Assembly (NCBI GenBank): GCA_964549615.1
Contig: CAZJVP010000051.1
Span: 58,740-122,739, forward strand
Direction: 5' to 3'
Source of the DNA: an uncultured Thermococci archaeon
GTDB taxonomy: Archaea; CAYQAE01; CAYVLA01
Length of the DNA stretch: 64,000 bases
Shown: positions 1 through 64,000 of the stretch, piece after piece
Numbering within the stretch: the first letter of the stretch is position 1
Layout of the letters: each line of letters starts with the position of its first letter
The notes under the pieces: model-generated
What the model saw: the letters and a program-made list of their open reading frames with translations, nothing else
Databases searched by the model: none
Told to the model about the DNA's origin: nothing
Position numbers and translations under genes: made by a program

Positions 1-1338
1 CTGAGCTTCCAGCCCGGCCCGGCCGGCGCAAGAAGCTACCATTATGATCCGAACAACCCTGTCCCCACCGTCGGGGGCGCTAATCTGGTTCTTCCATCAG
101 GTCCGATGGATCAAAGGAAGGTCGAGGAGAGAAGCGACGTGCTCGTCTTCACAAGCGAGCCCCTGGACTACCCCGTGGAGGTAACCGGGAGGGTCTTCGT
201 GGAGCTCTTCGCATCATCATCGTGTCCCGACACCGACTTCATGGCTAAGCTGACCGATGTATATCCCGACGGACGTTCGATGCTCGTGCTTGATGGGGCA
301 ATCCGTGCGCGACACAGAAACTCGATGGAGGCGGAGGATTTCATGGAGCCGGGCAACGTCTACGAATTCAGGATCGATCTATGGTCGACCAGCATCGTGT
401 TCAACAAGGGACACAGGATCAGGGTCGACATAACGTCCAGCAACTACCCCAGGTTCGATCCCAACCCCAACACGGGACATCCCTTCAGGGCCGACGCCGA
501 GACGAGGATTGCCAATAACACCGTCTACTATGGGGAGCTGTACCCTTCGAGGATCGTATTGCCCTTGGCCGGCCCGGACACGGATGGCGATGGCCTCTAC
601 GACATCATGGATCCCTTCCCCCGCCGCGCCGGGCCGATGCCGACGCTGGAGGAAATGCACGGGGAGATGCAATCCCTAGATGGCTTGATCGCCTCGGTCA
701 AGGACCTCAAGCTGCTGCGCATCTTGGAGGAGGGCAGCCGAGTTGCGAAGGCACGCTTGACGGAAGGCGACCTAGTCGCCGCAGGGCACTTGGTGGACAC
801 CCTGGAGGCATGTCTGCCCTACGACCCCTACGAGATCTCGCTCGCGGAGGCGCGCGGGCTTGTGGACGCTGCTCTCGACGAGGCATCTGCGGCTTTGCGC
901 GAGGGCAGGCTCCTAGACACGATCGAATGCGTACGGACGGGTTGGATGCTCGGTACCCTCAGGACCGGACTGGAGGGGGGTCGCGCGGGTCCCCTCCTCC
1001 GCTACCTCTCGGAAGCTCTGGACCTGTTGAGGGCCGGCCGATGCTCCGATGCAGGAAGGCTTGCGGGGTGGACCAATCGAACTGATGTCAGGTCGCTGGC
1101 CGTGAGAATCCAGATCGCCAAGGAGGCAGGGGCCGCCCCATCGGATCTGGCGATGATCGAGTCGATGATGGACTCGGCGAAGGACAGGTTCCTGCTGCGT
1201 CAGTTCGCTGGCTCGGACTCGATGCTCGCGATCATCGATCAGAGGCTTGCAAGCTTGGGATTCCCGGTGGCCGAGAGATGGTCCCTCGCGTGTCTGGTTG
1301 CGGCCCTGCTGACGTATGGAAGGCGCAGGATCGTCTGA
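1..1338 (+). CDS. CocE/NonD-family hydrolase (X-Pro dipeptidyl-peptidase C-terminal domain), 5' end lies upstream of window
   Basis: Frame from nt 1 reads ...YHYDPNNPVPTVGGANLV... then VLVFTSEPLDYPVEVTGRV...DGRSMLVLDGAIRARHRN...RIRVDITSSNYPRFDPNPNTG, typical PepX_C beta-sandwich; extra C-terminal helical extension. Confidence 0.55.
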   Translation: MSFQPGPAGARSYHYDPNNPVPTVGGANLVLPSGPMDQRKVEERSDVLVFTSEPLDYPVEVTGRVFVELFASSSCPDTDFMAKLTDVYPDGRSMLVLDGAIRARHRNSMEAEDFMEPGNVYEFRIDLWSTSIVFNKGHRIRVDITSSNYPRFDPNPNTGHPFRADAETRIANNTVYYGELYPSRIVLPLAGPDTDGDGLYDIMDPFPRRAGPMPTLEEMHGEMQSLDGLIASVKDLKLLRILEEGSRVAKARLTEGDLVAAGHLVDTLEACLPYDPYEISLAEARGLVDAALDEASAALREGRLLDTIECVRTGWMLGTLRTGLEGGRAGPLLRYLSEALDLLRAGRCSDAGRLAGWTNRTDVRSLAVRIQIAKEAGAAPSDLAMIESMMDSAKDRFLLRQFAGSDSMLAIIDQRLASLGFPVAERWSLACLVAALLTYGRRRIV

Positions 1339-1508
1339 CGCCGCCGTCTGGATCCTAGTTGGTGTCAAGAGGGTTGAGCACCGGTACGAAGATCGGGTGA
1401 GGCGGACGCGGCCGCCTCCGCCGAATCACTGTCTCCGGATGGGAGTGAGGAACGCCGGAAAAAGAGTTAAGAGGTTCCACAAGAGACGCACACTGCGGAG
1501 GGGGTAGG

Positions 1509-2756
1509 ATGCGGCCTTGGCAGTTTCCGGGCTGCCTCATACAAGGCTTTGTTGCGCTTGCCTTGCTTGCGCCGGCCTGCCTAGGAGCCGGAAGGCTCAA
1601 CATCTTGGCCATCGGCCAGGTAATGCCCGGCGAATGCTTGGTCCCGATGTGGTTTGACGCCGATCCGCTGGTGAGCTACGTCCTCATACCGACCGATATC
1701 GACGTCATGGGCGGACAGGGCGTCGCGGGACAGCGCGTCATGGAGGATGCATGGCGCAGGTACATAAGGATCTACTTCCCAAAGACCAGGCAAGCTCTTG
1801 TCCAGGGCTTTGAGTTCCTCGTTTTCCCCGACGGATACATCGAGCCCTTCACCGCCGCCCAGAAATCCGACATCAGGTACGCGTTGGAGAACGGCCTCGG
1901 GGCCTTCGTGACGATGGGCGGGGACCTTTCGGGTCCGACATACAAGTCCTATCCAGGTTGGAAGAACTCCGTGCTTTACGAGCTCATGCCCGTCGAGTTG
2001 ACCGACAACATGAGGCAGGATGGATCTGTTTTCACCATCAAGGTGCTCAAGGATGACCCTGCCGTTCTTTCGGCTTTCATTCCCTTCGGCATAGAAAGGG
2101 TACCCGGATCCGGTTTCACCTACCTATATCCCAGGGAAGGCGCCACGACTTGGGCCCGGCTTTTCTCCAGCGGACTTCCCTTAGGGGCGCCAGGCGCCTG
2201 GCTTGTGTCCTGGAGGTGTGGGCCCAATGGCGGGGACTTCTGGACGGTTGCGGATGACCTTGATCATCCGTGGTGGTCGTTCCAGCGAAACCAATACAAT
2301 ATGGACATATTCCTCAACATTCTTCTGTATTCGACCGGCCGCAGGCTCCCCGACGACATCCTCCTGATCCATGACCTGCGGAATCGCTACTGGAAGTACA
2401 ACCAGGAAAAACTCTTGTTGATGTCGCTGCTTGAGTTCGTGGATAGGTTCGGGGGAAACACGCGGTCGATCGAGAACGAGATAGGGGCAGTGGACCAGGA
2501 GAAGGAGACGTCGTTTGACCAGTATAGGCGCCAGGAGTTCAGCGAAGCATTGGACACGATAGACGCAGCCATAAAGAGGATCCTAGAGACGGCAAACAAC
2601 GCAATGAAGCTGAAGGACCGCGCCTTGATGTGGGTATACGTGACGGAGTGGTCTGCCGTTACGGGGACGCTGGCGGTGTCGGGCTTGGTGGTCTACAGCC
2701 TCCTGGTGAAGAGGAGACTGTACAAGGAAGTGAGGGTTACTCGATCGGGAGCCTAG
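1509..2756 (+). CDS. Paralog A of 5-member secreted/C-terminally membrane-anchored protein family (GGDLSGP/GGWESFGG motif; possible class-I glutamine-amidotransferase-like/GldG-like fold)
   Basis: 415 aa; N-terminal hydrophobic signal (LIQGFVALALLAPACLGAG), SD-like GGAGG upstream, C-terminal TM helix + basic tail (LKDRALMWVYVTEWSAVTGTLAVSGLVVYSLLVKRRLYKE); ~70% identical to 16446..17693(-). Confidence 0.6.
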   Translation: MRPWQFPGCLIQGFVALALLAPACLGAGRLNILAIGQVMPGECLVPMWFDADPLVSYVLIPTDIDVMGGQGVAGQRVMEDAWRRYIRIYFPKTRQALVQGFEFLVFPDGYIEPFTAAQKSDIRYALENGLGAFVTMGGDLSGPTYKSYPGWKNSVLYELMPVELTDNMRQDGSVFTIKVLKDDPAVLSAFIPFGIERVPGSGFTYLYPREGATTWARLFSSGLPLGAPGAWLVSWRCGPNGGDFWTVADDLDHPWWSFQRNQYNMDIFLNILLYSTGRRLPDDILLIHDLRNRYWKYNQEKLLLMSLLEFVDRFGGNTRSIENEIGAVDQEKETSFDQYRRQEFSEALDTIDAAIKRILETANNAMKLKDRALMWVYVTEWSAVTGTLAVSGLVVYSLLVKRRLYKEVRVTRSGA

Positions 2757-2789
2757 AAAAGTGGGTCTCGCCTTTTCCCCGTCGGTTGC

Positions 2790-3749
2790 TTAGGCTAGTG
2801 CTATCAATCCCACCCCGAGGGCCATGATCGCCGCCGCGATGAGCTTCAGGTTGGTTCTCTCCTCCCCCAATATCTCGAAGCCGAACAGGACCGCGAACAT
2901 GATCGACGTCGAGCGAAGCGAGATGACGTATGAGACCTCGACCGTTCGCATGGCAAAGAGGACCAAGAGATACGAGAAGATGCACAGGAAGCCCACCGCG
3001 ATGGCTTGCCTCCAAGATTTCGACGCGCCCATCCGCATCCTCGCAAGTCCGTAGCGTCTGAGGAAGAGCGGTGAGAGGAGCAGGCCGCAGACCGTAAACG
3101 TCAGGTAGAGGTAGACCACGGGGTCGACCAGCGAAACGCCGACCTTGTCTATGGTCTGATAGAAGGATATGCAGAGACCCGTCGCGATCGCTGCTGCGGA
3201 TGCGGGGCTTGCCAACCTGGCAGCCGTTTGCCCGAGAGACAGCCCGCCCTTGGCCGGTTGATGGAAGAGATAGATGGATAGCATTGTGAGCAGAATTCCA
3301 GCCCAGCCGATGCTCGAGGGTCGCTCCCCAAGCAGCATGAGCGCCCAGGTCAGCGTGAGGACAGGCGCCAGCCCCCTGGCCAGAGGGTAGGCGTGGGACA
3401 GATCACCCCGGGAGTAGCTCCTTCCAAGGAGCAAGAAGTAGAAGCAGTATACCGAGCCGGTGCCGAGGATGCACATCCATCCCTGCCAGGGGATATCCGT
3501 GCCGGGCGCGGTCAGGAGGAAGAGAGGAGTGTACAGCAGTATCGCAGCCCAGACATACAGAAATGAGAAGAGTGCTTTGTCTTCGGACTTCTTGAAAAGG
3601 AGGTTCCAGTAGGCATGGAGCAGGGCGGAGACCAAGACGAGGGCCACTGGGAATAGGATCGTACGATCACCGGCGGGTGCAGGTACGAGATACCCGGGGA
3701 TATGAATCTCCTGTCGATCCCCATCGAGAACGCTGATATTCCAGAGCAC
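2790..3749 (-). CDS. EamA/DMT-superfamily transporter (10-TM membrane protein)
   Basis: 319 aa, ~10 hydrophobic helices in two repeated halves, typical drug/metabolite transporter size. Confidence 0.45.
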   Translation of the reverse strand: MLWNISVLDGDRQEIHIPGYLVPAPAGDRTILFPVALVLVSALLHAYWNLLFKKSEDKALFSFLYVWAAILLYTPLFLLTAPGTDIPWQGWMCILGTGSVYCFYFLLLGRSYSRGDLSHAYPLARGLAPVLTLTWALMLLGERPSSIGWAGILLTMLSIYLFHQPAKGGLSLGQTAARLASPASAAAIATGLCISFYQTIDKVGVSLVDPVVYLYLTFTVCGLLLSPLFLRRYGLARMRMGASKSWRQAIAVGFLCIFSYLLVLFAMRTVEVSYVISLRSTSIMFAVLFGFEILGEERTNLKLIAAAIMALGVGLIALA

Positions 3750-3852
3750 AATCTCGAGTTGGGATCATGCGGTGGCGGGTTGATTTTGGTCCCAGTGTCA
3801 GGGGCGAGCGCTCACAAAGCTTTTTGAAAATCCGTCTCCAGTTGAGGTTCGC

Positions 3853-5877
3853 ATGTGGCGCGTCGAGGTCGCAGAGAACCCGGACTGGGGGTACGCCAGG
3901 AATCTCCAACTCGTCCTCAAGACGCATCTTGCGGAGTATTCGTCCTCCGTCTTTTCCGTCCCACTCGAGGCAGGCGGCCTGAGGTACTATGGCGGAAACA
4001 GGGACTATTCATGGCAGGGCTTGATCGTCGGTCCGATCGACGGCGTCCTATACAAGACGCTTGACGGGCTGTTCTACTCAACGGGGTCTCAGCTCGCGGC
4101 GAGGCATGTCTGGTACCAGCCCGGCGAGTTCTCGTACGGATATGAAGATCCGGCCGGACAGGCATTCGTGGTCAGGATCGCTTTGGATGACCTGCAGGGA
4201 CGAATCTTTCTGAGGGCTGCGGCAAACAAGCCCTGCTGGTTCGCCGTCCCGCTGGATCTTAGGCCGGCGGAGAGGTGGACCGAGGCCAGCTACGCGGTCC
4301 GTTGGCTCGAAGGGAGCGTCGTGATCCAGAGCGACGCAGCGCCCGTTACGGTCACGATGCGAGGCTTCAGCGCAAGGCAGGACCTGAACATGTCCCTGAA
4401 CTGGAGGTACAAACTCGGCGACGGGTTCAGGGAGATCAGGGACGGGCTCGTGGCCTTTTCTGAGCACCGACGGCCGATCCATCTGCCCTTTGCGCTCTAC
4501 TGCCCAAATGGGCTTCTGGAGGTTCAGGTTGACGCTGAACCGCGCCTGCCGACAAACCTTCCTCGGGCGGAAAGTCGCGCTGCGGTTCGCCTGGGAACCG
4601 GCAGGGTGGCCCAGGCCTTACGGTTGCGCATCGAGAACCTTGGCACCTTCGGAATCCCCGTCGCCGGAACATGGTTTCCCGAGGCCGGAGCCTGGTGGTT
4701 CAGGAAGCCGTGGATCAGGGACGCGATCGAGGGGCTGAGATGGAACATCAGGACCTACGTAGAGATCCTCGGGCGCTCTGGCCCCGTGGGTTCGCTGGTG
4801 CTCGGGCTGCTGGACCTGCTCGAATCCCGCGGGGGGCTTCCCATCATATACGGCGAGGGGGGATGCTTTTCAAGCGATGCGCCGCCGCTCCTTCTGACCG
4901 TTGCTTGTGAACTGGCCCGTCTAGGTCAAAGCCGGAACCTTGCGCTGAGGGCCGTTGACGTGGCGCGACATGTCTGCGAAAATCTTCTTGCTGGCAAATC
5001 CGTCTCAGGTTCGGTCTTGGCAGACTCCGTCATCTGCTGCCCGGCGAGTTCATCTTGGCTCGATTCCGTCATCTCTCTGGGCGGCATTAGATGGCCCACC
5101 AGGATTCCGCGATCTTGGGCCGCAGAGGGCCTTGATCCGCGCTCAAGCGAGTTCGGGTTGGTCGAGGTCAATGCCCTCTACATCGAGTCGCTTGGCAGGG
5201 TGCTCGAGTGCGCGGCGGAGATGGGCCTCGGTGTGTCGGCCGTACTGGAGCAGGTGGCCGGGGAGCTCGTCCACGGGTTCAAAGCCCGTTTCAGGCGGCA
5301 AGACTCCCTCCCCTTCTTGACGATCGTGCCAAGCCATGGGCTCGCCGATCCCACTCCGGGCTCCCCCGCCCTGGTGAGCCTGGCATGCCTGAAGGACTCG
5401 ATCTATACAAGAAACGAGCTGAGCCGACTTTGGAACCAGGCTAGGACCGATCTGTTGGTCGAAAGAACGCCAATGGTTCTGGGAGGTGGAAGGCTTCCGT
5501 TCGGGGTCTTGGTCAGGGCAGGCGAAAGGCGCCCCTACCTCGGTGATGAGGAGTACCACGGCCCCACCGTCTGGCCAAGGGATACGCCCTATCTCATACG
5601 CCTGCTTGAGGCGACGGGGGGAGATGTCAGAGGCATCCTCCTAAACAATCTTGACCACATGATTGCCGAGGGGGCCTTCGGATACTGCAGCGAGCTGTTT
5701 AGCCTGCCGGTGGGGTGCGCGGCGGGTGGGATGTCGGACAATCCGGTTCCTGTGAAGAACCCGGCCCAGTACTGGAGCCATTGGTGCGACCCCTACCTGG
5801 ACCATCTTCGCGATCTTGGGCTTAGGTCGCTAGGTCGGGAAAAAGCTGTTGAGCGGAACGCAGTTCAGGCCGACTAG
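3853..5877 (+). CDS. Amylo-alpha-1,6-glucosidase / glycogen debranching enzyme-like (GDE_C family)
   Basis: 674 aa; motif EYHGPTVWPRDTPYLIRLLEATG matches GDE_C conserved YHNGxVWPWDN region; sits in glycogen gene cluster. Confidence 0.55.
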   Translation: MWRVEVAENPDWGYARNLQLVLKTHLAEYSSSVFSVPLEAGGLRYYGGNRDYSWQGLIVGPIDGVLYKTLDGLFYSTGSQLAARHVWYQPGEFSYGYEDPAGQAFVVRIALDDLQGRIFLRAAANKPCWFAVPLDLRPAERWTEASYAVRWLEGSVVIQSDAAPVTVTMRGFSARQDLNMSLNWRYKLGDGFREIRDGLVAFSEHRRPIHLPFALYCPNGLLEVQVDAEPRLPTNLPRAESRAAVRLGTGRVAQALRLRIENLGTFGIPVAGTWFPEAGAWWFRKPWIRDAIEGLRWNIRTYVEILGRSGPVGSLVLGLLDLLESRGGLPIIYGEGGCFSSDAPPLLLTVACELARLGQSRNLALRAVDVARHVCENLLAGKSVSGSVLADSVICCPASSSWLDSVISLGGIRWPTRIPRSWAAEGLDPRSSEFGLVEVNALYIESLGRVLECAAEMGLGVSAVLEQVAGELVHGFKARFRRQDSLPFLTIVPSHGLADPTPGSPALVSLACLKDSIYTRNELSRLWNQARTDLLVERTPMVLGGGRLPFGVLVRAGERRPYLGDEEYHGPTVWPRDTPYLIRLLEATGGDVRGILLNNLDHMIAEGAFGYCSELFSLPVGCAAGGMSDNPVPVKNPAQYWSHWCDPYLDHLRDLGLRSLGREKAVERNAVQAD

Positions 5878-5886
5878 GAGGCAGGG

Positions 5887-6219
5887 TTACCGCAGGCGGC
5901 TTTTCCGGAGTCTATCAAGCCTTCCGTCGACGGCCTTTCGAAGCATGGCGCGCAGCTCCTCGCCTTTCAGCCCCTTCTCCCTTAGGCGGCCTACCTGCTT
6001 CGCCAGAACATCATCGCCGAGCGATCGTATCCAGTTCTCGAAGTCGCCCCTGTTGACATGGAACTCTATGGAGGCGATATCGATATCCTCGAGGGCCTTG
6101 GCAAAGCTCGGCAGACCCGTCGCAGATCTTCCCGTGTAACGGTCGATGTCGGTGTAGAAGTAGAACGCCTTCTCGCCCGGCACATCCTCAAGCAGCTTCT
6201 CCGTCTTCGATTTGGCCAT
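5887..6219 (-). CDS. Small hypothetical protein (110 aa) embedded in glycogen cluster
   Basis: Clean ORF (MAKSKTEKLLEDVPGEKAFYFYTDIDRYTG...FHVNRGDFENWIRSL...), no family recognised. Confidence 0.4.
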   Translation of the reverse strand: MAKSKTEKLLEDVPGEKAFYFYTDIDRYTGRSATGLPSFAKALEDIDIASIEFHVNRGDFENWIRSLGDDVLAKQVGRLREKGLKGEELRAMLRKAVDGRLDRLRKSRLR

Positions 6220-6436
6220 GTAGGTCCCCCCTGGAACCTCGCACGGTTGGTGATGAACCTGTTTATAATTCTTCCTGCCGCAGGCGCGGAAGCCTCAATT
6301 CTGTCCACGACAAGCAAGCTTGGCTCTGATGACGAAGGAATCGTCGGCATTGAAAAGGCAGGCCATCCCCGGGGGATCATCTATTAGAATGATGCCGGAT
6401 CCTGCGTATTGTGAGATCGCAGGCAGGAGACTGCTG

Positions 6437-7681
6437 ATGAGGATAGCCTTCTTCGCTTGGGAGTACCCCCCGGTCGTGGTCGGCGGGCTGGGGATGTATG
6501 CTGAGAACATGGCCAGGGCTATTGTGGAGCTGGGGCACGACGTCGCGGTGTTTGCCCTCAACAACGGGCAGCTGCCCACGCGGGAGATCATGAGGGGAGT
6601 CGAGGTTCACAGGCCCATCATAACCGATGCGTCCAAGATCTTTCCCCTCCTCTCAGAGGAGCTGAGGGGCTGGGGGGACAATGTGAAGTTCTTCAGCGAC
6701 TTCTTCCAGTACAACCTGCTGTCCGCCTCGAAGTTGGTGAACAGTCTGGCCAAAAAGGAAGGATTCAGGTACGACCTCGTAAGCTTCCACGACTGGCTCA
6801 ACAGCGTTGCCGGGCTGATCACCAAGGACGAGCTGAAACTGCCCGCCGTCTTCCATGCCCATTCCACGGAATGGGGTAGAACCGGGGGCGGGTCCGCCAT
6901 CGTGAACCGGCTTGAATGGGAGGCTGCCACCCGGGCCGATTCGATCATTACGGTGAGCCACGCCATGAAGCGGGACCTCGTCGACCACAGCTGGCCTGAG
7001 GACAAGATACACGTCATTTGGAACGGCATAGACCCCCAGACCTACGATCCCCGTTCATGCGACCCGGCTGATACGCAGTCCTTGAGGGCTGCCTACGGCA
7101 TCGGGGAGGAGGACGAGATGATCCTGTTCGTCGGCCGGCTCACGTGGGTGAAGGGTGCCAAGAACTTGGTGCAGGCGATGCCGCAGGTCCTGAGCCAGCA
7201 TCCTAAAGCCAAGCTTGTCCTGCTCGGAGAGGGGGAGGAGCAAGCCGAGTTGCAGGCCCTGGCCTCGAGGCTGGGCATAGGGGATAGACTGCGGTTCCGC
7301 TTCCAATTCGTGCCCGAGCGTGAAAGGGTCGCCCACTACGCGGCGGCGGATCTGTGCGTTTTCCCGTCGATATACGAGCCATTCGGCATAGTCGGCTTGG
7401 AGGCGATGGCGATGGAGAAGCCGCTGGTCGTCGGCGCAAAGGGCGTCGTCGGACTGAGGGAGCAGGTGGTCCCCTCGGGCCCGGACCAGACGGGCATACA
7501 CGTTGACGGCAACAGCCCCATGGATATCGCATGGGGCATCATGGCGGCGCTGAGCGACAGGGAGAGGGCGAGGAGCTGGGGCAGGAACGGAAGGAGGAGG
7601 GTCCTGCAGCATTTCACCTGGAGAAGGGTTGCGGAGCAGACGATCAGTCGCTACGAAGAAGCGATTCAAGCTCGCGGATGA
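6437..7681 (+). CDS. GT-B glycosyltransferase, glycogen(starch) synthase-like (GT4/GT5)
   Basis: ORF track starts 6320 but MRIAFFAWEYPPVVVGGLGMY (typical glycogen synthase N-terminus) begins at 6437 with AGGAG 8 nt upstream; C-terminal EPFGIVGLEAMA motif of GT-B retaining transferases. Confidence 0.65.
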   Translation: MRIAFFAWEYPPVVVGGLGMYAENMARAIVELGHDVAVFALNNGQLPTREIMRGVEVHRPIITDASKIFPLLSEELRGWGDNVKFFSDFFQYNLLSASKLVNSLAKKEGFRYDLVSFHDWLNSVAGLITKDELKLPAVFHAHSTEWGRTGGGSAIVNRLEWEAATRADSIITVSHAMKRDLVDHSWPEDKIHVIWNGIDPQTYDPRSCDPADTQSLRAAYGIGEEDEMILFVGRLTWVKGAKNLVQAMPQVLSQHPKAKLVLLGEGEEQAELQALASRLGIGDRLRFRFQFVPERERVAHYAAADLCVFPSIYEPFGIVGLEAMAMEKPLVVGAKGVVGLREQVVPSGPDQTGIHVDGNSPMDIAWGIMAALSDRERARSWGRNGRRRVLQHFTWRRVAEQTISRYEEAIQARG

Positions 7682-7729
7682 TCCGCCGGCTGCTTAAGGT
7701 TCGAAGACTTTTCGGGATGTGGTCGGGTC

Positions 7730-9271
7730 ATGCCGGATATCTGTCTCGGGTTCGAGGTCCACCAGCCGTTCAGGATAGATGGAAGCTTCCGTGACGAACT
7801 CGCCAGGGGGAAGAGGCTGGGGAAGCTTCTCGACGTCTATTTTGACAACAGGCTGAACCGCGACGTGCTCAAGAGGGTTGCCGCGAAGTGTTACCTCCCT
7901 GCCAACGAGATCGTCCTAAGGGAGATCGACGAGCTGAAGGATATGGGGCGGGAGTTCAGGGTGGTCTACAGCCTCTCGGGGGTTTTGGTGGAGCAGTTGG
8001 AGCGGTGGGCGCCCGATGCGCTTGCGACCTTCAGGCAGCTCGCAGAGACGGGCCGGGTGGAGTTTCTCGCCCAGACCTACTACCACTCGCTGTCGAGCCT
8101 CTATTCCTCCGAGAGAAGCGAGTTCATCGAGCAGGTGCGGCTTCATGTTGCGCTCATGCGGGATGTGTTCGGCCTGGAGCCAAGGGTGTTCGAGAACACG
8201 GAATTCATCTACAACGACGAGATCGCGAGGGTCGTCCAGGGGATGGGTTTTGCGGGCATGTTCACGGAGGGCCGTCCGAGGATACTTGGGTGGAGGTCGC
8301 CTAACCACGTCTACAGGGCGGGCGGGTGTGGCATAGCCGTTCTGCTCAGGAACCACGTATTGTCCGACGACATAGCATTCAGGTTCTCGGCCCGGGATTG
8401 GCTGGAGTGGCCCCTGACCGCCGACAAGTATGCTTCGTGGCTCTCGGCAACCGCGGGCGAGTGCGTGGTCGTATTCATCGACTACGAGACCTTTGGGGAG
8501 CATCACTGGCCAGAGACCGGGATACTTGAGTTCCTGAGATGGTTGCCGATCGAGGTGGCCAAACAGGGGAACCTCTCCTTCAAGACGGCGTCCGAATTGA
8601 TAGCCTCTCACCAGCCCGTCGGGGAGGTCAGCGTCGCTCCACTGGATACGGTCTCCTGGGCGGATGCCGACGGGACGACGAACGCTTGGTTGGGCAACGA
8701 TATGCAGAGGACATCGTATCATGCTTTGAGGAGGATGGAGCCTTGGGTGAGGAGGACTGGAAACCAGGAGATACTGAGGCTCTGGAGGCTTCTTCAGACC
8801 AGTGACCATCTCTACTATATGTACACCCAGCCGGGAGCATCGGGTCTCGTCCATGGATACTTCAGCTCGCAGCCGCCGGCCAGGGCGTTCAGGGCGTTCA
8901 TGAGGATACTCTCAAGCTTGCAGAAGAGGACGGCCCAGCATCTCGCGGAGCCCTACGCGACTTCCGCCCGACTTCTCCGTGCCGTCCCGCCGGACGTGGC
9001 CTTCCATTTCCACGAGGATGGGAGGTACATCGATCTCTCGGCACATTCTCTGGAGGAGTTCCACGATGCCCTAGCTCTCGCCAGCGACCGCTCGATCCTG
9101 TTTCACAGCAAGTCGAAGGATTTCGAAAGATGGGTCGGCGGCACCATAGGCGATGTCAAGCTTGCGCGGCTCATCCGAAGGATTGCAGGAACAAGCGCAT
9201 CTGAGCTCCGAACCAATCTGAGAGGATGCGTAGAGGGGAGGTTGAACGAGCTAAAGCTAGGGTCCTGCTAG
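7730..9271 (+). CDS. Glycoside hydrolase family 57 protein (alpha-amylase/branching-enzyme type)
   Basis: 513 aa; N-terminal LGFEVHQPFR (GH57 HQP motif), ...FIDYETFGEHHWPE... region. Confidence 0.6.
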   Translation: MPDICLGFEVHQPFRIDGSFRDELARGKRLGKLLDVYFDNRLNRDVLKRVAAKCYLPANEIVLREIDELKDMGREFRVVYSLSGVLVEQLERWAPDALATFRQLAETGRVEFLAQTYYHSLSSLYSSERSEFIEQVRLHVALMRDVFGLEPRVFENTEFIYNDEIARVVQGMGFAGMFTEGRPRILGWRSPNHVYRAGGCGIAVLLRNHVLSDDIAFRFSARDWLEWPLTADKYASWLSATAGECVVVFIDYETFGEHHWPETGILEFLRWLPIEVAKQGNLSFKTASELIASHQPVGEVSVAPLDTVSWADADGTTNAWLGNDMQRTSYHALRRMEPWVRRTGNQEILRLWRLLQTSDHLYYMYTQPGASGLVHGYFSSQPPARAFRAFMRILSSLQKRTAQHLAEPYATSARLLRAVPPDVAFHFHEDGRYIDLSAHSLEEFHDALALASDRSILFHSKSKDFERWVGGTIGDVKLARLIRRIAGTSASELRTNLRGCVEGRLNELKLGSC

Positions 9272-9490
9272 GATCTCGTCTCGTCGCCTTTGCCATTTGC
9301 GTAATGCCGGCAGGAAGGGTGACCAGATATTTTTATGGAAGGCTCACCGTTGGTTCCCAGCTGCGGTTGGGACCGCGGTCGCCGGGAAGCGATTCCTGGG
9401 GATATGTTGTGGGCGGCTCGCGGTCGGAAGGTCACGCTTGGTCCGTGGAGACTGTGATAGGATTGCGCCAAGGGGGTATACGCTTTTAGA

Positions 9491-10651
9491 GTGGCCATGC
9501 TTGCGTGGGAGTCCCTCTATACGGTCCAAGTAGGCGGGCTTGCGGTGGCGGTGAGCAACCTGGCGGAGGAGCTTGCTCGCGCCGGACACGAGGTCCACTA
9601 TTTCACCCGAAGGGCGCCCGGGCAGCCGGGGTACATGGAGATCAATGGCGTCCACTACGAGACCTTCCCATCCGATCCCGGGCTTGGCACTTACGCGTTT
9701 GCACACAGCCTCTCGATGTCGATCGTCGATGGCCTTCACCAGGTCGAGAGACATGTGGGGGAGTTCGACATAGTGCACGGGCACGACTGGCTGATGATCG
9801 ATGCCCTGCACGCCCTGAAGAATGAGGGCCGACCGGTCGTCCTCACCTATCATTCGACCGAGTACGGTCGGAACGGGGGAGCATTCGGCAGCTGGCCGGA
9901 GTTCGCGCAGATCTCGGCGGTAGAGCGACGTGGGGGAGCCATCGCGGACCGGGTGACCACGGTCTCGCGCTGCATGAAGGAGGAGCTGAACTTCCTCTAC
10001 GGGATTTCGCCGGGCAAGATAGACGTCATTCCCAACGGGATAGATCCGCTCAAGTTCAGGCTCAAGCTCGATCCCGGCGCGACGAAGCAGAGGTACGGCC
10101 TACACCCGTTGGCGCCGGTGGTGATGTTCATCGGAAGGCTGGAACATCAGAAAGGGCCGGATATTCTGGTGGAAGCGATTCCCAAGGTCCTTGCGAATAG
10201 ATGGGATGCGAGGTTCATCTTCAGCGGGCGGGGCAGCATGAGGAGCTACCTTGAGCGCAGGGCCGGTGAGCTCGGGGTTGCACACGCCGCGAAATTTCTC
10301 GATTTCCTGCCGCACCGGGACTTCATCGAGCTTCTCAACTCCTCAGATATAGTGTGCCTGCCCAGCAGGAACGAACCTTTCGGGATAGCGCTTCTCGAGG
10401 CATGGGCTGCCGAGAGACCCGTCGTGGCGGCAGACGTTGGGGGTTTCGGCGAGAACATCGAGGACTCCGTGGACGGTATCAAGGTCCTTCCGAACCCAGA
10501 TTCCGTTGCCCGGGGAATCAACTACCTGCTCGATTCGCCCGAGCTCATGCGGAAGATATCCCAGGGCGGTGCCAGGAAGGTCAGGCAGTTCAGCTGGGAG
10601 AAGGCCGTATCCAAGCTGATTGGCACCTATTCCGCGGTCTTGCACGGATAG
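9491..10651 (+). CDS. GT-B glycosyltransferase, archaeal/bacterial glycogen synthase-like
   Basis: MAMLAWESLYTVQVGGLAVAVSNLAEELARAGHEVHYF N-terminus; C-terminal NEPFGIALLEAWA. Confidence 0.65.
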   Translation: MAMLAWESLYTVQVGGLAVAVSNLAEELARAGHEVHYFTRRAPGQPGYMEINGVHYETFPSDPGLGTYAFAHSLSMSIVDGLHQVERHVGEFDIVHGHDWLMIDALHALKNEGRPVVLTYHSTEYGRNGGAFGSWPEFAQISAVERRGGAIADRVTTVSRCMKEELNFLYGISPGKIDVIPNGIDPLKFRLKLDPGATKQRYGLHPLAPVVMFIGRLEHQKGPDILVEAIPKVLANRWDARFIFSGRGSMRSYLERRAGELGVAHAAKFLDFLPHRDFIELLNSSDIVCLPSRNEPFGIALLEAWAAERPVVAADVGGFGENIEDSVDGIKVLPNPDSVARGINYLLDSPELMRKISQGGARKVRQFSWEKAVSKLIGTYSAVLHG

Positions 10652-10683
10652 CCTCTGCCGAGCCTTGACGGGCCGGTTTCGCC

Positions 10684-12453
10684 CTAAAGGTAGGCCTCGG
10701 TGACGTACCGGTACATCATCCTGTTGCTGTTGAAATAGTAGGCTATCTTGCCGATCGAGTTCTTCATGAGCTCGATCCACTCGCTCCTTCTCTGGTAGAA
10801 GGTTGGGCCTATCACGTAGGAGAGCTTGCCGTATAGGTCGTCGAGTTCCCGGCTGCGGCGGGCCTCGGGGCTCAGACTCTCCTCGGGTGCCGGTCCTATG
10901 GACCAGCCGGTCACGCCCTCGATGCATCCCTCGACCCACCAGCCGTCCAAGACGCTGAAGTTAACCACGCCGTTGTGGGCCGCCTTCATGCCGCTGGTCC
11001 CGGAGGCCTCGAAGGGCGGTAGGGGCGTGTTCAGCCAGACATCGACCCCGGCGGTGAGCTTGGCCGCCATCTGCATGTTGTAGTCCTCGAGGTACACGAT
11101 GGGGATCTCGTTGCCGACCTCCCTGATGTGTCCGTGGATCTCCTCTATGAGCTGCTTGCCCCAGGTATCCTTGGGGTGTGCCTTCCCGGCGAACACGGCT
11201 TGTATCCGATGCTTCCTATTCGCGTCCTTCAGCCTTTCCAGATCCGCGAAGAGGAGGTTGGGTCGTTTGTAGGCGGTCGCCCTGCGCGCGAAACCGAGGG
11301 TCAGGACGGTGGGATCAAGGTTGATCTCTGTCTTCTTCCAGACGAAGTCAAGAAGCTCCTTCTTGGCCTGCATATGCGCGTCCCAGATCTCTTCATCCGG
11401 GATGATATCGACCCTCACGAGCAGGGCAGGCTCGTTTGCCCAGCCGGGCAGATACCTGTCGTACAGCCTCCTCATGCTCTCGCACGTCCATGTGTAGGAG
11501 TGCACGCCGTTGTTGATCGCGGTGATGTGGTGCCCCGGGAAGAGCTGCATGGAGAGATCCCTGTGCCTGTTGGCAACGCCGTTGACGTACTTGCTGAGAT
11601 TCAGGGCAAGTGCGGTCATGTTCAGCTTGTCCCGTCCGCCAAGCTGTTTGAGCAGATCCAACGGTATGATCGGCCCCATGATGGCCTGGACGAGGTCGTA
11701 GGGGAACTTGTCATGGCCCGCCTCAACCGGGGTGTGGGTGGTGAATATGCACAGGTCCCTCACCGTGTCTGGAGCCATGCCGTTCGCGCGGAGAAGCTCG
11801 ACCGCCAGCAGGCTCGAGTGGCCCTCGTTCATGTGGTATCGGCTGACCTTGAATCCCGCCGCCTCCAGCATGCGCACGCCGCCGATGCCGAGGACGATCT
11901 CCTGCTTCAACCTATACGCCTCGTCGCCGCCGTAGAGATAGTCGGTGATCGCCCTGTCTTGGGGCGCGTTGCCGTCCACATTCGTGTCCAGGAAGAGGAT
12001 TGATACCAGCCCGCCGGTGGGGCTGACGTGATCATAAAGCCACGCCTTCACGCGAACCTCCCTGCCCTCTATCTGCACCCTGACCTGACAGGGAAGCTCG
12101 TTCATGAACTTGGCAGGATCCCATTCCACGGGCTCCTCAATCTGCTTGCCTTCCTTGGTGATCCTCTGCCTCAGGTAGCCCTTCCTGCTAACCAGCGAAA
12201 CCGCGACGAGCGGTATCCTCATATCTGCGCTTGACCTTATCGTATCGCCGGCCAGTACCCCCAGTCCGCCGCTGTAGGTGGGCATGTCGTCGTTCAACCC
12301 GATCTCCATCGAGAAGTAGGCTACCCTCTTTCCCTCCAAGAAGGCGTGCCGGCAGTAGTCGCTGCAGAAGCGGTATGTCCTTCCGCGCACGTCGACCTTG
12401 TGCCTGTCTGGATCGTCTCCAATGGGGACTCCGCACTGCGGATCGATGAACAT
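10684..12453 (-). CDS. glgP: Alpha-glucan (glycogen/maltodextrin) phosphorylase, GT35, with N-terminal YHS-type metal-binding domain
   Basis: FSMEIGLNDDMPTYSGGLGVLAGD is the GT35 signature; first 40 aa DPQCGVPI...DVRGRTYRFCSDYCRHAF match YHS domain consensus (DPVCGM...YYFCSxxC). Confidence 0.7.
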   Translation of the reverse strand: MFIDPQCGVPIGDDPDRHKVDVRGRTYRFCSDYCRHAFLEGKRVAYFSMEIGLNDDMPTYSGGLGVLAGDTIRSSADMRIPLVAVSLVSRKGYLRQRITKEGKQIEEPVEWDPAKFMNELPCQVRVQIEGREVRVKAWLYDHVSPTGGLVSILFLDTNVDGNAPQDRAITDYLYGGDEAYRLKQEIVLGIGGVRMLEAAGFKVSRYHMNEGHSSLLAVELLRANGMAPDTVRDLCIFTTHTPVEAGHDKFPYDLVQAIMGPIIPLDLLKQLGGRDKLNMTALALNLSKYVNGVANRHRDLSMQLFPGHHITAINNGVHSYTWTCESMRRLYDRYLPGWANEPALLVRVDIIPDEEIWDAHMQAKKELLDFVWKKTEINLDPTVLTLGFARRATAYKRPNLLFADLERLKDANRKHRIQAVFAGKAHPKDTWGKQLIEEIHGHIREVGNEIPIVYLEDYNMQMAAKLTAGVDVWLNTPLPPFEASGTSGMKAAHNGVVNFSVLDGWWVEGCIEGVTGWSIGPAPEESLSPEARRSRELDDLYGKLSYVIGPTFYQRRSEWIELMKNSIGKIAYYFNSNRMMYRYVTEAYL

Positions 12454-12652
12454 ATGTCGTGACCTCTCAGGTCAAGTCGCGCGGACGCCGACGCCCACGT
12501 TGGCTTGGTACCTTGGAAGAGCACGGTTGCTGGGTGACCCTTGAAAATGGTTCCGCCAAAAAGGATGGTAAGTTGGAAAAAGGACAGCCAAGCATTCGAC
12601 CGCCAGAGGTTGGACCCTTTGCTAGGAGGCTTGCAGAGCCCCGTGCGGCGCC

Positions 12653-13567
12653 TCAGGGCTGCCCGCCTCCGAGTTCTATGGCCTTCCTGACGAATCCGCC
12701 CGACCTCTTGAGGAGTTCCGATGCTTTTTCACGGTCCTGACCGGTCTTGGCCATAACCAGGGCGACCTTGACGTTGTACCCTGCGTCTTGCAACAATCGG
12801 TCGGCTTCGCTCGGCGAAAGGCCGGTCGTCAGGGCAAGGATCTTCCTTGCTCTCGAGCGCAGCTTCTCGCTCCAGGGTTGCAGGTCGACCATCAAGTTGC
12901 CGTAGACCTTTCCTAGCTTGATCATGGACGCTGTGCTGATCATGGTAAGAATGAGCTTCTGGGCCGTTGCGGCCTTCATGCGGGTCGATCCGGCAATGAC
13001 CTCGGGCCCGGTGGGGACGGATATGCAGAGGTCGCATAGATCGGATAGCTCGGAGTTGGGCGTGCAGTCTATGCCCACCGTTCGTGCGCCAACCTCCTTG
13101 GCCCGCTTGAGGGCCGCAACGACCCAGGGGGTCCTCCCGCTTGCCGCAAGGCCGATCACCAGATCACCCGCGCGGACCCCGGCCTCGGACACGGCCTTCA
13201 TTCCATCGGCCGCGCTGTCCTCGGCGCCCTCCTTTGCGCGAAACACCGCGTCAGGCCCTCCCGCGATGAGACCGCGGACTAGGTCAGGGGGTGTCCTGAA
13301 CGTAGGCGGGCACTCCGCCGCGTCGATGATCCCGAGCCTGCCGCTCGTGCCGGCGCCCACGTAGAAGATTCGGCCGCCGGATCTGATCGTCTTGACGTAT
13401 CGATCCACGGCCTCGGCAATCAGAGGGATCCTGGAGGAAACGACGATGGGAACCGACTTGTCCTCCTCGTTGATGAGGGTCAGGATGTCGACGGTCTGCA
13501 TGGAGTCGATGTCCTTGGTCTTGGGATTCCTCGCCTCGGTCAGCAGCCTGTCCAAGTCAACGCCCAT
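12653..13567 (-). CDS. murQ: N-acetylmuramic acid 6-phosphate etherase (SIS domain)
   Basis: 304 aa; GGRIFYVGAGTSGRLGIIDAAECPPTF... and C-terminal MurQ/GckR-family region. Confidence 0.65.
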   Translation of the reverse strand: MGVDLDRLLTEARNPKTKDIDSMQTVDILTLINEEDKSVPIVVSSRIPLIAEAVDRYVKTIRSGGRIFYVGAGTSGRLGIIDAAECPPTFRTPPDLVRGLIAGGPDAVFRAKEGAEDSAADGMKAVSEAGVRAGDLVIGLAASGRTPWVVAALKRAKEVGARTVGIDCTPNSELSDLCDLCISVPTGPEVIAGSTRMKAATAQKLILTMISTASMIKLGKVYGNLMVDLQPWSEKLRSRARKILALTTGLSPSEADRLLQDAGYNVKVALVMAKTGQDREKASELLKRSGGFVRKAIELGGGQP

Positions 13568-13767
13568 GTGCGATCATCCATCTTGGACAAAAAGGCCACC
13601 CGGCTCCTCTCAAAAAGTTGCGTGGCGACGGACAGCTCTTGCGGCTATGCCATGGGTCTATGGTTCGTCTATGGCTCGTCTTGCACGGGACCCGGCTGTA
13701 AGACTATTCAACACCCGGCAAAGAGAAGTTTCGGAGGCCCGGATTTTTTGGCTTCGCGTGATTCGGC

Positions 13768-14100
13768 ATGATCGTGCTAGGAGGCTTGGATGGCGGAGGC
13801 ACGAAGACCCTGTGTGCCCTCGTCGATGAGAGCGGCAGGGTCCTGGCCTTGCATGCCTCAGTGACCATAGTTAGGGAAGCCGCGAAGAACCTTGCCGAGA
13901 TGGTGAGGGCGGTGGCGAGGAAGCTGGGTGTTGTCGAGAATTTCGAGCTGGCGTGCGTCGGCGGCATGTTCCGTGATGGCGAGTTGATGCTTTCCGCCTT
14001 GGATGAAGAACTGAGAATGTTTGGGCTCAGGTGCAACCTCGTCGGGCCGGAACTTCCGCCCGTCGGGGGTGCTCTGCTGATCGCATCCACGATGCTTGGG
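13768..14100 (+). pseudogene. BadF/BadG/BcrA/BcrD-type ATPase (GlcNAc kinase-like), internally deleted
   Basis: N-terminal IVLGGLDGGGTKTLCALVD (phosphate-1) is joined directly to a C-terminal-like ACVGGMFRDGE...LVGPELPPVGGALLIA; ~110 aa where ~300 expected; ORF then runs into the 36-bp repeats. Confidence 0.4.
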
Positions 14101-14208
14101 GTGCCCAGCTCGAGCGGTTTCACCGCTAGGCTCAAGAACTCGTGCTACGCGTATGTGATGCGGCAGGAGAGTGTGCCCAGCCCGAGCGGTTTCACCGCTA
14201 GGCTCAAG
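14101..14208. repeat. CRISPR-like mini-array: two 36-bp direct repeats (1 mismatch) separated by a 36-bp unique spacer
   Basis: 14101-14136 GTGCCCAGCTCGAGCGGTTTCACCGCTAGGCTCAAG; 14173-14208 same with T>C; repeat contains palindrome AGCGG-TTTCA-CCGCT. Confidence 0.5.
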
Positions 14209-14225
14209 GGGGGTCTTTCGGCGGC

Positions 14226-16415
14226 GTGGACGGTGACCAACCGATGGTTCGAATGAGGAGCGGGCATACTGAGATCGCGCTGTCACCGAGGGACGGGTTC
14301 GGTTTCTCTTCCATCCTTGACCGCAGATCGGAATTTGACTGGATCAGGGAACCGGCAGGGCCGGGGCTCTGGAGGCTTACCGGCCTGACCCCAGAGGGAG
14401 AACGCAGGGTGATCACCTCCGGGGACGCAGGGATCTTGATCCTGGAGCGGTCTAGGCGTAGCACATCGCTCGGTTTTGAGGGCCCGGAGGGAATTGGGAT
14501 ACGGGTTGGCTTGGAGGCCCAGCAACGCGACCTTCTGCTCCTGCGGCTCGAGATGCTAACGATGGATGGCCTCGCCGAGGTGGAGCGCCTGGACTTTCCG
14601 TGCCTCGCTGGCTTGGCTCTGCCCCCGGGGGATCCGGCGCTTTCCTACTTTGCCTTCCCGTTCGAGCAGGGCGTGCTCGTCCGCGATCCCGGGACGACGA
14701 TTTTTGCGAACGAGGAGGCCAATTTCCGCCTTTCCGGCACCTACCCCGGCAACTGGTCCGTGCAGTTCGTTGCGTACGGGCAGCACGGCGGCCCCGGCCT
14801 GTACCTTGCAAGCTACGACCCCCTAGGGTGCGTAAAGAGGTTCGTTGCGGAAAGAGCCGCGGACGGCCGCATCGTGTTTTGGGTCGAAAACCATCTCGTT
14901 GACCCCACGCTTCCCGGCGCACTTCCATACCCGCTCGCTATCGGAACCTACGAGGGCTCGTGGCTGGATGCGGCTCGGATCTACGCGAGTTGGGCTTCGA
15001 AACAGAGTTGGTGTTCGCGCCGTGAGCTAACATCGGGAGCCAATGGCCGGTGGGCTCAATCAACCCCCGCGTGGATCTGGAATAGAGGTAGGGCGGCAAA
15101 GGTGGTTCCCAGCGTCCTGAAGCTGTCCGACTACCTCGGTCGGCCCGTGGCCCTAGACTGGTACTGGTGGCATGGAAATCCTTACGACACGTTGCTGCCC
15201 GAGTACCTGCCCCCGAGGGACGGGGAAGAGGCCTTCAGAGAGGCGATCCGTCGCATCCACCGGATGGGATCGAGGTGCATAGCCTACATCAACGGTCGCT
15301 GTTGCGATCTGGCCTCCTCCCACTTCAGCAGCTCCGCAGCCGTCTTCAAGCGGTCTGGCGAGGTCGAGGCCGAGACCTACTGCAAGTACACTGGCGCTCG
15401 GCTGGCGGTGATGTGCCCCGCGACGGAGTACTGGAAGAGCGAGATCACAAGCATCGTCTCCAAGCTCGTTGACTACGGCCTAGACGGGGTCTACATCGAT
15501 CAGGTCGCGTCCGCTCCTCCGAGGCTCTGTTTCTCGGCAGGACACAACCACCCGAGGGGCGGGTGTCTGGCTTGGGCAGAGGGAAACAGGGCTCTGCTGA
15601 GCTCTGCAAGAGCGGCGGCGAAGGCTAGGAATCCCGAGGCAATGCTTTGCTCGGAGGGATGCTGCGAGGTTTACATGGACCTCCTAGACGCCTTCCTAAC
15701 CCTTTCCCCCTCATTTGAGAGGATGGGGATGTTCCGGTCCCTTGGGGATTCTTGGGAGCCCATACCCATGTTCAACAGCGTGTACCACCAGTTCGTGGTA
15801 ACCTTCGGATCCTATGCATCGCTGGGCAATCCCCCCTATGACGAGCTCTGGCCGCCGAGGACTTCAGCTGACGAGGCGGATCTCTCGCGGTTCACCGATC
15901 AGTTTGACTTGGAGGTCGCCCGGTGTCTCGTGTTCGGCCAAAAGCCGATGATCGCCAACTTCGAGCCTGGCCAATTGAAGCGGGCGAAGATGAAAAGGAG
16001 CCTCGATTTCTTCAGGGAGGTCTGCATGCTTCATGAACGCTTGGAGGACCACTTGGTTAGGGGTAGGTATCTCGGATCCCCGGAGGTCAGCGCCCCTCCG
16101 TTCAAAGTCCGTTGCTTCAGCAAGGGCATTTACACGCTTCCTGGACAATCGCGGACGACGGTCAGGACGGTCCCATCGATTCTGGCAAGCGCCTGGGAGG
16201 CTCCTGACGGATCGGTCGCTGTCGTTCTGGCAAACATATCGCCCCGCTTGCATCGAGTTCAACTGGACCTCTCCAAGTTCGGGGTCACCAGCGACGCGAG
16301 ATTGCTGCGCATCGAGCCGAGGGGTGGCGCACATCCTGGGCGGCAGTTGTCCGGGAGGAGGATCACGGTCCGCGGCAAGCACGTCGTGGGGCTCAAGGCG
16401 GCCGAAGGGCGATGA
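14226..16415 (+). CDS. Large hypothetical protein, possible TIM-barrel glycoside-hydrolase-like (GH114-like DGVYIDQ segment)
   Basis: 729 aa; LDWYWWHGNPYD...LVDYGLDGVYIDQVAS...; no secure family call. Confidence 0.4.
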   Translation: MDGDQPMVRMRSGHTEIALSPRDGFGFSSILDRRSEFDWIREPAGPGLWRLTGLTPEGERRVITSGDAGILILERSRRSTSLGFEGPEGIGIRVGLEAQQRDLLLLRLEMLTMDGLAEVERLDFPCLAGLALPPGDPALSYFAFPFEQGVLVRDPGTTIFANEEANFRLSGTYPGNWSVQFVAYGQHGGPGLYLASYDPLGCVKRFVAERAADGRIVFWVENHLVDPTLPGALPYPLAIGTYEGSWLDAARIYASWASKQSWCSRRELTSGANGRWAQSTPAWIWNRGRAAKVVPSVLKLSDYLGRPVALDWYWWHGNPYDTLLPEYLPPRDGEEAFREAIRRIHRMGSRCIAYINGRCCDLASSHFSSSAAVFKRSGEVEAETYCKYTGARLAVMCPATEYWKSEITSIVSKLVDYGLDGVYIDQVASAPPRLCFSAGHNHPRGGCLAWAEGNRALLSSARAAAKARNPEAMLCSEGCCEVYMDLLDAFLTLSPSFERMGMFRSLGDSWEPIPMFNSVYHQFVVTFGSYASLGNPPYDELWPPRTSADEADLSRFTDQFDLEVARCLVFGQKPMIANFEPGQLKRAKMKRSLDFFREVCMLHERLEDHLVRGRYLGSPEVSAPPFKVRCFSKGIYTLPGQSRTTVRTVPSILASAWEAPDGSVAVVLANISPRLHRVQLDLSKFGVTSDARLLRIEPRGGAHPGRQLSGRRITVRGKHVVGLKAAEGR

Positions 16416-16445
16416 GTTGGGCCGCGATGCTCGACGTCTTTGCGG

Positions 16446-17693
16446 TCATTCTTGACCTCGAGACTTGGTCGATCTGACTTCCTTGTAAAGGATTCGGCGG
16501 ACGAGCAGGCTGTAGACCACAAGCCCCGACGCGAAAAGCGTCCCCGTCACGGCCGACCACTCGGTGACGTAAACCCACAACAGCGCCCGGTCCTTCAGCC
16601 TCATTGCATTGTTGGCAATCGAGGATATCCTGTCGAGCGCCTCCAGCATCGATTTGGAAGCTAGTGCGAAATCCTGCGTCCTGTATGCCTCAAAGGAATC
16701 CTCCTTCAACCGGCCCACGCGGGCTATCTCGGCCTCTAGCGTCCTTGTGTTTGCTCCGAACCTGTCGACGAAATCGAGAAGCGAGAAGAGGAGCAACCGG
16801 TCCTCGTTATACCGCCAGTAGCGCATCCTGAGATCGTGGACGAGGAGCACGTCCTCAGGCAGCGAACGGCCCGTTGAGTGAAGAAGGATGTTCAGGAAGA
16901 TGTCTATGGCGTACACGTTCTGGCTCAAACCGTGGACGGAGGACCACCACGTTGAGTCCAGGTCATCCGCGACAACCCAGAACAGGCCGCCGTTTGCACC
17001 AACCTTCCAGGATACGAGCCAATCGCCCGAGGCGCTCGATGGCAGGGTGGCGGATGAGAGCTTGCCCCAGAGGGTCGCTCCGGCCCTGGTCGTGAGGTAG
17101 GTGAAGGCGGAGGCTCCCCGGACGTTCTCAATTCCCAAAGGAACGAACATGGACAGGAGCGGTGGATCCTTCTTTACCACCTTGATGCTGAACGTCGACC
17201 CATCCTGCTTCATCTTGTCGTTCAGCTCGACGGGCAGGATCTCCTCCAGCACGGAGTTCTTCCAGCCGGGATAAGCCTTGCCCGTGGGGCTCGACAAGTC
17301 GCCTCCCATCGTCACGAAGGCTCCCAGGCCGCTTTCCATGGCGTATCTCATGTCGGCTATCTGGGCCGGCGTGAAAGGTTCGATGTAGCCGTCGGGAAAC
17401 ACGAAGAAGTCGAAGTCCTGGACGAGGGACTCGCGAGTCTTTGGGAAGTAGATCCTGATATAGCGGCGCCAAGCCTGTTCCATCACGCGCTGGCCTGCCA
17501 CGGCCTGGCCGGCCATGATGTCGATGTCCGTGGGGATGAGCACGTAATCCACCAGCGGGTCGGCGTCGAACCAGTAGGGTATGGGGGATTCGCCCGGCAT
17601 GACCTGCCCTATGGCCAGGACGTTGATCCCCTCCGTGCAGATGACCGCCGTTGGGCACATGAGGACGGAGAGGAGAATCCAGATGTATTTCAT
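16446..17693 (-). CDS. Paralog B of the 5-member secreted/C-terminally anchored family
   Basis: ORF extends to 17918 but signal peptide MKYIWILLSVLMCPTAVICTEG starts at 17693, giving 415 aa (same length as paralog A); motif block INVLAIGQVMPGE...WFDADPLVDYVLIPTDIDIMAGQ almost identical to A. Confidence 0.6.
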   Translation of the reverse strand: MKYIWILLSVLMCPTAVICTEGINVLAIGQVMPGESPIPYWFDADPLVDYVLIPTDIDIMAGQAVAGQRVMEQAWRRYIRIYFPKTRESLVQDFDFFVFPDGYIEPFTPAQIADMRYAMESGLGAFVTMGGDLSSPTGKAYPGWKNSVLEEILPVELNDKMKQDGSTFSIKVVKKDPPLLSMFVPLGIENVRGASAFTYLTTRAGATLWGKLSSATLPSSASGDWLVSWKVGANGGLFWVVADDLDSTWWSSVHGLSQNVYAIDIFLNILLHSTGRSLPEDVLLVHDLRMRYWRYNEDRLLLFSLLDFVDRFGANTRTLEAEIARVGRLKEDSFEAYRTQDFALASKSMLEALDRISSIANNAMRLKDRALLWVYVTEWSAVTGTLFASGLVVYSLLVRRILYKEVRSTKSRGQE

Positions 17694-18023
17694 GCGGCTA
17701 GCACCCAGGAAAGGCACAGCGGTCGTCTCGACGAGCTGTGGCGTGAAATCTCTCTTAATGGTTTCGAGGGTTGGTCGATCATTGGGGGGATCCGTTGACG
17801 TGTCGTCCGCCGCCCCCGTGGCACGATGCTCAAGCTGCGGTGCGGATGCGCGTGGGGTTTTCCACAACCCGAACAGGGACGGAACTCCAGAAAGTTCTCC
17901 GGAAGAGTCCCCGAACACGTTTTAAGACGGGAAACCCAACTACGTGCTTGGCCAGGGACATTCCTGACGTTGGGTGTGAGGCAGACAAGGTGGTTCTGGG
18001 TGAGACGCGTGGGCGTGTGCCTT

Positions 18024-19214
18024 ATGTTGCTTGCCGTGGCGTCCGCGGCCCTCATGGGCACATACCTCAAAGGTCGCGGGGATATGCCTGAAAATAAGAC
18101 TGACTTTTCTGGAGGCGATGAGCTGCCCTACCCACAGGGAACACAATTCCCAATGATGCTTTACTCCGTGGTCGCGGAGGATCTGGTTTCTGTGAAGAAC
18201 GAGGGGTTCAACCTCGTCCACACCTACAGCTTCGACAGGAGCTGGTTGGAGGACGTTCGCAGGGTAGGGCTCCATGCCGTGGTGCCGATCGGCGCCTATG
18301 ATCAGGCAAGCCTTTGGAACGAACCGCAAACCGAGAACTTCGTGTCATCCTATGCGGATGACTTCAGCGTCGCTTGGTGGGGTCTTCCGGAGGAGATGAC
18401 GTGGACGGTGGATTGGAAGCTCAACCAGTTGGTGGATCTATCTTCCTGGGTACGTAGGTATGATGCTAACAAGAGACCGACGTACGAGTACCTTGCGGGC
18501 AACTACATAGCTTACGACATACGGAACTACGTTCCCTACGTGGACATAATCGGCATTGGTGCGTACGTCGACTATAATGAACAGCCGCGGCAGTGGATAA
18601 GGTGGGCGGTGAAACAGGTCATAGACGGAATCACGCAGGCCGGGTTCAGCGTTGGCCGGGACTACCTGGGCAGGGAGAGAGTGCCGGTGGCGGTTTTGCA
18701 GATGTTCATAGAGGGAGGGACGCATGTCCAGACGGGGCCGGAGTCCTACCATGATGTCTGGAGCGCGGTCTGCGCCGGCGCAAAGGGGATTCTAGTCTTC
18801 TCCCACAGTTATAGGGGACGTTTCGGCCCGGATGTCTATGAGGCCTTTGTCAAGGCAGCTCGCCAACTCACCGGGGAGCACGACCTTGGCAGGGTGGCGT
18901 TATTTGGACAGGATCTGCCAGGCATCGTGACCAATGTCATTTCGGGCCCCGCAACGACGCCACCCTTCGACTCGTGGGGCGGCAAGGCCATCTCGTTTCC
19001 GACTATGAACGTGATGGCTCGAGAATATGAAGGGAAGAAGTACATCTTCGCGGTCAACGATGTGGACGAGCCCATAACTGCCAAGTTTGCTAACCTGCCC
19101 CTTGAGGTGACCCGCGCCGTTGTGATCGACGAGGGCCGAACCATACCAGTTAGCGGGGCAAGCTTCGTCGACAGCTTTGGCAACTGGGGCGTTCACCTCT
19201 ATTTACTCGAGTAG
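18024..19214 (+). CDS. Secreted hypothetical protein, possible TIM-barrel glycosidase-like
   Basis: ORF opens at 17826, likely start MLLAVASAALMGTYLKG (signal) at 18024; FNLVHTYSFDRSWLEDVRRVGLHAVVPIG. Confidence 0.4.
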   Translation: MLLAVASAALMGTYLKGRGDMPENKTDFSGGDELPYPQGTQFPMMLYSVVAEDLVSVKNEGFNLVHTYSFDRSWLEDVRRVGLHAVVPIGAYDQASLWNEPQTENFVSSYADDFSVAWWGLPEEMTWTVDWKLNQLVDLSSWVRRYDANKRPTYEYLAGNYIAYDIRNYVPYVDIIGIGAYVDYNEQPRQWIRWAVKQVIDGITQAGFSVGRDYLGRERVPVAVLQMFIEGGTHVQTGPESYHDVWSAVCAGAKGILVFSHSYRGRFGPDVYEAFVKAARQLTGEHDLGRVALFGQDLPGIVTNVISGPATTPPFDSWGGKAISFPTMNVMAREYEGKKYIFAVNDVDEPITAKFANLPLEVTRAVVIDEGRTIPVSGASFVDSFGNWGVHLYLLE

Positions 19215-19441
19215 GAGGAGGGTTTGGTGGAATGCGGGGCCATGCCAGTTCCTCGACTCTTTGGAGCATGCCTCAGCGCCACCACCAGCATCGGCGATAC
19301 GGCGGGATGCAAGATGCGCATTCTCGATAAGCGCCGAATCCATTTTGCCCAAACATGCTGCTCCAGGTTCAGCCCCGGAGGAGGCCCCGGCGGGATCCGA
19401 ACAAGGTTTGCCCCCTATGTTTCCCGCGACGAAAGATGGTT

Positions 19442-21724
19442 TCAAGACGATTGTGACCCGTTTGGCTCCCCACCATTCCGCCTCCGGCATATTCTGAGCG
19501 CACAGGATGACAATGGTGGCAATTTATGCTGGAACCGCACAGCCCCACCAAGGTGAGCGGCACATGCAGAAGCAATCTCCTCCTGCGTCAATGCGTCGAT
19601 TAGTGAGAATTGCCCGGCCGCTTTGATCCCGAAATATCCGGGCCACACCTCCACAACGACAGTCGTTGTACGCGTCTCGTTGTTGACCAAGTAGACCATC
19701 AGGTCTCTGCCTTTCCTGAAGCAGGAAATCAGATCGCTTGCATCAGTCGGGATGACCCTCACTGGGCCTTTGGGAAGACTCTCCGCGAACGCCCGCAACA
19801 AGCCTGTAACGGTTGGATGGCTCAGCTTTATCTCCCCTGTTAGCCCGGTTCGGAGGACCAGCCCTTTACCAACTTGATTGATCACTATGGCCCCCGTCTT
19901 GCTCGCCGACCATATTCCCACCACGTCCGCAACCGTCGCCTTGAGGGAGCGGGAAGGTTCAGGCCTAGGATAAAGACCCGGCTTTGGAATGCAGGGCCGC
20001 TCCTGGAATATCTGCAGATCCCCCTCAGCTGGCTCCTGCGTCTCATGACTGCCCACCACCTGCATGTTGAACGGCTTGAGGCTGCTCGCATCTCCGTTCT
20101 CATCCTCCATCATGGAATCTGAACCGCACAGGAGCATCCCGCCATCCCGGATCCAGTCGGTCATGCCCCCTGCGGCACCCTTCCTTATGTTTCTCAGACA
20201 GCTGAAGCCGACGACGGCTCGATACCTGTGGGGGTGTTGGGCCATCAACGGCATAAAGTCGGCATAGGTCGGGTTGGCAGACAGGCCCATCCTGGAGAAG
20301 AACACGTACAGTTCGAAGAGTTCCCTCAGGCTCTCTTCACCACGGATCACGCTCGGATAGTTGTACGGGAGCATGATCTGGCCGTAGACTTCTTTTCCAT
20401 CCTCAGACGCGAGGAAGAGCTGCCTTGCTTCGCGATTGATGCGGGCGGCCGCCTCGATCGCCTCCTCCTCGCTTAACGGCCTCTTCGGGCAAGCATCATC
20501 AGCGATGCCAGGAGGAAACCCCCAACAGACCAGTCCACTGGTTCCCCTCCCTATCGCCACGTAGAACTGTTGGAGGATCTCCTTAGCGGTCGGAGCTCTG
20601 ATCGTGCTCATGTCGTAGCCGCTATAGCTTGAGGAAAGCTGGAACTGGCACATGATGGGCTTGCCCGTGATCAGGGATATGGACCGATAGGTCTCGAAGT
20701 CGAAGGCGTAGCCCCCTATGTTCCATGTGTCGCCCGATTCCATCGGGTAGGGGTCCATGAAGAGTACGTCGCACAGCTCGCTCACCTTCGCCCAGTCGGG
20801 GTACTCGGTCGCCCAGGAGGACCTGGGGTACTTCATGACGACGGACATCAGGGCATCCGGGATGTACTCCCGAATGGTCGATCTCACGACCTCCATCCAG
20901 CCCATGAGGCCCTCGGTGAAGAACTGACTGAGTTCGTGCCAGAGCCGTTCGTTGCTCCGGTCCACGGGCAACGGGACTTCGGAGAAGGATCCATACGCGG
21001 TGTTGTGAGCGGCGTTGAATCGGCGTATGTCCTTGTAGATGCGCGGGAGATAATCGTCACACCATGACCTGCGGCAGGTCTCGCAGTAGCAGAAGCCCCT
21101 GTCAACCGTATCGTTGTGGATCACGAAGATGGGTTGTCCGTCGTCGTCTAGGTAGGCATCTCTTCCCTTTATGCGAAACCTTGCCAGACAATCCTGAAAC
21201 TCGTGACTGCGGGCATATCTATCGAGCAGTTGTTTGAGGCGGCCCCGCGTGTACCACCGGACCTTCTCGCTTCTGAAGCACTCGTGGTAGTAGACCGTGT
21301 AGTGTAGGGTTCCGTCGGATTTCCTTTTCGCTGCATCGAGGTTCTTCCACAGCCATTGGGCGGGCAAGTTGTAACATACGGCCATGACCACCTTCAGCCC
21401 CTTCTCCCTTGCCAGGCCGAGCAGGCCCGCAAACGCTGCTTCGATCTCCTCCTGCAGCCTCGGATCAAAGGATAGCGGTTCCATCGTCTCGGGGGCATGT
21501 TTCGGGTACCAGAGCTGGGCGTGGGTCGTGCCCATAGTCGGATGTCGTGAGATGTCGAAGAGGTAGACCGCATTGAACCCCATCCTCCTTATCTTCTCCA
21601 TGTCCTCCGCGATCTGGGCAGACAACTTGTTCGGCTCAAATCCTCCCGTCATGGCCTGGGGGAGGTACATCACCCCCAGCAGTCTCCTGAAGGAAGAATC
21701 CGGATGCTGCATACGATGAGGCAC
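19442..21724 (-). CDS. Large glycoside-hydrolase-like protein (GH42-like TIM barrel suspected)
   Basis: 760 aa; EDMEKIRRMGFNAVYLFDISRHP near N-terminus; no signal peptide. Confidence 0.4.
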   Translation of the reverse strand: MPHRMQHPDSSFRRLLGVMYLPQAMTGGFEPNKLSAQIAEDMEKIRRMGFNAVYLFDISRHPTMGTTHAQLWYPKHAPETMEPLSFDPRLQEEIEAAFAGLLGLAREKGLKVVMAVCYNLPAQWLWKNLDAAKRKSDGTLHYTVYYHECFRSEKVRWYTRGRLKQLLDRYARSHEFQDCLARFRIKGRDAYLDDDGQPIFVIHNDTVDRGFCYCETCRRSWCDDYLPRIYKDIRRFNAAHNTAYGSFSEVPLPVDRSNERLWHELSQFFTEGLMGWMEVVRSTIREYIPDALMSVVMKYPRSSWATEYPDWAKVSELCDVLFMDPYPMESGDTWNIGGYAFDFETYRSISLITGKPIMCQFQLSSSYSGYDMSTIRAPTAKEILQQFYVAIGRGTSGLVCWGFPPGIADDACPKRPLSEEEAIEAAARINREARQLFLASEDGKEVYGQIMLPYNYPSVIRGEESLRELFELYVFFSRMGLSANPTYADFMPLMAQHPHRYRAVVGFSCLRNIRKGAAGGMTDWIRDGGMLLCGSDSMMEDENGDASSLKPFNMQVVGSHETQEPAEGDLQIFQERPCIPKPGLYPRPEPSRSLKATVADVVGIWSASKTGAIVINQVGKGLVLRTGLTGEIKLSHPTVTGLLRAFAESLPKGPVRVIPTDASDLISCFRKGRDLMVYLVNNETRTTTVVVEVWPGYFGIKAAGQFSLIDALTQEEIASACAAHLGGAVRFQHKLPPLSSCALRICRRRNGGEPNGSQSS

Positions 21725-22077
21725 GGAGACAGCCAGCGTCGCTTTTAAGGTTTAGGGTCCGCGGGCGGTCTCGACTGGGAGGCGCAAGCTGAGGTGACTA
21801 CTGTGGAGAGAGCATTTTCCCGTACCGAGGTCGGCCTTCCGGGGGCACTCCAAAGAGAAGGCTGCCCGGTAGCGTTCGCGAAGCACTCGGTAGCGTCAGC
21901 TGCTCTCCATGTCCTAGGCACCCCCGCACAGGCTTCGGTGCATGGTTCCTCATGGTCAGACCGGCCGTGAGATCGGCGCAACCCAGCTTGGGCAATGCGA
22001 TCCGGGGACGATACGTTTATGGGCGACACCTCCGCGAACATCACGGTCACAAAGCCAGCTCACAGGGGCCACCTCTC

Positions 22078-24345
22078 ATGCCGAAGATCGATCTAACGGA
22101 GGCCACGATCGTCGTTGGTGAAAGGGCCGGGCCTGAATCCCCAGCTGCTCAGGTTCTGAGGGAGGAAGTCCAGAAGCGGACGGGCATCCTTTGGGAGGTC
22201 AGCTGCGATTGGCCCAGCAAAGGGAACGTGATCGCCTTGGTAACCGGGGGATTGGACGACCTCGCCGGTCGCTTGATACCCCGTCGACAGGGAAAGGATC
22301 TTCCCGAGCGGCGGCCGGAGGGCTACAGGCTGTGTGTACAACGGCTGTCCCCCCGACGCGACGTCGTCTGGATCGCTGGGGCTGACGGGAGGGGGGTTCT
22401 CTTCGGCGTCGGTCACCTACTGAGGCTCCTCATGCTTTCCAGAGGATCGGCCGAACTCGGGGAGCGGGTGGACCTTTCAACGGCCCCGGCCTATCCCATC
22501 CGAGGGCATCAGCTCGGGTACCGCGACACTGCGAACTCCTACGACGCTTGGACGGTGGAACAGTACGAGCAGTACATCAGGGAGCTGATCATCTTCGGGG
22601 CGAACTGCATCGAGAACATACCGTTTCAGGGCAAAACCAGCGTGCTCATGAAGCTGCCCCGCCGTGAGATGAACAGGAGGCTGAGCGAGCTGTGTGCCAA
22701 GTACGACATCGACTACTGGGTCTGGACCCCGGCCGAGTTCGACCTTTCAAACGAGGCCCTGCGGCAGCAAGCAATCGAGCAACACGAACAGCTCTATCGG
22801 GACTGTCCGCGTCTGGACGCGATCTTCTTTCCGGGAGGGGATCCAGGCGGAAACCACCCGAGGCTGGTCATGCCGTTCTTGGAGGAGCTCTCCAAGCGCC
22901 TTAAGGTCCACCACCCGAAGGCGGGGATCTGGATCTCGCTGCAGGGATTCAGCCGGGAATGGGTCGAGTACTTTTTTGGGTACGTGGAAGAGCGTAAGCC
23001 GGATTGGCTGGCCGGCGTCGTGGCGGGCCCGAGCAGCCCTCCCATCGATATGACCAGGGCGCGTCTACCAAGGAGGTACAGGCTTCGCAACTACCCGGAC
23101 ATCACCCACACCGTACGGTGCCAGTTCCCGGTTCAGGGCTACGACCAGGCCTTTGCCCTCACCTTGGGACGGGAGCCCTGCAACCCGAGGCCTACCTTCT
23201 ATGCCCGGATCCACAACTTCTACGCGCCCTACACGGACGGTTTCCTATCCTACTCAGATGGCGCGCACGACGATCTGAACAAGGTCGTCTGGACAAGGAA
23301 GGCCTGGGACCCGGAAGAGGATGTCGGGAAGATCGTCCTTGGATACTGCCGTTTCTTCTTCGGGGCGGACGTCGCGGATGACGCCGCGGCGGGCATCTTT
23401 GCCCTAGAGAAGAATTGGGAGGGTCCGCTTGCCGCGAACATGACTGTCGAGAAGACCCTTGATCACTGGAAGGATCTGGAGAGGAGGGCTCCGCATCTGG
23501 CCGGGAACTGGCGATGGCAGCTGTTCTTGCTCCGGGCCTACTACGATGCCTATACGCGCAGAAGGCTGATCTACGAAAAGGGCCTGGAGAGGCAGGCGAT
23601 GGCGATCCTCGTGGATATGGACAAGATCGGGATTGACGTTGCCATGGAAAGGGCCCTGGAGACCGTCAAGCGAGCCGATACGGAGCCCATCTGCGAAGAT
23701 CTCAGACAGCGCATCGAGGATCTGTGCGAATCCCTCTTTCAGTCCATAGGACTCCAGACCAGCGTCGCTCGATATCACGCAAGCGGCTCCGAGAGGGGAT
23801 GCGTCCTTGACTTCCTCCGCTATCCCCTCAACAACCGTTGGTGGCTGGAGGATGAGTTCGCAAAGATCCGGCAGATGACAAGCGAGGAGGAGAAGCGTTC
23901 GCGGCTGGAGGTGATCAGGACCTGGGAGAACCCTGGGCCGGGCAGCTTCTACGACGACGTCGGCAACGTAGCCAACTCGCCCCACGTGGATCCGCTGTAC
24001 AACCTCGGGATCGGGTTTGCATGGTGGGATCGCGGCTACAGCAGGACGAGGCTTTCATCCCAGACCTACATCAACCGGCCCAAGCTTCGGTACGAAAACC
24101 TGGATCCGAACGGCAACTACCTGATCCGCGTCGCCGGTTTCGGCGAGGCGCTCCTTGAGGTCAACGGCGAAAGGATCCAGCCCACCCTGTACAACAAGGG
24201 GGAGGGCCAGTTCAAGGAGTTCCCCGTCCCGAAGCGGCTCCTGAAGGATGGGGTGATCGAGGTCACGTTTGCCAAGCCGGACGAGGACCACTTGAACTGG
24301 CGGCACCGGTCACGCGTCTCGGATGTCTGGCTGCTCAGGACCTGA
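22078..24345 (+). CDS. Large glycoside hydrolase with GH67/GH89/GH115-like N-terminal domain
   Basis: ORF opens 21952, probable start MPKIDLTEAT at 22078; EGYRLCVQRLSP...GADGRGVLFGVGHLLRLL resembles the N-terminal domain of alpha-glucuronidase/alpha-N-acetylglucosaminidase-type GHs. Confidence 0.4.
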   Translation: MPKIDLTEATIVVGERAGPESPAAQVLREEVQKRTGILWEVSCDWPSKGNVIALVTGGLDDLAGRLIPRRQGKDLPERRPEGYRLCVQRLSPRRDVVWIAGADGRGVLFGVGHLLRLLMLSRGSAELGERVDLSTAPAYPIRGHQLGYRDTANSYDAWTVEQYEQYIRELIIFGANCIENIPFQGKTSVLMKLPRREMNRRLSELCAKYDIDYWVWTPAEFDLSNEALRQQAIEQHEQLYRDCPRLDAIFFPGGDPGGNHPRLVMPFLEELSKRLKVHHPKAGIWISLQGFSREWVEYFFGYVEERKPDWLAGVVAGPSSPPIDMTRARLPRRYRLRNYPDITHTVRCQFPVQGYDQAFALTLGREPCNPRPTFYARIHNFYAPYTDGFLSYSDGAHDDLNKVVWTRKAWDPEEDVGKIVLGYCRFFFGADVADDAAAGIFALEKNWEGPLAANMTVEKTLDHWKDLERRAPHLAGNWRWQLFLLRAYYDAYTRRRLIYEKGLERQAMAILVDMDKIGIDVAMERALETVKRADTEPICEDLRQRIEDLCESLFQSIGLQTSVARYHASGSERGCVLDFLRYPLNNRWWLEDEFAKIRQMTSEEEKRSRLEVIRTWENPGPGSFYDDVGNVANSPHVDPLYNLGIGFAWWDRGYSRTRLSSQTYINRPKLRYENLDPNGNYLIRVAGFGEALLEVNGERIQPTLYNKGEGQFKEFPVPKRLLKDGVIEVTFAKPDEDHLNWRHRSRVSDVWLLRT

Positions 24346-25133
24346 CGCTCGGGACGCACTCCGCATAGCCGCACGGGTGGACAGCCTCTTTCTGGCCCGC
24401 AATAAGGATCTTCTTGATGATCTCGCTCTGGCCTAAACGGGCTGGGACCCCCTGGTGAGGCCTACCTGATGGTCCATCGTCGCGATCCTCCCGTAGCTGC
24501 CGCTGACGTGGACCGGATGCGGCTAGAGCTTGATCGGCTCCTCGTCTAACTTCGTGATGTTCGTGATCTTGCCTCCATCAATTCGTCTATCCTGTCCTTC
24601 ATCTCGGCCAACGGACGAGCTGGCCCCCGTAGCGTGACTGCAGAACCTCAAGGCCGAACGGCCTCCTCTCCTCAAGCCAGAGGGCCGTGTGAGCCTTGAG
24701 CCACCTGTCATGCGCTGGATGACCCTCGGGATCTCCTCGAAGTCCTGCGGAGCCCCTTCACGTCCTTCTTCACGTACGCCTCCCGTGCTGTGCTGGGGGA
24801 GATCGACCTTCGCCTCAAGGACCTCCGCCAATCACTTGGCATGGGCGAACGACACCCTATCTGAGGGCGAGGCTCCCTTCGCGGCCTGGGCCATGAGATC
24901 CGATAGGGCCTTGATGCGAGGTCCAAGATGGGTCCCGGCGTAGTGCTCGGCGAAGATGCCCAGGAGGCAATCATCCCAAGGCATGGTCTTGCTGATGCTG
25001 GCCTTGGCTTGGATGCTTTCCTTGTCCCGACCCCGATAGTGATCCGGCCGCCCGGGCAGGCGCTCGCCTCAGACTGCCAACCTGTTCATCCGATATCACA
25101 GGGCCCCTGCGAAACGGTAAAGAGGCCCTGCTC

Positions 25134-25979
25134 TTGAGAGGCCTACTTGGTGGTCTTCTGAGGCTCAGCAATCCTGGTGGCCTCAACCAACAGTGGAAGC
25201 ATCCCGAAGAGTTGAGGGCCCCGGCCTTCCGGATGATCGGGAACGTCTACTACGTCGGCAACCTCAACGTGAGCAGCCATGTCATCGTGGGCCAGGCCGG
25301 CCATGTGCTCATCGACACGGGTTTTTCGACTACCGTTCCGCTCCTGGTGCAAAGCATCAGGCACCTCGGTTTCAAAGAGCGGGATGTGAGGATGATCCTC
25401 ATCACCCACGGCCACGTCGACCACGCCGGCGGGGCAAGGAGGATGGCCAGGATCACAGGAGCCCCCGTGGCGGTGCACAGGCGGGATGTCCGGACCGTCG
25501 AAACCGGGAGCGAGCTGACCTGCGCCCACTACATCTACGGCATCGAGGATTTCGAGACCTTCAAGGTTGACAGGGTTCTCGAGGGTGGGGAGACGCTGCA
25601 TGTCGGGGACATCGTAATCAAGGTTCACCACACCCCTGGCCACACGCCCGGCGTCTGCAGCTACGAGATCCCCCTGCATCATGAGGGCAGGAAACTCACG
25701 GCCTTCATCTTCGGGGGCCCGGGCCAGTGGACCTTCAAGCAGGAGAACAGGAGCCAGGGCTACGAGGGTGATGTTGAGGAATACTCAAGGTCCCTGGACC
25801 ACTTGGAGCGGATCAAGGTCGACATACCCTTGGGGGCCCACCCCAACCAGACCCGTACCTTCCAGAAGTACGAGATCCTCAAGTCCAACCCCGCCGGACC
25901 GAACCCGTTCGTCGACCCTGACCACTGGCCTGCCTTCATAGGCAAGCTGCGGGCCAGCCTGGCTTCCTTGAGGGGCTAG
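25134..25979 (+). CDS. Metallo-beta-lactamase-fold hydrolase
   Basis: VLIDTGF...ILITHGHVDHAGG...HTPGHTPG motifs. Confidence 0.6.
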   Translation: MRGLLGGLLRLSNPGGLNQQWKHPEELRAPAFRMIGNVYYVGNLNVSSHVIVGQAGHVLIDTGFSTTVPLLVQSIRHLGFKERDVRMILITHGHVDHAGGARRMARITGAPVAVHRRDVRTVETGSELTCAHYIYGIEDFETFKVDRVLEGGETLHVGDIVIKVHHTPGHTPGVCSYEIPLHHEGRKLTAFIFGGPGQWTFKQENRSQGYEGDVEEYSRSLDHLERIKVDIPLGAHPNQTRTFQKYEILKSNPAGPNPFVDPDHWPAFIGKLRASLASLRG

Positions 25980-26326
25980 CGGCCGATCAGGCTGCAAGTT
26001 AGCGGCCATGTGTGGACGAGGCGAAACCGAGGACTTGCCGACGGTCGACCAACGCCTTGGTAGAGTGTCCTCGTTACCGAGAGACCGGAGCAAGAGCTAG
26101 GTGGATGCTGTTGGGTTGCCCTTGTTGATGGTCAGATACGGAGGCTTTTGATGGCAGTCAGGCATGCGGCCGTGTGTTGGGCGGTTTGTCTGATGGACCC
26201 TCGGCCGCCGGGAAATTGCCGGACGAGGGTTCGGAGACCTCACCTGACGAAATCTCTTTATTGGGCGGGGAAGTCGGGACGCAAACGTTGTAGCGGTCTT
26301 TCACCTGGGAGCTGGCAGGAACTCCA

Positions 26327-29209
26327 ATGCGTCGCGTACTCGAATTCCCCCCGAAGTTTAGAATGTTGCGGCCAAGCGGAACGCTCATAATCACGAGCGA
26401 TGAGGAAATGGAGAAGCTGGAGAAGGATCCCGGGATGAAGGTCCGGGCATTCGACTCCAGTTTCACTGACATCTGCCGCAACCTCCCCGGCAAGGGAGGC
26501 GCCCATGTCGATGTCGCGTACGACTTCTTCTTCGGGGGAAAAGAGCGGAAGTACTTCCCAACCAGCGACCAATGCATCCAAACCTTCCGCGCGCTCCACG
26601 ACATAGCAAAGCAGCACGGCCTGGGCTTCGGCGCCAGCGTAATGTCGCCCTTGGACCTGGGTCCTGCCTATTCGAGCCTTAAGGACCACTGCGGACAGAC
26701 ATGCCAGTTCCGGGAGGGAATGATAGACTCCGAGGGTCGATACGAAGTCAAGCTGCCCATCCAGCGTCGATGGTTCCACAACAAGGGCCCCGTCAACCTG
26801 ACGGTGAACCACGTGGAGGCCTTCGCCTTCAGCGAGACACGGATCCGCGGCACGTCGTGCTGGCACGTGGATCCGGCCGAGATCCTGGACATCTCCTCCA
26901 CCGCTAGGCTTGTGGTGGATGAGTCGACGCGGAAAACCAGCGGCTCGGGCTACAGCTTCGTTCAGGGCTGCATCGTGGGCAAGGCTGACGGATTGGGCAA
27001 ACGAGACAGGGTCCTGGCTGTCATCGTCTACGATGTCGAAGAGATGGATTACTTCCACGCGGATGCATTGCCGTTCCTCAAGCAGGTGATTGAGGATCAC
27101 GCCCGGGCAGGCATAAGCTACTCCAGCTTCTACTCTGACGAGATGCACATACAGTTCGACTGGGACCTCGGCGCCCACTTCGGCCCGACCGAGATCACCA
27201 CGAGGTATCTAACCCCGGGGCTTGTCCGGGCCTACTGCAAGCGATATGGATCGGGGTACCGGGACTTCCACAAGTACTTGGTCTACTTCGCCTATGCGCA
27301 GCATTCCTGGGACGGCCCGGACTACTGGAGGCGGGGCGACCAGCACGTCCTGGGCCCGAGCCCCAATGGGATCTACCAGACCTGGAAGATGCGAAGGGAC
27401 TACTTCCGTCTGCTGCAGGACCATGTCGTGGAGCTCTTTGTCCAGGCCAAGAGGTATGCCGAGAAGCTCTTCGGACATCGGATACTCACCCGGGCCCACG
27501 CGACCTGGCAGGAATCTCCCACCTGTGACCAGTTCGACCTTGGCGTCGGCTTCGGGGGCAAGTGTGGCACCGAGAAGATGGAGGTTCCCGTCTCGCGGTA
27601 CGACTACACCCCTCGTTACGTCTGGTCCTCAAGCATCAGGGAGAGCCAGAGCGCCTGCTATGACTACTTCCGCTGGGGAGACTACCTGACCGGCATGGGC
27701 ACCGACCATCCGGAGGGCGGCTACATCGACCGCAACTACCACGGTGCGGCCCTGGCATGCTCTTTCGGGCACTACAACGAGCTTGACTACGGGTATTACG
27801 GCCACTGGGGCGCGCCCCGGGCGGTCTCCGATCGCGTGCACGACCTTGCCGCCGCGATGGGGCTCGGAGGAGGGGCAATGGCCCACGTCCAGGGCTGGCG
27901 ACATCGCAGGTCGCCAGTCCTGTGTCTTTACCCCCTCGACCTCAACTACGTCGAGGAGCGGTTCGGCAGTTGGACGATACAGTACGGGTACGCGGACTAC
28001 CTCACCGAGGAGAAGTTCGTCGAGCTTGTGCATGTCCTGCCCAACGGGCGCTTCCGCCTCAAGGACCTCACCTACGAGGCACTTGTCGTGCTCTTCGAGC
28101 CCCTGGTCCTTCGCAGGACCCTCGACGTCATCGAGAAGATCGTCAGGCAGGGAGGTACCGTTGTCTGGTGTAGCGTCCCCCCAGCCGTCTGCCTGGACGC
28201 CAGAGGCGATGTCAGGGCCCGGTTCCTCCGCATCTTTGGTCTGAGATCGGCCCGCAGGCCCCATCTGGGCATGAAGGCGAAGGACGCCATCGTGAGGTTC
28301 GAAGGTGCGCTCGGGGAGGTCCCAAGCCTCCGGATCCCGACCGACCTTCTTCCGGACCTCGTGTTTCCCGTGATTCCCCGCGGGTCGCAGCCCGTTGCCC
28401 GGGTGATGCTCGAAGGGAGGCGGAGGGTCGTCGGCGCGCTGCGCGTAACGCGGTCCGGGGGGAGAGCGCTCTACCTAGGCTTTCGCCCCAGGGACGACCA
28501 GTCTCGATCAACGCCAGACGCCCCAAGGACGCTTTTCCATATCCTTTCCAGTCTGGGGATCTACTCCGCCTGCGGCCCCGGAGCCGCGGAGTACGCCTCA
28601 AACACGAGCGACTACCTCGTCGCCGAGTCCCCAAACGGGGCGCTGTCCTTCGCCCGGCACTACTGGAGCGTGGCCGAGAACTGGGCCGGCGGCTTCTTCA
28701 GGCCCAAGGATGAGTCATGCGATGAGTCTGCCCTGCCGCCGAGGCGGCTGGAACTAAGGGACTTCAGGGTCGGGAAACGGGTCATAAACTACGCGGGCCT
28801 GTACAGGATGTCGTTCCTCGAGAAGGAGGGGAATCTGGAGGCCTTCTGCGGATTCGGCACCAAGGGCATCTCCATCGACGGTCCATCGGGTAGATCCTGG
28901 TTCGCATTCGCGGACGAACCGGTAGACCTTGCCTTCGCCCCCGTTCCCCGTGAGCGGCTGGCCAACGGCATCGAGAAGGCTTACTTCCTCCAGGCCAGGT
29001 CAGGGCAGCAAGCCGTCCGCCTGCCCATCCCTTTCGACCCTCGTCTTAGGCTATTGGTGGACGAGAGGGAAGACGGATGCGGGTCCGAGGCCAGATCAAA
29101 GATAGCCCCTGCCGAGCAGGGGATGCTGGTAACGATCGTTCCTGAGGAGCAGGGGCGAAGCCTTTACCTCATCGTCGAGCATGCCGAGACGGAACCCTCG
29201 AGCCTCTGA
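26327..29209 (+). CDS. Very large hypothetical protein (960 aa), cytoplasmic by sequence, Trp/Tyr-rich
   Basis: Single long ORF with coding-like composition; the antisense 306-aa ORF rejected; no family recognised. Confidence 0.4.
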   Translation: MRRVLEFPPKFRMLRPSGTLIITSDEEMEKLEKDPGMKVRAFDSSFTDICRNLPGKGGAHVDVAYDFFFGGKERKYFPTSDQCIQTFRALHDIAKQHGLGFGASVMSPLDLGPAYSSLKDHCGQTCQFREGMIDSEGRYEVKLPIQRRWFHNKGPVNLTVNHVEAFAFSETRIRGTSCWHVDPAEILDISSTARLVVDESTRKTSGSGYSFVQGCIVGKADGLGKRDRVLAVIVYDVEEMDYFHADALPFLKQVIEDHARAGISYSSFYSDEMHIQFDWDLGAHFGPTEITTRYLTPGLVRAYCKRYGSGYRDFHKYLVYFAYAQHSWDGPDYWRRGDQHVLGPSPNGIYQTWKMRRDYFRLLQDHVVELFVQAKRYAEKLFGHRILTRAHATWQESPTCDQFDLGVGFGGKCGTEKMEVPVSRYDYTPRYVWSSSIRESQSACYDYFRWGDYLTGMGTDHPEGGYIDRNYHGAALACSFGHYNELDYGYYGHWGAPRAVSDRVHDLAAAMGLGGGAMAHVQGWRHRRSPVLCLYPLDLNYVEERFGSWTIQYGYADYLTEEKFVELVHVLPNGRFRLKDLTYEALVVLFEPLVLRRTLDVIEKIVRQGGTVVWCSVPPAVCLDARGDVRARFLRIFGLRSARRPHLGMKAKDAIVRFEGALGEVPSLRIPTDLLPDLVFPVIPRGSQPVARVMLEGRRRVVGALRVTRSGGRALYLGFRPRDDQSRSTPDAPRTLFHILSSLGIYSACGPGAAEYASNTSDYLVAESPNGALSFARHYWSVAENWAGGFFRPKDESCDESALPPRRLELRDFRVGKRVINYAGLYRMSFLEKEGNLEAFCGFGTKGISIDGPSGRSWFAFADEPVDLAFAPVPRERLANGIEKAYFLQARSGQQAVRLPIPFDPRLRLLVDEREDGCGSEARSKIAPAEQGMLVTIVPEEQGRSLYLIVEHAETEPSSL

Positions 29210-29367
29210 CGGTAGGCCGCGTCGCTTAAGCCCGGTCGCGGGTGCCGCCCTTTCAAAGCATCGGAAAGGCTAGGCGGGCCCGGGACGCCGGAAAGCGCCT
29301 CCCTAGTCGTTGAGGTTCGATCCCGGTCCCTCCCTGCATCACGTCGGTCCATGGCTGCACTCTCTGT

Positions 29368-30369
29368 GTGAAGGCGCGCGCCATCCCTGCTTTGCGTACG
29401 AAACATCTATCACTGTCTGGCGGCAGGCCCGACGGGGGCAAACGAGTGGGCACCGAGGAAGGCGCGGTGGCTGCCCAAAGGGAGGAGATAGTCAGCCTTC
29501 TGAAGCGCTTCCAGAGGACCCCTCCTGGAAGCGAGGACCATATCGTTCTACACGAGGAAATCCTGGAGAAGGCCAAGCGCCTAGGTAGAGAGGAGAAAAA
29601 GCAGCTCCAGTCGGAGCTCGAGAGAGTCCGGACCCAGATGGTCGTATCGCGTCCCACCTACCTCCGCCCGGACTACTACAGACTGGTCACGATACTGCTC
29701 CACCGCCTGAGGCGACGGAGCTACGCCGACATAGAGCGGGAGATCGAGGACACACTGTCCGAGGTGGAGAAGGGCATCCGGGCCAACCACTTTCCCAGGT
29801 ACCCGTCCTCCTATGTTAGGAGCATCAGGACGCTGCTCGTGGAGGCTGCGCGCTCCGAGGAGGCAGATCGCGCTCGCCTTTCCCGACTGGCGCGGAGATG
29901 CCATGAGGTGACGGAGGCGGTGTACTCCTACGAGTACGACAACGTCGAGGTGGAAGTCACCTCGACGAGGATCAAGGTATCGAGCCTGTTCACCCTTGGG
30001 GAGAGCCAGCGGAGCTACGTCCTGGAGTTCATATCGCCCGAGCTGGAGTACGGAGGAAGGACATTTCTGAAACGGGAGGTCCTGGCCTATATGGCGAGGG
30101 TCGGCAGGCCTCTGTCCAGGGGCGAAATCGAGCGAGGAATAGACAGGAAGATCCCCTACTTCGGCCACATCATAGAGAGCCTGCTCAAGAAGTACATGGT
30201 GGTCCCCGTCCCGGGAGAGAACAGATATGAGCTGACCGGCACGGGGAGGAAGGTGGGTGAGGTCTACATCCACCTCCTTGAGCGGATGAGTGCCCGGCTC
30301 AAGCGCCCCGGCTCGGCCAAGCGCTTGGCCCGCGGCAGTTCCACGTCCATCCCACAGATCGCAGAGTGA
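29368..30369 (+). CDS. Hypothetical protein with C-terminal winged-helix-like segment
   Basis: 333 aa; C-terminal RPLSRGEIERGIDRKIPYFGHIIESLLKKYMVVP...RYELTG. Confidence 0.35.
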   Translation: MKARAIPALRTKHLSLSGGRPDGGKRVGTEEGAVAAQREEIVSLLKRFQRTPPGSEDHIVLHEEILEKAKRLGREEKKQLQSELERVRTQMVVSRPTYLRPDYYRLVTILLHRLRRRSYADIEREIEDTLSEVEKGIRANHFPRYPSSYVRSIRTLLVEAARSEEADRARLSRLARRCHEVTEAVYSYEYDNVEVEVTSTRIKVSSLFTLGESQRSYVLEFISPELEYGGRTFLKREVLAYMARVGRPLSRGEIERGIDRKIPYFGHIIESLLKKYMVVPVPGENRYELTGTGRKVGEVYIHLLERMSARLKRPGSAKRLARGSSTSIPQIAE

Positions 30370-30421
30370 ATCCTGTCTAGACGCTTCCACGAGCCGACCA
30401 GACGACCTCGGCGGCGCCGGT

Positions 30422-31309
30422 CTACCTGTAGAGCACCTGGCACTTGGGACAGAAGTAACTGACCCTGTTCCTTTCTCCCGTGTTCTTGGTGATGACCCTG
30501 TCCCCAGAGGCCGGGCATCTCGGCTTTCGATAAATCCCGAAGATACCCCCGAAGCCCTTTCCCGCTTTCTCAACCTCGTATAGCCTTAGGGCGAATTCCC
30601 TGGTCCTCTGGGCGAGGTCCGAAAGCCCGTCGCGGGGAATGGCGGCCACGACGCTCATTGGATGGATTCGGGCGTCGAAGAGGGCCTCGTTCTTGATCAT
30701 GTTCCCCACGCCAGCGTAGATCTCCTGGTCCATGAGCACGTCGCATATCAGCTCGTCCGGCTTCTGGAGCGTCAGAGCAATGACCTTGTCCTTCTTCCAG
30801 CTCGGCCCGGTCACATCGATCTCGGGGTCGAAGGCCGGCCCAGTCAGCCCACCATCGATGATCCGCACGGAGCAGTTGTAAAACCGCAATTTCCCGTCTT
30901 CAAGGTCAAGGCCCAGCCTCGGGGTCACCCCGGGCCTTTCCTCGTCGACGCGCCAGCTGCCGTACATCATGAAGTGAATCCTCACGTGGAAGTCGGGAAA
31001 GGCTATGATGAGCTGTTTTCCTCTGCTGAATATCTCCCGGATCACGAGGGAGTTCATCCGTGGGGCCTGGATCCTAGCACTGCCGAAGCTCTTGACGACC
31101 CTCTTGCCCTGGAATGCAGAAAGCCGCTCTGAGACGATTCTGACCATGGGTCCTTCCACGGCGGCTCTCTCGCCGCCAGGTTGAAATCTGCCCCCTCGCA
31201 GCCGGGGACACGCCAAGGCGGAGGCGGGTGCCATCCTGAAACAAGCACCCGCGGGATGAGGCAACGTATATACTGGTCCTCCGATGATCGGACATGGCAG
31301 GATGTCCAT
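30422..31309 (-). CDS. Fpg/Nei-family DNA glycosylase (H2TH + C4 zinc finger), atypical N-terminus
   Basis: LMDQEIYAGVGNMIKNEALFDARIHP (H2TH) and C-terminal RCPASGDRV...YFCPKCQ zinc finger; N-terminal PELPEV motif not evident (likely start near EGPMVRIVSERL). Confidence 0.55.
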   Translation of the reverse strand: MDILPCPIIGGPVYTLPHPAGACFRMAPASALACPRLRGGRFQPGGERAAVEGPMVRIVSERLSAFQGKRVVKSFGSARIQAPRMNSLVIREIFSRGKQLIIAFPDFHVRIHFMMYGSWRVDEERPGVTPRLGLDLEDGKLRFYNCSVRIIDGGLTGPAFDPEIDVTGPSWKKDKVIALTLQKPDELICDVLMDQEIYAGVGNMIKNEALFDARIHPMSVVAAIPRDGLSDLAQRTREFALRLYEVEKAGKGFGGIFGIYRKPRCPASGDRVITKNTGERNRVSYFCPKCQVLYR

Positions 31310-31725
31310 TCTGCGAGATAAGCTCTGGGGAGGCCCCGGCGAGCATCGTCTACCGGGACGCGAAGGTGATGGCCTTCATGGATCTGCGCCCGGCCAATCC
31401 GGGTCACGTCTTGGTCATCCCAAGGGAACACTGGGAAACCATACATGAGGTCCCCGATTCTATCTTGGTCGACGTCTTCAGGATTGTGAAGCGCGTGGCT
31501 GGTGCGGTCAGGGAGGCAGTCAACGCCGAGGGCATCAACGTCATACAGAGCAACGGCAGAGCAGCGTACCAGATGGTGGACCATTTTCATGTGCACGTCA
31601 TACCGAGATTCCAAGGGGACGCTATCTCCAAGACGGTCCAGGCTGTGCTGGCGCCACTGGAGTTTGAAACGGCGCAGAGGGAGGACCTGGACGAGGTGGC
31701 AGACCTCATCAGAAAGTCTCTCTGA
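31294..31725 (+). CDS. HIT-family (histidine triad) hydrolase, copy A
   Basis: 143 aa; CPFCEI...HFHVHVIP histidine triad; ~90% identical to 36806..37237. Confidence 0.75.
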   Translation: MAGCPFCEISSGEAPASIVYRDAKVMAFMDLRPANPGHVLVIPREHWETIHEVPDSILVDVFRIVKRVAGAVREAVNAEGINVIQSNGRAAYQMVDHFHVHVIPRFQGDAISKTVQAVLAPLEFETAQREDLDEVADLIRKSL

Positions 31726-31871
31726 GCGGCAACGTGGGTGAATCACATCGGCATTGCGGTCCCGGGGCCGCTCCCCCTAACCAAGGGTGGATGATCGTGC
31801 TCCATCGGAGACTACTGGACCACAACAGATTTCAGAGGAGGCGCCAGGAGGCAGTCTACTGGGGATGAGAT

Positions 31872-32162
31872 GGGGCTGCTGGGTAGAGAGGTTGGCCTGG
31901 CCTTGATCACCCAGTGCTTTTTTTCGGACTGTACGGCGTGGCATCCCCTTCCATACCGTTCGGCCTCCTCTGGATCGGGCTGATCGCAGGCTTCGTTTAT
32001 GCAGCGGTTCAGGGCCGCAGGAAGAGGTTCACCTTCCTGACCCGGGCCACATCCTCTCCCATCTCCCTTGTTCTTACCGGCTACTTCATTTCTGCCCCAA
32101 ACCCAAACTGCAGCCGTGTGGTCTTTCCTCGGCGTGCAGAACAACACCGCTATCGCCGGTAA
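31872..32162 (+). pseudogene. Small membrane protein, copy A, frameshifted at a T7 homopolymer
   Basis: MGLLGREVGLAL... frame stops after the run ctttttttcgg; the downstream frame (31914..32162) continues homology to intact copy B (IAGFVYAAVQGRRKRFTFLTRATSS). Confidence 0.4.
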
Positions 32163-32512
32163 AGAATGCCAAAGGGGATGGGACAGTTCGCCACAAAAAC
32201 TCTGGCAAGAATCGCCCCCCATAATGACGATATCAGGGCAGCAGCAGCGATCTTCATCCTGACGCAGCCAATGAACCATGGCACTCGGGGAGCTGCGGTT
32301 CGCAGCCATTGCAAATTTATGGGTTTCGCCTAGACGCGCAGCCTGCCTGCAGGAAGTCGTCAATCGCCATCACCGCCTAGGTGATTGCCTGCAATCGCAT
32401 TCCAGAGGTGGCTCATCCCACTCTCACGAAGGGCAAGTTGTTCGAAGCTTGGGTTTCCATCCGCAAGGCGGCTTGATGGTCTTGCAGGGGGGAGCCGGTC
32501 TCAACCAGCACC

Positions 32513-33154
32513 TCAACTATGAGGAACCTGTTCAGCGACGGATAGAGCGAGGGCCTCCACCTGCTCCATGCTCATCTCAGTACTCGCCACGATCTGGTAT
32601 AGCAGGTCTCCGGCTTGGAAGGTGGCTTGCTTATTCATGTTGCTGTGGGAGAGCATGACCTCGTGCCCCGCCATCGACTTTACTTCTGCGTAGGGGATCT
32701 CGTTTTGCTCGGCCCTAGCCACGATGTCTGCGACGCCTGGGCCGGTGTATGGCCGGGACACCAGAAGGAAGAAGCCCCCGCTGTCGCACACTTGCCATAT
32801 CTCGCCATCCTCATCCAGTTTGCCGGGGCAGTATATGAGGACCACATGTCGCCCCAACTCGCCAATGCTGACCCGGACGTCCGCCAAGCGGAGGCTCCCT
32901 GGGATGCTACGCGGGACGGGGATCGGAAACCCCATCTTGGTTACGGCGTCTTTGAGGCTTACGCTCTGTCCCCACAACACCTTGATCGGTGCATACGGCT
33001 GCTGGATGCCGAGAGGCCCAGCCGAAGTCGCCCTCTGGCCATCTGCCCTCTTCTCGTTGAGGAAGTAGGCGGTGAGGCCCACCAAGGTTCCCATCAGGGC
33101 TCCGGCTGCAACAACCAAGGCCAAAGCCCTCCAGCCAACCACCCCTTCAAGCAT
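32513..33154 (-). CDS. Single-pass membrane-anchored protein (anti-sigma/DUF4367-like architecture suspected)
   Basis: One TM (ALALVVAAGALMGTLVGLTAYF) followed by a ~180-aa domain; the ORF's upstream extension overlaps the neighbouring gene. Confidence 0.3.
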   Translation of the reverse strand: MLEGVVGWRALALVVAAGALMGTLVGLTAYFLNEKRADGQRATSAGPLGIQQPYAPIKVLWGQSVSLKDAVTKMGFPIPVPRSIPGSLRLADVRVSIGELGRHVVLIYCPGKLDEDGEIWQVCDSGGFFLLVSRPYTGPGVADIVARAEQNEIPYAEVKSMAGHEVMLSHSNMNKQATFQAGDLLYQIVASTEMSMEQVEALALSVAEQVPHS

Positions 33155-33195
33155 CCTTGCAGTCTTTCCATACACCGTAGTGCATCCCTCCAGGG

Positions 33196-33801
33196 TCAGG
33201 GTCCGTGGCAATAGAACTCGTGGCTCGGACCTGAGGCGGGAACTCTTTGTAGTTGGCAAGGCGGGTCCGCGTGGTCCCAGTTCGTCGAGAAATACCAATG
33301 GTTCAGCCCCGCCCCTGCATACTTAAGATTCCACCAGTGGTACTCCATCTGGTTCTGGTTGTCGTGTGATTCGCACTGGGCAGAGGGGACCCCGTTCCTC
33401 AACGGAAAGTTGTATCTCGTGTTGTACACGTTTCCGTCGATGGGCGCATACCACGGCCCATTGGGGTAATACCCCCTCGTTGTGTAGATCTTGAACTCAT
33501 GATTGGTGCCGACGGGGTCATCGTTGCACCTATGGAATCCATACACCCCATTTTCGGTCCAGTCAAAGTAATAGTGCACCTGGGGGTAGAAGGCTTCCCT
33601 ATAGGGGATCTTCCCCTGATGTTGCCCGATCTGATACCAGTCCCCGTTGGCCATGGTGATCGTCACGAAGGAGGCGACACCGCTCCAATCTGGTTCATAG
33701 ACGATGTTGTTTTGAGCAATCACTTGGTATCCCTCGACTCCGTAGCTCTGGTCGCATGCTTCTCCAAGGCAAACCCACCAGCCTCCTTTCACGGCGAGCA
33801 C
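33196..33801 (-). CDS. Secreted aromatic-rich hypothetical protein
   Basis: 201 aa, very rich in Y/W/N/G (YEPDWSGVASF...GYYPNGPWYAPIDGNVYNTRYNF), unknown family. Confidence 0.35.
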   Translation of the reverse strand: MLAVKGGWWVCLGEACDQSYGVEGYQVIAQNNIVYEPDWSGVASFVTITMANGDWYQIGQHQGKIPYREAFYPQVHYYFDWTENGVYGFHRCNDDPVGTNHEFKIYTTRGYYPNGPWYAPIDGNVYNTRYNFPLRNGVPSAQCESHDNQNQMEYHWWNLKYAGAGLNHWYFSTNWDHADPPCQLQRVPASGPSHEFYCHGP

Positions 33802-33879
33802 GGTTACGATGGACGCAAAGCAAATGCTGCCGCCGAAGCCGCAAAGAGCTGAAACAACCTCGTCACATATCCCACCCGC

Positions 33880-34925
33880 CAGAAGTTTCCCTCCCTCTCC
33901 TTATGAATGTTCCGGCCGGTGGAGAAAGAAGAAGTAGAAAAGGTGCTCATGTGCAGGGACTATGCCCAGGGACACACAACCTACGACTGTCCCAAGTGTG
34001 GCCGCATCACTATCGTACCCTTCACGTGTAAGAGCCGCCTATCCTCGGCCTGTGGGAAGAAACACACCGACAGATGGGCAGACAAGGTCAGCGCCGAGCT
34101 TCTGGAGGTAGCCCATCGGCACATGGTCTTCACCACACCAGACAAGCTCTGGCCCCACCTGGAACAACACCGATGGCTACTCAAGGACGTCATGGACACG
34201 GTCAAAACAGCGCTGGAGGAGGTGGTAAACCACAGGTGGAAAGCCCTCCAGATAGTCCCAGGGATAATCAAGTCCTCCACACCTATGGCAGGGAATTCAA
34301 GTTCAACCCCCACATCCAGGCCATAGTGACGGACGGGGACTCAGAGAAAGGGACTAGTACGGCGGGGAGAGGCGGATGGATGTCAACTTCTTTCCCTACG
34401 AGAAGCTGAGAAAGGTGTGGCAGCACCAGCTGGTCACAGGGATCAGGGAGAAACTCCCCCACGACAAGGAGCTGCACAGCCTCCTGGACCAGCTCTACAG
34501 GGAGAAGGAGAACGGATTCTACGTCTACGCCAAGAGAAGGATCGAAGGCAAGGAGAAGGAGTTCATCTGCAGATACGTCGCAAGGTACGTCCGCCACCCA
34601 GCCATAGCTGAAACCCGAATAAACAGCTACAACCCGCACACCAGGATGGTCGAGTTCTGGTACAGACACGACGACGACACGGAAACAGTGAGCATGCACG
34701 TCTACGAGCTCATAGGCAAGCTCATAGGACACATACCACCTAGACAGTTCAAGACGATAAGGTACTACGGCCTGTACGCCAGGAACAAGAAGAGAAAGAT
34801 CCAAGATGTGCTGATTGTAGCTCACATTCTCATGAATGTTTCGCTACGAGTAGCGCCACGAGCGACGGGCGAGAAAAGTATAAATGGGGCCCTGTCTAAA
34901 GGCAAGACGGAGGGAGAATGATGCA
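33880..34925 (+). mobile_element. IS91-family-like transposase remnant (zinc-binding domain + Y2-transposase domain) split over three reading frames
   Basis: Frame 1 (33907-34326): DCPKCGRITIVPFTCKSRLSSACGKKH zinc domain; frame 3 (~34250-34330): VLHTYGREFKFNPHIQAIVTDGD (HxH motif); frame 2 (34376-34921): ...KTIRYYGLYARNKKRK (catalytic Y motif); at least 2 frameshifts. Confidence 0.5.
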
Positions 34926-35256
34926 GCGCAGAATCTGGGCCTTCTTAGGCATCGGCATCCTAGCCTTCAGCCTCTCGTGTACCGTGTGGCTTCTCTGGTC
35001 GCGGAACCTCATTCTGCCAGAAGCTAGGGTCGAACTGATAAGGTGGGGCGATGGGGTCCGGGTGATTTGGACAGCGGAAGAACCGGGGACCGTCCTGTGG
35101 GTTAAGGGAACTGGGAACTATCCGAGACATCATCCCCCCAGCACATCGGGAGAGTCCTACGATTTTCCCGGCCCCGCCCTCATACCGGACAGATTCATAG
35201 TCTGCACCCGCATAGGGAACAGCGTGAGATACGAGATCCACAGCCTGCATGAGTGA
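34918..35256 (+). CDS. Small secreted/membrane hypothetical protein
   Basis: 112 aa with N-terminal signal/TM (IWAFLGIGILAFSLSCTVWLLW). Confidence 0.3.
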   Translation: MMQRRIWAFLGIGILAFSLSCTVWLLWSRNLILPEARVELIRWGDGVRVIWTAEEPGTVLWVKGTGNYPRHHPPSTSGESYDFPGPALIPDRFIVCTRIGNSVRYEIHSLHE

Positions 35257-35265
35257 GGAAGAAGG

Positions 35266-35279
35266 AAAAAAAGAAAAAA
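35266..35279 (-). terminator. Oligo-T tract (T7-A-T6 on minus strand) just downstream of the 35303..35968 gene, between convergent genes
   Basis: Plus strand aaaaaaagaaaaaa; no obvious hairpin, so archaeal-style oligo-T termination is possible. Confidence 0.25.
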
Positions 35280-35302
35280 GGAGGTTCACGTTATCCGTTG
35301 GC

Positions 35303-35968
35303 CTACCAAGTGACGTAGATTCCGTTAGACTGTATGTCGCAGTCCACCTCTGCCCACGCATCGTCGCCCGATACTTTGTTCTCCGACTTTGTCTGCACAT
35401 ACACAGAACAGTCAATTATGGTGAACGTCGCTTGGATCGCCCACGGGCCATCGCACGCGATATCCACTTGGAACCATCCGTTGCCATCCGGACCCTCATT
35501 CTCTAAGTGTGTGTGATACTGCCCGCTGGTACATATCTGTCCATCGAAAGTATAGGTCTTCTCGTAGGTCTTGCTGTCTCGGTTATCCATCACCTTGAAG
35601 TGAACCTTGACATGGTAGCTTCCCCATCCCTGACCATCGGCCTGCAACGTAACCGGACCGGAAAAGTCGAACTCTGCATAGAGCGCTGCTCCGTTGCCTA
35701 CCGGGTCCAAGAGAGAGCCGACTGTAATCGAGTCATAGTAGAATGTGTGGTACGACGACAGTTCTCTCAGGTTGTTCTCGCTCGGATACGGTTCGACATA
35801 CTCGTAGGAGTTCGACGATGTCAGACTGCCATCGCCGTAACCGGGGTCGTACACGAACCAATCTGCGCTGACGCCCGTGGAATAGAATCGGTCGCTGCCC
35901 GCAAACACGAGGACGGCTGAAACGAGGATAATGAGGTACGCTGCCAGAAACTTGTCATTTCTCTTCAA
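35303..35968 (-). CDS. Secreted hypothetical protein (221 aa)
   Basis: Signal peptide MKRNDKFLAAYLIILVSAVLVFAGS; followed 25 nt downstream (minus strand) by a T-rich run (35266-35279). Confidence 0.4.
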   Translation of the reverse strand: MKRNDKFLAAYLIILVSAVLVFAGSDRFYSTGVSADWFVYDPGYGDGSLTSSNSYEYVEPYPSENNLRELSSYHTFYYDSITVGSLLDPVGNGAALYAEFDFSGPVTLQADGQGWGSYHVKVHFKVMDNRDSKTYEKTYTFDGQICTSGQYHTHLENEGPDGNGWFQVDIACDGPWAIQATFTIIDCSVYVQTKSENKVSGDDAWAEVDCDIQSNGIYVTW

Positions 35969-36127
35969 AACTTACACCTCCTTTACAGTTTGTACGAATA
36001 GCGGAGGTGCAAGACAGACGAAGATCCGGACCAGCGCACTAACCCGTAACACTTATAGAACGCCGCAGCCCTCTCTATGCGGGCCTGAATTCCGGTTCTA
36101 CTCATCGGTGATGCACGCTCCGATTGT

Positions 36128-36192
36128 CCCGCAGCCCAAACTGCGGGACTAGGGCCGGACAGGAAACCCTATCCGGCTTTCCTACTTTTTTT
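36128..36192 (+). terminator. Two GC hairpins followed by T7 run (intrinsic-terminator-like) in a gene-free 230-bp stretch
   Basis: CCCGCAG-cccaaa-CTGCGGG (36128-36147), CCGGA-N12-TCCGG (36155-36176), then ttttttt (36186-36192). Confidence 0.3.
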
Positions 36193-36345
36193 GGCAGCCG
36201 CAGCCGATCAGAGCAGTCTCAAGCCCCTCATCATTCGCAGCCATCCCAGCACGATCGACAGCACATGTGTGCCCAAGGCGGCATCGGCCATCTCGGCTTA
36301 AAGCCGTCTCTTTACCCTCTCCTTGCTGAGACTTGTCCAGATCGC

Positions 36346-36665
36346 TCATTGTGACTGTGACTGTGACTGTGACTGTGACTGTGACTGTGACTGTGACGGT
36401 ATCGTGGCGGATTGTGCCCAATCCGACAGTCGTGTATGGTACCTCATGGGCACAAGTGGTAGCGAATCCCCCACCAATGCAGCCCTCACGTGGAGGCCCG
36501 GGAAGGCGATGACCAGCTGCTTGCTCCCGCTGAATGCGTCCCTGATCACTAGTTCATCTTGGAGGCATCGATCTTCGCATCGACGAAGCTCCTGACGACC
36601 TTGCTGCCCTTGAACCCGGAGAGGCGCTCGGACACGATTCTAAGCAGGTGTCCTTCCATGGCCAT
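36346..36665 (-). pseudogene. Fpg/Nei fragment (copy B), N-terminal ~70 codons only, with stop + frameshift
   Basis: Minus strand reads MEGHLLRIVSERLSGFKGSKVVRSFVDAKIDASKMN*, then in another frame IRDAFSGSKQLVIAFPGLHVRAALVGDS, homologous to IREIFSRGKQLIIAFPDFHVRIHF of intact copy; homology ends at the microsatellite. Confidence 0.45.
36351..36397. repeat. Hexanucleotide microsatellite (GTGACT)x7.8
   Basis: Read directly: gtgactgtgactgtgactgtgactgtgactgtgactgtgactgtgac. Confidence 0.9.
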
Positions 36666-37770
36666 CCCCTGGCCAGCGGTTTGAGATTTCCTCCTCCTTC
36701 AGGGCGCCTGCGCCAAAGCCCAAGGCGGTCTCGGGCACGGCGGAAAGGCATTAGGGGAGCAGGGAGCAAGACAACGTATTTAGCCAGTCCGCCCGATGAT
36801 GGGCCATGGCAAGATGTCCCTTCTGCGAGATAAGCTCCGGAGAGGCCCCGGCTAGCATCGTGTACCAGGATGCGGCTGTGATGGCCTTCATGGACCTGCG
36901 CCCGGCCAATGCCGGCCATGTCTTGGTCATCCCCAGGAAGCACTGGGAAACCATACACGAGATCCCGGACTCAACCCTGGTCGACATCTTCAGGGTGGCG
37001 AAAAGGGTGGCTGGTGCGGTCAAGGAGGCCGTCAGCGCCGAGGGCATCAACGTCGTACAGAGCAACGGCCGGGCAGCGTACCAGATGGTGAACCACCTTC
37101 ACGTGCACGTCATACCGAGATTCCAGGGAGATGCTATATCCAAGACGGTCCAGGCCGTTCTGGCGTCGCTGGAGTTTGACGTCGCACAGAGAGAGGACTT
37201 GGACGAGGTGGCCGAGCTTATCAGAAGGTCTCTCTGACGGATTGCCTAGGCGGACCACAGCGGCATTTCAGATCTTGGGCCGTGTTCTCCGCCAGCGAGG
37301 GCTGCGTGCGGCCCTCGGGAATGCTGGACCATAACAGCTTTCAGAGGGAGGAGTCTTCAGGGAACCGGCAGGGGATGAGATGGGGCTGCTGGCTAGAGAG
37401 ACTGGTTTGGCGTTGACAATCTCCATGCTGTTCCTCGGCATGCATGCCCTGCGGTCTCCTACCATACCCCTCGGCCTACTCTTCGCCGGGCTGATCGCAG
37501 GCCTCGTTTTCACAGTCGTCCAGGGCCACCGAAAGAGGGTCAACTTCCTGACCAGGGCTGCCTCCTCCGCCGTCTCCCTCGTTCTCGCCGGCTACTTCCT
37601 TTCTGCTGCGATCTACCTGCTTCTGCCTCTCAAGCCATCCCCGTATCTGGCGGTCCTCATGCCTCTGTACCTGATCCTCGCCTACCGGTTGCTGAGAACC
37701 GACCTTAGGATGTGGTCTTGGTACAGGTCCGCCCACCCGGCACTTCCCGGCAGAGTCCCGGGGCAGAACT
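36400..37770. repeat. Segmental duplication copy B
   Basis: See copy A; same gene order and orientation. Confidence 0.55.
36806..37237 (+). CDS. HIT-family hydrolase, copy B
   Basis: 143 aa, CPFCEI...HLHVHVIP; paralog of 31294..31725. Confidence 0.75.
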   Translation: MARCPFCEISSGEAPASIVYQDAAVMAFMDLRPANAGHVLVIPRKHWETIHEIPDSTLVDIFRVAKRVAGAVKEAVSAEGINVVQSNGRAAYQMVNHLHVHVIPRFQGDAISKTVQAVLASLEFDVAQREDLDEVAELIRRSL

Positions 37771-37778
37771 CCGTCTAG
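37380..37778 (+). CDS. Small membrane protein (copy B, intact), 3-4 TM
   Basis: 132 aa; LLFAGLIAGLVFTVVQGHRKRVNFLTRAASS homologous to the frameshifted copy A. Confidence 0.45.
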   Translation: MGLLARETGLALTISMLFLGMHALRSPTIPLGLLFAGLIAGLVFTVVQGHRKRVNFLTRAASSAVSLVLAGYFLSAAIYLLLPLKPSPYLAVLMPLYLILAYRLLRTDLRMWSWYRSAHPALPGRVPGQNSV

Positions 37779-37979
37779 CTTTGGTGATTCCGTTCAATAC
37801 CTCTCATCGAGTAGGGCTCCAAATGTGGATGGGCGACTATCCCGATGGTAGTCGAAGCAGACACCCTGGTCTTTGAGTGTATCTGCCGTCGGTTTCCGTT
37901 CGTGACCCCTTGTCATTTCAGCACCAAATGGTGGATGATATTTAAGCAACACGGCCCCTAATGCACCTTCTGGTGTGTT

Positions 37980-38621
37980 GTGCTTCCTACTGGGATAGCC
38001 AGGATGCTTCGGGAGTTGTCTTTGCTGGAGCGACCCGTCTCGCAGGTTGAGATCGCACGGGTGACCGGGTGCTCTGCTTCCATGGTCAGCAAGGTCGTGG
38101 GAATGCTGGGAAGGAAAAGGATCGTTCACAAGCCTGCGAAGAGGAGGGTGGCTGTAGCTAATCTGGAGTACCTCCTGTTGTATTGGGCCTTCAGGCGGGA
38201 CATAGAGGATGATCCACGCACCCTTCTGGAAACCTCGTTGGCGGCCCAGGAAGTTGAGGAACACGCGGGCAGGTCATGTCCTCAACTGGCCTTCACGGCT
38301 TTCTCTGCTGCTAGGGTAGTGGGTGCGTACCCTGCGCCGTACTCCGACGTCATCGCCTACGATCTCTCCAACGGGTCGTGTGAGCTTGACCTGCCGAAGG
38401 GAAGAAGCTCGACTTTAGTGTTGCTGAGGGCGGATGATGCCCACCTAGGGTCGAAGACAATGCTGAAGGATGGGCTCAGAGTGGTGCCCATCAGGCAGGC
38501 TTATGTGGATCTTCTGAGCCTCGGGACCTGGGAGGCGAAGTACGCAGCCATGTCGCTGGCCGGAATCGATACCTGCCTTCCTCTGATCGGGTCGCGGCCC
38601 GAGATCACGGAATATCTTTGA
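37980..38621 (+). CDS. Winged-helix transcriptional regulator with C-terminal unknown domain
   Basis: N-terminal LRELSLLERPVSQVEIARVTGCSASMVSKVVGMLGRKRIV (HTH). Confidence 0.45.
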   Translation: MLPTGIARMLRELSLLERPVSQVEIARVTGCSASMVSKVVGMLGRKRIVHKPAKRRVAVANLEYLLLYWAFRRDIEDDPRTLLETSLAAQEVEEHAGRSCPQLAFTAFSAARVVGAYPAPYSDVIAYDLSNGSCELDLPKGRSSTLVLLRADDAHLGSKTMLKDGLRVVPIRQAYVDLLSLGTWEAKYAAMSLAGIDTCLPLIGSRPEITEYL

Positions 38622-38671
38622 GGCCGCTGCTGCAGTTGATCTCCAGATCCGCGCCGTGAGCCTCGTGACAC

Positions 38672-39883
38672 TTGAGCAGGTTGGAGGCATCTGATATGAA
38701 CGAGGTGATGGAGAATCCAAAGAAGGTGAAAGGTGGAGCTTACGTATTGGTCACGCCCAATGGTCCCGAGGACGGCGGGGATTTCGGGCCCAGGACGACG
38801 GGAACAAGAACCAGCGGCATCCAGGAAGCCTTGGATCATGCGAAGGGCAACAGGAAGGACCTCTACATCGCCGGCGGCGGCCTCACCGAACCATTCAAGG
38901 GAGGCGTGGGCTACCAGCTTCAGGAAACCCTGAGGATACCTTGGAACCAGAACTGGCGCCTGGACGGGGGAGAGTACTGGCTGACCTACGCGGGGGAGAG
39001 CGGGGACGGCGTGGTCATCGACAGCCAGATGAACTGCCGGATCAAGCTCGGGGTGGTCGTCAACTCCCGTTCCCCTGGGGCTGTCGTGCGTATATGTCCC
39101 ACCTCAAAAGGGCCGGATAACTTCCGGTGCGCCGTGGCCAGCACCTTCCAGTTCAACGCGCTGGTCGGTGCCGGGGATGTCTGGGGAAAAGGTGGGGCGG
39201 TGCAGAGGAGCACAGGGCTTCTGATGGACGCATCCGGAGGGCCGATCTCGGGCAACAAGGTGCAGGTCCGGGAGATCAACGCATGCGACGTCGGCGTACA
39301 CCTGACCCAAGGGTGCAGCGGGAACGACATCGAGGCGACCTGGATTCACCTGACCAATCTGGGCTTGAGGATCGGGGATGAAGGGTCTCCCAATGTCCGC
39401 GGGAACACAATAAAGGCAGGCATCTCGGGCGACCTGAAGGGGACCAAGGGTGTGCAGATCTTCGGGCAGAGGAATCTCCTGACGATCAATGCCCACGGCA
39501 ATGATCCGGGCCAGAACATGATATTCGAGGAAACGGCCAGGGACAACCTCATCATCGCCCTGGATCTTGCCGACGGGTTCACCAACCGCGCGGCGATCCC
39601 GACGAATCGAATCATTCCCGCATGCCCCGTCGAATTCTCCCTGGCCACGCCGCCCATCCCTGCATCGGGAGAGGAGGTGGTGAACCGATATCCTTACACG
39701 GTGCTTGTTCGCATCGTGCGCCCGGGCAGGGTCACCGGCTGGATTGAAAAGGATGCCAACGGGGCCTCCGAGGCGTTCCAGGGCAACCTGTTCGTAGGAC
39801 AAACGCTCGTTCTGTCGCCTGGCCAGGGGATCATCTTCACCTACGATGAGCCGCCGGCCTGGAGATGGAAGGCCGTCGAGTAG
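38672..39883 (+). CDS. Right-handed parallel beta-helix (pectin-lyase-fold/NosD-like) protein, no signal peptide
   Basis: 403 aa with repetitive G/N/D-rich ~22-aa turns (NACDVGVHLTQGCSGNDIEATWIHLTNLGLRIGDEGSPNVRGNTI...). Confidence 0.4.
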   Translation: MSRLEASDMNEVMENPKKVKGGAYVLVTPNGPEDGGDFGPRTTGTRTSGIQEALDHAKGNRKDLYIAGGGLTEPFKGGVGYQLQETLRIPWNQNWRLDGGEYWLTYAGESGDGVVIDSQMNCRIKLGVVVNSRSPGAVVRICPTSKGPDNFRCAVASTFQFNALVGAGDVWGKGGAVQRSTGLLMDASGGPISGNKVQVREINACDVGVHLTQGCSGNDIEATWIHLTNLGLRIGDEGSPNVRGNTIKAGISGDLKGTKGVQIFGQRNLLTINAHGNDPGQNMIFEETARDNLIIALDLADGFTNRAAIPTNRIIPACPVEFSLATPPIPASGEEVVNRYPYTVLVRIVRPGRVTGWIEKDANGASEAFQGNLFVGQTLVLSPGQGIIFTYDEPPAWRWKAVE

Positions 39884-39933
39884 ACGTTTGGCTGTGACCT
39901 GTCTAGTCGTGTCGGCCGGACGCGGGTGGTTTC

Positions 39934-40662
39934 TTGAAGAACCAGTACTTCGGGGACACTAGGGATCTGTTCAAGTACGACCTCGTGCTGGAGTTCCTGC
40001 TCCAAACTGGGCTCAAGCGATTCACCTTCATCCCCATGCTCACCCAGGACGAACCAAGCTACAGCGGAGGCCGTACCGACCACTCGAAGGCGCGGGCTGG
40101 GACGGGCAGGAAGGAGTTGGTGGACAGCCTCACGGCCTGCATCAAGGAAGGCAGGAGGAACATAAGAGAGCTTAGTTGGGTCATCAGATCCGGCGCGCCA
40201 ACGGCCGGGATCAGCGTGGCGATCTACGCGGAGGATCGCCTATTCACGCACGAGGCAAGACGCCAGTACTTCGGGGGGATAGGCTTCGGCCTGCTCGAGC
40301 GCTCCGTGATTCTTGTGGATCCCGACATAGGCCTGGAGGTGAAGAGCATGAGGGGCAGGGAGGAAAGGTATGTCACCTACGACGAGGTCAAGCTTCTCTA
40401 CGATCGGATGGATCCGCGCTCGATCCTCACCGTATTCCAATTCATACCTCGGGTGAAGAGGCTCCATTACATCCAGCTTCTGCGGGCAAGGCTGGCACGG
40501 CAAGTCGCCACGGGCGGGGAAGTCTGCTACGTATCGGACAATCAGGTTGCCTTGTTTGCACTGGCCAAGGGCTCACGGTCAAGGCACTTGGTGCGCAGCG
40601 TGATCCATGGATATGCCGAACGCTACGGCCTGCTCTGTGGCCCCAACGAAGTCGATGGGTAG
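39934..40662 (+). CDS. Hypothetical protein; motif order reminiscent of RlmJ-type N6-adenine methyltransferases but DPPY replaced
   Basis: MKNQYFGDTRDLFKYDLVLEFL (cf. RlmJ YRHSFHAGNHADVLKH) and ILVDPDIGLE (cf. ILIDPPYE); speculative. Confidence 0.35.
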   Translation: MKNQYFGDTRDLFKYDLVLEFLLQTGLKRFTFIPMLTQDEPSYSGGRTDHSKARAGTGRKELVDSLTACIKEGRRNIRELSWVIRSGAPTAGISVAIYAEDRLFTHEARRQYFGGIGFGLLERSVILVDPDIGLEVKSMRGREERYVTYDEVKLLYDRMDPRSILTVFQFIPRVKRLHYIQLLRARLARQVATGGEVCYVSDNQVALFALAKGSRSRHLVRSVIHGYAERYGLLCGPNEVDG

Positions 40663-40681
40663 TTTCAGGGCATGTTGGTCG

Positions 40682-41938
40682 TCATGCCCTTGCCCGCATC
40701 CTCTTAATGATCTGAGAGAAGTTGCGAGCAATCTCCTCCATTCCCTGCGGCGATGGATGGACGAGATCGAAGCTCAGCCCGGGGACCTCCCTCAGCAGTC
40801 TCCTTCCATCGATGTGGAACAGTCTGGGCATGTTCAGATCCTTGACCGCGTCGCGCACGATCTGCCTGAACGCGGCCTGCCTAGCCGGCGTTGGCTCAAG
40901 GTCGGCAGAGAAGGTGAACATGTCGGTGCAGAACACCCATTTCCTGGGATGGGATCTGGCGATCCTGCGCACGAAGTACCTCACCCTGCGTTCGAACTCC
41001 TCGTTTGTGAACTCCGGGCGGGGCATCATGTTGATGCCTATCTCCAGCGTGGCGAGGTCCCAATCCTGCCGGCGGGCGATGTAGTCCGCCATCTGGGCTT
41101 CGCAGTGGGCACCGCCGCCGAAGCCCAGGTTCACCAAATCGACCCCAAGCATCTGGGCCATCCGCATAACGTAGGAGCCAGTGGGCCTTATTGCCCAAGC
41201 ACCGTGGGTGATGGACGAGCCGTAGGTGAGCAGGGTCTCCCTCGGGGTCTGGGACCTCCTGGGAGGCTCGGTCTCGCCCTCTACCTCGACCAGCCTAACG
41301 GGCGGCCAGTACGGTAGGATTACCCTTGTTAGGTGTGCGTCGAAGGGAAGCTTCCTCTCCCTCGTGATCTTGTCGAGGGACTTCATGTTCTGGGGCTTCG
41401 ACACCCTGATCTCCGTGGCCTCGGGGCCTACGAGGTGCCATGAAACCAGGAAGCATCCCTGGAAGACTTCGACCAGCGCGGGCGGCTCCTTGCCGGCTAT
41501 GAGACTGATCTTCGCCTCGGTCCCTTTGAGGTTGAACCTGATCTCCGCCCCCGCCGCGGCCAGGGCTGCCTCCTTGGCTTGATCGTTCAAGCTCACCCTC
41601 AGGTCATTGGGGATCCTGCTGAGCAGCATTCCCTTGCCGTCGGGAGGCGATATCAGCTCCTCGATGTTGTGCAATTCCACGCCTTTGTGAATCAACTCCT
41701 CATCCCTCGCAGCGATGTTGCTTGGGCCTCCAGCAGCGTCCGCCTCGGCGTCGGCCGAGGAATCCACGTCCTGGCATAAGCCGGTGTCCGGTGGAGCTGC
41801 CGCCAGGCAGGCGGGCCGAAGTGCGCATAGATATCTTTCGCCGAGAGGACTAGGTGTCGGGCATCCCGGCGCTTGATCGTGCTGGTCCGAGCTCCATCCT
41901 TCATCCCCCGACGGCTGTCCCAAGTGCATGCTGTGCAC
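40682..41938 (-). CDS. SGNH/GDSL-family hydrolase with N-terminal extra domain
   Basis: LTYGSSITHGAWA (GDSx-like block I) ...DLVNLGFGGG...; C-terminal DLVHPSPQG (block V DxxH). Confidence 0.5.
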   Translation of the reverse strand: MHSMHLGQPSGDEGWSSDQHDQAPGCPTPSPLGERYLCALRPACLAAAPPDTGLCQDVDSSADAEADAAGGPSNIAARDEELIHKGVELHNIEELISPPDGKGMLLSRIPNDLRVSLNDQAKEAALAAAGAEIRFNLKGTEAKISLIAGKEPPALVEVFQGCFLVSWHLVGPEATEIRVSKPQNMKSLDKITRERKLPFDAHLTRVILPYWPPVRLVEVEGETEPPRRSQTPRETLLTYGSSITHGAWAIRPTGSYVMRMAQMLGVDLVNLGFGGGAHCEAQMADYIARRQDWDLATLEIGINMMPRPEFTNEEFERRVRYFVRRIARSHPRKWVFCTDMFTFSADLEPTPARQAAFRQIVRDAVKDLNMPRLFHIDGRRLLREVPGLSFDLVHPSPQGMEEIARNFSQIIKRMRARA

Positions 41939-42079
41939 AGAACCAAAACTGTGACGCTGCGTCTAAACCCAGCGTTGCTGGCGCCTTGAGGGCCCGCAGA
42001 TAGGCAAGCCGGGTTCGCCCCGGTCCGCGACACGGCCGCCTGTCCGGCCAGCAAGCAAGATCAGACGTAAGGTTTAAAG

Positions 42080-43381
42080 ATGCTCGTGGAAACTCCAGCG
42101 CAGAGCAGTAACATGCCTGCGCCCTCCGGTCAAGCTGGTGATGAGCCAGTCCACTGGCTTGCCGTCCTTTCCCTTGCATCGTGCGTCATGGGTTCGTCGG
42201 CGGCCACGGCCCTGGAGGACGGACGGATCGGGGTCCTCTACATCGGCTGCATCGCCCGTTCCCGGCCCTTCTGGGACATGAGGCAGGACCCTCTCTTCGC
42301 GCTCAGCTTCGTGCAGGCGACCCTTCGCTCGTCCGGAGCATGGGCCCCTATACAGCAGGTGTCGGGAGGAGGTGAAGTGGCCAGGATGGTGAGGCTGTAC
42401 ATGCCCCGAACCTACTCGCGGCTGACGTCGGGGTTCGATGTCATAGTCCTTTCCAACGCGAATCGATTCATGGTGGGCGTGAGCAACATCGAGATGGTCG
42501 CCCGTGCAGTCAGGGAGGGTGGCCTGGGGCTTTTCATGTCCGGAGGCTGGGAGAGCTTCGGGGGGCACAATCATCCCGACTGGGGAAGCACCTCGGTGGG
42601 CGATCTGCTTCCGACCGTGGATGTTGAGGGCTCCTGGGTGTCGCATCCGCGTGGCGACCTCAAGCTCGTGATCACCGACGAGAAGCACGAGTTCATCAGG
42701 AGCCTTCCCTGGGAGAGGGAGAAGGCGCAGTTCATGTTCGACTTCCACCACAACGTGGTCACAGCCAAAGAGGGTTCCCAGGTGCTTGCCCGGGTACGGG
42801 CTCCGGACTTGGATGATCCGGCCATGGTGAGCTGGGAGCTTGCGGGGGGAAACCGCGTCTTCGCCCTAACCGGCGAAGTCCACACGATGGCGTTAGGCCC
42901 GTGGCCGTACTACCTGGACTTCGGGGCAAACCTGATGATCTACCTTGACGGCCGCCCAGTTCCCCAAGACATCGACCTGGTGCACTCGCTCAGGACGACG
43001 ATGCACGCGGTCGCCGTAAGGAGGTCCCTGCTGATTAGCCTCCTGGAGTTCTGTGACTCCTTCGGCGCTGACACGGGCGGGATCACGGTCAGGACGGACG
43101 AGCTGGACAAGATCGCGGCGCAGGCAAAGCCCCTCTATCTGCAACTGCAGTTCCAAGAAACCCTAGACGCCTACAGGAGCGTCGAGGAGGGCCTGGCGAC
43201 GATCGAACAGGACGCAATGCGGCTGAAGGACAGAACCCTGTTTTGGATCTACATCATCGAATGGGTTGCCGTGACCGGAACCATGATGGTCTGCGGGGTC
43301 CTCCTTTGGTCGATCATGATCCGCCACAGTCTGTACAGAGAAACCCGAACGACAAGGTTGGAGCGCCTGGATCCACCCTGA
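42080..43381 (+). CDS. Paralog C of the 5-member secreted/C-terminally anchored family
   Basis: RIGVLYIGCIARS...DVIVLSNANRF...GLGLFMSGGWESFGG...LKDRTLFWIYIIEWVAVTGTMMVCGVLLWSIMIRHSLYRE. Confidence 0.6.
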   Translation: MLVETPAQSSNMPAPSGQAGDEPVHWLAVLSLASCVMGSSAATALEDGRIGVLYIGCIARSRPFWDMRQDPLFALSFVQATLRSSGAWAPIQQVSGGGEVARMVRLYMPRTYSRLTSGFDVIVLSNANRFMVGVSNIEMVARAVREGGLGLFMSGGWESFGGHNHPDWGSTSVGDLLPTVDVEGSWVSHPRGDLKLVITDEKHEFIRSLPWEREKAQFMFDFHHNVVTAKEGSQVLARVRAPDLDDPAMVSWELAGGNRVFALTGEVHTMALGPWPYYLDFGANLMIYLDGRPVPQDIDLVHSLRTTMHAVAVRRSLLISLLEFCDSFGADTGGITVRTDELDKIAAQAKPLYLQLQFQETLDAYRSVEEGLATIEQDAMRLKDRTLFWIYIIEWVAVTGTMMVCGVLLWSIMIRHSLYRETRTTRLERLDPP

Positions 43382-43852
43382 GCTGCATGGAGAGCTTGGA
43401 GGGGTATGCAGCAAGCATCCAGCGGACTCTATTTGTCCGATAGGCCCCTCGAACCGATCTCCTTGCCCCGCCGTCGCCTGACCATCAACATGGAGGCCGT
43501 CGCGCGTTGGACATGCATCCTCGTCGTTGGGCGATCCTCTAGCTGAGATACTTTCTTCGCATTCGCTCAGGCATGGATATCGTGTTGCCCGTTGCGTGCA
43601 TTAAGGCCATGTAGGGCTGCGGGATCTGGTCATCCCCATTCGCGGATCGGCAAGCGGCATTGGCGGGCCTCGGAAAAGGTCAACCGGCGAAGGAAGCGCT
43701 AATGGGTTAAGTTCGGCGATCGGAAAACGACGCTGTCCGAGATCATGGGGTTCAGTTACGTGTGAAGATGGAATCCCGATTCGCCTGCTCCTCGGGGTGA
43801 CTGCAAGCCAATGTCCCCCACTGAAAACTTTCGTTTGGGGTCGCCGGCCCGG

Positions 43853-44314
43853 CTACAGTCCTAGCATCTTAGCAGCTTGCCGATGATCGACGACTTGGAA
43901 ATCAGAGTAGGTCGGCATGAGGCTTTGGACCGGAAATCCTTGGATCTCCTCGTCCTCGGTGATGAGGATGTTTCCCGCCCAAGCCCCTGTCGCAACTATC
44001 ACACAGTCAACGAAATCCGTCATCTGCCTTCGCGCTAGGATCGACCTCAGGCAGACCTCCGGCTCGGAAACCGGCACCTTGGTCAATCCCTCGTCGGACG
44101 CCAATACGGCGATGCCGGTGAGGACGTCGTCCTCTCGAAGATACGACTCGGCGCAATGTTTGGCCGCGATTGCCATGGCCTCGAACACGGAGATTTCACT
44201 GAGCATCGTCTCGTGTCCGGCCCGACGGAGTCTCCGGAGAAGGTCCCTTGGAACGTCGGCCTGGGCCATCCCTAGGCAGGGAAGAACGTAGGTGGTGTCG
44301 AGGACGACCCTCAT
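43853..44314 (-). CDS. vapC: PIN-domain ribonuclease toxin (VapC-like)
   Basis: 153 aa, MRVVLDTTYVL... acidic PIN residues; 4-nt overlap with upstream small gene. Confidence 0.55.
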   Translation of the reverse strand: MRVVLDTTYVLPCLGMAQADVPRDLLRRLRRAGHETMLSEISVFEAMAIAAKHCAESYLREDDVLTGIAVLASDEGLTKVPVSEPEVCLRSILARRQMTDFVDCVIVATGAWAGNILITEDEEIQGFPVQSLMPTYSDFQVVDHRQAAKMLGL

Positions 44315-44547
44315 CGCTCCAGCCTCTGAGAGAGTTCTTTTCGGGACCTGGTGAACTCCTCAGGCGAGATGATCAGCTTCGGCTCCCTCTCGAGGAGGTC
44401 ATCAAGGCTGGGGAGGGGATGCACGATGAGCCGTCCACGGTCGACGCTGTATGACACCAGAGAACCCGGCGCAATCCCGAGCGCGTCCCTCATACTCTTT
44501 GGTGGGAACAGCTCGCCCTTGGATCCAACCCTGCCGGTGACGGCCAT
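44311..44547 (-). CDS. vapB: AbrB/SpoVT-MazE-type antitoxin (VapB-like)
   Basis: 78 aa, MAVTGRVGSKGELFPPKSMRDALGIAPGSLVSYSVDRGRLIVHP swapped-hairpin barrel signature. Confidence 0.5.
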   Translation of the reverse strand: MAVTGRVGSKGELFPPKSMRDALGIAPGSLVSYSVDRGRLIVHPLPSLDDLLEREPKLIISPEEFTRSRKELSQRLER

Positions 44548-44721
44548 GTAGAGCGCTTGCCGGAATAGCTTAATAATATTCCCTTAGCCGGATTTGGGGC
44601 CATTGACCGGATGAGTCCGGCAGATTCAACGACGCCAGATATCGCGCAAGGGCCAACTTGATCGACAGCTCCATGATCTGCAGGTTTCCTCTGGCGATGG
44701 CGTGCGCTCTCGGTCAACAGT

Positions 44722-46044
44722 TTGGGAGGTCGGGAGGGGTGGCCGGGCCCGTTGGTGGTGGTGTCGGAAGATTCTTATCCGTTCTGGACCGAAGCGGGGT
44801 GGATGCTGGAGAATCGCCTTCTCCTCATAGCCGTCATCGCTGCGATCGCGGTGGGGCAAGCACGCCAGGGTTTGGCTCTGGAGGACCGCCGGATCGGCGT
44901 CCTGTACGTGAGCGATCCCATCAGGTCACCCGCCTTCACCTTCATGCGCGCCGAGCCCATCTTCTCCCTCACCTTCGTGGCCGCCTCCCTGAGGGGCTTC
45001 GGGGGCTGGGATCTGGACGACGTCCACAGGGCGATACGGCTCTATTTCCCGCGCATGTACCAGGATCTGACAAGCCGATTCGATGTCGTGGTCCTTGACA
45101 ATGCGAACCAGATGGCGATTACGCCTGAGCAGATCGAGCTGTTGGCACGGGGAGTGAGGGAGGCTGGCATAGGATTGCTCATGACGGGTGGCTGGGAAAG
45201 CTTCGGCGGCACGGGGACGGCCCAGCCCTCATGGGGCCCGACCGCGATCGGCGCCCTTCTTCCCGTCCAGTGCGTCGACGGCACATGGGTCGAATCGGGC
45301 AGGCTCGTCATCGACGAGCCGGAGCACGAGTTCGTGGCAAGCATCCCATGGGACCGCAAGGGCCCATTCATGCAGTCCTTCCACCACAACCTGGTCACCG
45401 TCAGGGAGGGGGGACAGTTGCTCGCCCATACCGACCGCAACCGGTATCAACCTGGTGGCGACCACCCGCTTTTCATCACGTGGGAGGTGGAAGGGGCAAG
45501 GGTCTTCGCGTGCACGGGCGAGATAGTCCAGATGGCATCGATCTTCAGCTACGGCGGCACGAACTACGACATCTGGGAGTACTACGGGGATTTCATAAGC
45601 AACCTGATGATCTACCTCGACAAGCGCCCGGTGCCCCAGGATGTCGATCTCGTCCATGCCGTGAGGTCGACGGCATTCCAAAGCAGGACCAGGGTCTCCC
45701 TGCTCTTGAGCCTCGTTGAGTTCGTCGAGTCCTTCGGGGCGAACGGCCAGGGGGTGATGCGCTCAGTCGACGAGCTGAACGGGGTCGTCGCCCAGGCCGA
45801 CGGTGCGTACCTTGACCTCAACTTCGAGGAGGTTCTGGAAATCTATCGCCGGATCGGAACGATGCTCGATGACATCGAAAAGCAGGCGCTTGAGCTCAAG
45901 GACCGAACGCTTCTCTGGGTCTACCTCGTCGAGTGGCTCGCGGTGACCGGAACCGCTCTGCTCGCCGGCTTCATCTTGTGGACGACCATGGTCCGGCGGA
46001 GATTCTACAAGGAGATGAAGGTCACTAGAATCGCGGCCCTCTAG
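44722..46044 (+). CDS. Paralog D of the 5-member family
   Basis: RIGVLYVSDPIRS...DVVVLDNANQM...GIGLLMTGGWESFGG...LKDRTLLWVYLVEWLAVTGTALLAGFILWTTMVRRRFYKE. Confidence 0.6.
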   Translation: MGGREGWPGPLVVVSEDSYPFWTEAGWMLENRLLLIAVIAAIAVGQARQGLALEDRRIGVLYVSDPIRSPAFTFMRAEPIFSLTFVAASLRGFGGWDLDDVHRAIRLYFPRMYQDLTSRFDVVVLDNANQMAITPEQIELLARGVREAGIGLLMTGGWESFGGTGTAQPSWGPTAIGALLPVQCVDGTWVESGRLVIDEPEHEFVASIPWDRKGPFMQSFHHNLVTVREGGQLLAHTDRNRYQPGGDHPLFITWEVEGARVFACTGEIVQMASIFSYGGTNYDIWEYYGDFISNLMIYLDKRPVPQDVDLVHAVRSTAFQSRTRVSLLLSLVEFVESFGANGQGVMRSVDELNGVVAQADGAYLDLNFEEVLEIYRRIGTMLDDIEKQALELKDRTLLWVYLVEWLAVTGTALLAGFILWTTMVRRRFYKEMKVTRIAAL

Positions 46045-46192
46045 GTCTGCCACGCCTTCGGTATGCCCGTGCTGGCTGGGTTTCACGGACCGGCTTTCCG
46101 CGCGATCCCATCGATCGTAAAGCACCGAGGGGAACGAGGTCACTATTAAAATGCGTAAGCTACCGGTGAGCCCGGCTGAGGCGGCGTCCTGA

Positions 46193-47446
46193 TTGAAGGT
46201 TGGCTTTGCCATCAGCGAGATCACACCTCCGTTAGGCATTCCGTTGAGTGGCTACGGGTTCTTCCGGGATCGTAAGGCGGATGGGGTGTCCGACCCTTTG
46301 TACGTCAGGGCCGTGGGCATGGAGGATGAGGAACCTGCTCTGATCTTGGCCTTCGACCTTCTCGGCCTTGACTCCCTGCTGGTAGCACGCCTGAGGAGGA
46401 AGCTGGCCGACATGGCGGGCATCCCGAGGGATCACCTCATGCTGACTTGCACCCACACCCACTCCGGCCCCAACGTCATGCCTTTGCGAGGTGAGCCTCG
46501 GAGGAGAGGGACATACCTGCGTGATCTTGTCGAGCAGGCGGGGGCGGCTGGGCAGGAGGCATTAGACCAGGCACGGACGGTGCGCGGCCTGTCGCGGTTC
46601 CGCACGCGCTTTGGGGGCTTCTCATGGAACAGGGCCTTTGCCGATGGCGAGGTCAGCCGGGAGGTCAGCGGGATGGTTGCGAGGACGTCCGCGCGGACCG
46701 TGGTTTTAGTGAACTACGCCTGCCACCCCGTCACCCTGGGCATCAACACGCAGATCTCGGCTGACTACCCAGGGGCATTCAACCAGATGATGGCCCGGGC
46801 CGGGATCTGCTCGCTCTTCCTCACGGGTCCCTGCGGCGACCTAGATCCGGTCGTGAACCGGGATAGCTGGGGACGCGGTACGAAGGAACTTGCGAATCAG
46901 TATGCCAAGCAGCTTTTAAGGGCCACCCTGCGTGGGATTTCCCGCGCCAAGCCCTTTCGGGTGGACCAGTGTTCCGTCGCCACCGCGAATTTCAGGGCAC
47001 CATACCGCGTGCCCGGAAGGCGGGAACTGAAAGAGGCATTGGCGAAGGCAAGGCAGGTCAAGGAGGACCCTGACAAGAAAGCGCTCTTCGAGATCTGCTG
47101 GGCGCGGGACGGGCTCAACCTGCTCAGATCTGGCCGTTTCGCCAAGTCGGCAACGCTGTATCTTCAGGCGTTCCGCGTGGGGGAGGTTGTGGTGATTGCG
47201 CTGCCGGCCGAGGTCTTCTTTGAGTTCGGGGAGGCGATAAGGGCTCCCTTCCCAGAAACTGAAGTCCTGATCGCCACGAGCGCGAACTCCGTGGTGGGGT
47301 ACATCCCTTCGGAGAGGGATTTCGAGGCAGGCGGGTACGCCTCGGGCCTTGCATGCAAGTTCTACAAGAGGTTTCCCTTCGAGCCGGGGATAGGGGTCAA
47401 GCTGGTTGACCGATCGATCAAGCTCATTCGATCGCTTCTGCGGTGA
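46193..47446 (+). CDS. Neutral/alkaline ceramidase N-terminal-domain hydrolase (short form)
   Basis: ISEITPPLGIPLSGYGFFRDR...DPLYVRAV...LMLTCTHTHSGP matches the neutral ceramidase catalytic N-domain; 417 aa (shorter than the ~650 aa canonical form). Confidence 0.5.
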   Translation: MKVGFAISEITPPLGIPLSGYGFFRDRKADGVSDPLYVRAVGMEDEEPALILAFDLLGLDSLLVARLRRKLADMAGIPRDHLMLTCTHTHSGPNVMPLRGEPRRRGTYLRDLVEQAGAAGQEALDQARTVRGLSRFRTRFGGFSWNRAFADGEVSREVSGMVARTSARTVVLVNYACHPVTLGINTQISADYPGAFNQMMARAGICSLFLTGPCGDLDPVVNRDSWGRGTKELANQYAKQLLRATLRGISRAKPFRVDQCSVATANFRAPYRVPGRRELKEALAKARQVKEDPDKKALFEICWARDGLNLLRSGRFAKSATLYLQAFRVGEVVVIALPAEVFFEFGEAIRAPFPETEVLIATSANSVVGYIPSERDFEAGGYASGLACKFYKRFPFEPGIGVKLVDRSIKLIRSLLR

Positions 47447-47818
47447 ACCATCTGCCGACCGAGACACGATGTCATGCGTATCGGGTGGTGGTGCTGAGGC
47501 ACTGAGCGTGTTGCAGGGCAGCTATCGGTTGCCAGGCCTTCTCTCAACGTGCACTTGGGATTCGGAACCCTCCTCGCATTGCAGCCACCTCAGATGCCGG
47601 GCCAACCCTCGTCGCGGACCGTGGCAGGAACCGGGTCGACTCAGCGTACGGGGGTCTGGCCTAAGAACGCGATCATGAGCAGCGTGCTGGGATCGTTGCA
47701 TTTGTCATCATTAGCTGGGGAAGACCTCGCCACCCTTGCAGACGTGTCTTCTTGGGGGTCACGGGGTTTCGTTGTTGCCATGGTCTGGCCGGGCTACTTC
47801 TGGACTTGGTGACCTGCT

Positions 47819-49159
47819 TCAGGTCTTCTGTGCATGTAGCTTGGTTGTGTGGACCTCTCTCCATAGCCTGCGGCGCACCATAACCGACCACAGCACGAAG
47901 CCCGTCACCACTGCCGTTGCGGTCACCGTCAACCATTCGATCACATATACCCAGAGGAGGGCGCGGTCCTTGAGTTCCATGGCGTCTTTCTCTATCTCGC
48001 CAAGCGCTTCGTGGGCCTGCTCGTAGGCCTCAACCACATCCTCGAAGCGAAGCTCAAGATAGGCGGGCAGGGCGTCGAGCGCGATGCGGTTTGCTTCGTC
48101 CAACCTCATATTGATCGAGTTCGTGTTTGCGCCGAAGGAGTCGCAGAATTCCAGAAGGCCGACCAAGAGCGACTTCCGGGTGCCGAACTCGAACATGCTC
48201 TTCCTCACTCGATGGACAAGCTCCACATCCTGGGGCACGGGCCGCCGATCGAGGTAGATCATGAGGTTGGCACCGAAGTCCAGGGCGTATTCCCAGGGGT
48301 CGCCAGGAGTGCACATGGTGTGCAACTGGTAGGGCTCGGAACTGGGCCCGAAGATCTCGCCCGTGATCGAGAAGGTTCGGCCCCCGCCCGGCAGATCCCA
48401 GGTGACGAAGCCCGGGTCATCCTTGTACCCGGGTCCCTCGACGTGTGCCAGCACCAAGGATCCCGGCTTCGCCTTCACCAGGTTGTGGTGGTAGTTGTAC
48501 ATGAAAGGCTGGGTCCTGTCCCATGGCAGGCTGCTCATGAACTCGTGATCGGGCATGTCGATGACGAGTGTGTGGACGTTGGCCGGGCGGTGGATGTAGA
48601 TGTTGCCCGCATCCTCGGTGGGAAGCAGCTGGCCTATGGCCGAGTCGCCCCAGGGCGGCCTCCCGAACGCGCCGCCGAAGCTCTCCCACCCACCCACCAT
48701 GACAAGTCCCATGCCGGCCTCCCGCACGCCACGCGCCAGCATCTCGATGTGCGTCGGTGGGATCGCTTCCCTGTTTGCGTTGGACAGGATGATGACATCG
48801 AAGCGGGATGTCAGGTCCGAAAAGGACCGTGGCATATACAGCCTCACGATCCTGTAGATCTCGCCCTCACCCTTGGTGGCCTGGATGGGCGCCAGGGCGG
48901 CCCAGTCGCGGAGCGTTGCCTGGACGAAGTTGATCGAGAAGAGGGGATCGGACCTCATCCACCAGATCGGCGTGGAACGGGCAAGGCAGCCGGCGTAAAG
49001 CACCCCTATTCTTCCGTCCTGAAGGGCCGTCGTCGTTGAGAGAGCCGCTTGAAGGGCAAGGAGCACGGCAGCCGCTAGGGCTGGGCGGCAGCCAAGCTTG
49101 TGAGCGAAGCCTGCCTGCAGCGACACAGGGGTCGTGCGGCTGACGGCGGCCATGCTCAC
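47819..49159 (-). CDS. Paralog E of the 5-member family
   Basis: RIGVLYAGCLARS...DVIILSNANRE...GMGLVMVGGWESFGG...LKDRALLWVYVIEWLTVTATAVVTGFVLWSVMVRRRLWRE. Confidence 0.6.
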   Translation of the reverse strand: MSMAAVSRTTPVSLQAGFAHKLGCRPALAAAVLLALQAALSTTTALQDGRIGVLYAGCLARSTPIWWMRSDPLFSINFVQATLRDWAALAPIQATKGEGEIYRIVRLYMPRSFSDLTSRFDVIILSNANREAIPPTHIEMLARGVREAGMGLVMVGGWESFGGAFGRPPWGDSAIGQLLPTEDAGNIYIHRPANVHTLVIDMPDHEFMSSLPWDRTQPFMYNYHHNLVKAKPGSLVLAHVEGPGYKDDPGFVTWDLPGGGRTFSITGEIFGPSSEPYQLHTMCTPGDPWEYALDFGANLMIYLDRRPVPQDVELVHRVRKSMFEFGTRKSLLVGLLEFCDSFGANTNSINMRLDEANRIALDALPAYLELRFEDVVEAYEQAHEALGEIEKDAMELKDRALLWVYVIEWLTVTATAVVTGFVLWSVMVRRRLWREVHTTKLHAQKT

Positions 49160-49384
49160 CGGGTTGGGCTTCGGAGTTTTAACGCTTTGCGGTCCTCATT
49201 TCACCGGGTTCCTGGTTCCTGGATGTGATGAGCGATGCGCCTTCAAGATGCATGTGGTTCGATGGTCTCCAGGCTCTGGTCGGAAACGACGTGACACCCG
49301 CTGACAGCTCGCCGCTGGTTTGATGGAGTTTGTCGAAGGATCGAAGACATATTCGGGCGGGGTTCCGACCTCGGAAGTCCTCGA

Positions 49385-49468
49385 GGCGCACGGGCCTTGG
49401 CACGGGTTGACCTCTTGGCACGGGTTGACCTCTTGGCACGGGTTGACCTCTTGGCACGAGTTGACCCC
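49385..49468. repeat. 18-bp tandem repeat (TTGGCACGGGTTGACCTC) x4 plus partial leading copy, in 600-bp divergent intergenic region
   Basis: Read directly 49397-49468; last unit variant ttggcacgagttgacccc. Confidence 0.85.
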
Positions 49469-49764
49469 ATAAACGCAAAGCCAAGCCGGTCCAATCTTCT
49501 TCAAGTTGGACGACGCTTTGGCCGGCGATTTCATACTCTTCTTCTGGCAGGGCGTCTACGATTTCTTCCGCCTGAGGGTCCCAGAGGCACCAAGCTCAAG
49601 GTCGAGGGGATTCGGTGGCCCACGGGTCGGCCAGAGATCAGTCCCGTTCCGCAATTGGCCAAAATTCTGTTTCTGGGCCGGATATCTCGCACATCAATCC
49701 TATTTGAAGCTTTTCTAATTATGCATAGAAAGAGTTTTGAGGTCCCTATGTTTTCTATGGTTGG

Positions 49765-50178
49765 TTGGAAAAGATGGGGAAAGCCGAGAGGAAGGTGCTG
49801 ATCAAGTACGACTCGAAGGGGGTGGGCCCGGACTTTTGGCAGAAGCTCTATGGCTACTCCAAAGGCAAGTACCGTTACCCCGGACTTCTGGACGATGTGC
49901 CCGGAGCTGTGAGGATGGCCAAGGGGCTCATTGCGGTTCCGGAGGTGCAGGCGGAGAGGATCAAACGCTTCCTAAGAGAACAGGGCGCTACGTTTGAGGA
50001 GCAGGGGACGGTGGCACCGGCAATCGAGGCTCCGGGGCTTCTCCGCTGGGATCTCGCCCGGCACGTCCTTCACGAGAGGCTGGAAGGCTTGGGGGAGGAG
50101 ATGGACAGATTGGGCCCCTTCATCAAGGCCGTTTCGACAAGGGACGCCCTTGAGGACTTGGAGAGGTATGGCTACTGA
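49765..50178 (+). CDS. Uncharacterised 137-aa protein, candidate partner of downstream PIN toxin
   Basis: AT-rich region with possible promoter upstream; stop overlaps PIN start (ATGGCTACTGA). Confidence 0.4.
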   Translation: MEKMGKAERKVLIKYDSKGVGPDFWQKLYGYSKGKYRYPGLLDDVPGAVRMAKGLIAVPEVQAERIKRFLREQGATFEEQGTVAPAIEAPGLLRWDLARHVLHERLEGLGEEMDRLGPFIKAVSTRDALEDLERYGY

Positions 50179-50677
50179 GGTCGTGCTCGATACCAGCTAC
50201 CTGCTGGCCTGGCACAGGGAGAACGATAGGCTTCATCCCAGGGCCGAGAAGATCCAGGAGAGCCTTGCGAGGGCAAAGCCGGTTCGCATCATCCTTGATT
50301 GCGTTTACTCCGAACTGATCGCCGTCCTGGCTAGAACAAGGGTCAGGGAGGAGGGAAAGGCACGGGAATTCCTGGAGGAGGAAAGGAAGCTGAGGCAGGT
50401 CTACTGGCCTAGGCTTGTCTGGATGACGTATATTGGAGGTAAAGACCTCATAAAGCGTGCCCTGGATGTGACGAGGGAGGCCGCCGAGAAATACGGGGTC
50501 GGGATCTCGCCCAACGACGCTATGCTCCTGATCTTCTGCCGGGAGAGGCACGTCCCGTTTCTGGTGAGCTTCGATAGAAGCCTTGGGCAGGTTGAGACGG
50601 TTGAGGGTAAGAAGTCGGAGGTCACGGTCGTGGACGATTCCAACAGGGAGGTTTTGCTAAGGCCAGGGAGTGTATGA
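50168..50677 (+). CDS. PIN-domain protein (VapC-like toxin)
   Basis: MATEVVLDTSYLLAW... ; ORF track frame opens at 49994 but GGAGAGGT SD and ATG at 50168. Confidence 0.55.
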   Translation: MATEVVLDTSYLLAWHRENDRLHPRAEKIQESLARAKPVRIILDCVYSELIAVLARTRVREEGKAREFLEEERKLRQVYWPRLVWMTYIGGKDLIKRALDVTREAAEKYGVGISPNDAMLLIFCRERHVPFLVSFDRSLGQVETVEGKKSEVTVVDDSNREVLLRPGSV

Positions 50678-50875
50678 CCGGAACCCCGTCGAGCCAGGGA
50701 GCGTCCTCGCCGGGCGAAAAAGTCTGGCTCTGCACGAGAGCCGGTTGACTGCCGCCGCGCCCTTGACGGGAGATCGGGCTCCTTGCCCCTGCTGGCCAGA
50801 CAGCCCCCAGTAAAGGTTCGGCACCGCAGCGTCCCCTACGATGGCTTCGGTGCACATCCTGTTACGGTGGGTTCG

Positions 50876-52381
50876 CTATTTCTTCAGAATTGCGGGCTGC
50901 GTGGAAAGCGTGAAGGGCTTGCCGTCTCTCTCGAAGTCCGCCTCCCCGAACACGGCAACGTTCTTGTCGGCGGGCCGCTCGATGGTCACCCGAAGCACGC
51001 CCTCTTCGCTCGCCATTTCCACCGGCTCCCATCTCTCCGGGCGGAAGTCCATGCTGTCGGCCTTGGCAACCCAGGCCCGGCCCCTCTTTGCCTCTTTGGC
51101 CTTGATCGTCAGCGTTAGCGTATCTCCCCTGGCCTTCCGCATCCACGAAATCTCTGGCATGCTGTCGCCTCCCGCCACGGTGCGGAAGAAGGCGCTCAAG
51201 GTGTTGAGAACCCTCGTCATGCCCGGCTCAAGGCTGTGGCCGGCGTTGGGCACGTAAAGCACATACTTGGGCCCGACTAGGCCATCCCAATATAGGTTCA
51301 GGGCATCCGTGGTCCAGTAACGGTCATTTGAGCCGAGGATGATGAGTTTCGGGACGGCGATAATCTTCCTGTAGGAGTACGGATCGACCGCCTGCCAAAG
51401 CGCCTTTCCCCGCCGGCTACTGAAACTCTCCGTGAGCCCCTTCGAGGAGTAGTCCGAGATCTGCTCGCTGTAGCTCCCCCACATCTCCAACTGGTGCTTC
51501 ATCTGTTTGGGCATGTTCAGCACGTCGATCACCGCGGGCGCGATGGCCTTTACTCGCCTACCCCCGTCCACCGCCGCCGTCAGCCACGTTGTCCAACCCC
51601 TCTTCGACGCGCCGAAGACCACGAAGCCGCATATCTTCTCCTGCCACTCCTGTTTTGCATGCTCTTGCAGCGCATCCATCGCTCTGAGTGCGCTCTTCAC
51701 CATCGGGAAGAGCAGCGGCCAGGTCGGGTCGCCGTCCTTCAAGTACTGCTGGAAAGTGTGCGAAATGATCTCATCCTCAATCATCCCGCCGAAAAGCGGC
51801 TGGTTTGGCACGTGGCTGAGCATCGCGACCGGCGCCCCCACCGAACGCGCTAGCCCCATCGCGAGAACATCTTCTTTCCGCTCCTCGCCCGGCTTCGGTT
51901 CTCCTGATCCGCCGCCGATCAGCAGTCCCATCCAACCCGGGAAACTCACCTGGGCCGGTCTCGCTATCCGCAACAGGTGCTTCCAGGCCATGCCTCGCCA
52001 CATCTGGGAGGTCAAGACGATGTCGCTCAGCGAGCCGCCCGCAACCTCCTTCGATGGTCCCTTCTTCCAATCGAAGGTGGGGTCCGGGGCATTCGCGTAA
52101 TCAAACAGCATCTCCGCAGGCGCCCCGGCAAATCGGGACCCGGCCGTCGTCGTTAGCAGGCTGCTGAGGGCTAGGGTGAACGGAGAATTCAAAGTGGTCC
52201 TTGGTCCGGCCAGCTTTTCGTGCCCCTTGGACAGACGTGGGCAGGAATGCTTGGCGGGCGAGACGTGGCTATGGCAGAAGGTCACCTTGCAGAGCCTGTA
52301 ACGGACCGGCTTGAGGAGCAGCTTGCCGCACTCGAAACGCCCGTGTCCAGTGTTTTCGTCAGGGGTTGCCCTCCGTTCCAT
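50876..52381 (-). CDS. PhoPQ-activated pathogenicity-related (PqaA-like) alpha/beta-hydrolase family protein
   Basis: GFVVFGASKRGWTTW (GxSxG-like), overall resemblance to the PqaA family; true start probably internal. Confidence 0.4.
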   Translation of the reverse strand: MERRATPDENTGHGRFECGKLLLKPVRYRLCKVTFCHSHVSPAKHSCPRLSKGHEKLAGPRTTLNSPFTLALSSLLTTTAGSRFAGAPAEMLFDYANAPDPTFDWKKGPSKEVAGGSLSDIVLTSQMWRGMAWKHLLRIARPAQVSFPGWMGLLIGGGSGEPKPGEERKEDVLAMGLARSVGAPVAMLSHVPNQPLFGGMIEDEIISHTFQQYLKDGDPTWPLLFPMVKSALRAMDALQEHAKQEWQEKICGFVVFGASKRGWTTWLTAAVDGGRRVKAIAPAVIDVLNMPKQMKHQLEMWGSYSEQISDYSSKGLTESFSSRRGKALWQAVDPYSYRKIIAVPKLIILGSNDRYWTTDALNLYWDGLVGPKYVLYVPNAGHSLEPGMTRVLNTLSAFFRTVAGGDSMPEISWMRKARGDTLTLTIKAKEAKRGRAWVAKADSMDFRPERWEPVEMASEEGVLRVTIERPADKNVAVFGEADFERDGKPFTLSTQPAILKK

Positions 52382-52655
52382 GGTCGGCAGAGGGAATGTC
52401 CAGGACTTTTCAATGTAACAGTTCCTCGTCTCGACAAAACGAGATGCATGGTCCAGTGCTCTCGTCCAGCCTCGTCGGTCTCCGACAGGGTGGACTTTCT
52501 GTACCTGGCGACATGTGCCTTTCGCTGTGGTAAGGTCCCCTGAAGAGGGTGGGAATCCAGCACAGCCGGCGTGCAGGAATCTACGAACCGGTCAGACAAC
52601 CCGTCACACAGACCGACAAGAAGGAGCATTCGGTGATCATTCATCTTGGGCCTAG

Positions 52656-52729
52656 AGCCCCGGGCGGGATTCGGACCCGCGACCTCCTGCTTACCAAGCA
52701 GGCGCCATAGCCGACTAAGCCACCGGGGC
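52656..52729 (-). tRNA. tRNA-Thr: tRNA-Thr (anticodon GGU), no encoded CCA
   Basis: Minus strand GCCCCGGTGGCTTAGTCGGCTATGGCGCCTGCTTGGTAAGCAGGAGGTCGCGGGTCCGAATCCCGCCCGGGGCT folds as a cloverleaf: 7-bp acceptor, anticodon loop TTGGTAA, T-loop TCCGAAT (C at position 55). Confidence 0.8.
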
Positions 52730-53533
52730 ACACCTGGCTATGCCGTCAAGAAGCGTCTTTCTAAGGGCAAGTGCCAGTTCCAGCCCCCTTCCGGATGCGT
52801 CTAAAAACTCTTTTGCCCTGAGCAGCGAATCGCCCTCGACCCGGAAGCGTACATGAGGATACTCGATTTCCCATAGTATCAAGTTCTCAGGGGGTGCAGG
52901 CTTGAGGGCCAAATGCGTTCGGCCAGCAAGCGCGTCCCGGACTCTGCTCTCCTCAAGACGGTTTGTGGCGACGAGTTCGATCGCGGAGACGATCTTGCGC
53001 ACCTGCGCCCAGAGGAATCCTTTGGCTCGGAAGTACAGCCGAGGAGGATTCGTCCTCTCGACGTGGATTTCCTCGATCTCCCTGACCGTCGCACGTTGGG
53101 AGGGCCGGCTAAACTGGGCGAAGTCATGTTCGCCCAAGAATATTCTGCAGGCGGATTCGAGTGCCGACACATCAACATGGGGGTTGTGGAAGAGGTAAAG
53201 GTAGGTTTTCGACGTCGCATGCGTCCGCGGGCTAAAGCTGTCGGGGACGTCGGCCCACGCCCAGGCGAAGATGTCACGGGGGAGCTTCGAGTTCAGCCTC
53301 TTGACGATCGCCTTTGCCGGGTCCATGGGGCGAAAGGCTACGACCTGGCCCAAGGCGCTGACGCCCCGGTCGGTCCTGCCCGCCGAGGCAAACTCCGATT
53401 TGCGTGGGTCAAGGATCAATCCGCAGTCCTTCAGTGCACGGATGACGCAGCCCTCAACCGTCGATCTGTCCGGCTGCCGCTGATAGCCATAGTAGTTCTG
53501 ACCGACGTAGCCAAACTTCACCGCAACCTTCAT
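52715..53533 (-). CDS. truA: tRNA pseudouridine(38-40) synthase TruA/Pus-type
   Basis: KVAVKFGYVGQNYYGYQRQP...AGRTDRGVSALGQVVAF (catalytic Asp motif). Confidence 0.6.
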   Translation of the reverse strand: MKVAVKFGYVGQNYYGYQRQPDRSTVEGCVIRALKDCGLILDPRKSEFASAGRTDRGVSALGQVVAFRPMDPAKAIVKRLNSKLPRDIFAWAWADVPDSFSPRTHATSKTYLYLFHNPHVDVSALESACRIFLGEHDFAQFSRPSQRATVREIEEIHVERTNPPRLYFRAKGFLWAQVRKIVSAIELVATNRLEESRVRDALAGRTHLALKPAPPENLILWEIEYPHVRFRVEGDSLLRAKEFLDASGRGLELALALRKTLLDGIARCAPVA

Positions 53534-53546
53534 GGAGGCTCACATT

Positions 53547-54785
53547 CTAACGGAGGGAGAGAATCAGGATTATGATCGCAATGCTGATGAAGGCGACGCT
53601 CATGACCCTGCCGAGGACCATGCCGATCACTATCACCGCCCCGGCCGTCGCGCCCATATTGGTGAATGCCGCAACAAGCAGGACCTTGGTCAGCCTGTTG
53701 GTCCAGAACGTGCTCACCTTCCTTATCTCCCTCAGGCCGTGGAAGTCCTTGACTTGGGGAGGGTTGACGAGGATCTGCACGTAGCCCGATATCCAACCCG
53801 TGGCGATTAGGGGATTGAGGATGCCGAATGGGGCAGCGATGAAGGCTGCGGCGATCGCTAGGGGATGTGCTAGGGCCGCGAGGGCGCCAAGGGCAGACAG
53901 GCCACCTCCGATCAAGAGGAGCTTCTCCATGATCTCCAGGAACTTGGGCCAACCTTGTGAGTAGATAGTCCAGATGAAGATGGCAAGGAAGGCGACCGGA
54001 ATCAGATATCCCGCGAGCTTCAGCGAGAAGACGCTGCTTGGGATCTTCTCGAGCTCGGCGAGGTCCGCTTCCCGCCCGCGCTGCAGGTTTTCCACAAGGC
54101 CGTTGAGGTGCCCGGCGCCCACCACGGCGACGATGGTCCGGCCCGGACTCGCCTCGGCGAGCTGGCGCAACCTGCCTGCGATGTAGAGGTCCCTCTCATC
54201 CACCAAAACCTCCTTGGCCTTGGGAGCCAGCTTGCCCAGCTCCTCCATCATCTCGGTGATAATGTCCTGCCTCTTGAGCATCTCGATGTCGATCTGCTGC
54301 GCATCTGAGGCCCCCAAGAGGCCGTAGACGAGCTCCCTGAAGATCCTGAACTTCTCGCGAAGGCTCATCTTGTTCCAAGCTCGCCTCAAGGTGACGGCGA
54401 TCTTTCGGTCAACGAGGGCTATCTGCGCCCCGATCTCTTTGGCCGCGCCTATTGCCTCCAGCATCTCGGATCCGGGCTCAACCCCGAACTCCTCTCCGAT
54501 GCTCCTTTGCAGCATCGCAAGGAATGATTGCCCGAGGAAGAAGTAGGGTTGCTCGCCGCGGAGAAGCTTCGTCAAGGGGGTCTGTTCCCAGCTCTTCTTG
54601 TCCAAGAGCACCTTGTACCGCGGTTCGCACAGCTCCACTGCCACGATCTGCGGTTTCTCTTCGAGTATGATCCTCCTGACCTCCTGCACGCTCTGCCTGG
54701 AGATGTGTGCGGTGCCGAGTAGGATCACATTGCTCTCGCCGACCGATATCTTTCGGACGTTGGAGTGTGCCACCGCGTCGTCCAC
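53547..54785 (-). CDS. TraB/GumN-family protein with C-terminal TM segments
   Basis: NVILLGTAHISRQSVQEV...IVAVELCEPR... typical TraB N-terminal region. Confidence 0.6.
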   Translation of the reverse strand: MDDAVAHSNVRKISVGESNVILLGTAHISRQSVQEVRRIILEEKPQIVAVELCEPRYKVLLDKKSWEQTPLTKLLRGEQPYFFLGQSFLAMLQRSIGEEFGVEPGSEMLEAIGAAKEIGAQIALVDRKIAVTLRRAWNKMSLREKFRIFRELVYGLLGASDAQQIDIEMLKRQDIITEMMEELGKLAPKAKEVLVDERDLYIAGRLRQLAEASPGRTIVAVVGAGHLNGLVENLQRGREADLAELEKIPSSVFSLKLAGYLIPVAFLAIFIWTIYSQGWPKFLEIMEKLLLIGGGLSALGALAALAHPLAIAAAFIAAPFGILNPLIATGWISGYVQILVNPPQVKDFHGLREIRKVSTFWTNRLTKVLLVAAFTNMGATAGAVIVIGMVLGRVMSVAFISIAIIILILSLR

Positions 54786-54845
54786 GAAGGCTCGCCTGAC
54801 CGGGATGGCTTGCGGCTTGGACCCGGTTAAATCTTTTCGGACGTC

Positions 54846-56057
54846 TTGGGGTGTGCACCTCGGTTGCTCCGCGCCAGGCGGCGGCGGAAGGCCCGAGCAT
54901 TGCTAAAAGAATTATATCCCAAGGCGCTTCCGAGAGGCGTGGACGCGGTCCTTCTTGCGGCGGGAAAGGGGACGAGGCTGAGGCCGCTGACGGTTAATCG
55001 TCCCAAGCCGCTTGTCCCCGTCGCGAACAGACCGGTCATGGAGTACCAGCTGAGACTCCTGGAGAATGCCGGGTTCGACAGGGTGATCATCCCGGTGGGA
55101 TACCTGGCAGACCAGATCGTAAGCTATGTAGAATCCTTCGAAAGCGGGCTTGAGTTCGAGTTCTCGTTTGATAACATCCCGCTTGGGACGGCGGGGTCTG
55201 TGGCGAAACTGCGGGATCGCCTGAACGAGACCTTTCTCGTCATTAGCGGCGATCTATTGGTTGACCTCGATGTCGGCCAGCTGATGGGATTCCACGCACA
55301 GACCAGAGCCTCGGTGACCATTGCGCTGACCCGAGTGGAGGATCCCACCCAGTACGGGATCGCGCTCCTTGAGGGCTCGCGCATATCCAGCTTCGCGGAG
55401 AAGCCGGAGCCATCGAAGGTCTTCAGCAACCTGGTGAACGCCGGCATCTACGTAATGGAGCCGGAGGTCTTGGACGAGGTCCCGCCGAACGCCCAGTTCG
55501 ATTTCTCGCTCGACCTCTTTCCCTCGATCATCGATCGCCGGTATCTGGCCGGCCATCTCTTGGGCGGCTACTGGAACGACATAGGAAGGCCAAGCAGCTA
55601 CCTACAGGCCAACGGGGACGCCCTCTTGGGCAGGTTCCCCATGGAAAAGTTCGTTCGGGATCCGATGGTGCCAAGCAAGGTGACCCCCGTCATGGGAAGG
55701 AGCTCCACACTGGGCGATGTCGACATATCGGGCCCGGTCCTGCTCGGCGAGAACTGCCTCGTAGAGGGAGGTTCGGCACTGCGGAGCTTCGTCGTGCTGG
55801 GCAACGATGTCTCGGTGGGAAAGGGTTGCGTCTTGGACTCCGTGGTGGTGCACGAAGGCACCACGATCGGATCCTCGGCCGACGTGAGGCACTGCATAGT
55901 CGGCCGCGAGTGTGTGATATCGGACGATGTCGAGCTCGCGGAAGGAACGGTGATCGGCGACCATACGAGGATCGGCCGCGGCTGCCGGATAGGGGCGAAC
56001 ATGAAGATCTGGGCCGGGAGCACCCTCGGCGCCAACACGGTCATCACGCCTGACTGA
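54846..56057 (+). CDS. Sugar-1-phosphate nucleotidyltransferase with C-terminal left-handed beta-helix (GlmU/Glc-1-P-NTase-like)
   Basis: AVLLAAGKGTRLRPLTVNRPKPLVPVANRPVMEY; C-terminal hexapeptide repeats; start may be later than 54846. Confidence 0.6.
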   Translation: MGCAPRLLRARRRRKARALLKELYPKALPRGVDAVLLAAGKGTRLRPLTVNRPKPLVPVANRPVMEYQLRLLENAGFDRVIIPVGYLADQIVSYVESFESGLEFEFSFDNIPLGTAGSVAKLRDRLNETFLVISGDLLVDLDVGQLMGFHAQTRASVTIALTRVEDPTQYGIALLEGSRISSFAEKPEPSKVFSNLVNAGIYVMEPEVLDEVPPNAQFDFSLDLFPSIIDRRYLAGHLLGGYWNDIGRPSSYLQANGDALLGRFPMEKFVRDPMVPSKVTPVMGRSSTLGDVDISGPVLLGENCLVEGGSALRSFVVLGNDVSVGKGCVLDSVVVHEGTTIGSSADVRHCIVGRECVISDDVELAEGTVIGDHTRIGRGCRIGANMKIWAGSTLGANTVITPD

Positions 56058-56232
56058 GGGGTGTTGGGCTTGTACGCTGTCTGGACGGTCGATTCTTGTG
56101 GCCTTCGGGAAAGCACCTCGAGTCACCTCGAGTGCGATGATCCCGCAGTGGCGCGCAGCCTAGAGGGGGCCCGAAACCCTTATCTGTCGAACGGGTCGAG
56201 CCCCGCCAAGGATAATTCAGCACAGTGATTGG

Positions 56233-57291
56233 ATGACGGAGTCGGGCCTTCATGTCGAGAGGGGCTGTATTGTGGCTGAAGCCCACGCTCTGAATGCCTG
56301 CACGGCTGCGGCACTCGGCTCGGGTTTCGCCCAGGTTATCGGCCCCGGCAACGTCGTTGTGACGGGGAGAGACGGGAAGGGCTTCTCAAGGCTAATCAAG
56401 AGGGCTATGACCTGTGGCATTATGGAGAACGGCGTGGAGGTCATGGACACGAGGCTCGTTCCCCGATCCGTAACGCGCTACTGCGTCAGCGACACCTCCT
56501 CGGATTACGGAGTGTATGTGGGCTTTCACTGGCTCAGGCCGGGTAGCCTAGTCTTTTCCTTCTTCGATGCCGCGGGGGCCATCCTCGGGCATGACATGCT
56601 TGAGCGCATACTGGGCAAGATGGGCTGTTTGGAGAAGGGGACATCGGCGCGCGAGGTGGGCGATATCGTCTTCTTTTTCGACGCTGGCCCGAGGTACGAG
56701 GAAGAGATCCTCAGGGCTGTCGACACAAACGCGATATCCTCTGCGCGGCCGAAGGTGGTTGTCGACTGCTCCAACGGGGCCATCTCGGTCACCCTCCCGG
56801 AGATACTGCGAAAGTTGGGTTGCCAGGTTGTATCGTACAACGACGATCCGGCCGGGTACCTTTCTGGCATGCCGGTCTTGGCGGACGAATCCCTCATGGC
56901 GGATTTCGCCGGAAAGGTCAAGGACGGCGGGGCGGATCTGGGAATCGCGCTGGACCCGTTCGGCGAGTGCGCGAGGTTCGCGGACGATGAGGGCGTCGTG
57001 CTTTCACAAAGGGATCTCGGGCTCTTGCTGATGGCGAAGGCCGGGGTGAGGGTGATGGGCGTCTGGCACGGGCTTGGTGGGGCATTCCCATCCAGCATGG
57101 ACGTCAGGATTCTGAAGGAAGATGAGGGGCAGCTCCCCAGGGGGCTTGACGCCGCTTTGGGCCAAGACCATGCCTGCTACCTCGGCAGCCGCAGGAGGAG
57201 GTGGTGGGACGCATCGCCCATGGCGCTCAAGTTGCTCGAGATCGTGTCCGAAGGGGACAAGATTTCTCGGCTGCGGCGGGGGCTGGCCTAG
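56233..57291 (+). CDS. Phosphohexomutase-family paralog with degenerate catalytic motifs (putative pseudo-enzyme), lacking domain IV
   Basis: Domain II/III homology (KVVVDCSNGAISVTLPEILRKLGCQV; GADLGIALDPFGECARF where DGDGDR expected); no TASHNP Ser loop, no RxSGTEP. Confidence 0.45.
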   Translation: MTESGLHVERGCIVAEAHALNACTAAALGSGFAQVIGPGNVVVTGRDGKGFSRLIKRAMTCGIMENGVEVMDTRLVPRSVTRYCVSDTSSDYGVYVGFHWLRPGSLVFSFFDAAGAILGHDMLERILGKMGCLEKGTSAREVGDIVFFFDAGPRYEEEILRAVDTNAISSARPKVVVDCSNGAISVTLPEILRKLGCQVVSYNDDPAGYLSGMPVLADESLMADFAGKVKDGGADLGIALDPFGECARFADDEGVVLSQRDLGLLLMAKAGVRVMGVWHGLGGAFPSSMDVRILKEDEGQLPRGLDAALGQDHACYLGSRRRRWWDASPMALKLLEIVSEGDKISRLRRGLA

Positions 57292-58910
57292 GCGTGGTTC
57301 AGCTGAAGATAGTACCTGTAGCCCTCAACTAGCGCCGTCTTGCTCGCCTCGAGTATGTTCTCCGACACCCCGACGGTCGCCCACCGCTTCTTGTCGGCCT
57401 CGAACTCAACGAAGACCTCAACGGAGGATGCCGTGCCCTCCATGTTTATGACCGTGACCTTGAAGTTCGTGAGGTTGACCTTTGCGCTCTCCGGAAAGAA
57501 GGGCAGGAGAGCTTTCCTCAGGGCATTGTCCTGGGCATTGACCGGGCCGGCCCCCTCTGCAATGGTGTGAATGATCTGGTTCCCGACCTTGACCTTGACG
57601 GTGGCCTCGGCTATCCTCCTACCGTTTGAGTCGACGGATGACAGGGTCCTCCACTCAGTTACGTCGAAGGTCTTGCGCAGGACCCCCAGCTCCTCAGCCA
57701 TCAGGAGGTAAACGGTCGCGTCGGCGTTGAGCAGGTGGTATCCCTGGGCCTCGAGCCGCTTGATTCTCTGCAGGATCCTCGAGGTGCGCTTGTCGCCCTT
57801 ATCCAGTTTGAAGCCGAACTCCCTAGCCTTGGACACCACCGCGGCTCTCCCCGACAGCTCGGACACGGACAGGACGCGGGTGTTCCCCACAAGCTCCGGT
57901 TCTATATGTTCGTAGGACCGGGGATGCTTGTTAACTGCATCCGCGTGCACTCCGCCCTTGTGGCTGAACGCCAGCGAACCCACGTAGGGCTGGTGCGGGT
58001 TCGGCCTCGCATTGATCAACTCGTAGAGGTATTCGGAGGCCTGCTTGAGCTTGGTCAGCCTTTCCTCCCTCTTTCTGTCCCTCATGACGGTTGCGATGCC
58101 GAGCTTGTGTTCTAGGTTCGGCAGGACGGCGCAGAGGTCGGCGTTTCCACATCGTTCCCCGATGCCGTTGAGCGTTCCCTGGACATGTTCGACGCCGGCG
58201 AGAACAGCGGCCACGGTGTTGGCGACGGCGCATCCGGAGTCGTTATGCCCATGGAAGCCGAGCTTCGTGCTCACCTCCTCGCGCGCCCTTTCGGTGATGG
58301 ACTGGATCTCGTTTGGTAGGCTTCCGCCGTTCGAGTCGCACAGCACTATGACCGAGGCATCCGCATCTTCGGCGGCGCGCAGGGTCCGCAGGGCATATGC
58401 GGGGTCGTCCTTGAAGCCGTCGTAGAAATGCTCGGCATCGAATATGACTTCCAGGCCGTGGCTCCGGAGATATTGGATCGAGTCCTGAATCATCTCTATG
58501 TTTCTCTCCTCTGTGGTGCGAAGGACATCCGTCACATGGAAGCGCCAACTCTTCCCGAATATTGCGGCGTACCTGACCCCGGAGTCCACGATGCTTGCGA
58601 GGTTTGGATCGCTGTCCTTTCGGCTGTCTTTCCTCATCGTCGCGCCGAAGGCGGTGAGCTTGGCAGAGAGCGAGTAGTCCCGGATCCTCTTAAAGTACTC
58701 AATGTCCTTGGGGTTGGAGGCGGGCCAGCCGCCTTCGATGAAATGAACCCCGAGCTCATCCAGCTTCAGGGTGAGGTCGATCTTGTCCTGAAGCGAGAAG
58801 GTGATTCCGGTCGTCTGTGAACCGTCCCTGAGGGTGGTGTCGTAGACATCCACCTGAGATGGAAGATGCTTGCTCATGTCTATCGCTTTCTGGAGGGAAT
58901 GCCCAGGCAA
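57288..58910 (-). CDS. 2-isopropylmalate/(R)-citramalate synthase family (LeuA/CimA)
   Basis: VDVYDTTLRDGSQ HMGL-like barrel signature plus LeuA-type C-terminal regulatory domain; 540 aa. Confidence 0.65.
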   Translation of the reverse strand: MPGHSLQKAIDMSKHLPSQVDVYDTTLRDGSQTTGITFSLQDKIDLTLKLDELGVHFIEGGWPASNPKDIEYFKRIRDYSLSAKLTAFGATMRKDSRKDSDPNLASIVDSGVRYAAIFGKSWRFHVTDVLRTTEERNIEMIQDSIQYLRSHGLEVIFDAEHFYDGFKDDPAYALRTLRAAEDADASVIVLCDSNGGSLPNEIQSITERAREEVSTKLGFHGHNDSGCAVANTVAAVLAGVEHVQGTLNGIGERCGNADLCAVLPNLEHKLGIATVMRDRKREERLTKLKQASEYLYELINARPNPHQPYVGSLAFSHKGGVHADAVNKHPRSYEHIEPELVGNTRVLSVSELSGRAAVVSKAREFGFKLDKGDKRTSRILQRIKRLEAQGYHLLNADATVYLLMAEELGVLRKTFDVTEWRTLSSVDSNGRRIAEATVKVKVGNQIIHTIAEGAGPVNAQDNALRKALLPFFPESAKVNLTNFKVTVINMEGTASSVEVFVEFEADKKRWATVGVSENILEASKTALVEGYRYYLQLNHA

Positions 58911-59148
58911 CCAACATAGGGATCTGAGGAATCTTAATTAGTGTTTCTCGGTCCTAGGAAGGATTCACCTTGGTCGGGTCGGCAGCGGTCCGGCGCGCCG
59001 TCGATCCTGCGGCATTTGTCTGGACCGTTGCGGATTTCGGGAACCGGACGGGTTCATCGTCGAAGCCCAATATTAGGCCCTGGCGTCCTCTTTGCGCCGG
59101 GCAAGCCCTCCATAGGAGCCAAGGATTCTTCCCTGATGGAGGGGGGTG

Positions 59149-60669
59149 CTAGTCCTTCCGGCGTCGGAGGGCTGCCCTATCTCGCACGGAGACAAGCGGC
59201 CTATCCCTTCCCAGCCTTCTGCCCAACGCCCCCGCCAGGAACAGGACAAACGCCCACGCGGTGCGGCCCTCGTTAACCTTGACCCTGAAGAACCAAGGGT
59301 CGCCGCGGCTTCCGTGCTGGTTCGTGAAGCTGCCTATGATGTAGTCATCCGGAGTTATGGATCGGCAGCCCCCCACGGAGTAGATCCCGTTGGGTATGGG
59401 ATCGCTCAGCACAAGATCGTGCCAGGTGTCCCCGTTATCGCGGCTCATCAGCACACCTATGTGGGTCTGGTTGGCTCGACCGATGTAGTAGAGGGGGCTG
59501 GTCCCCGGACCTGTGGCAAAGTATCCGTCCAGCCCCATGATGGAGATCGTCTCACCCCTCCACTCCGGGTAGATCCTCTTATCGATCTGGCCCGAGGCGA
59601 GATCGATCCTCACATAGTGCTGTCGCGGGGGATTGGTCTGGCCCAGGTAGGCGAAGTGCACCTTCCCGTTCTTGGCGATCATGCTGGAGAGCCAGGTGTG
59701 CACCTCGAACTCATCCGGAAGGATTATCTGGTCGGCCATGCCGCTCTGGTCGGGCAGGATCGGGCAGTAGAGCCGGGTTCCGTCCGCCTTGTGCCAGGTT
59801 TCTCCGCCGTTAGGCGTGTTAGCGTAGTGGATATCCCAGTACAGGTACCTGTCTTTGTGGTTCGTGGTCCAGGCATGGTGAAGCAGGCCCGTTTCGTCGA
59901 CGTATATGTGCGGATACTGGGTTGTCGCATTCCGGCCGCTGAACTCGACGACCTGTTTCCAGCTGATGAGCTTGCCCGTGGTGGCGTTGACCACGAAGAA
60001 CTTGCCGTAGTGGTTGAAGAGGTAGACCTTGCCTGCAGCATACATCATGGAGTACTTGCCGCTTGTTGCTCCGTTTATCCTCGTGATCTCCGGGTCCCTG
60101 TAGTCCTTGCTCGCTAGGAAACGGTGAAAGAGGAAGGGCCTCATGGGGTCGGTTTCGTCGCTGCAGACCGCGAGGATGTTGTTGTGCTCGTCCGTCTCTA
60201 TGCAGGCTGCCTTCGAGCCCACCCTGGGGGAAGTGTAGACGGTCTCAAACGTCCTGCCCCCGTCCGTGCTTCTCACCAGCTTCCAAGTTCCGGGCCAAGG
60301 CGCGACGTCGGCGTAGTCAACGAGGTAGGTCATGAATATTCCGTTCTCGTTCTGCACGACCTTCTGGTTGTGGCTTTGGAATGTCGCGTAGTACGTGCAG
60401 TTATTGTCTATGAGGGTCAGCTCGAAAGCCGGAACGTCTTGGTCTCCCAGAAATGGGGATTGTCCGAGCGAGCGTTCGTCAGGCGTTGCAGAGGGCATGG
60501 ACTCCCCTTGCATGCCGTTCGCTGCTCTTGCCAGAGTTGAAATGCAGCATGATGCAGTGCATGCGGCCGACAGGCCCAGTAGTAGGACTGCGCTAAGGGC
60601 TCTTGGCGTCCGAGTTGGGCGTATCATGCTCAACGGGTCTCGCAGGTGTGCTCTGAAAAAGCTAATCAC
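59149..60669 (-). CDS. Secreted BNR/Asp-box repeat protein (sialidase-like beta-propeller)
   Basis: Signal peptide; Asp-boxes STDGGRTF, TPNGGETW, SRDNGDTW. Confidence 0.55.
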   Translation of the reverse strand: MISFFRAHLRDPLSMIRPTRTPRALSAVLLLGLSAACTASCCISTLARAANGMQGESMPSATPDERSLGQSPFLGDQDVPAFELTLIDNNCTYYATFQSHNQKVVQNENGIFMTYLVDYADVAPWPGTWKLVRSTDGGRTFETVYTSPRVGSKAACIETDEHNNILAVCSDETDPMRPFLFHRFLASKDYRDPEITRINGATSGKYSMMYAAGKVYLFNHYGKFFVVNATTGKLISWKQVVEFSGRNATTQYPHIYVDETGLLHHAWTTNHKDRYLYWDIHYANTPNGGETWHKADGTRLYCPILPDQSGMADQIILPDEFEVHTWLSSMIAKNGKVHFAYLGQTNPPRQHYVRIDLASGQIDKRIYPEWRGETISIMGLDGYFATGPGTSPLYYIGRANQTHIGVLMSRDNGDTWHDLVLSDPIPNGIYSVGGCRSITPDDYIIGSFTNQHGSRGDPWFFRVKVNEGRTAWAFVLFLAGALGRRLGRDRPLVSVRDRAALRRRKD

Positions 60670-60819
60670 CCACCGGGTTGACCGCCTCCAAACCGCGGCT
60701 TGGGTCTTCCCGGACGGCCGAACCCGTCTCCGTCAAGCCCCCAGGCTGGTCTCGGTCCCGGTCAGCCGATGGTTACAATTATAAACCGGCCATGGAGCCG
60801 GCTGCCTCACGGGTTTGCG

Positions 60820-61482
60820 ATGGCGGACATTCTCAGCCAGATCGCTGACAGCGTCGTCAACATCGATTTCAACGGTACAAAGAAACTCGTTCGGAAAGCC
60901 TTGAAGGACGGCGTTCCGCCTGTGGATATCGTGCTAAGGGGTCTCTCGAAGGGAATGGAGAGGGTAGGCGAGCTCTACGAGTCATCCGAATACTTCGAGG
61001 CCGAGCTGATCGCCTCGGGACAGGTCATGCAAGAGGCCCTCGAGATCGTGAGGCCCCACATTGAGGTCGACAAGCTGGACTCCCCGGGCACCTTCATCAT
61101 CGGGACGGTCAAGGGCGACCTCCACGACATCGGCAAGAACATGGTGATTGCGATGATGAGGTCGGCCGGCTTCAAGATAGTCGATCTGGGCGTCGATGTG
61201 GACAAGCAGGCCTTCGTCGACGCGGTGAGGAAGGCGGACGGAAAGATCATCGTGGCAATGTCCGCGCTTCTCACCACCACCATGCCGGCGATGAAGGAGG
61301 TAGTTGACGAGCTTGACCGCCAGGGGCTAAGGGAGAAGGTGAAGGTGCTGCTTGGCGGAAGGCCGGTCAACGCTGAATTCGCAAGGAAGATGGGCAGCGA
61401 CGGTTACGCCAGGGACGCGGTATCCGCCGTCAGGGTGGCCAAGCGGTTGCTGGCCAGCAAACCCGGCGAGTTCGTCACCTGA
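60820..61482 (+). CDS. Cobalamin-binding (corrinoid) protein, B12-binding domain
   Basis: GTVKGDLHDIGKNMV (DxHxxG B12 motif), N-terminal helical B12-binding-2 domain; start MADILSQIA at 60820. Confidence 0.6.
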   Translation: MADILSQIADSVVNIDFNGTKKLVRKALKDGVPPVDIVLRGLSKGMERVGELYESSEYFEAELIASGQVMQEALEIVRPHIEVDKLDSPGTFIIGTVKGDLHDIGKNMVIAMMRSAGFKIVDLGVDVDKQAFVDAVRKADGKIIVAMSALLTTTMPAMKEVVDELDRQGLREKVKVLLGGRPVNAEFARKMGSDGYARDAVSAVRVAKRLLASKPGEFVT

Positions 61483-61610
61483 ATGCGGGAAGCGGTCATC
61501 GGGATGGGCCGGGCGATCCATGCTCCAGGCCTGACAATATTTATCACGTGTGCCCAGGCGGCAGTGGCGGTGATGGGTTGAAGGACGAGATCGCTGGCAT
61601 AATCTGCGCA

Positions 61611-62459
61611 ATGATGACTCCCCGCAATAGGGACGGGTCCGTGATGGAGAAAGGGGTCAAGTCCCTGGTCGACCACCTGATAGCAAACGGCGTGAACGTG
61701 GTCTTTCCGACCGGGACTGCGGGCGAGGGCCCCATCCTTTCCACCGAGCGCAAGAAGCAGGTGATCTCGGCCGTGGTGGATGCCGTGGGAGGAAGGATCC
61801 CCGTCACCCCCGGCATCGCCTGCCCAACCACCGAGGAGACCATCGAGCTCGGCAGGTTCTGCGAGGACCTAGGCGTGGAGGCCGTCGTGGTCGTGACCCC
61901 ATGGTACTATAGGGTCGGCGACGAGACCCTTTACAAGCACTACGCGTCGATCGCCGAGGCGCTTGACACGCCAGTCATAGCCTACAAGATCCCCCAAGCA
62001 GCGGTGAACGACATATCCCTTGACCTCCTCGGCAGATTGGCCAAGGTCGACGGCATCGCGGCAGTCAAGGACAGCAGCGGGGATATGGTATGGCTTTCCA
62101 AGGCCATCGCCCTATACGGCGACCGGTTCAAGTTCTACGGCGGGAACGACCGCCTGATCCTGCCCTGCCTGGCGGTGGGGGCAGAAGGGCACGTCTCGGG
62201 TTCGTCCAACTGCTTCACGAGCGAGGTCGTCGAGGTCTACAGGCAGTTCAAGAAGGGCGATCTGAAGGCGGCCCTTGCCGCGCAGCAGCACCTCCTGAAG
62301 GAGCTCATGTGCCTGCCGCCGGCGAAGGAGATATCGGCGATGAGGGAGGTGCTCAGGTGGAAGGGGATCGAGATCGGCGAGGCGCTGGACCCGGTGGGCG
62401 TTCTCACCAGCGAGGAGCGAAAGGACCTCAAGGAACGCCTCGCCAGGCTCGCACCCTAA
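61611..62459 (+). CDS. DapA/NAL-family class I aldolase (4-hydroxy-tetrahydrodipicolinate synthase-like)
   Basis: MMTPRNRDGSV...VVFPTGTAGEGPILS...AYKIPQ; Schiff-base Lys region AVKDSSG. Confidence 0.6.
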   Translation: MMTPRNRDGSVMEKGVKSLVDHLIANGVNVVFPTGTAGEGPILSTERKKQVISAVVDAVGGRIPVTPGIACPTTEETIELGRFCEDLGVEAVVVVTPWYYRVGDETLYKHYASIAEALDTPVIAYKIPQAAVNDISLDLLGRLAKVDGIAAVKDSSGDMVWLSKAIALYGDRFKFYGGNDRLILPCLAVGAEGHVSGSSNCFTSEVVEVYRQFKKGDLKAALAAQQHLLKELMCLPPAKEISAMREVLRWKGIEIGEALDPVGVLTSEERKDLKERLARLAP

Positions 62460-63151
62460 ACGCGCCCGGGGAGCAGGTTTGACAGCAGGAAGGCCTCGGC
62501 GTACTCGGTCCCAGCCATGAAGCCCCTCACCCGGGCAAGCCCCTCGATGAATCGAAGGACGCCCTGCGTTGTCTCGACCTGCGAGGCTTGGGACTCCATC
62601 GCCCGCATCTTTTTCTCGAACTGCTTGCTTATGTCCACGACGATGGACGGTTGGGTGAAGAGATCTAGGATCTCGTAGTAGAACAGGTAGGAGCAGTACC
62701 AGGGTTCCCCCAGGTCCGCCAAGACATTCTCGCTCGCCTTCCACCGGACCTCGTCAACTATCTGGGCCACGGCTCGATGGTCTCGGTGCTTGTCGGAGTG
62801 ACTGTGGCAGAGGATGAGATCCGGCTTCTTGTCCCTCACTATGGCGACGCAGCGCTGGTAGGTTGCCGTGTCGTTAACCACGCCTTGGCATGGGAGCCCC
62901 AGGATCAACCGCTCCTTAACCCCGAGGATCGAGTCGCACTTCCTGGCCTCGCCAGTCCTTATCTCGGCCATTCTCCCTTTGAGCTCCGGCCTTCCGTACC
63001 CGGTTTCCCCGGCGGTGAAGGTGACGACCGTGACCTCTGCTCCGTCCTCGCTCAACCTGGCGATCGTGCCCCCAGGTCCGATTATCTCATCATCGGGATG
63101 GGCGCCGAAGACCAACACTCTGCGTATCCTCTTGCCATTGAGCTCAAACAT
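62456..63151 (-). CDS. PIG-L/LmbE-family N-acetylglucosaminyl deacetylase
   Basis: RVLVFGAHPDDEIIGPGGTIA...HSHSDKHRDH; probable start MFELNGK at 63151. Confidence 0.6.
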   Translation of the reverse strand: MFELNGKRIRRVLVFGAHPDDEIIGPGGTIARLSEDGAEVTVVTFTAGETGYGRPELKGRMAEIRTGEARKCDSILGVKERLILGLPCQGVVNDTATYQRCVAIVRDKKPDLILCHSHSDKHRDHRAVAQIVDEVRWKASENVLADLGEPWYCSYLFYYEILDLFTQPSIVVDISKQFEKKMRAMESQASQVETTQGVLRFIEGLARVRGFMAGTEYAEAFLLSNLLPGRV

Positions 63152-63423
63152 GCTCGGATCATCCCCGCTGAAGGTCTTACACCTGCCTGGCACAACGCGG
63201 CTGAAGAATTTGCGTGGCCCTGCGGCCCGTGGTCCAAGGCTGCCGACGACCGCAGCCCACTCGACTACCCGCATCGGGGTGCTCAAAAAGATTTCTCTGA
63301 TCGATCCGTCCGGTAGAGGTAGCCGCACGCGGTCACCCGAACGGCGGAATGCCGCGTTGGCGAGTGCCGAAGATTCCGAGGCCGGGCATAGGGAAGCTAG
63401 GAAAAAAAGGCACCCTCGCTGGC

Positions 63424-64000
63424 CTATCCCTCTACGAAGCTTGAGACCGTGGCGGCGTCAAGCCTCTTGACGCATTCCATAACCAGAGAGATGGTGGCCT
63501 CCACGTCCGCGACCGAGAACATGCCGACATGCGAGTGTATGTGACGGGTCGGGACGCCCAGCACGATGCTCGGGCAGCCGGCCCCCGTGATATGTATCTG
63601 GCCCGCGTCCGTTCCGCCGCGCGTCGCGATGGAGAGCTGATGCCGGATCCCAGCCTCTTTTGCCACCCTGATCACGAACTCCTTCAGCGGCTGGTTGGGT
63701 ATCATCGATGTGTCGTATGTGAGGATGGCAACCCCCTTGCCCATCTTGGCCGGCGCTACCTTGTTGGCTGCCCCCGGGACGTCTCCGGAGATGTCGACCT
63801 CCAGAGTGAGGCATACATCTGGGTTGGTCTCATAGGCGACCGTGCGGGCACCGCGTGCGCCGACCTCCTCCTGCGTTGTGGCCACGCCCACGACCGTGTT
63901 CGGGTGTGCAATGCCTTCCATCCTCAGCTTCCTGACAACCTCCATTGCGATGAAGGCGCCGAGGCGGTCATCGAAGGCCTTGCCTATGGCGATGCGCCCG
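63424..64000 (-). CDS. M42 (TET/FrvX) aminopeptidase, 3' portion; gene continues beyond window end
   Basis: ...GRIAIGKAFDDRLGAFIAMEVVRKL...GVATTQEEVGARGAR...HIHS... Confidence 0.6.
   Translation of the reverse strand, partial: GRIAIGKAFDDRLGAFIAMEVVRKLRMEGIAHPNTVVGVATTQEEVGARGARTVAYETNPDVCLTLEVDISGDVPGAANKVAPAKMGKGVAILTYDTSMIPNQPLKEFVIRVAKEAGIRHQLSIATRGGTDAGQIHITGAGCPSIVLGVPTRHIHSHVGMFSVADVEATISLVMECVKRLDAATVSSFVEG

What the first reader, a model, noticed from the sequence alone, without database searches (positions are those of the whole stretch)
49765..50677. PIN toxin overlapping a 137-aa uncharacterised upstream partner
The upstream ORF stop overlaps the PIN start (ATGGCTACTGA), the classic toxin-antitoxin coupling. 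However, the partner is about twice the size of typical VapB antitoxins and shows no RHH, AbrB or Phd signature (MEKMGKAERKVLIKYDSKGVGPDFWQKLYGYSKGKYRYPG...). It may be a novel antitoxin class or a different PIN-associated module.
Basis: partly seen in the sequence, partly recalled or inferred. Interest (0 to 1): 0.55.

Follow-up and report, generated by a model that had tools for sequence, protein, structure and literature searches.

The report
VapBC-like toxin–antitoxin with new antitoxin head
This is a two-gene toxin–antitoxin cassette of an uncultured archaeon in which an ordinary PIN (VapC-type) RNase toxin is paired with an antitoxin that keeps the usual toxin-binding tail but carries an undescribed ferredoxin-like head domain where the usual DNA-binding domain would be.

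Summary
Two + strand genes overlap by 11 nt (ATGGCTACTGA, 50168-50178). The downstream gene is a PIN domain (Pfam 9.3e-12) with all four catalytic acids. The upstream protein is real but starts most likely at ATG 49774, giving 134 aa rather than 137. It matches nothing in Pfam, NCBIfam, PADLOC or PHROGs.

It is under purifying selection. In all seven distinct loci examined (35-99% identity) it sits directly upstream of this PIN subfamily, in unrelated neighbourhoods.

It has three parts:
- A basic N-domain (residues 1-82), predicted with good confidence as a ferredoxin-like fold with no specific structural relative.
- A disordered linker.
- An acidic C-terminal tail. The same tail occurs on an AbrB-type protein. 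It carries R123-D…E-R131, the two-arginine motif published for VapB tails.

Two copies of the palindrome TTTCTA-N8-TAGAAA lie at about -62 and -20 from the start codon in all seven loci. They occur nowhere else in the window (expected 0.02).

Distant genes built only of the N-domain (Woesearchaeota) carry repeated palindromes of their own upstream.

Best reading: a VapBC-type type II module whose antitoxin uses a new, probably DNA-binding, domain. Toxicity, neutralisation and DNA binding are all untested. It is a new variant of a known kind, of moderate interest.

The parts
49712..49731 (.). Candidate operator 1: perfect palindrome TTTCTAATTATGCATAGAAA (TTTCTA-N8-TAGAAA), about -62 from the start codon
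   Evidence: Only two matches in the 64-kb window against 0.02 expected. Present at the same place in all 7 distinct loci.
49752..49771 (.). Candidate operator 2: TTTCTATGGTTGGTTGGAAA (one mismatch), ending 2 nt before ATG 49774, 40 nt after operator 1
   Evidence: In the homologous loci an AT-rich TATA-like box lies between the two sites.
49774..50178 (+).
   Evidence: dN/dS 0.12-0.45. No family hit.
49774..50019 (+). N-terminal domain, residues 1-82: basic (pI 9.6), ferredoxin-like beta-alpha-beta-beta-(alpha)-beta-beta-alpha-beta; proposed dimerisation and DNA-binding head
50020..50055 (+). Variable linker, residues 83-94, predicted disordered
   Evidence: pLDDT below 50 for residues 84-92. 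Poorly conserved and variable in length in the alignments.
50056..50175 (+). C-terminal tail, residues 95-134: amphipathic helix plus ...R123-D-A-L-E-D-L-E-R131-Y-G-Y; proposed PIN-binding and neutralising segment
   Evidence: Shared with the AbrB-domain protein P0010 (57% identity over the tail). L113, R123, A125, D128, G133 and Y134 are invariant. Low pLDDT alone. The motif matches the published VapB motif.
50168..50178 (+). 11-nt overlap ATGGCTACTGA (PIN start codon / antitoxin stop codon)
   Evidence: The same 11-nt overlap is found in L001, L004, L017 and L023. The called overlaps are 29-35 nt in L008, L019 and L021.
50168..50677 (+). PIN-domain (VapC-like) toxin gene, 169 aa plus stop; acidic residues D8, E49, D117, D136
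   Evidence: Pfam PF01850, E 9.3e-12. The four acids are invariant in alignment A4. The subfamily has 22 proteins.

Best explanation
This is a type II toxin-antitoxin operon of the VapBC kind in an uncultured archaeon related to Hadarchaeota/MSBL1.

The PIN protein (169 aa) is a Mg2+-dependent ribonuclease toxin. The 134-aa upstream protein is its antitoxin and is modular.

Its acidic C-terminal tail (residues ~95-134) folds onto the PIN dimer. The helix packs on the side of the toxin. The R123-D...E-R131 segment lies in the groove, with arginine reaching into the acidic active site, which switches the nuclease off.

Its basic N-terminal ferredoxin-like domain (residues 1-82) takes the place that an AbrB, RHH, Phd or HTH domain holds in other VapB proteins. 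It dimerises and binds the two TTTCTA-N8-TAGAAA palindromes that flank the TATA region and abut the start codon. The complex thereby represses its own promoter.

The two genes are translated from one short-leader transcript, and the overlap couples their translation.

What is shown: gene structure, PIN identity and catalytic residues, strict co-occurrence, purifying selection, the shared tail, the conserved palindromes, and the predicted fold. What is inferred: toxicity, neutralisation through the tail, DNA binding by the N-domain, and repression.
For: - PIN identity: Pfam PF01850 at 9.3e-12. D8, E49, D117 and D136 are invariant.
- Gene pair: it is conserved in every locus examined. These are the window, L001-3 and L016 (Hadarchaeota MAG), L004-6 (MSBL1), L008, L017/18, L019/20, L021/22 and L023-25. 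Antitoxin identity falls to 35% and PIN identity to 49%. Pairwise identities of the two proteins correlate (r = 0.74).
- Flanking genes: they differ between loci. L017 is an island of three PIN pairs next to an IS110 transposase. This is typical of mobile TA cassettes.
- Modularity: P0010 has a SpoVT/AbrB domain (28.3 bits against a cut-off of 24.7) followed by the same tail.
- Tail motif: R123 is invariant and R131 is present in 9 of 11 sequences. The two arginines are 8 residues apart and flanked by acids. This matches C. crescentus, R. felis and S. flexneri VapB (PMC5389673).
- Tail disorder: the tail is low-confidence or disordered when modelled alone.
- Palindromes: two sites at about -62 and -20 in all seven distinct loci, 40-44 nt apart, with a TATA-like box between them. 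They are unique in the window (2 found, 0.02 expected).
- N-domain charge: pI 9.6, against 5.1 for the tail.
- Distant relatives: genes made only of the N-domain have their own repeated upstream palindromes. L012 has 4 copies of GTTAACTTACTTAAC and L015 has 2 copies of TGTTAAGTTAGTTAACA, with about 0 expected in each.
Against: - No experiment supports toxicity, neutralisation or DNA binding.
- The N-domain fold is generic. Many ferredoxin-like domains with similar scores (ACT, NikR C-domain, Lrp RAM, PII, HMA) bind ligands or mediate oligomerisation rather than binding DNA.
- The only AbrB protein with this tail is a solo gene with no PIN on its 4.4-kb contig. The tail has therefore not been seen next to a PIN in a classical VapB.
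- R131 is replaced by Met in two homologues (P0007, P0009).
- The family is tiny: about 20 PIN and 12 antitoxin clusters among billions of proteins. Covariation between tail and PIN could not be tested.
- The TATA-like box in the window itself is weak (gagttttgagg).
- A model of the toxin-antitoxin complex could not be made with the tools allowed.
Confidence: 0.72

Rival explanations
1. The tail and the toxin work as in the best explanation, but the N-domain is a sensor or oligomerisation module rather than a DNA-binding domain. It would resemble the ACT, RAM, NikR-C or PII ferredoxin-like domains, binding a small molecule or another protein and so controlling release or stability of the antitoxin. 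The conserved palindromes would then be read by another factor.
Against: The protein has no other candidate DNA-binding element, yet the palindromes travel with the cassette into unrelated neighbourhoods and diverged hosts. Genes made only of this domain, in tandem, also carry their own repeated palindromes immediately upstream. The domain is basic (pI 9.6) and occupies the place held by AbrB in P0010. No ligand-binding motif is conserved: only F21, G27 and G37 are invariant family-wide.
Confidence: 0.13
2. The cassette is not an addiction or stress toxin-antitoxin. The PIN would be a housekeeping or defence RNA-processing nuclease, and the upstream protein its dedicated transcription factor or chaperone subunit. 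There would be no growth-inhibiting activity and no labile antitoxin.
For: Many PIN proteins are not toxins (PMC5499597). This PIN is longer than minimal VapC (169 aa), with an insert between E49 and D117 and a conserved C-terminal extension. The window copy sits among ordinary metabolic genes with no mobile-element marks nearby. There is no PADLOC hit.
Against: The architecture matches VapBC in five respects: the small upstream gene, the overlap, an arginine-bearing tail shared with an AbrB protein, palindromes over the promoter, and a patchy distribution in varied contexts including a TA island beside IS110.
Confidence: 0.1
3. The N-domain is a degenerate Cas2/VapD-type nuclease domain, which would make the upstream protein a second effector rather than an antitoxin.
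Against: These matches are no better than dozens of unrelated ferredoxin-like folds. The Asp at the end of strand 1 is not conserved: V in P0007, E, N or Q in others, S in the tandem forms. There is no sequence similarity to any solved Cas2 or VapD even at E<=10.
Confidence: 0.03

Closest known systems
VapBC type II toxin-antitoxin systems with AbrB-type VapB (e.g. C. crescentus VapBC1, R. felis VapBC2, S. flexneri VapBC; archaeal VapBC of Sulfolobus)
   Same: A PIN toxin with four acidic residues. A small upstream gene overlapping the toxin gene. A two-part antitoxin: an N-terminal head plus a C-terminal helix and extended segment with two arginines 8 residues apart flanked by acids. Palindromic sites over the promoter.
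   Different: The head is not AbrB, RHH, Phd or HTH. It is an ~82-residue ferredoxin-like domain with no Pfam family. The antitoxin is about twice the usual length. The overlap is 11 nt rather than the common 1 or 4 nt. The PIN has an internal insert and a C-terminal extension. Nothing has been tested experimentally.
AbrB-tail protein P0010/P0058-60 (metagenomic, JGI 3300068091/92)
   Same: An almost identical C-terminal tail (LGDLGEEMDRLGPFMRTGSTRDALEDVDRYGY), 57% identical to the window tail over 43 residues. Similar total length (126-137 aa).
   Different: The N-terminal domain is SpoVT/AbrB (PF04014). The gene stands alone, convergent with a radical SAM/SPASM gene, with no PIN on the contig.
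Stand-alone and tandem N-domain proteins of other archaea (P0014, P0016-18; Woesearchaeota P0020-P0028)
   Same: The same domain by sequence profile (E 1e-18 to 1e-43 with profile A3). The same predicted fold (P0027 model, pLDDT 91.8). Repeated palindromes directly upstream of their own genes.
   Different: They have no VapB-like tail and no PIN partner. The tandem forms overlap by 11 nt with a 275-292-aa coiled-coil, transmembrane, secreted protein. P0014 lies among ParG/RHH, TFIIB and HTH genes that suggest a mobile element.
Ferredoxin-like regulatory domains (NikR C-domain, ACT, Lrp RAM) and Cas2/VapD
   Different: No sequence similarity. No conserved metal, ligand or catalytic residues. 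Extra beta-hairpins carry conserved basic residues: SKGKYRY in the window, KGRG in the tandem forms.

Membership tests
VapBC (type II TA, PIN toxin) | The toxin is a PIN domain with the conserved acidic active-site residues | tested here: met
   PF01850, E 9.3e-12, 46.1 bits against a cut-off of 23.6. D8, E49, D117 and D136 are invariant in A4.
VapBC (type II TA, PIN toxin) | A small antitoxin gene immediately upstream on the same strand, overlapping or abutting the toxin gene, with the pair conserved | tested here: met
   11-nt overlap. The pair is conserved in all 7 distinct loci.
VapBC (type II TA, PIN toxin) | The antitoxin N-terminus is a recognised DNA-binding domain (RHH, AbrB, Phd/YefM, HTH, UPF0175) | tested here: not met
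   No Pfam or NCBIfam hit at E<=1. The predicted fold is ferredoxin-like. The classes are those listed in PMC5499597.
VapBC (type II TA, PIN toxin) | The antitoxin C-terminal extension binds the toxin and inserts arginine into the active site | tested here: inconclusive
   Sequence evidence only. The tail is shared with an AbrB protein. The motif R123-D...E-R131 has two arginines 8 residues apart, as in the published VapB motif. The tail is disordered when modelled alone. No model of the complex and no binding data exist.
VapBC (type II TA, PIN toxin) | Autoregulation through palindromic operators in the promoter | tested here: inconclusive
   Two conserved TTTCTA-N8-TAGAAA sites lie at about -62 and -20 in all loci. 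Binding and repression are not testable here.
VapBC (type II TA, PIN toxin) | The toxin inhibits growth and the cognate antitoxin neutralises it; the antitoxin is labile | not testable with these tools
   Requires expression experiments.
Cas2/VapD ferredoxin-like nucleases (for the N-domain) | A conserved catalytic Asp at the end of strand 1, and sequence or structural similarity above that to other ferredoxin-like folds | tested here: not met
ACT/RAM/NikR-C ligand-binding ferredoxin-like domains (for the N-domain) | A family profile match or conserved ligand-binding residues | tested here: not met
   No Pfam match. There is only generic fold similarity. Only F21, G27 and G37 are invariant family-wide.

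The most novel reading that the evidence does not exclude
The N-terminal ~80 residues define a previously undescribed family of sequence-specific DNA-binding domains with a ferredoxin-like fold. In Woesearchaeota and other archaea it is used as a stand-alone or tandem (pseudo-dimeric) autoregulator. In Hadarchaeota/MSBL1 it has been recruited, by exchange with AbrB on a common VapB tail, as the operator-binding head of a PIN antitoxin. This would add a new class to the short list of antitoxin DNA-binding folds.
Probability: 0.5. Interest if true: 0.62.

Novelty: new variant of a known kind. Interest (0 to 1): 0.5.

Why it matters
Antitoxins are built from a small, well-catalogued set of DNA-binding heads (RHH, AbrB, Phd, HTH) joined to toxin-specific tails. 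Here a classical VapB tail appears on two different heads, which is a clean natural example of head swapping.

The new head is a family that no database describes. Conserved operator-like palindromes point to it as a new archaeal DNA-binding domain. If confirmed, it would add a fold class to antitoxin and archaeal transcription-factor catalogues. It would also improve TA annotation in poorly known archaea, where this partner is currently "hypothetical" and the PIN looks orphaned. It would provide a defined protein-operator pair (TTTCTA-N8-TAGAAA) for structural study.

The family is very rare and the overall logic is standard VapBC, so the impact is specialist rather than broad.

Tried and rejected
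- **Spurious ORF or wrong frame.** Rejected on homologues, dN/dS and identical public gene calls.
- **Known family missed by eye.** Pfam, NCBIfam, PADLOC and PHROGs at E<=1 found nothing for the upstream protein. PDB sequence-profile searches with the N-domain (A3) and the tail (A7) at E<=10 gave only noise.
- **AlphaFold database search.** The afdb50 library was unavailable.
- **Cas2/VapD nuclease.** Rejected (see rivals).
- **Exhaustive HMM search of 1.84 billion representatives.** It gave only 12 hits. Two of them (P0013, a TPR protein, and P0019, a repeat protein) are false positives caused by repeats.
- **Scan of GTDB genomes for the PIN subfamily.** It found one genome only, a Hadarchaeota MAG.
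- **A PIN beside the AbrB-tail protein.** None was found on either contig.
- **Second copies in the window.** tblastn found none.
- **Rfam.** Nothing in the region; only tRNA-Thr in the window.
- **Literature.** No paper mentions this family or its locus tags.

Full report
**Observation**

On the + strand, an ORF runs from 49765 (TTG) or 49774 (ATG) to 50178. A second ORF, with ATG at 50168, runs to 50677. The first stop codon and the second start codon share ATGGCTACTGA, an 11-nt overlap.

The downstream protein (169 aa, MATEVVLDTSYLL...) matches Pfam PIN PF01850 (E 9.3e-12, 46.1 bits, cut-off 23.6). It matches the VapC TIGR00028 model only weakly.

The upstream protein has no hit at E<=1 in Pfam, NCBIfam, PADLOC or PHROGs.

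The only correction concerns the start codon. Public gene calls and all homologues begin at the Met of 49774, giving 134 aa. TTG 49765 lies inside a conserved palindrome.

**The upstream ORF is a real gene tied to this PIN**

A word-indexed search of 5.8 billion proteins found nine full-length homologues at 59-99% identity. One comes from candidate division MSBL1 archaeon SCGC-AAA261F19, where it is annotated as hypothetical.

An exhaustive HMMER search of 1.84 billion representatives added one distant full-length member, P0011.

Starting instead from the PIN (22 subfamily members), I looked up three distant PINs at 49-57% identity. Each is preceded by a 131-135-aa protein that aligns end to end with the window protein at 35-47% identity.

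In total, seven distinct loci carry the pair: the window, L001, L004, L008, L017, L019 and L021. The overlap is 11 nt in four of them and is called as 29-35 nt in three.

The flanking genes differ between loci:
- TrmB, phosphodiesterase and sulfatase genes in the Hadarchaeota MAG.
- AsnC and haem-synthesis genes in MSBL1.
- Thioredoxin and Thi4 genes in L019.
- HypF in L021.
- GATase1-like and PhoPQ-related genes in the window.

L017 is an island of AbrB-PIN, this pair, and AbrB-PIN, next to an IS110 transposase.

Both genes are under purifying selection. dN/dS is 0.12-0.45 for the antitoxin and 0.13-0.40 for the PIN where synonymous sites are not saturated. Their pairwise identities correlate (r = 0.74).

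**The PIN**

D8, E49, D117 and D136 are invariant across the subfamily alignment. This is the canonical acidic quartet of VapC-like PINs.

The protein has a longer than usual segment between E49 and D117 and a conserved C-terminal extension. It has no close solved relative by sequence.

**Anatomy of the upstream protein**

AlphaFold2, with the nine-sequence alignment, gives three regions:
- A confident N-terminal domain. pLDDT is 80-93 over residues 7-80, with order strand, helix, hairpin, hairpin, helix, strand.
- A disordered, poorly conserved linker (residues 84-92).
- A low-confidence C-terminal helix (96-120) followed by a short segment (125-132).

The N-domain is basic (pI 9.6) and the tail is acidic (pI 5.1).

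**The tail looks like a classical VapB tail**

P0010 is a metagenomic protein of 137 aa. It has a SpoVT/AbrB domain at residues 16-53 (PF04014, 28.3 bits, cut-off 24.7).

It then carries the same tail: LGDLGEEMDRLGPFMRTGSTRDALEDVDRYGY, 57% identical to the window tail over 43 residues.

Across all tails, L113, R123, A125, D128, G133 and Y134 are invariant.

The segment R123-D124-A-L-E-D-L-E130-R131 has two arginines eight residues apart, flanked by acidic residues. That arrangement is described as the pseudo-palindromic groove motif of C. crescentus, R. felis and S. flexneri VapB. In those proteins a preceding helix packs on the side of VapC and the arginines enter the active sites (PMC5389673).

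R131 is Met in two homologues (P0007, P0009), so the second arginine is not obligatory.

One caveat applies. The AbrB-tail protein is a solo gene. No PIN is present on its 1.6-kb or 4.4-kb contigs, and it is convergent with a radical SAM/SPASM gene.

**The N-domain is new**

Foldseek finds nothing at E<0.001. Its best hit has E 0.19, and Cas2, HMA, PII and Lrp structures are intermixed.

By sequence profile, the domain occurs elsewhere in two forms:
- As 80-115-aa stand-alone proteins (P0014, P0016-18, P0032/33).
- As ~160-aa tandem duplicates in Woesearchaeota and relatives (P0020-P0028).

None has a Pfam family.

The Asp at the end of strand 1, which would be catalytic in Cas2, is not conserved.

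According to the PIN superfamily survey, PIN partners are RHH (29%), AbrB (24%), Phd (22%), HTH (16%) and UPF0175 (PMC5499597). A ferredoxin-like head is not among them. Literature searches found no description of this family.

**Operator-like sites**

An alignment of upstream regions, followed by a script over all seven distinct loci, shows two copies of TTTCTA-N8-TAGAAA. They lie at about -62 and about -20 from the start codon and are 40-44 nt apart.

Between them lies an AT-rich box: tttatata, tttaaata, ataaata or tttataa in the more AT-rich loci. It is weak in the window.

In the window the sites are 49712-49731 (perfect) and 49752-49771 (one mismatch). They are the only matches in 64 kb, against 0.02 expected.

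The rest of the intergenic sequence is not conserved. The placement brackets the presumed TATA/BRE and covers the likely transcription start. That is how archaeal repressors typically act; this rests on established knowledge and was not tested here.

The Woesearchaeota tandem genes have different repeated palindromes directly upstream of themselves. L012 has four copies of GTTAACTTACTTAAC, the last ending 3 nt before the ATG. L015 has two copies of TGTTAAGTTAGTTAACA. About 0 are expected in each locus.

This pattern, in which the domain travels with its own operators, is the main argument that the N-domain is the DNA-binding element. A conserved basic hairpin is a candidate DNA contact: SKGKYRY in the window, KGRG in the tandem forms. 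That is inference.

**Mechanism proposed**

One short-leader transcript encodes both proteins, and translation of the PIN is coupled to termination of the antitoxin. The tail wraps the PIN dimer and blocks its active sites. N-domain dimers at the ends of the complex bind the two palindromes and repress transcription. Loss of the antitoxin frees the RNase. I put confidence in this overall picture at about 0.7.

The weakest link is DNA binding by the N-domain, which I rate at about 0.5-0.6 on its own. The main rival is a sensor or oligomerisation role like other ferredoxin-like regulatory domains. A non-toxic PIN with a dedicated regulator, and a Cas2-like nuclease, are less likely.

**Comparison and novelty**

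Functionally and in overall architecture this is VapBC. It fails one conventional membership feature, a recognised antitoxin DNA-binding domain. It meets the others that can be checked in sequence.

I therefore classify it as a new variant of a known kind: a VapBC-like module with a new antitoxin head domain. The family is very rare, with about a dozen antitoxin clusters and 22 PIN clusters in the public collections, confined to Hadarchaeota/MSBL1-type archaea. Interest is 0.5.

Noticed in passing
window 49396-49467: A perfect 18-nt tandem repeat (CTTGGCACGGGTTGACCT, 3.9 copies) lies in the ~600-nt gap between the GATase1-like gene and the cassette, about 300 nt upstream of the operators. It occurs nowhere else in the window (4 matches, all here; 0.08 expected). 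Its function is unknown.
   Followed up: partly
L012 2815-2998 and 3001-4306; L015 2907-2976 and 3001-4360: Woesearchaeota genes encode two tandem copies of the same N-domain. They carry 4 copies (L012) or 2 copies (L015) of their own palindromes upstream. They overlap by 11 nt with a 275-292-aa protein that has an N-terminal coiled coil, one transmembrane segment and a Thr/Asn-rich secreted domain with no Pfam family. This may be a regulator-target pair.
   Followed up: partly
L007 162-575; L026 699-1079: An AbrB-domain protein carries the same VapB-like tail but stands alone, with no PIN on the contig, convergent with a radical SAM/SPASM gene. It may be an orphan antitoxin acting in trans.
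   Followed up: partly
L017 83-3699: An island of three PIN pairs (AbrB-PIN, the new pair, AbrB-PIN) lies directly beside an IS110-family transposase.
   Followed up: partly
L009 2441-4331: A stand-alone N-domain protein (P0014, 97 aa) sits next to a ParG/RHH gene, a 261-aa unknown, TFIIB, HTH_17 and AAA genes. The neighbourhood looks like an archaeal plasmid or virus.
   Followed up: no
L001 5468-6097 (- strand): About 0.6 kb downstream of the homologous cassette in the Hadarchaeota MAG there is a second, unrelated PIN_2 gene (PF10130, 1.1e-19) with a 71-aa upstream partner that has no family.
   Followed up: no
window 33907-34921: An IS91-type transposase is split into two ORFs. One has the Zn_Tnp_IS91 domain (1.3e-20). 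The other has the C-terminal part of Y2_Tnp (2.6e-21, profile positions 58-181). It is probably a frameshifted or decayed copy.
   Followed up: partly
window about 36330-36400: An ORF translating as CDCDCDCDCDCD indicates a short dinucleotide or hexanucleotide microsatellite (TGCGAC-like) in a gene-poor stretch. It was not examined further.
   Followed up: no
window 52655-52729 (-) and 52715-53533 (-): tRNA-Thr(GGT) lies immediately downstream of, and nominally overlaps by 15 nt, the longest ORF of a TruA-type pseudouridine synthase. It is the only RNA gene found in the window.
   Followed up: no

Follow-up and report, generated by a model that had tools for sequence, protein, structure and literature searches.

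A phosphohexomutase homologue lacking catalytic loops and domain IV, encoded beside a sugar nucleotidyltransferase in an uncultured archaeon

The gene pair and its surroundings

The window, which is the whole 64-kb stretch of archaeal DNA analyzed here, contains two neighboring genes on the same strand, with a sugar nucleotidyltransferase gene (ORF A) upstream of a phosphohexomutase-like gene (ORF B). The mechanical call for ORF A spans 54846-56057 (+) and starts at a TTG at 54846, as was accepted in the first-pass annotation. The start is more likely the GTG at 54939, which gives an NDP-sugar pyrophosphorylase of 372 aa (54939..56057, +), since all the orthologues are 372 aa long and begin with MDAVLLA. 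An A/T-rich BRE/TATA-like element, AAAAGAATTATAT, was read about 25 nt 5′ of this GTG (54906..54918, +). It lies inside the ORF that starts at TTG 54846 and, therefore, also favors the shorter gene. This element is a putative promoter, in which case the transferase mRNA would be nearly leaderless.

A spacer of 175 nt (56058..56232, +) separates ORF A from ORF B. It contains a block, GCCCGAAACCCTTATCTGTCGAACGGGTCGAG (56169-56200, +), that is kept in the closest orthologous locus according to an intergenic alignment, and a GTGAT Shine-Dalgarno-like motif directly 5′ of the ORF B ATG; the block and the GTGAT may serve as promoter or ribosome-binding site. An Rfam scan of 54700-57500 gave no match. 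ORF B (56233..57291, +) encodes a protein of 352 aa with phosphohexomutase domains I-III, as identified with Pfam, PDB, AlphaFold, and Foldseek. On the opposite strand, a convergent citramalate/isopropylmalate-synthase-like gene (57288..58910, −; Pfam HMGL-like, HCS_D2, and LeuA_dimer) has a stop that overlaps the stop of ORF B. The same arrangement was found in loci L001-L005. This gene is outside the ORF A/ORF B system and marks its boundary.

ORF A matches Pfam NTP_transferase (1e-43) and, toward its C-terminus, hexapeptide families (LbH_EIF2B, Hexapep, Hexapep_GlmU, and GMPPB_C), which define a left-handed beta-helix (LbH) domain at 55722..56054 (+) that appears in the AlphaFold model as a series of short beta strands. 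The protein has the G-x-G-T-R-x-x-P-x-T-x3-P-K signature of transferases, in the form G-K-G-T-R-L-R-P-L-T-x3-P-K at residues 9-23 (54963..55007, +), as well as the acidic metal ligands and the EKP motif. Across 61 sequences comprising ORF A, its orthologues, and the fusion proteins described below, G9, R13, P16, P22, K23, D105, E154-K155-P156, N167, W212, and D214 are invariant. Judged by these residues, ORF A is catalytically intact. The nearest solved structures are 8x7s, a UTP-Glc-1-P uridylyltransferase, and GMPPB-type enzymes. ORF A scored below the cutoffs for both archaeal GlmU (TIGR03992; 193 bits vs. 292) and the Rv3264c-type mannose-1-P guanylyltransferase (NF052502; 228 bits vs. 440), and it is closest to the GMPPB/CugP type. 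The expectation of a glmM-glmU-type pair at this locus was, therefore, not borne out; instead, the two genes correspond to a widespread transferase-LbH-mutase-like module that is split here and has no domain IV.

Fold and catalytic features of ORF B

ORF B matched Pfam PGM_PMM_I (1.7e-11) and PGM_PMM_II (9.3e-16), both above their gathering scores, and, among solved structures, aligned best with the archaeal PMM/PGM entries 1wqa and 9du5 with a sequence E of about 1e-22 at an identity of only 22-24%. Its AlphaFold model is confident (pLDDT 92) and superposes on domains I-III of 9du5 and 1wqa with a TM of 0.82-0.85 (Foldseek, E 1.8e-26) and on the domain-IV-less GlmM of 7olh and 7ojs with a TM of 0.76-0.79. 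By homology and by fold, ORF B is a member of the alpha-D-phosphohexomutase superfamily. Recognizable domain II and III blocks had been noted before. Domain II was supported by Pfam, domain III was recognizable only at the level of the fold with no Pfam match, and domain I proved to be recognizable too. Structural alignment to the same four entries places a shortened domain III at 56995..57288 (+), and this domain includes a family-specific RRWWDA motif (57190-57210, +) in which W324, W325, and D326 are invariant among orthologues.

The loops that carry out catalysis were altered or missing. Alignments placed the sequence VGFHWLRPG (GFHW; residues 96-104; 56518..56544, +) where canonical enzymes have the phosphoserine loop (T/S)ASHNPxxx, so that the position of the catalytic Ser is His in ORF B and H, D, Y, or S across its orthologues. 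The metal-binding loop reads DPFGEC (residues 241-246; 56953..56970, +) and aligns exactly with the DGDGDR/DGDADR (DxDxDR) of active enzymes; all that is left of it is the first Asp and a single Glu, and the family consensus is D-P-C-G-E-S. In domain III, the sugar-binding loop GEx(S/N)G(H/G) is replaced by GQDHACYL (family consensus GEDxxCYL). The His and Lys that flank the catalytic Ser and two of the three metal-binding Asp residues of active mutases are also gone. Finally, the protein ends directly after domain III at residue 352, without domain IV and its R-x-S-x-T-(E)-P loop, whereas the R-x-S-x-T phosphate-binding loop was present in all 25 canonical mutases sampled. A domain IV hidden beyond the stop can be ruled out since the overlapping stop of the convergent gene leaves no space for it.

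ORF B thus falls short of the enzyme family in each respect considered, including the four domains, the four loops, and the score against its best NCBIfam model, Arch_GlmM (TIGR03990; 106 bits, below the cutoff of 439). Alignments with canonical mutases were also checked for Ser and metal-binding Asp residues that had merely shifted, and they showed no conserved nucleophile, no complete metal loop, and no phosphate-binding domain. These results agree with the first-pass annotation, which had described a catalytically dead, truncated mutase homologue paired with a sugar nucleotidyltransferase and had listed the replacement of DGDGDR by DPFGEC, the missing phosphoserine loop, and the missing domain IV. 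We found no canonical mutase in the 64-kb window or in the flanks of the orthologous loci.

Fused and split relatives

An exhaustive profile search returned the ORF B family as one 50%-identity representative (588 bits), and the next matches, at 147 bits or less, were mostly proteins of 810-850 aa that aligned at about residues 385-740. These fusions of about 830 aa carry NTP_transferase, LbH, and PGM_PMM I-III. Outside its own clade, ORF B is most closely related to them and to stand-alone modules encoded next to transferases of this kind. The N-terminal half of one fusion (P0025) is 40% identical to ORF A over the full length of ORF A. CDD has a PGM-like “MPG1_transferase” subfamily. The fusions are named [quoted passage not shown] by JGI and “sugar phosphate nucleotidyltransferase” by NCBI. 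In the literature, we found no description of a transferase-mutase fusion or of a prokaryotic phosphohexomutase pseudoenzyme.

We aligned 133 relatives of ORF B (50%-identity cluster representatives), 56 of which are transferase fusions, and conducted a motif census. The motif S-R-L-I-K-R-A (FSRLIKRA) lies in domain I of ORF B after the GRD loop (residues 52-58; 56386..56406, +). The first Arg of this SR(M/L)xKRA motif was found in 50/55 fusions, 38/40 degenerate stand-alone proteins, and 4/4 members of the ORF B family, compared to 2/25 canonical mutases; the second Arg gave the same counts in the first three groups and 1/25 in canonical mutases. The mutase-like halves of the fusions rarely have SHNP (1/56), DxDxDR (3/56), or R-x-S-x-T (at most 9/55, compared to 25/25 in canonical mutases), and most of the fusions and stand-alone relatives sampled have none of the three phosphate-handling loops. 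A Glu occupies the fifth position of the metal loop in 38 of the 56, as in ORF B, and a Ser is kept at the catalytic position in 39. The fusions share with ORF B the SRxxKRA motif, a D..G-E metal loop, and the lack of SHNP. In the window, by contrast, the module is divided into two separate genes, domain IV is absent, the Ser is not conserved, and domain III is shortened and has the RRWWDA motif. The ORF B family HMM scored 186-208 bits against profiles of the degenerate modules and 156 bits against the canonical-mutase profile, a rough comparison since the “stand-alone degenerate” profile also catches transferase ORFs and some alignment contamination is present. With its SR(M/L)xKRA motif and its position beside an NTP_transferase+LbH protein, ORF B belongs, on sequence grounds, to an extensive clade in which a mutase-like module is either fused to a GMPPB/CugP-type pyrophosphorylase or encoded directly after one.

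Other split transferase/mutase-like pairs were found at L010 and in Methanothermobacter (L009), Thermococcus (L008), and P. furiosus (L012). In the Thermococcales, the mutase-like gene encodes 234-237 aa, and its product is named “phosphomannomutase-related protein.” This mutase homologue is truncated, has degenerate loops and domains I-II only, compared to domains I-III in ORF B, and shares with ORF B the segment GRDGxxxSRxxKRA. It has orthologues in P. furiosus and P. horikoshii, is 71-93% identical across genera, and is encoded directly after a 361-aa NDP-sugar synthase that is the closest outgroup of ORF A (45% identity). The 236-aa relative in T. kodakarensis, BAD85593.1, which is very likely TK1404, matched the ORF B family with an hhalign probability of 97.6% at 26% identity and has no adjacent transferase. 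Among the four T. kodakarensis COG1109 products, PGM/PMM activity was seen only in TK1108, and the likely TK1404 relative is reported to be without it (PMC11940775). In a neighbor-joining tree, the ORF B family grouped with the Thermococcales proteins in only 16/60 bootstrap replicates, and the tree did not separate the Thermococcales proteins, the fusions, and the stand-alone degenerate forms as candidate sisters of ORF B.

Retention and possible role of ORF B

The first-pass annotation had offered two explanations for ORF B, a pseudo-enzyme that may act as a regulator or scaffold and a recent pseudogene. A decaying, functionless mutase gene could account for the loss of all the catalytic motifs and of domain IV, and the metal loop in the window departs even from the family consensus (DPFGEC compared to DPCGES). 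Against this, the gene has an uninterrupted reading frame, and the same losses recur in all of the orthologues, which form 16 protein clusters with 47-100% identity and lengths of 339-358 aa. The family alignment has 72 invariant columns, family-specific motifs among them, and the confident model also argues for a maintained protein. The dN/dS of ORF B is about 0.18 (NG86, least saturated pair, dS about 1.0), whereas the transferase and the flanking synthase gave 0.11 and 0.10, respectively; dS was near saturation in most pairs, also with YN00, and thus a single pair is really informative. Synteny and a purine-rich motif 5′ of the start codon are conserved, and the transferase gene lies immediately upstream of the ORF B homologue in six independent loci (50-71% identity). 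The orthologues are not assembly duplicates of one population, as shown by identities of 47-72%. A scan of genome contigs found the family in two species representatives, each carrying the label Candidatus Hadarchaeota. A recent pseudogene is, therefore, extremely improbable, and the pseudo-enzyme is the more likely of the two options, with ORF B held by purifying selection. Another explanation is that ORF B remains an enzyme, be it a mutase with non-canonical residues or a protein with a new sugar-phosphate or NDP-sugar activity in the vestigial cleft. The invariant positions include numerous charged residues and several Cys (R46, D47, K49, R53, K56, R57, C23, C61, C179, and C197, and further D241, E245, D312, and D326), and the first Asp and the Glu of the metal loop are among them. 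However, the position of the nucleophile and its vicinity have no conserved Ser or Thr, the flanking His and Lys and two of the three metal-binding Asp are lost, and domain IV, with the loop that every canonical sequence has, is absent. The superfamily has changed specificity before, since TK1777 is a phosphopentomutase (PMC11641776), whereas the likely TK1404 relative is reported to have no PGM/PMM activity (PMC11940775). Taken together, we consider a remaining enzymatic activity unlikely.

If ORF B is neither a relic nor an enzyme, it could act with the transferase or apart from it. In the latter case, it would be a protein-binding regulator or phospho-acceptor elsewhere in the cell, comparable to GlmM with CdaA. 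The similarity of the model to the domain-IV-less GlmM of the CdaA complexes (7olh and 7ojs) is in line with such a role, as are the absence of a neighboring transferase from the two-domain relative in T. kodakarensis, the listing of TK1404 as Tyr-phosphorylated (PMC5007285), and the conserved block upstream of ORF B, which may give it its own promoter. However, the transferase is immediately 5′ in all six loci of the family and immediately upstream also in P. furiosus, Thermococcus sp., Methanothermobacter, and L010, and dozens of 50%-identity representatives have both in a single polypeptide. A role independent of the transferase is, thus, the less expected outcome, although it deserves more weight than a retained activity. 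We lean toward ORF B being a non-catalytic partner of the adjacent transferase, whether as a scaffold, a regulator, or a ligand sensor, since the natural fusions give Rosetta-stone support for a partnership between ORF A and ORF B. A concatenated ORF A-ORF B AlphaFold model had a pTM of 0.67, with low confidence in domain III and no PAE. The persistence of the T. kodakarensis relative without an adjacent transferase suggests that the partnership may not be obligatory.

As a partner, ORF B would be a functional, expressed descendant of a phosphohexomutase that is no longer able to act as one. It has kept the three alpha/beta/alpha domains and lost the nucleophile, most of the metal ligands, the sugar loop, and domain IV; in the lineage of the window, the module is a separate gene that has additionally shed domain IV. 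ORF B could serve as an oligomerization scaffold of the transferase, or it could be a ligand-sensing or regulatory subunit that works through the vestigial cleft and the conserved basic patch. Since a close relative is present in the genetically tractable Thermococcales, the idea of a partner is directly testable. The label also matters. Automatic annotation calls proteins of the ORF B type phosphomannomutases or phospho-sugar mutases, and the organism would then be assigned, in error, a step in the synthesis of sugar nucleotides.

A wider and more tentative reading, which we would not yet favor, is that all of the SR(M/L)xKRA mutase-like modules that accompany GMPPB/CugP-type NDP-sugar pyrophosphorylases, whether fused or adjacent, are non-mutases and make up an unrecognized regulatory or scaffold domain, derived from the preceding pathway enzyme, in Archaea and Bacteria. 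Within it, domains may have been shed stepwise, with four in the fusions, three in the window family, and two in the TK1404-like proteins of the Thermococcales, a series that points to domains I-II as the bearers of the retained function. Given the Ser kept in 39/56 fusions, some phospho-chemistry lost in the window family may persist in the wider clade. If the reading is true, many database entries for [quoted passage not shown] are mis-annotated, and the window protein is a naturally occurring minimal form that reveals which domains bear the retained function.

GlmM uses domains I-III to bind CdaA, a c-di-AMP cyclase, which it inhibits. The GlmM-CdaA complexes of Firmicutes (7olh, 7ojs, and 9g69) are, therefore, a precedent for a phosphohexomutase scaffold in protein-protein regulation, and GlmM without domain IV is sufficient. 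Unlike ORF B, GlmM is still an active enzyme, and its partner is a diadenylate cyclase, which was not seen in the 64-kb window. Archaeal phosphohexomutases (P. horikoshii PMM/PGM, 1wqa; T. kodakarensis PGM TK1108, 9du5) share the fold of domains I-III with ORF B, which is without their TASHNP, DxDxDR, and GEx(S/N)G(H/G) loops and their domain IV. PGM5 (aciculin), a catalytically inactive phosphoglucomutase paralogue of vertebrates (PMC7761743), is like ORF B a member of the superfamily retained as a non-enzyme, and its retention indicates that an inactive paralogue can persist for a structural or binding role. In contrast to ORF B, PGM5 is eukaryotic, has the full four domains, reportedly keeps substrate binding, and is not linked to any nucleotidyltransferase. 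Non-catalytic partners are also found with the transferase class of ORF A, in human GMPPA-GMPPB (7d72) and in a plant mannose-1-P guanylyltransferase with an “ADP-glucose pyrophosphorylase family protein” (8yre). These partners are paralogues of the transferase itself, whereas ORF B, as a candidate partner, derives from the mutase that precedes it in the pathway. The comparisons hint at a former pathway enzyme that was kept on as the non-catalytic companion of the next one, and this would be a route to a pseudoenzyme partner distinct from the paralogue-of-self in GMPPA/GMPPB.

The transferase gene and the adjoining spacer

ORF A and ORF B are on the same strand and together cover the whole feature. 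ORF A was mechanically called at 54846-56057 (+) as a 403-aa protein with a TTG start. The true gene is most likely 54939-56057, because its orthologues are, without exception, 372 aa long with the N-terminus MDAVLLA, a GTG is present at the position of their start (54939), and a BRE/TATA-like element, AAAAGAATTATAT, lies at 54906-54918. The first 31 codons of the mechanical call (54846-54938) are thus probably non-coding. The element is about 25 nt upstream of the GTG and, therefore, the mRNA would be leaderless or near-leaderless. In Pfam, ORF A has an NTP_transferase match (1e-43) and, after it, matches to hexapeptide/left-handed beta-helix (LbH) models. It is presumably active as an enzyme since it retains every residue invariant across 61 homologues (G9, R13, K23, D105, E154-K155-P156 and D214). 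Among solved structures, it is closest to a UTP-glucose-1-phosphate uridylyltransferase (8x7s) and to GMPPB-type enzymes, and it scored below the cutoffs of the curated family models for archaeal GlmU and Rv3264c-type guanylyltransferase.

In the spacer, a 32-nt block, GCCCGAAACCCTTATCTGTCGAACGGGTCGAG (56169-56200), is almost identical in L002, the closest orthologous locus (~3170-3205), while the remaining spacer has diverged. This block, which had no match in Rfam, may serve ORF B as a promoter of its own or as a regulatory site. Several ORF B orthologues have a purine-rich GGxGAT-like motif upstream of the start codon. The spacer also holds a perfect tandem duplication of the 10-mer CACCTCGAGT (56114-56133), which is not conserved in L002.

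Elsewhere in the window, three paralogous ORFs of 430-450 aa with weak GATase1_like (PF07090) matches lie within 7 kb (42080-43381, 44722-46044 and 47819-49159). A fourth GATase1_like gene adjoins the synthase gene in L002 (6070-7362). A 501-aa ORF at 50876-52381 (-) strongly matches PhoPQ_related (PF10142, 337 bits), a family named from a bacterial pathogenicity-related protein and found here in an archaeal context.

Fold, catalytic loops and conservation of ORF B

ORF B (56233-57291, +) encodes 352 aa with Pfam PGM_PMM_I and PGM_PMM_II. The solved structures that it matches best are 1wqa and 9du5, both archaeal PMM/PGM enzymes (E ~1e-22), and it scored 106 bits against the archaeal GlmM model, whose cutoff is 439. 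An AlphaFold model from a 22-sequence alignment (pLDDT 92, pTM 0.91) superposes on phosphohexomutase domains I-III over ~350 columns (TM 0.82-0.85), as well as on the domain-IV-less GlmM construct of CdaA complexes. The catalytic loops of active enzymes are replaced: VGFHWLRPG stands at the phosphoserine loop in place of (T/S)ASHNP, DPFGEC (bases 56953-56970) at the metal loop in place of DGDGDR/DGDADR, and GQDHACYL at the sugar-binding loop in place of GEx(S/N)G(H/G). The protein ends directly after domain III. Its stop codon overlaps that of a convergent citramalate/isopropylmalate-synthase-like gene (57288-58910) and, therefore, no domain IV is hidden downstream. The phosphohexomutase mechanism depends on a nucleophilic phosphoserine, on binding of a divalent metal and on the domain-IV phosphate clamp; for this reason, ORF B cannot be a mutase by the superfamily's established mechanism. 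The alignments, fold and stop position thus bear out the first-pass annotation, which described a truncated mutase homolog with degenerate loops, and support its reading as a pseudo-enzyme. No canonical mutase was found in the 64-kb window or in the flanks of the orthologous loci.

The first-pass annotation also offered a recent pseudogene as an option, which the comparative data on the orthologues exclude. A search of 5.8 billion proteins found 16 clusters of homologues (47-100% identity), all 339-358 aa long and all with Pfam domains I and II only; one is named Theionarchaea archaeon. The family is also present in two GTDB species representatives labelled Candidatus Hadarchaeota archaeon. 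It has 72 invariant columns, including the family-specific VVVTGRDGKGFSRL.KR, DPCGES and RRWWDA. The position of the catalytic Ser varies among orthologues (H/D/Y/S), so our alignment check for shifted catalytic residues found no conserved substitute nucleophile. dN/dS was 0.18 between the window and L002, the least saturated pair (dS ~1.0), compared with 0.11 for the transferase and 0.10 for the flanking synthase; more distant pairs, which are saturated, gave 0.15-0.26. The order transferase, mutase-like gene, convergent synthase is kept in six loci, often with TruA and TraB upstream. The database start of the L002 orthologue (3254-4273; GTG, 339 aa) looks miscalled; an ATG ~40 nt upstream lines up with the start of ORF B, and beginning there gives back the conserved N-terminus.

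Fused and split relatives

When the family profile was run exhaustively against 1.84 billion representatives, the whole family fell into one 50%-identity representative, which scored 588 bits. The clade is narrow, as no other match exceeded 147 bits. The next-best matches were mostly proteins of 810-850 aa, matched at residues ~385-740, which are fusions of NTP_transferase, LbH and PGM_PMM I-III from Thermoprotei, Helarchaeota, Actinomycetota, Bacillota and others. Full-length ORF A shares 40% identity with the N-terminal half of one such fusion. ORF A and ORF B together therefore correspond to a fusion divided between LbH and domain I and lacking domain IV.

Degeneracy extends to the fusions. 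SHNP is present in 1/56 and DxDxDR in 3/56, and these loops typically read R-x-S-P-x-D and D-x-(G/N)-G-E-(R/K). The domain-IV R-x-S-x-T clamp, found in 25/25 canonical mutases, is essentially lost (R/K in 8/55, S in 9/55, T in 4/55). An x-S-R-(M/L)-x-K-R-A motif is common to the fusions, degenerate stand-alone forms and the window family and is nearly absent from canonical mutases; its first Arg is present in 50/55, 38/40, 4/4 and 2/25, respectively. In a rough comparison, window-family members scored 186-208 bits against degenerate-module profiles and 156 bits against the canonical profile. In 39 of the 56 fusions, a Ser is retained precisely at the catalytic position within the new R-x-S-P-x-D context, with the flanking His and Asn, metal loop and phosphate clamp lost; one possibility is that this Ser is a regulatory phosphosite. 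No description of the fusion family or of a prokaryotic phosphohexomutase pseudoenzyme was found in the literature searched, which was incomplete.

Other split pairs exist. Locus L010 has a 390-aa transferase followed by a 472-aa degenerate mutase-like form. Methanothermobacter has a 385-aa transferase followed by a 436-aa four-domain form without SHNP. In M. thermautotrophicus (L009, 4136-8951), these two genes (the latter with VSRSPL) lie in an apparent operon between trehalose-phosphatase-like and GT20 (trehalose-6-P-synthase-like) genes, neighbours which hint that the transferase of this lineage supplies NDP-glucose for trehalose synthesis. In Thermococcales, a 361-aa NDP-sugar synthase, the closest outgroup of ORF A (45% identity), precedes a 234-237-aa two-domain form, whose copies in Thermococcus, Pyrococcus and Palaeococcus share 71-93% identity. 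The T. kodakarensis copy, BAD85593.1 (236 aa, "phosphomannomutase-related protein"), directly follows the PEPCK and alpha-glucan phosphorylase genes (L011, KOD1 AP006878.1 1223695-1232405). The transferase is missing beside it and precedes the homologue in P. furiosus (L012) and Thermococcus sp. (L008). From gene order and accession arithmetic, BAD85593.1 is very likely TK1404, which a review table lists as detected with anti-phosphotyrosine antibody (PMC5007285). Published work confines PGM/PMM activity among the four COG1109 products of T. kodakarensis to TK1108 and describes TK1777 as a phosphopentomutase (PMC11940775, PMC11641776).

In neighbour-joining bootstraps, the window family was monophyletic in 55/60 and the Thermococcales proteins in 60/60, and the two grouped together in only 16/60; the bootstraps do not settle the direction between fusion and split either. 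Mutase-like modules that are degenerate and linked to a transferase are widespread and poorly characterised, and by sequence comparison ORF B is a variant of them specific to its lineage, split from the transferase and with three domains. Its main value is that it completes the comparative series and exposes an annotation error.

Possible role of ORF B

ORF B is most likely a non-catalytic partner of ORF A, as we infer from the recurrent fusion, the strict adjacency and a well-folded scaffold without any of the catalytic loops. It could act as a scaffold or as a subunit with a regulatory or ligand-sensing function. The surfaces that might carry such a function are the vestigial cleft (D241, E245, D312, Y316, W324, W325 and D326) and the conserved, basic SRxxKR helix. 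An AlphaFold model of concatenated ORF A-ORF B, with the natural fusions as paired alignment, gave pLDDT 86.7 and pTM 0.67, without PAE and with domain III poorly modelled.

A role independent of the transferase would fit the T. kodakarensis arrangement, where the two-domain gene has no transferase neighbour, and the possible separate promoter for ORF B, but the widespread pairing with, and fusion to, the transferase speak against it. Residual or novel enzymatic activity could be read from the many conserved charged and Cys residues, but is improbable, being without positive support. The non-catalytic partnership has precedents in known systems. PGM5 is an inactive protein of the same superfamily as ORF B (PMC7761743), GlmM regulates CdaA via domains I-III (7olh, 7ojs), and GMPPB-type transferases are paired with inactive partners (7d72, 8yre), as proposed here for ORF A and ORF B.
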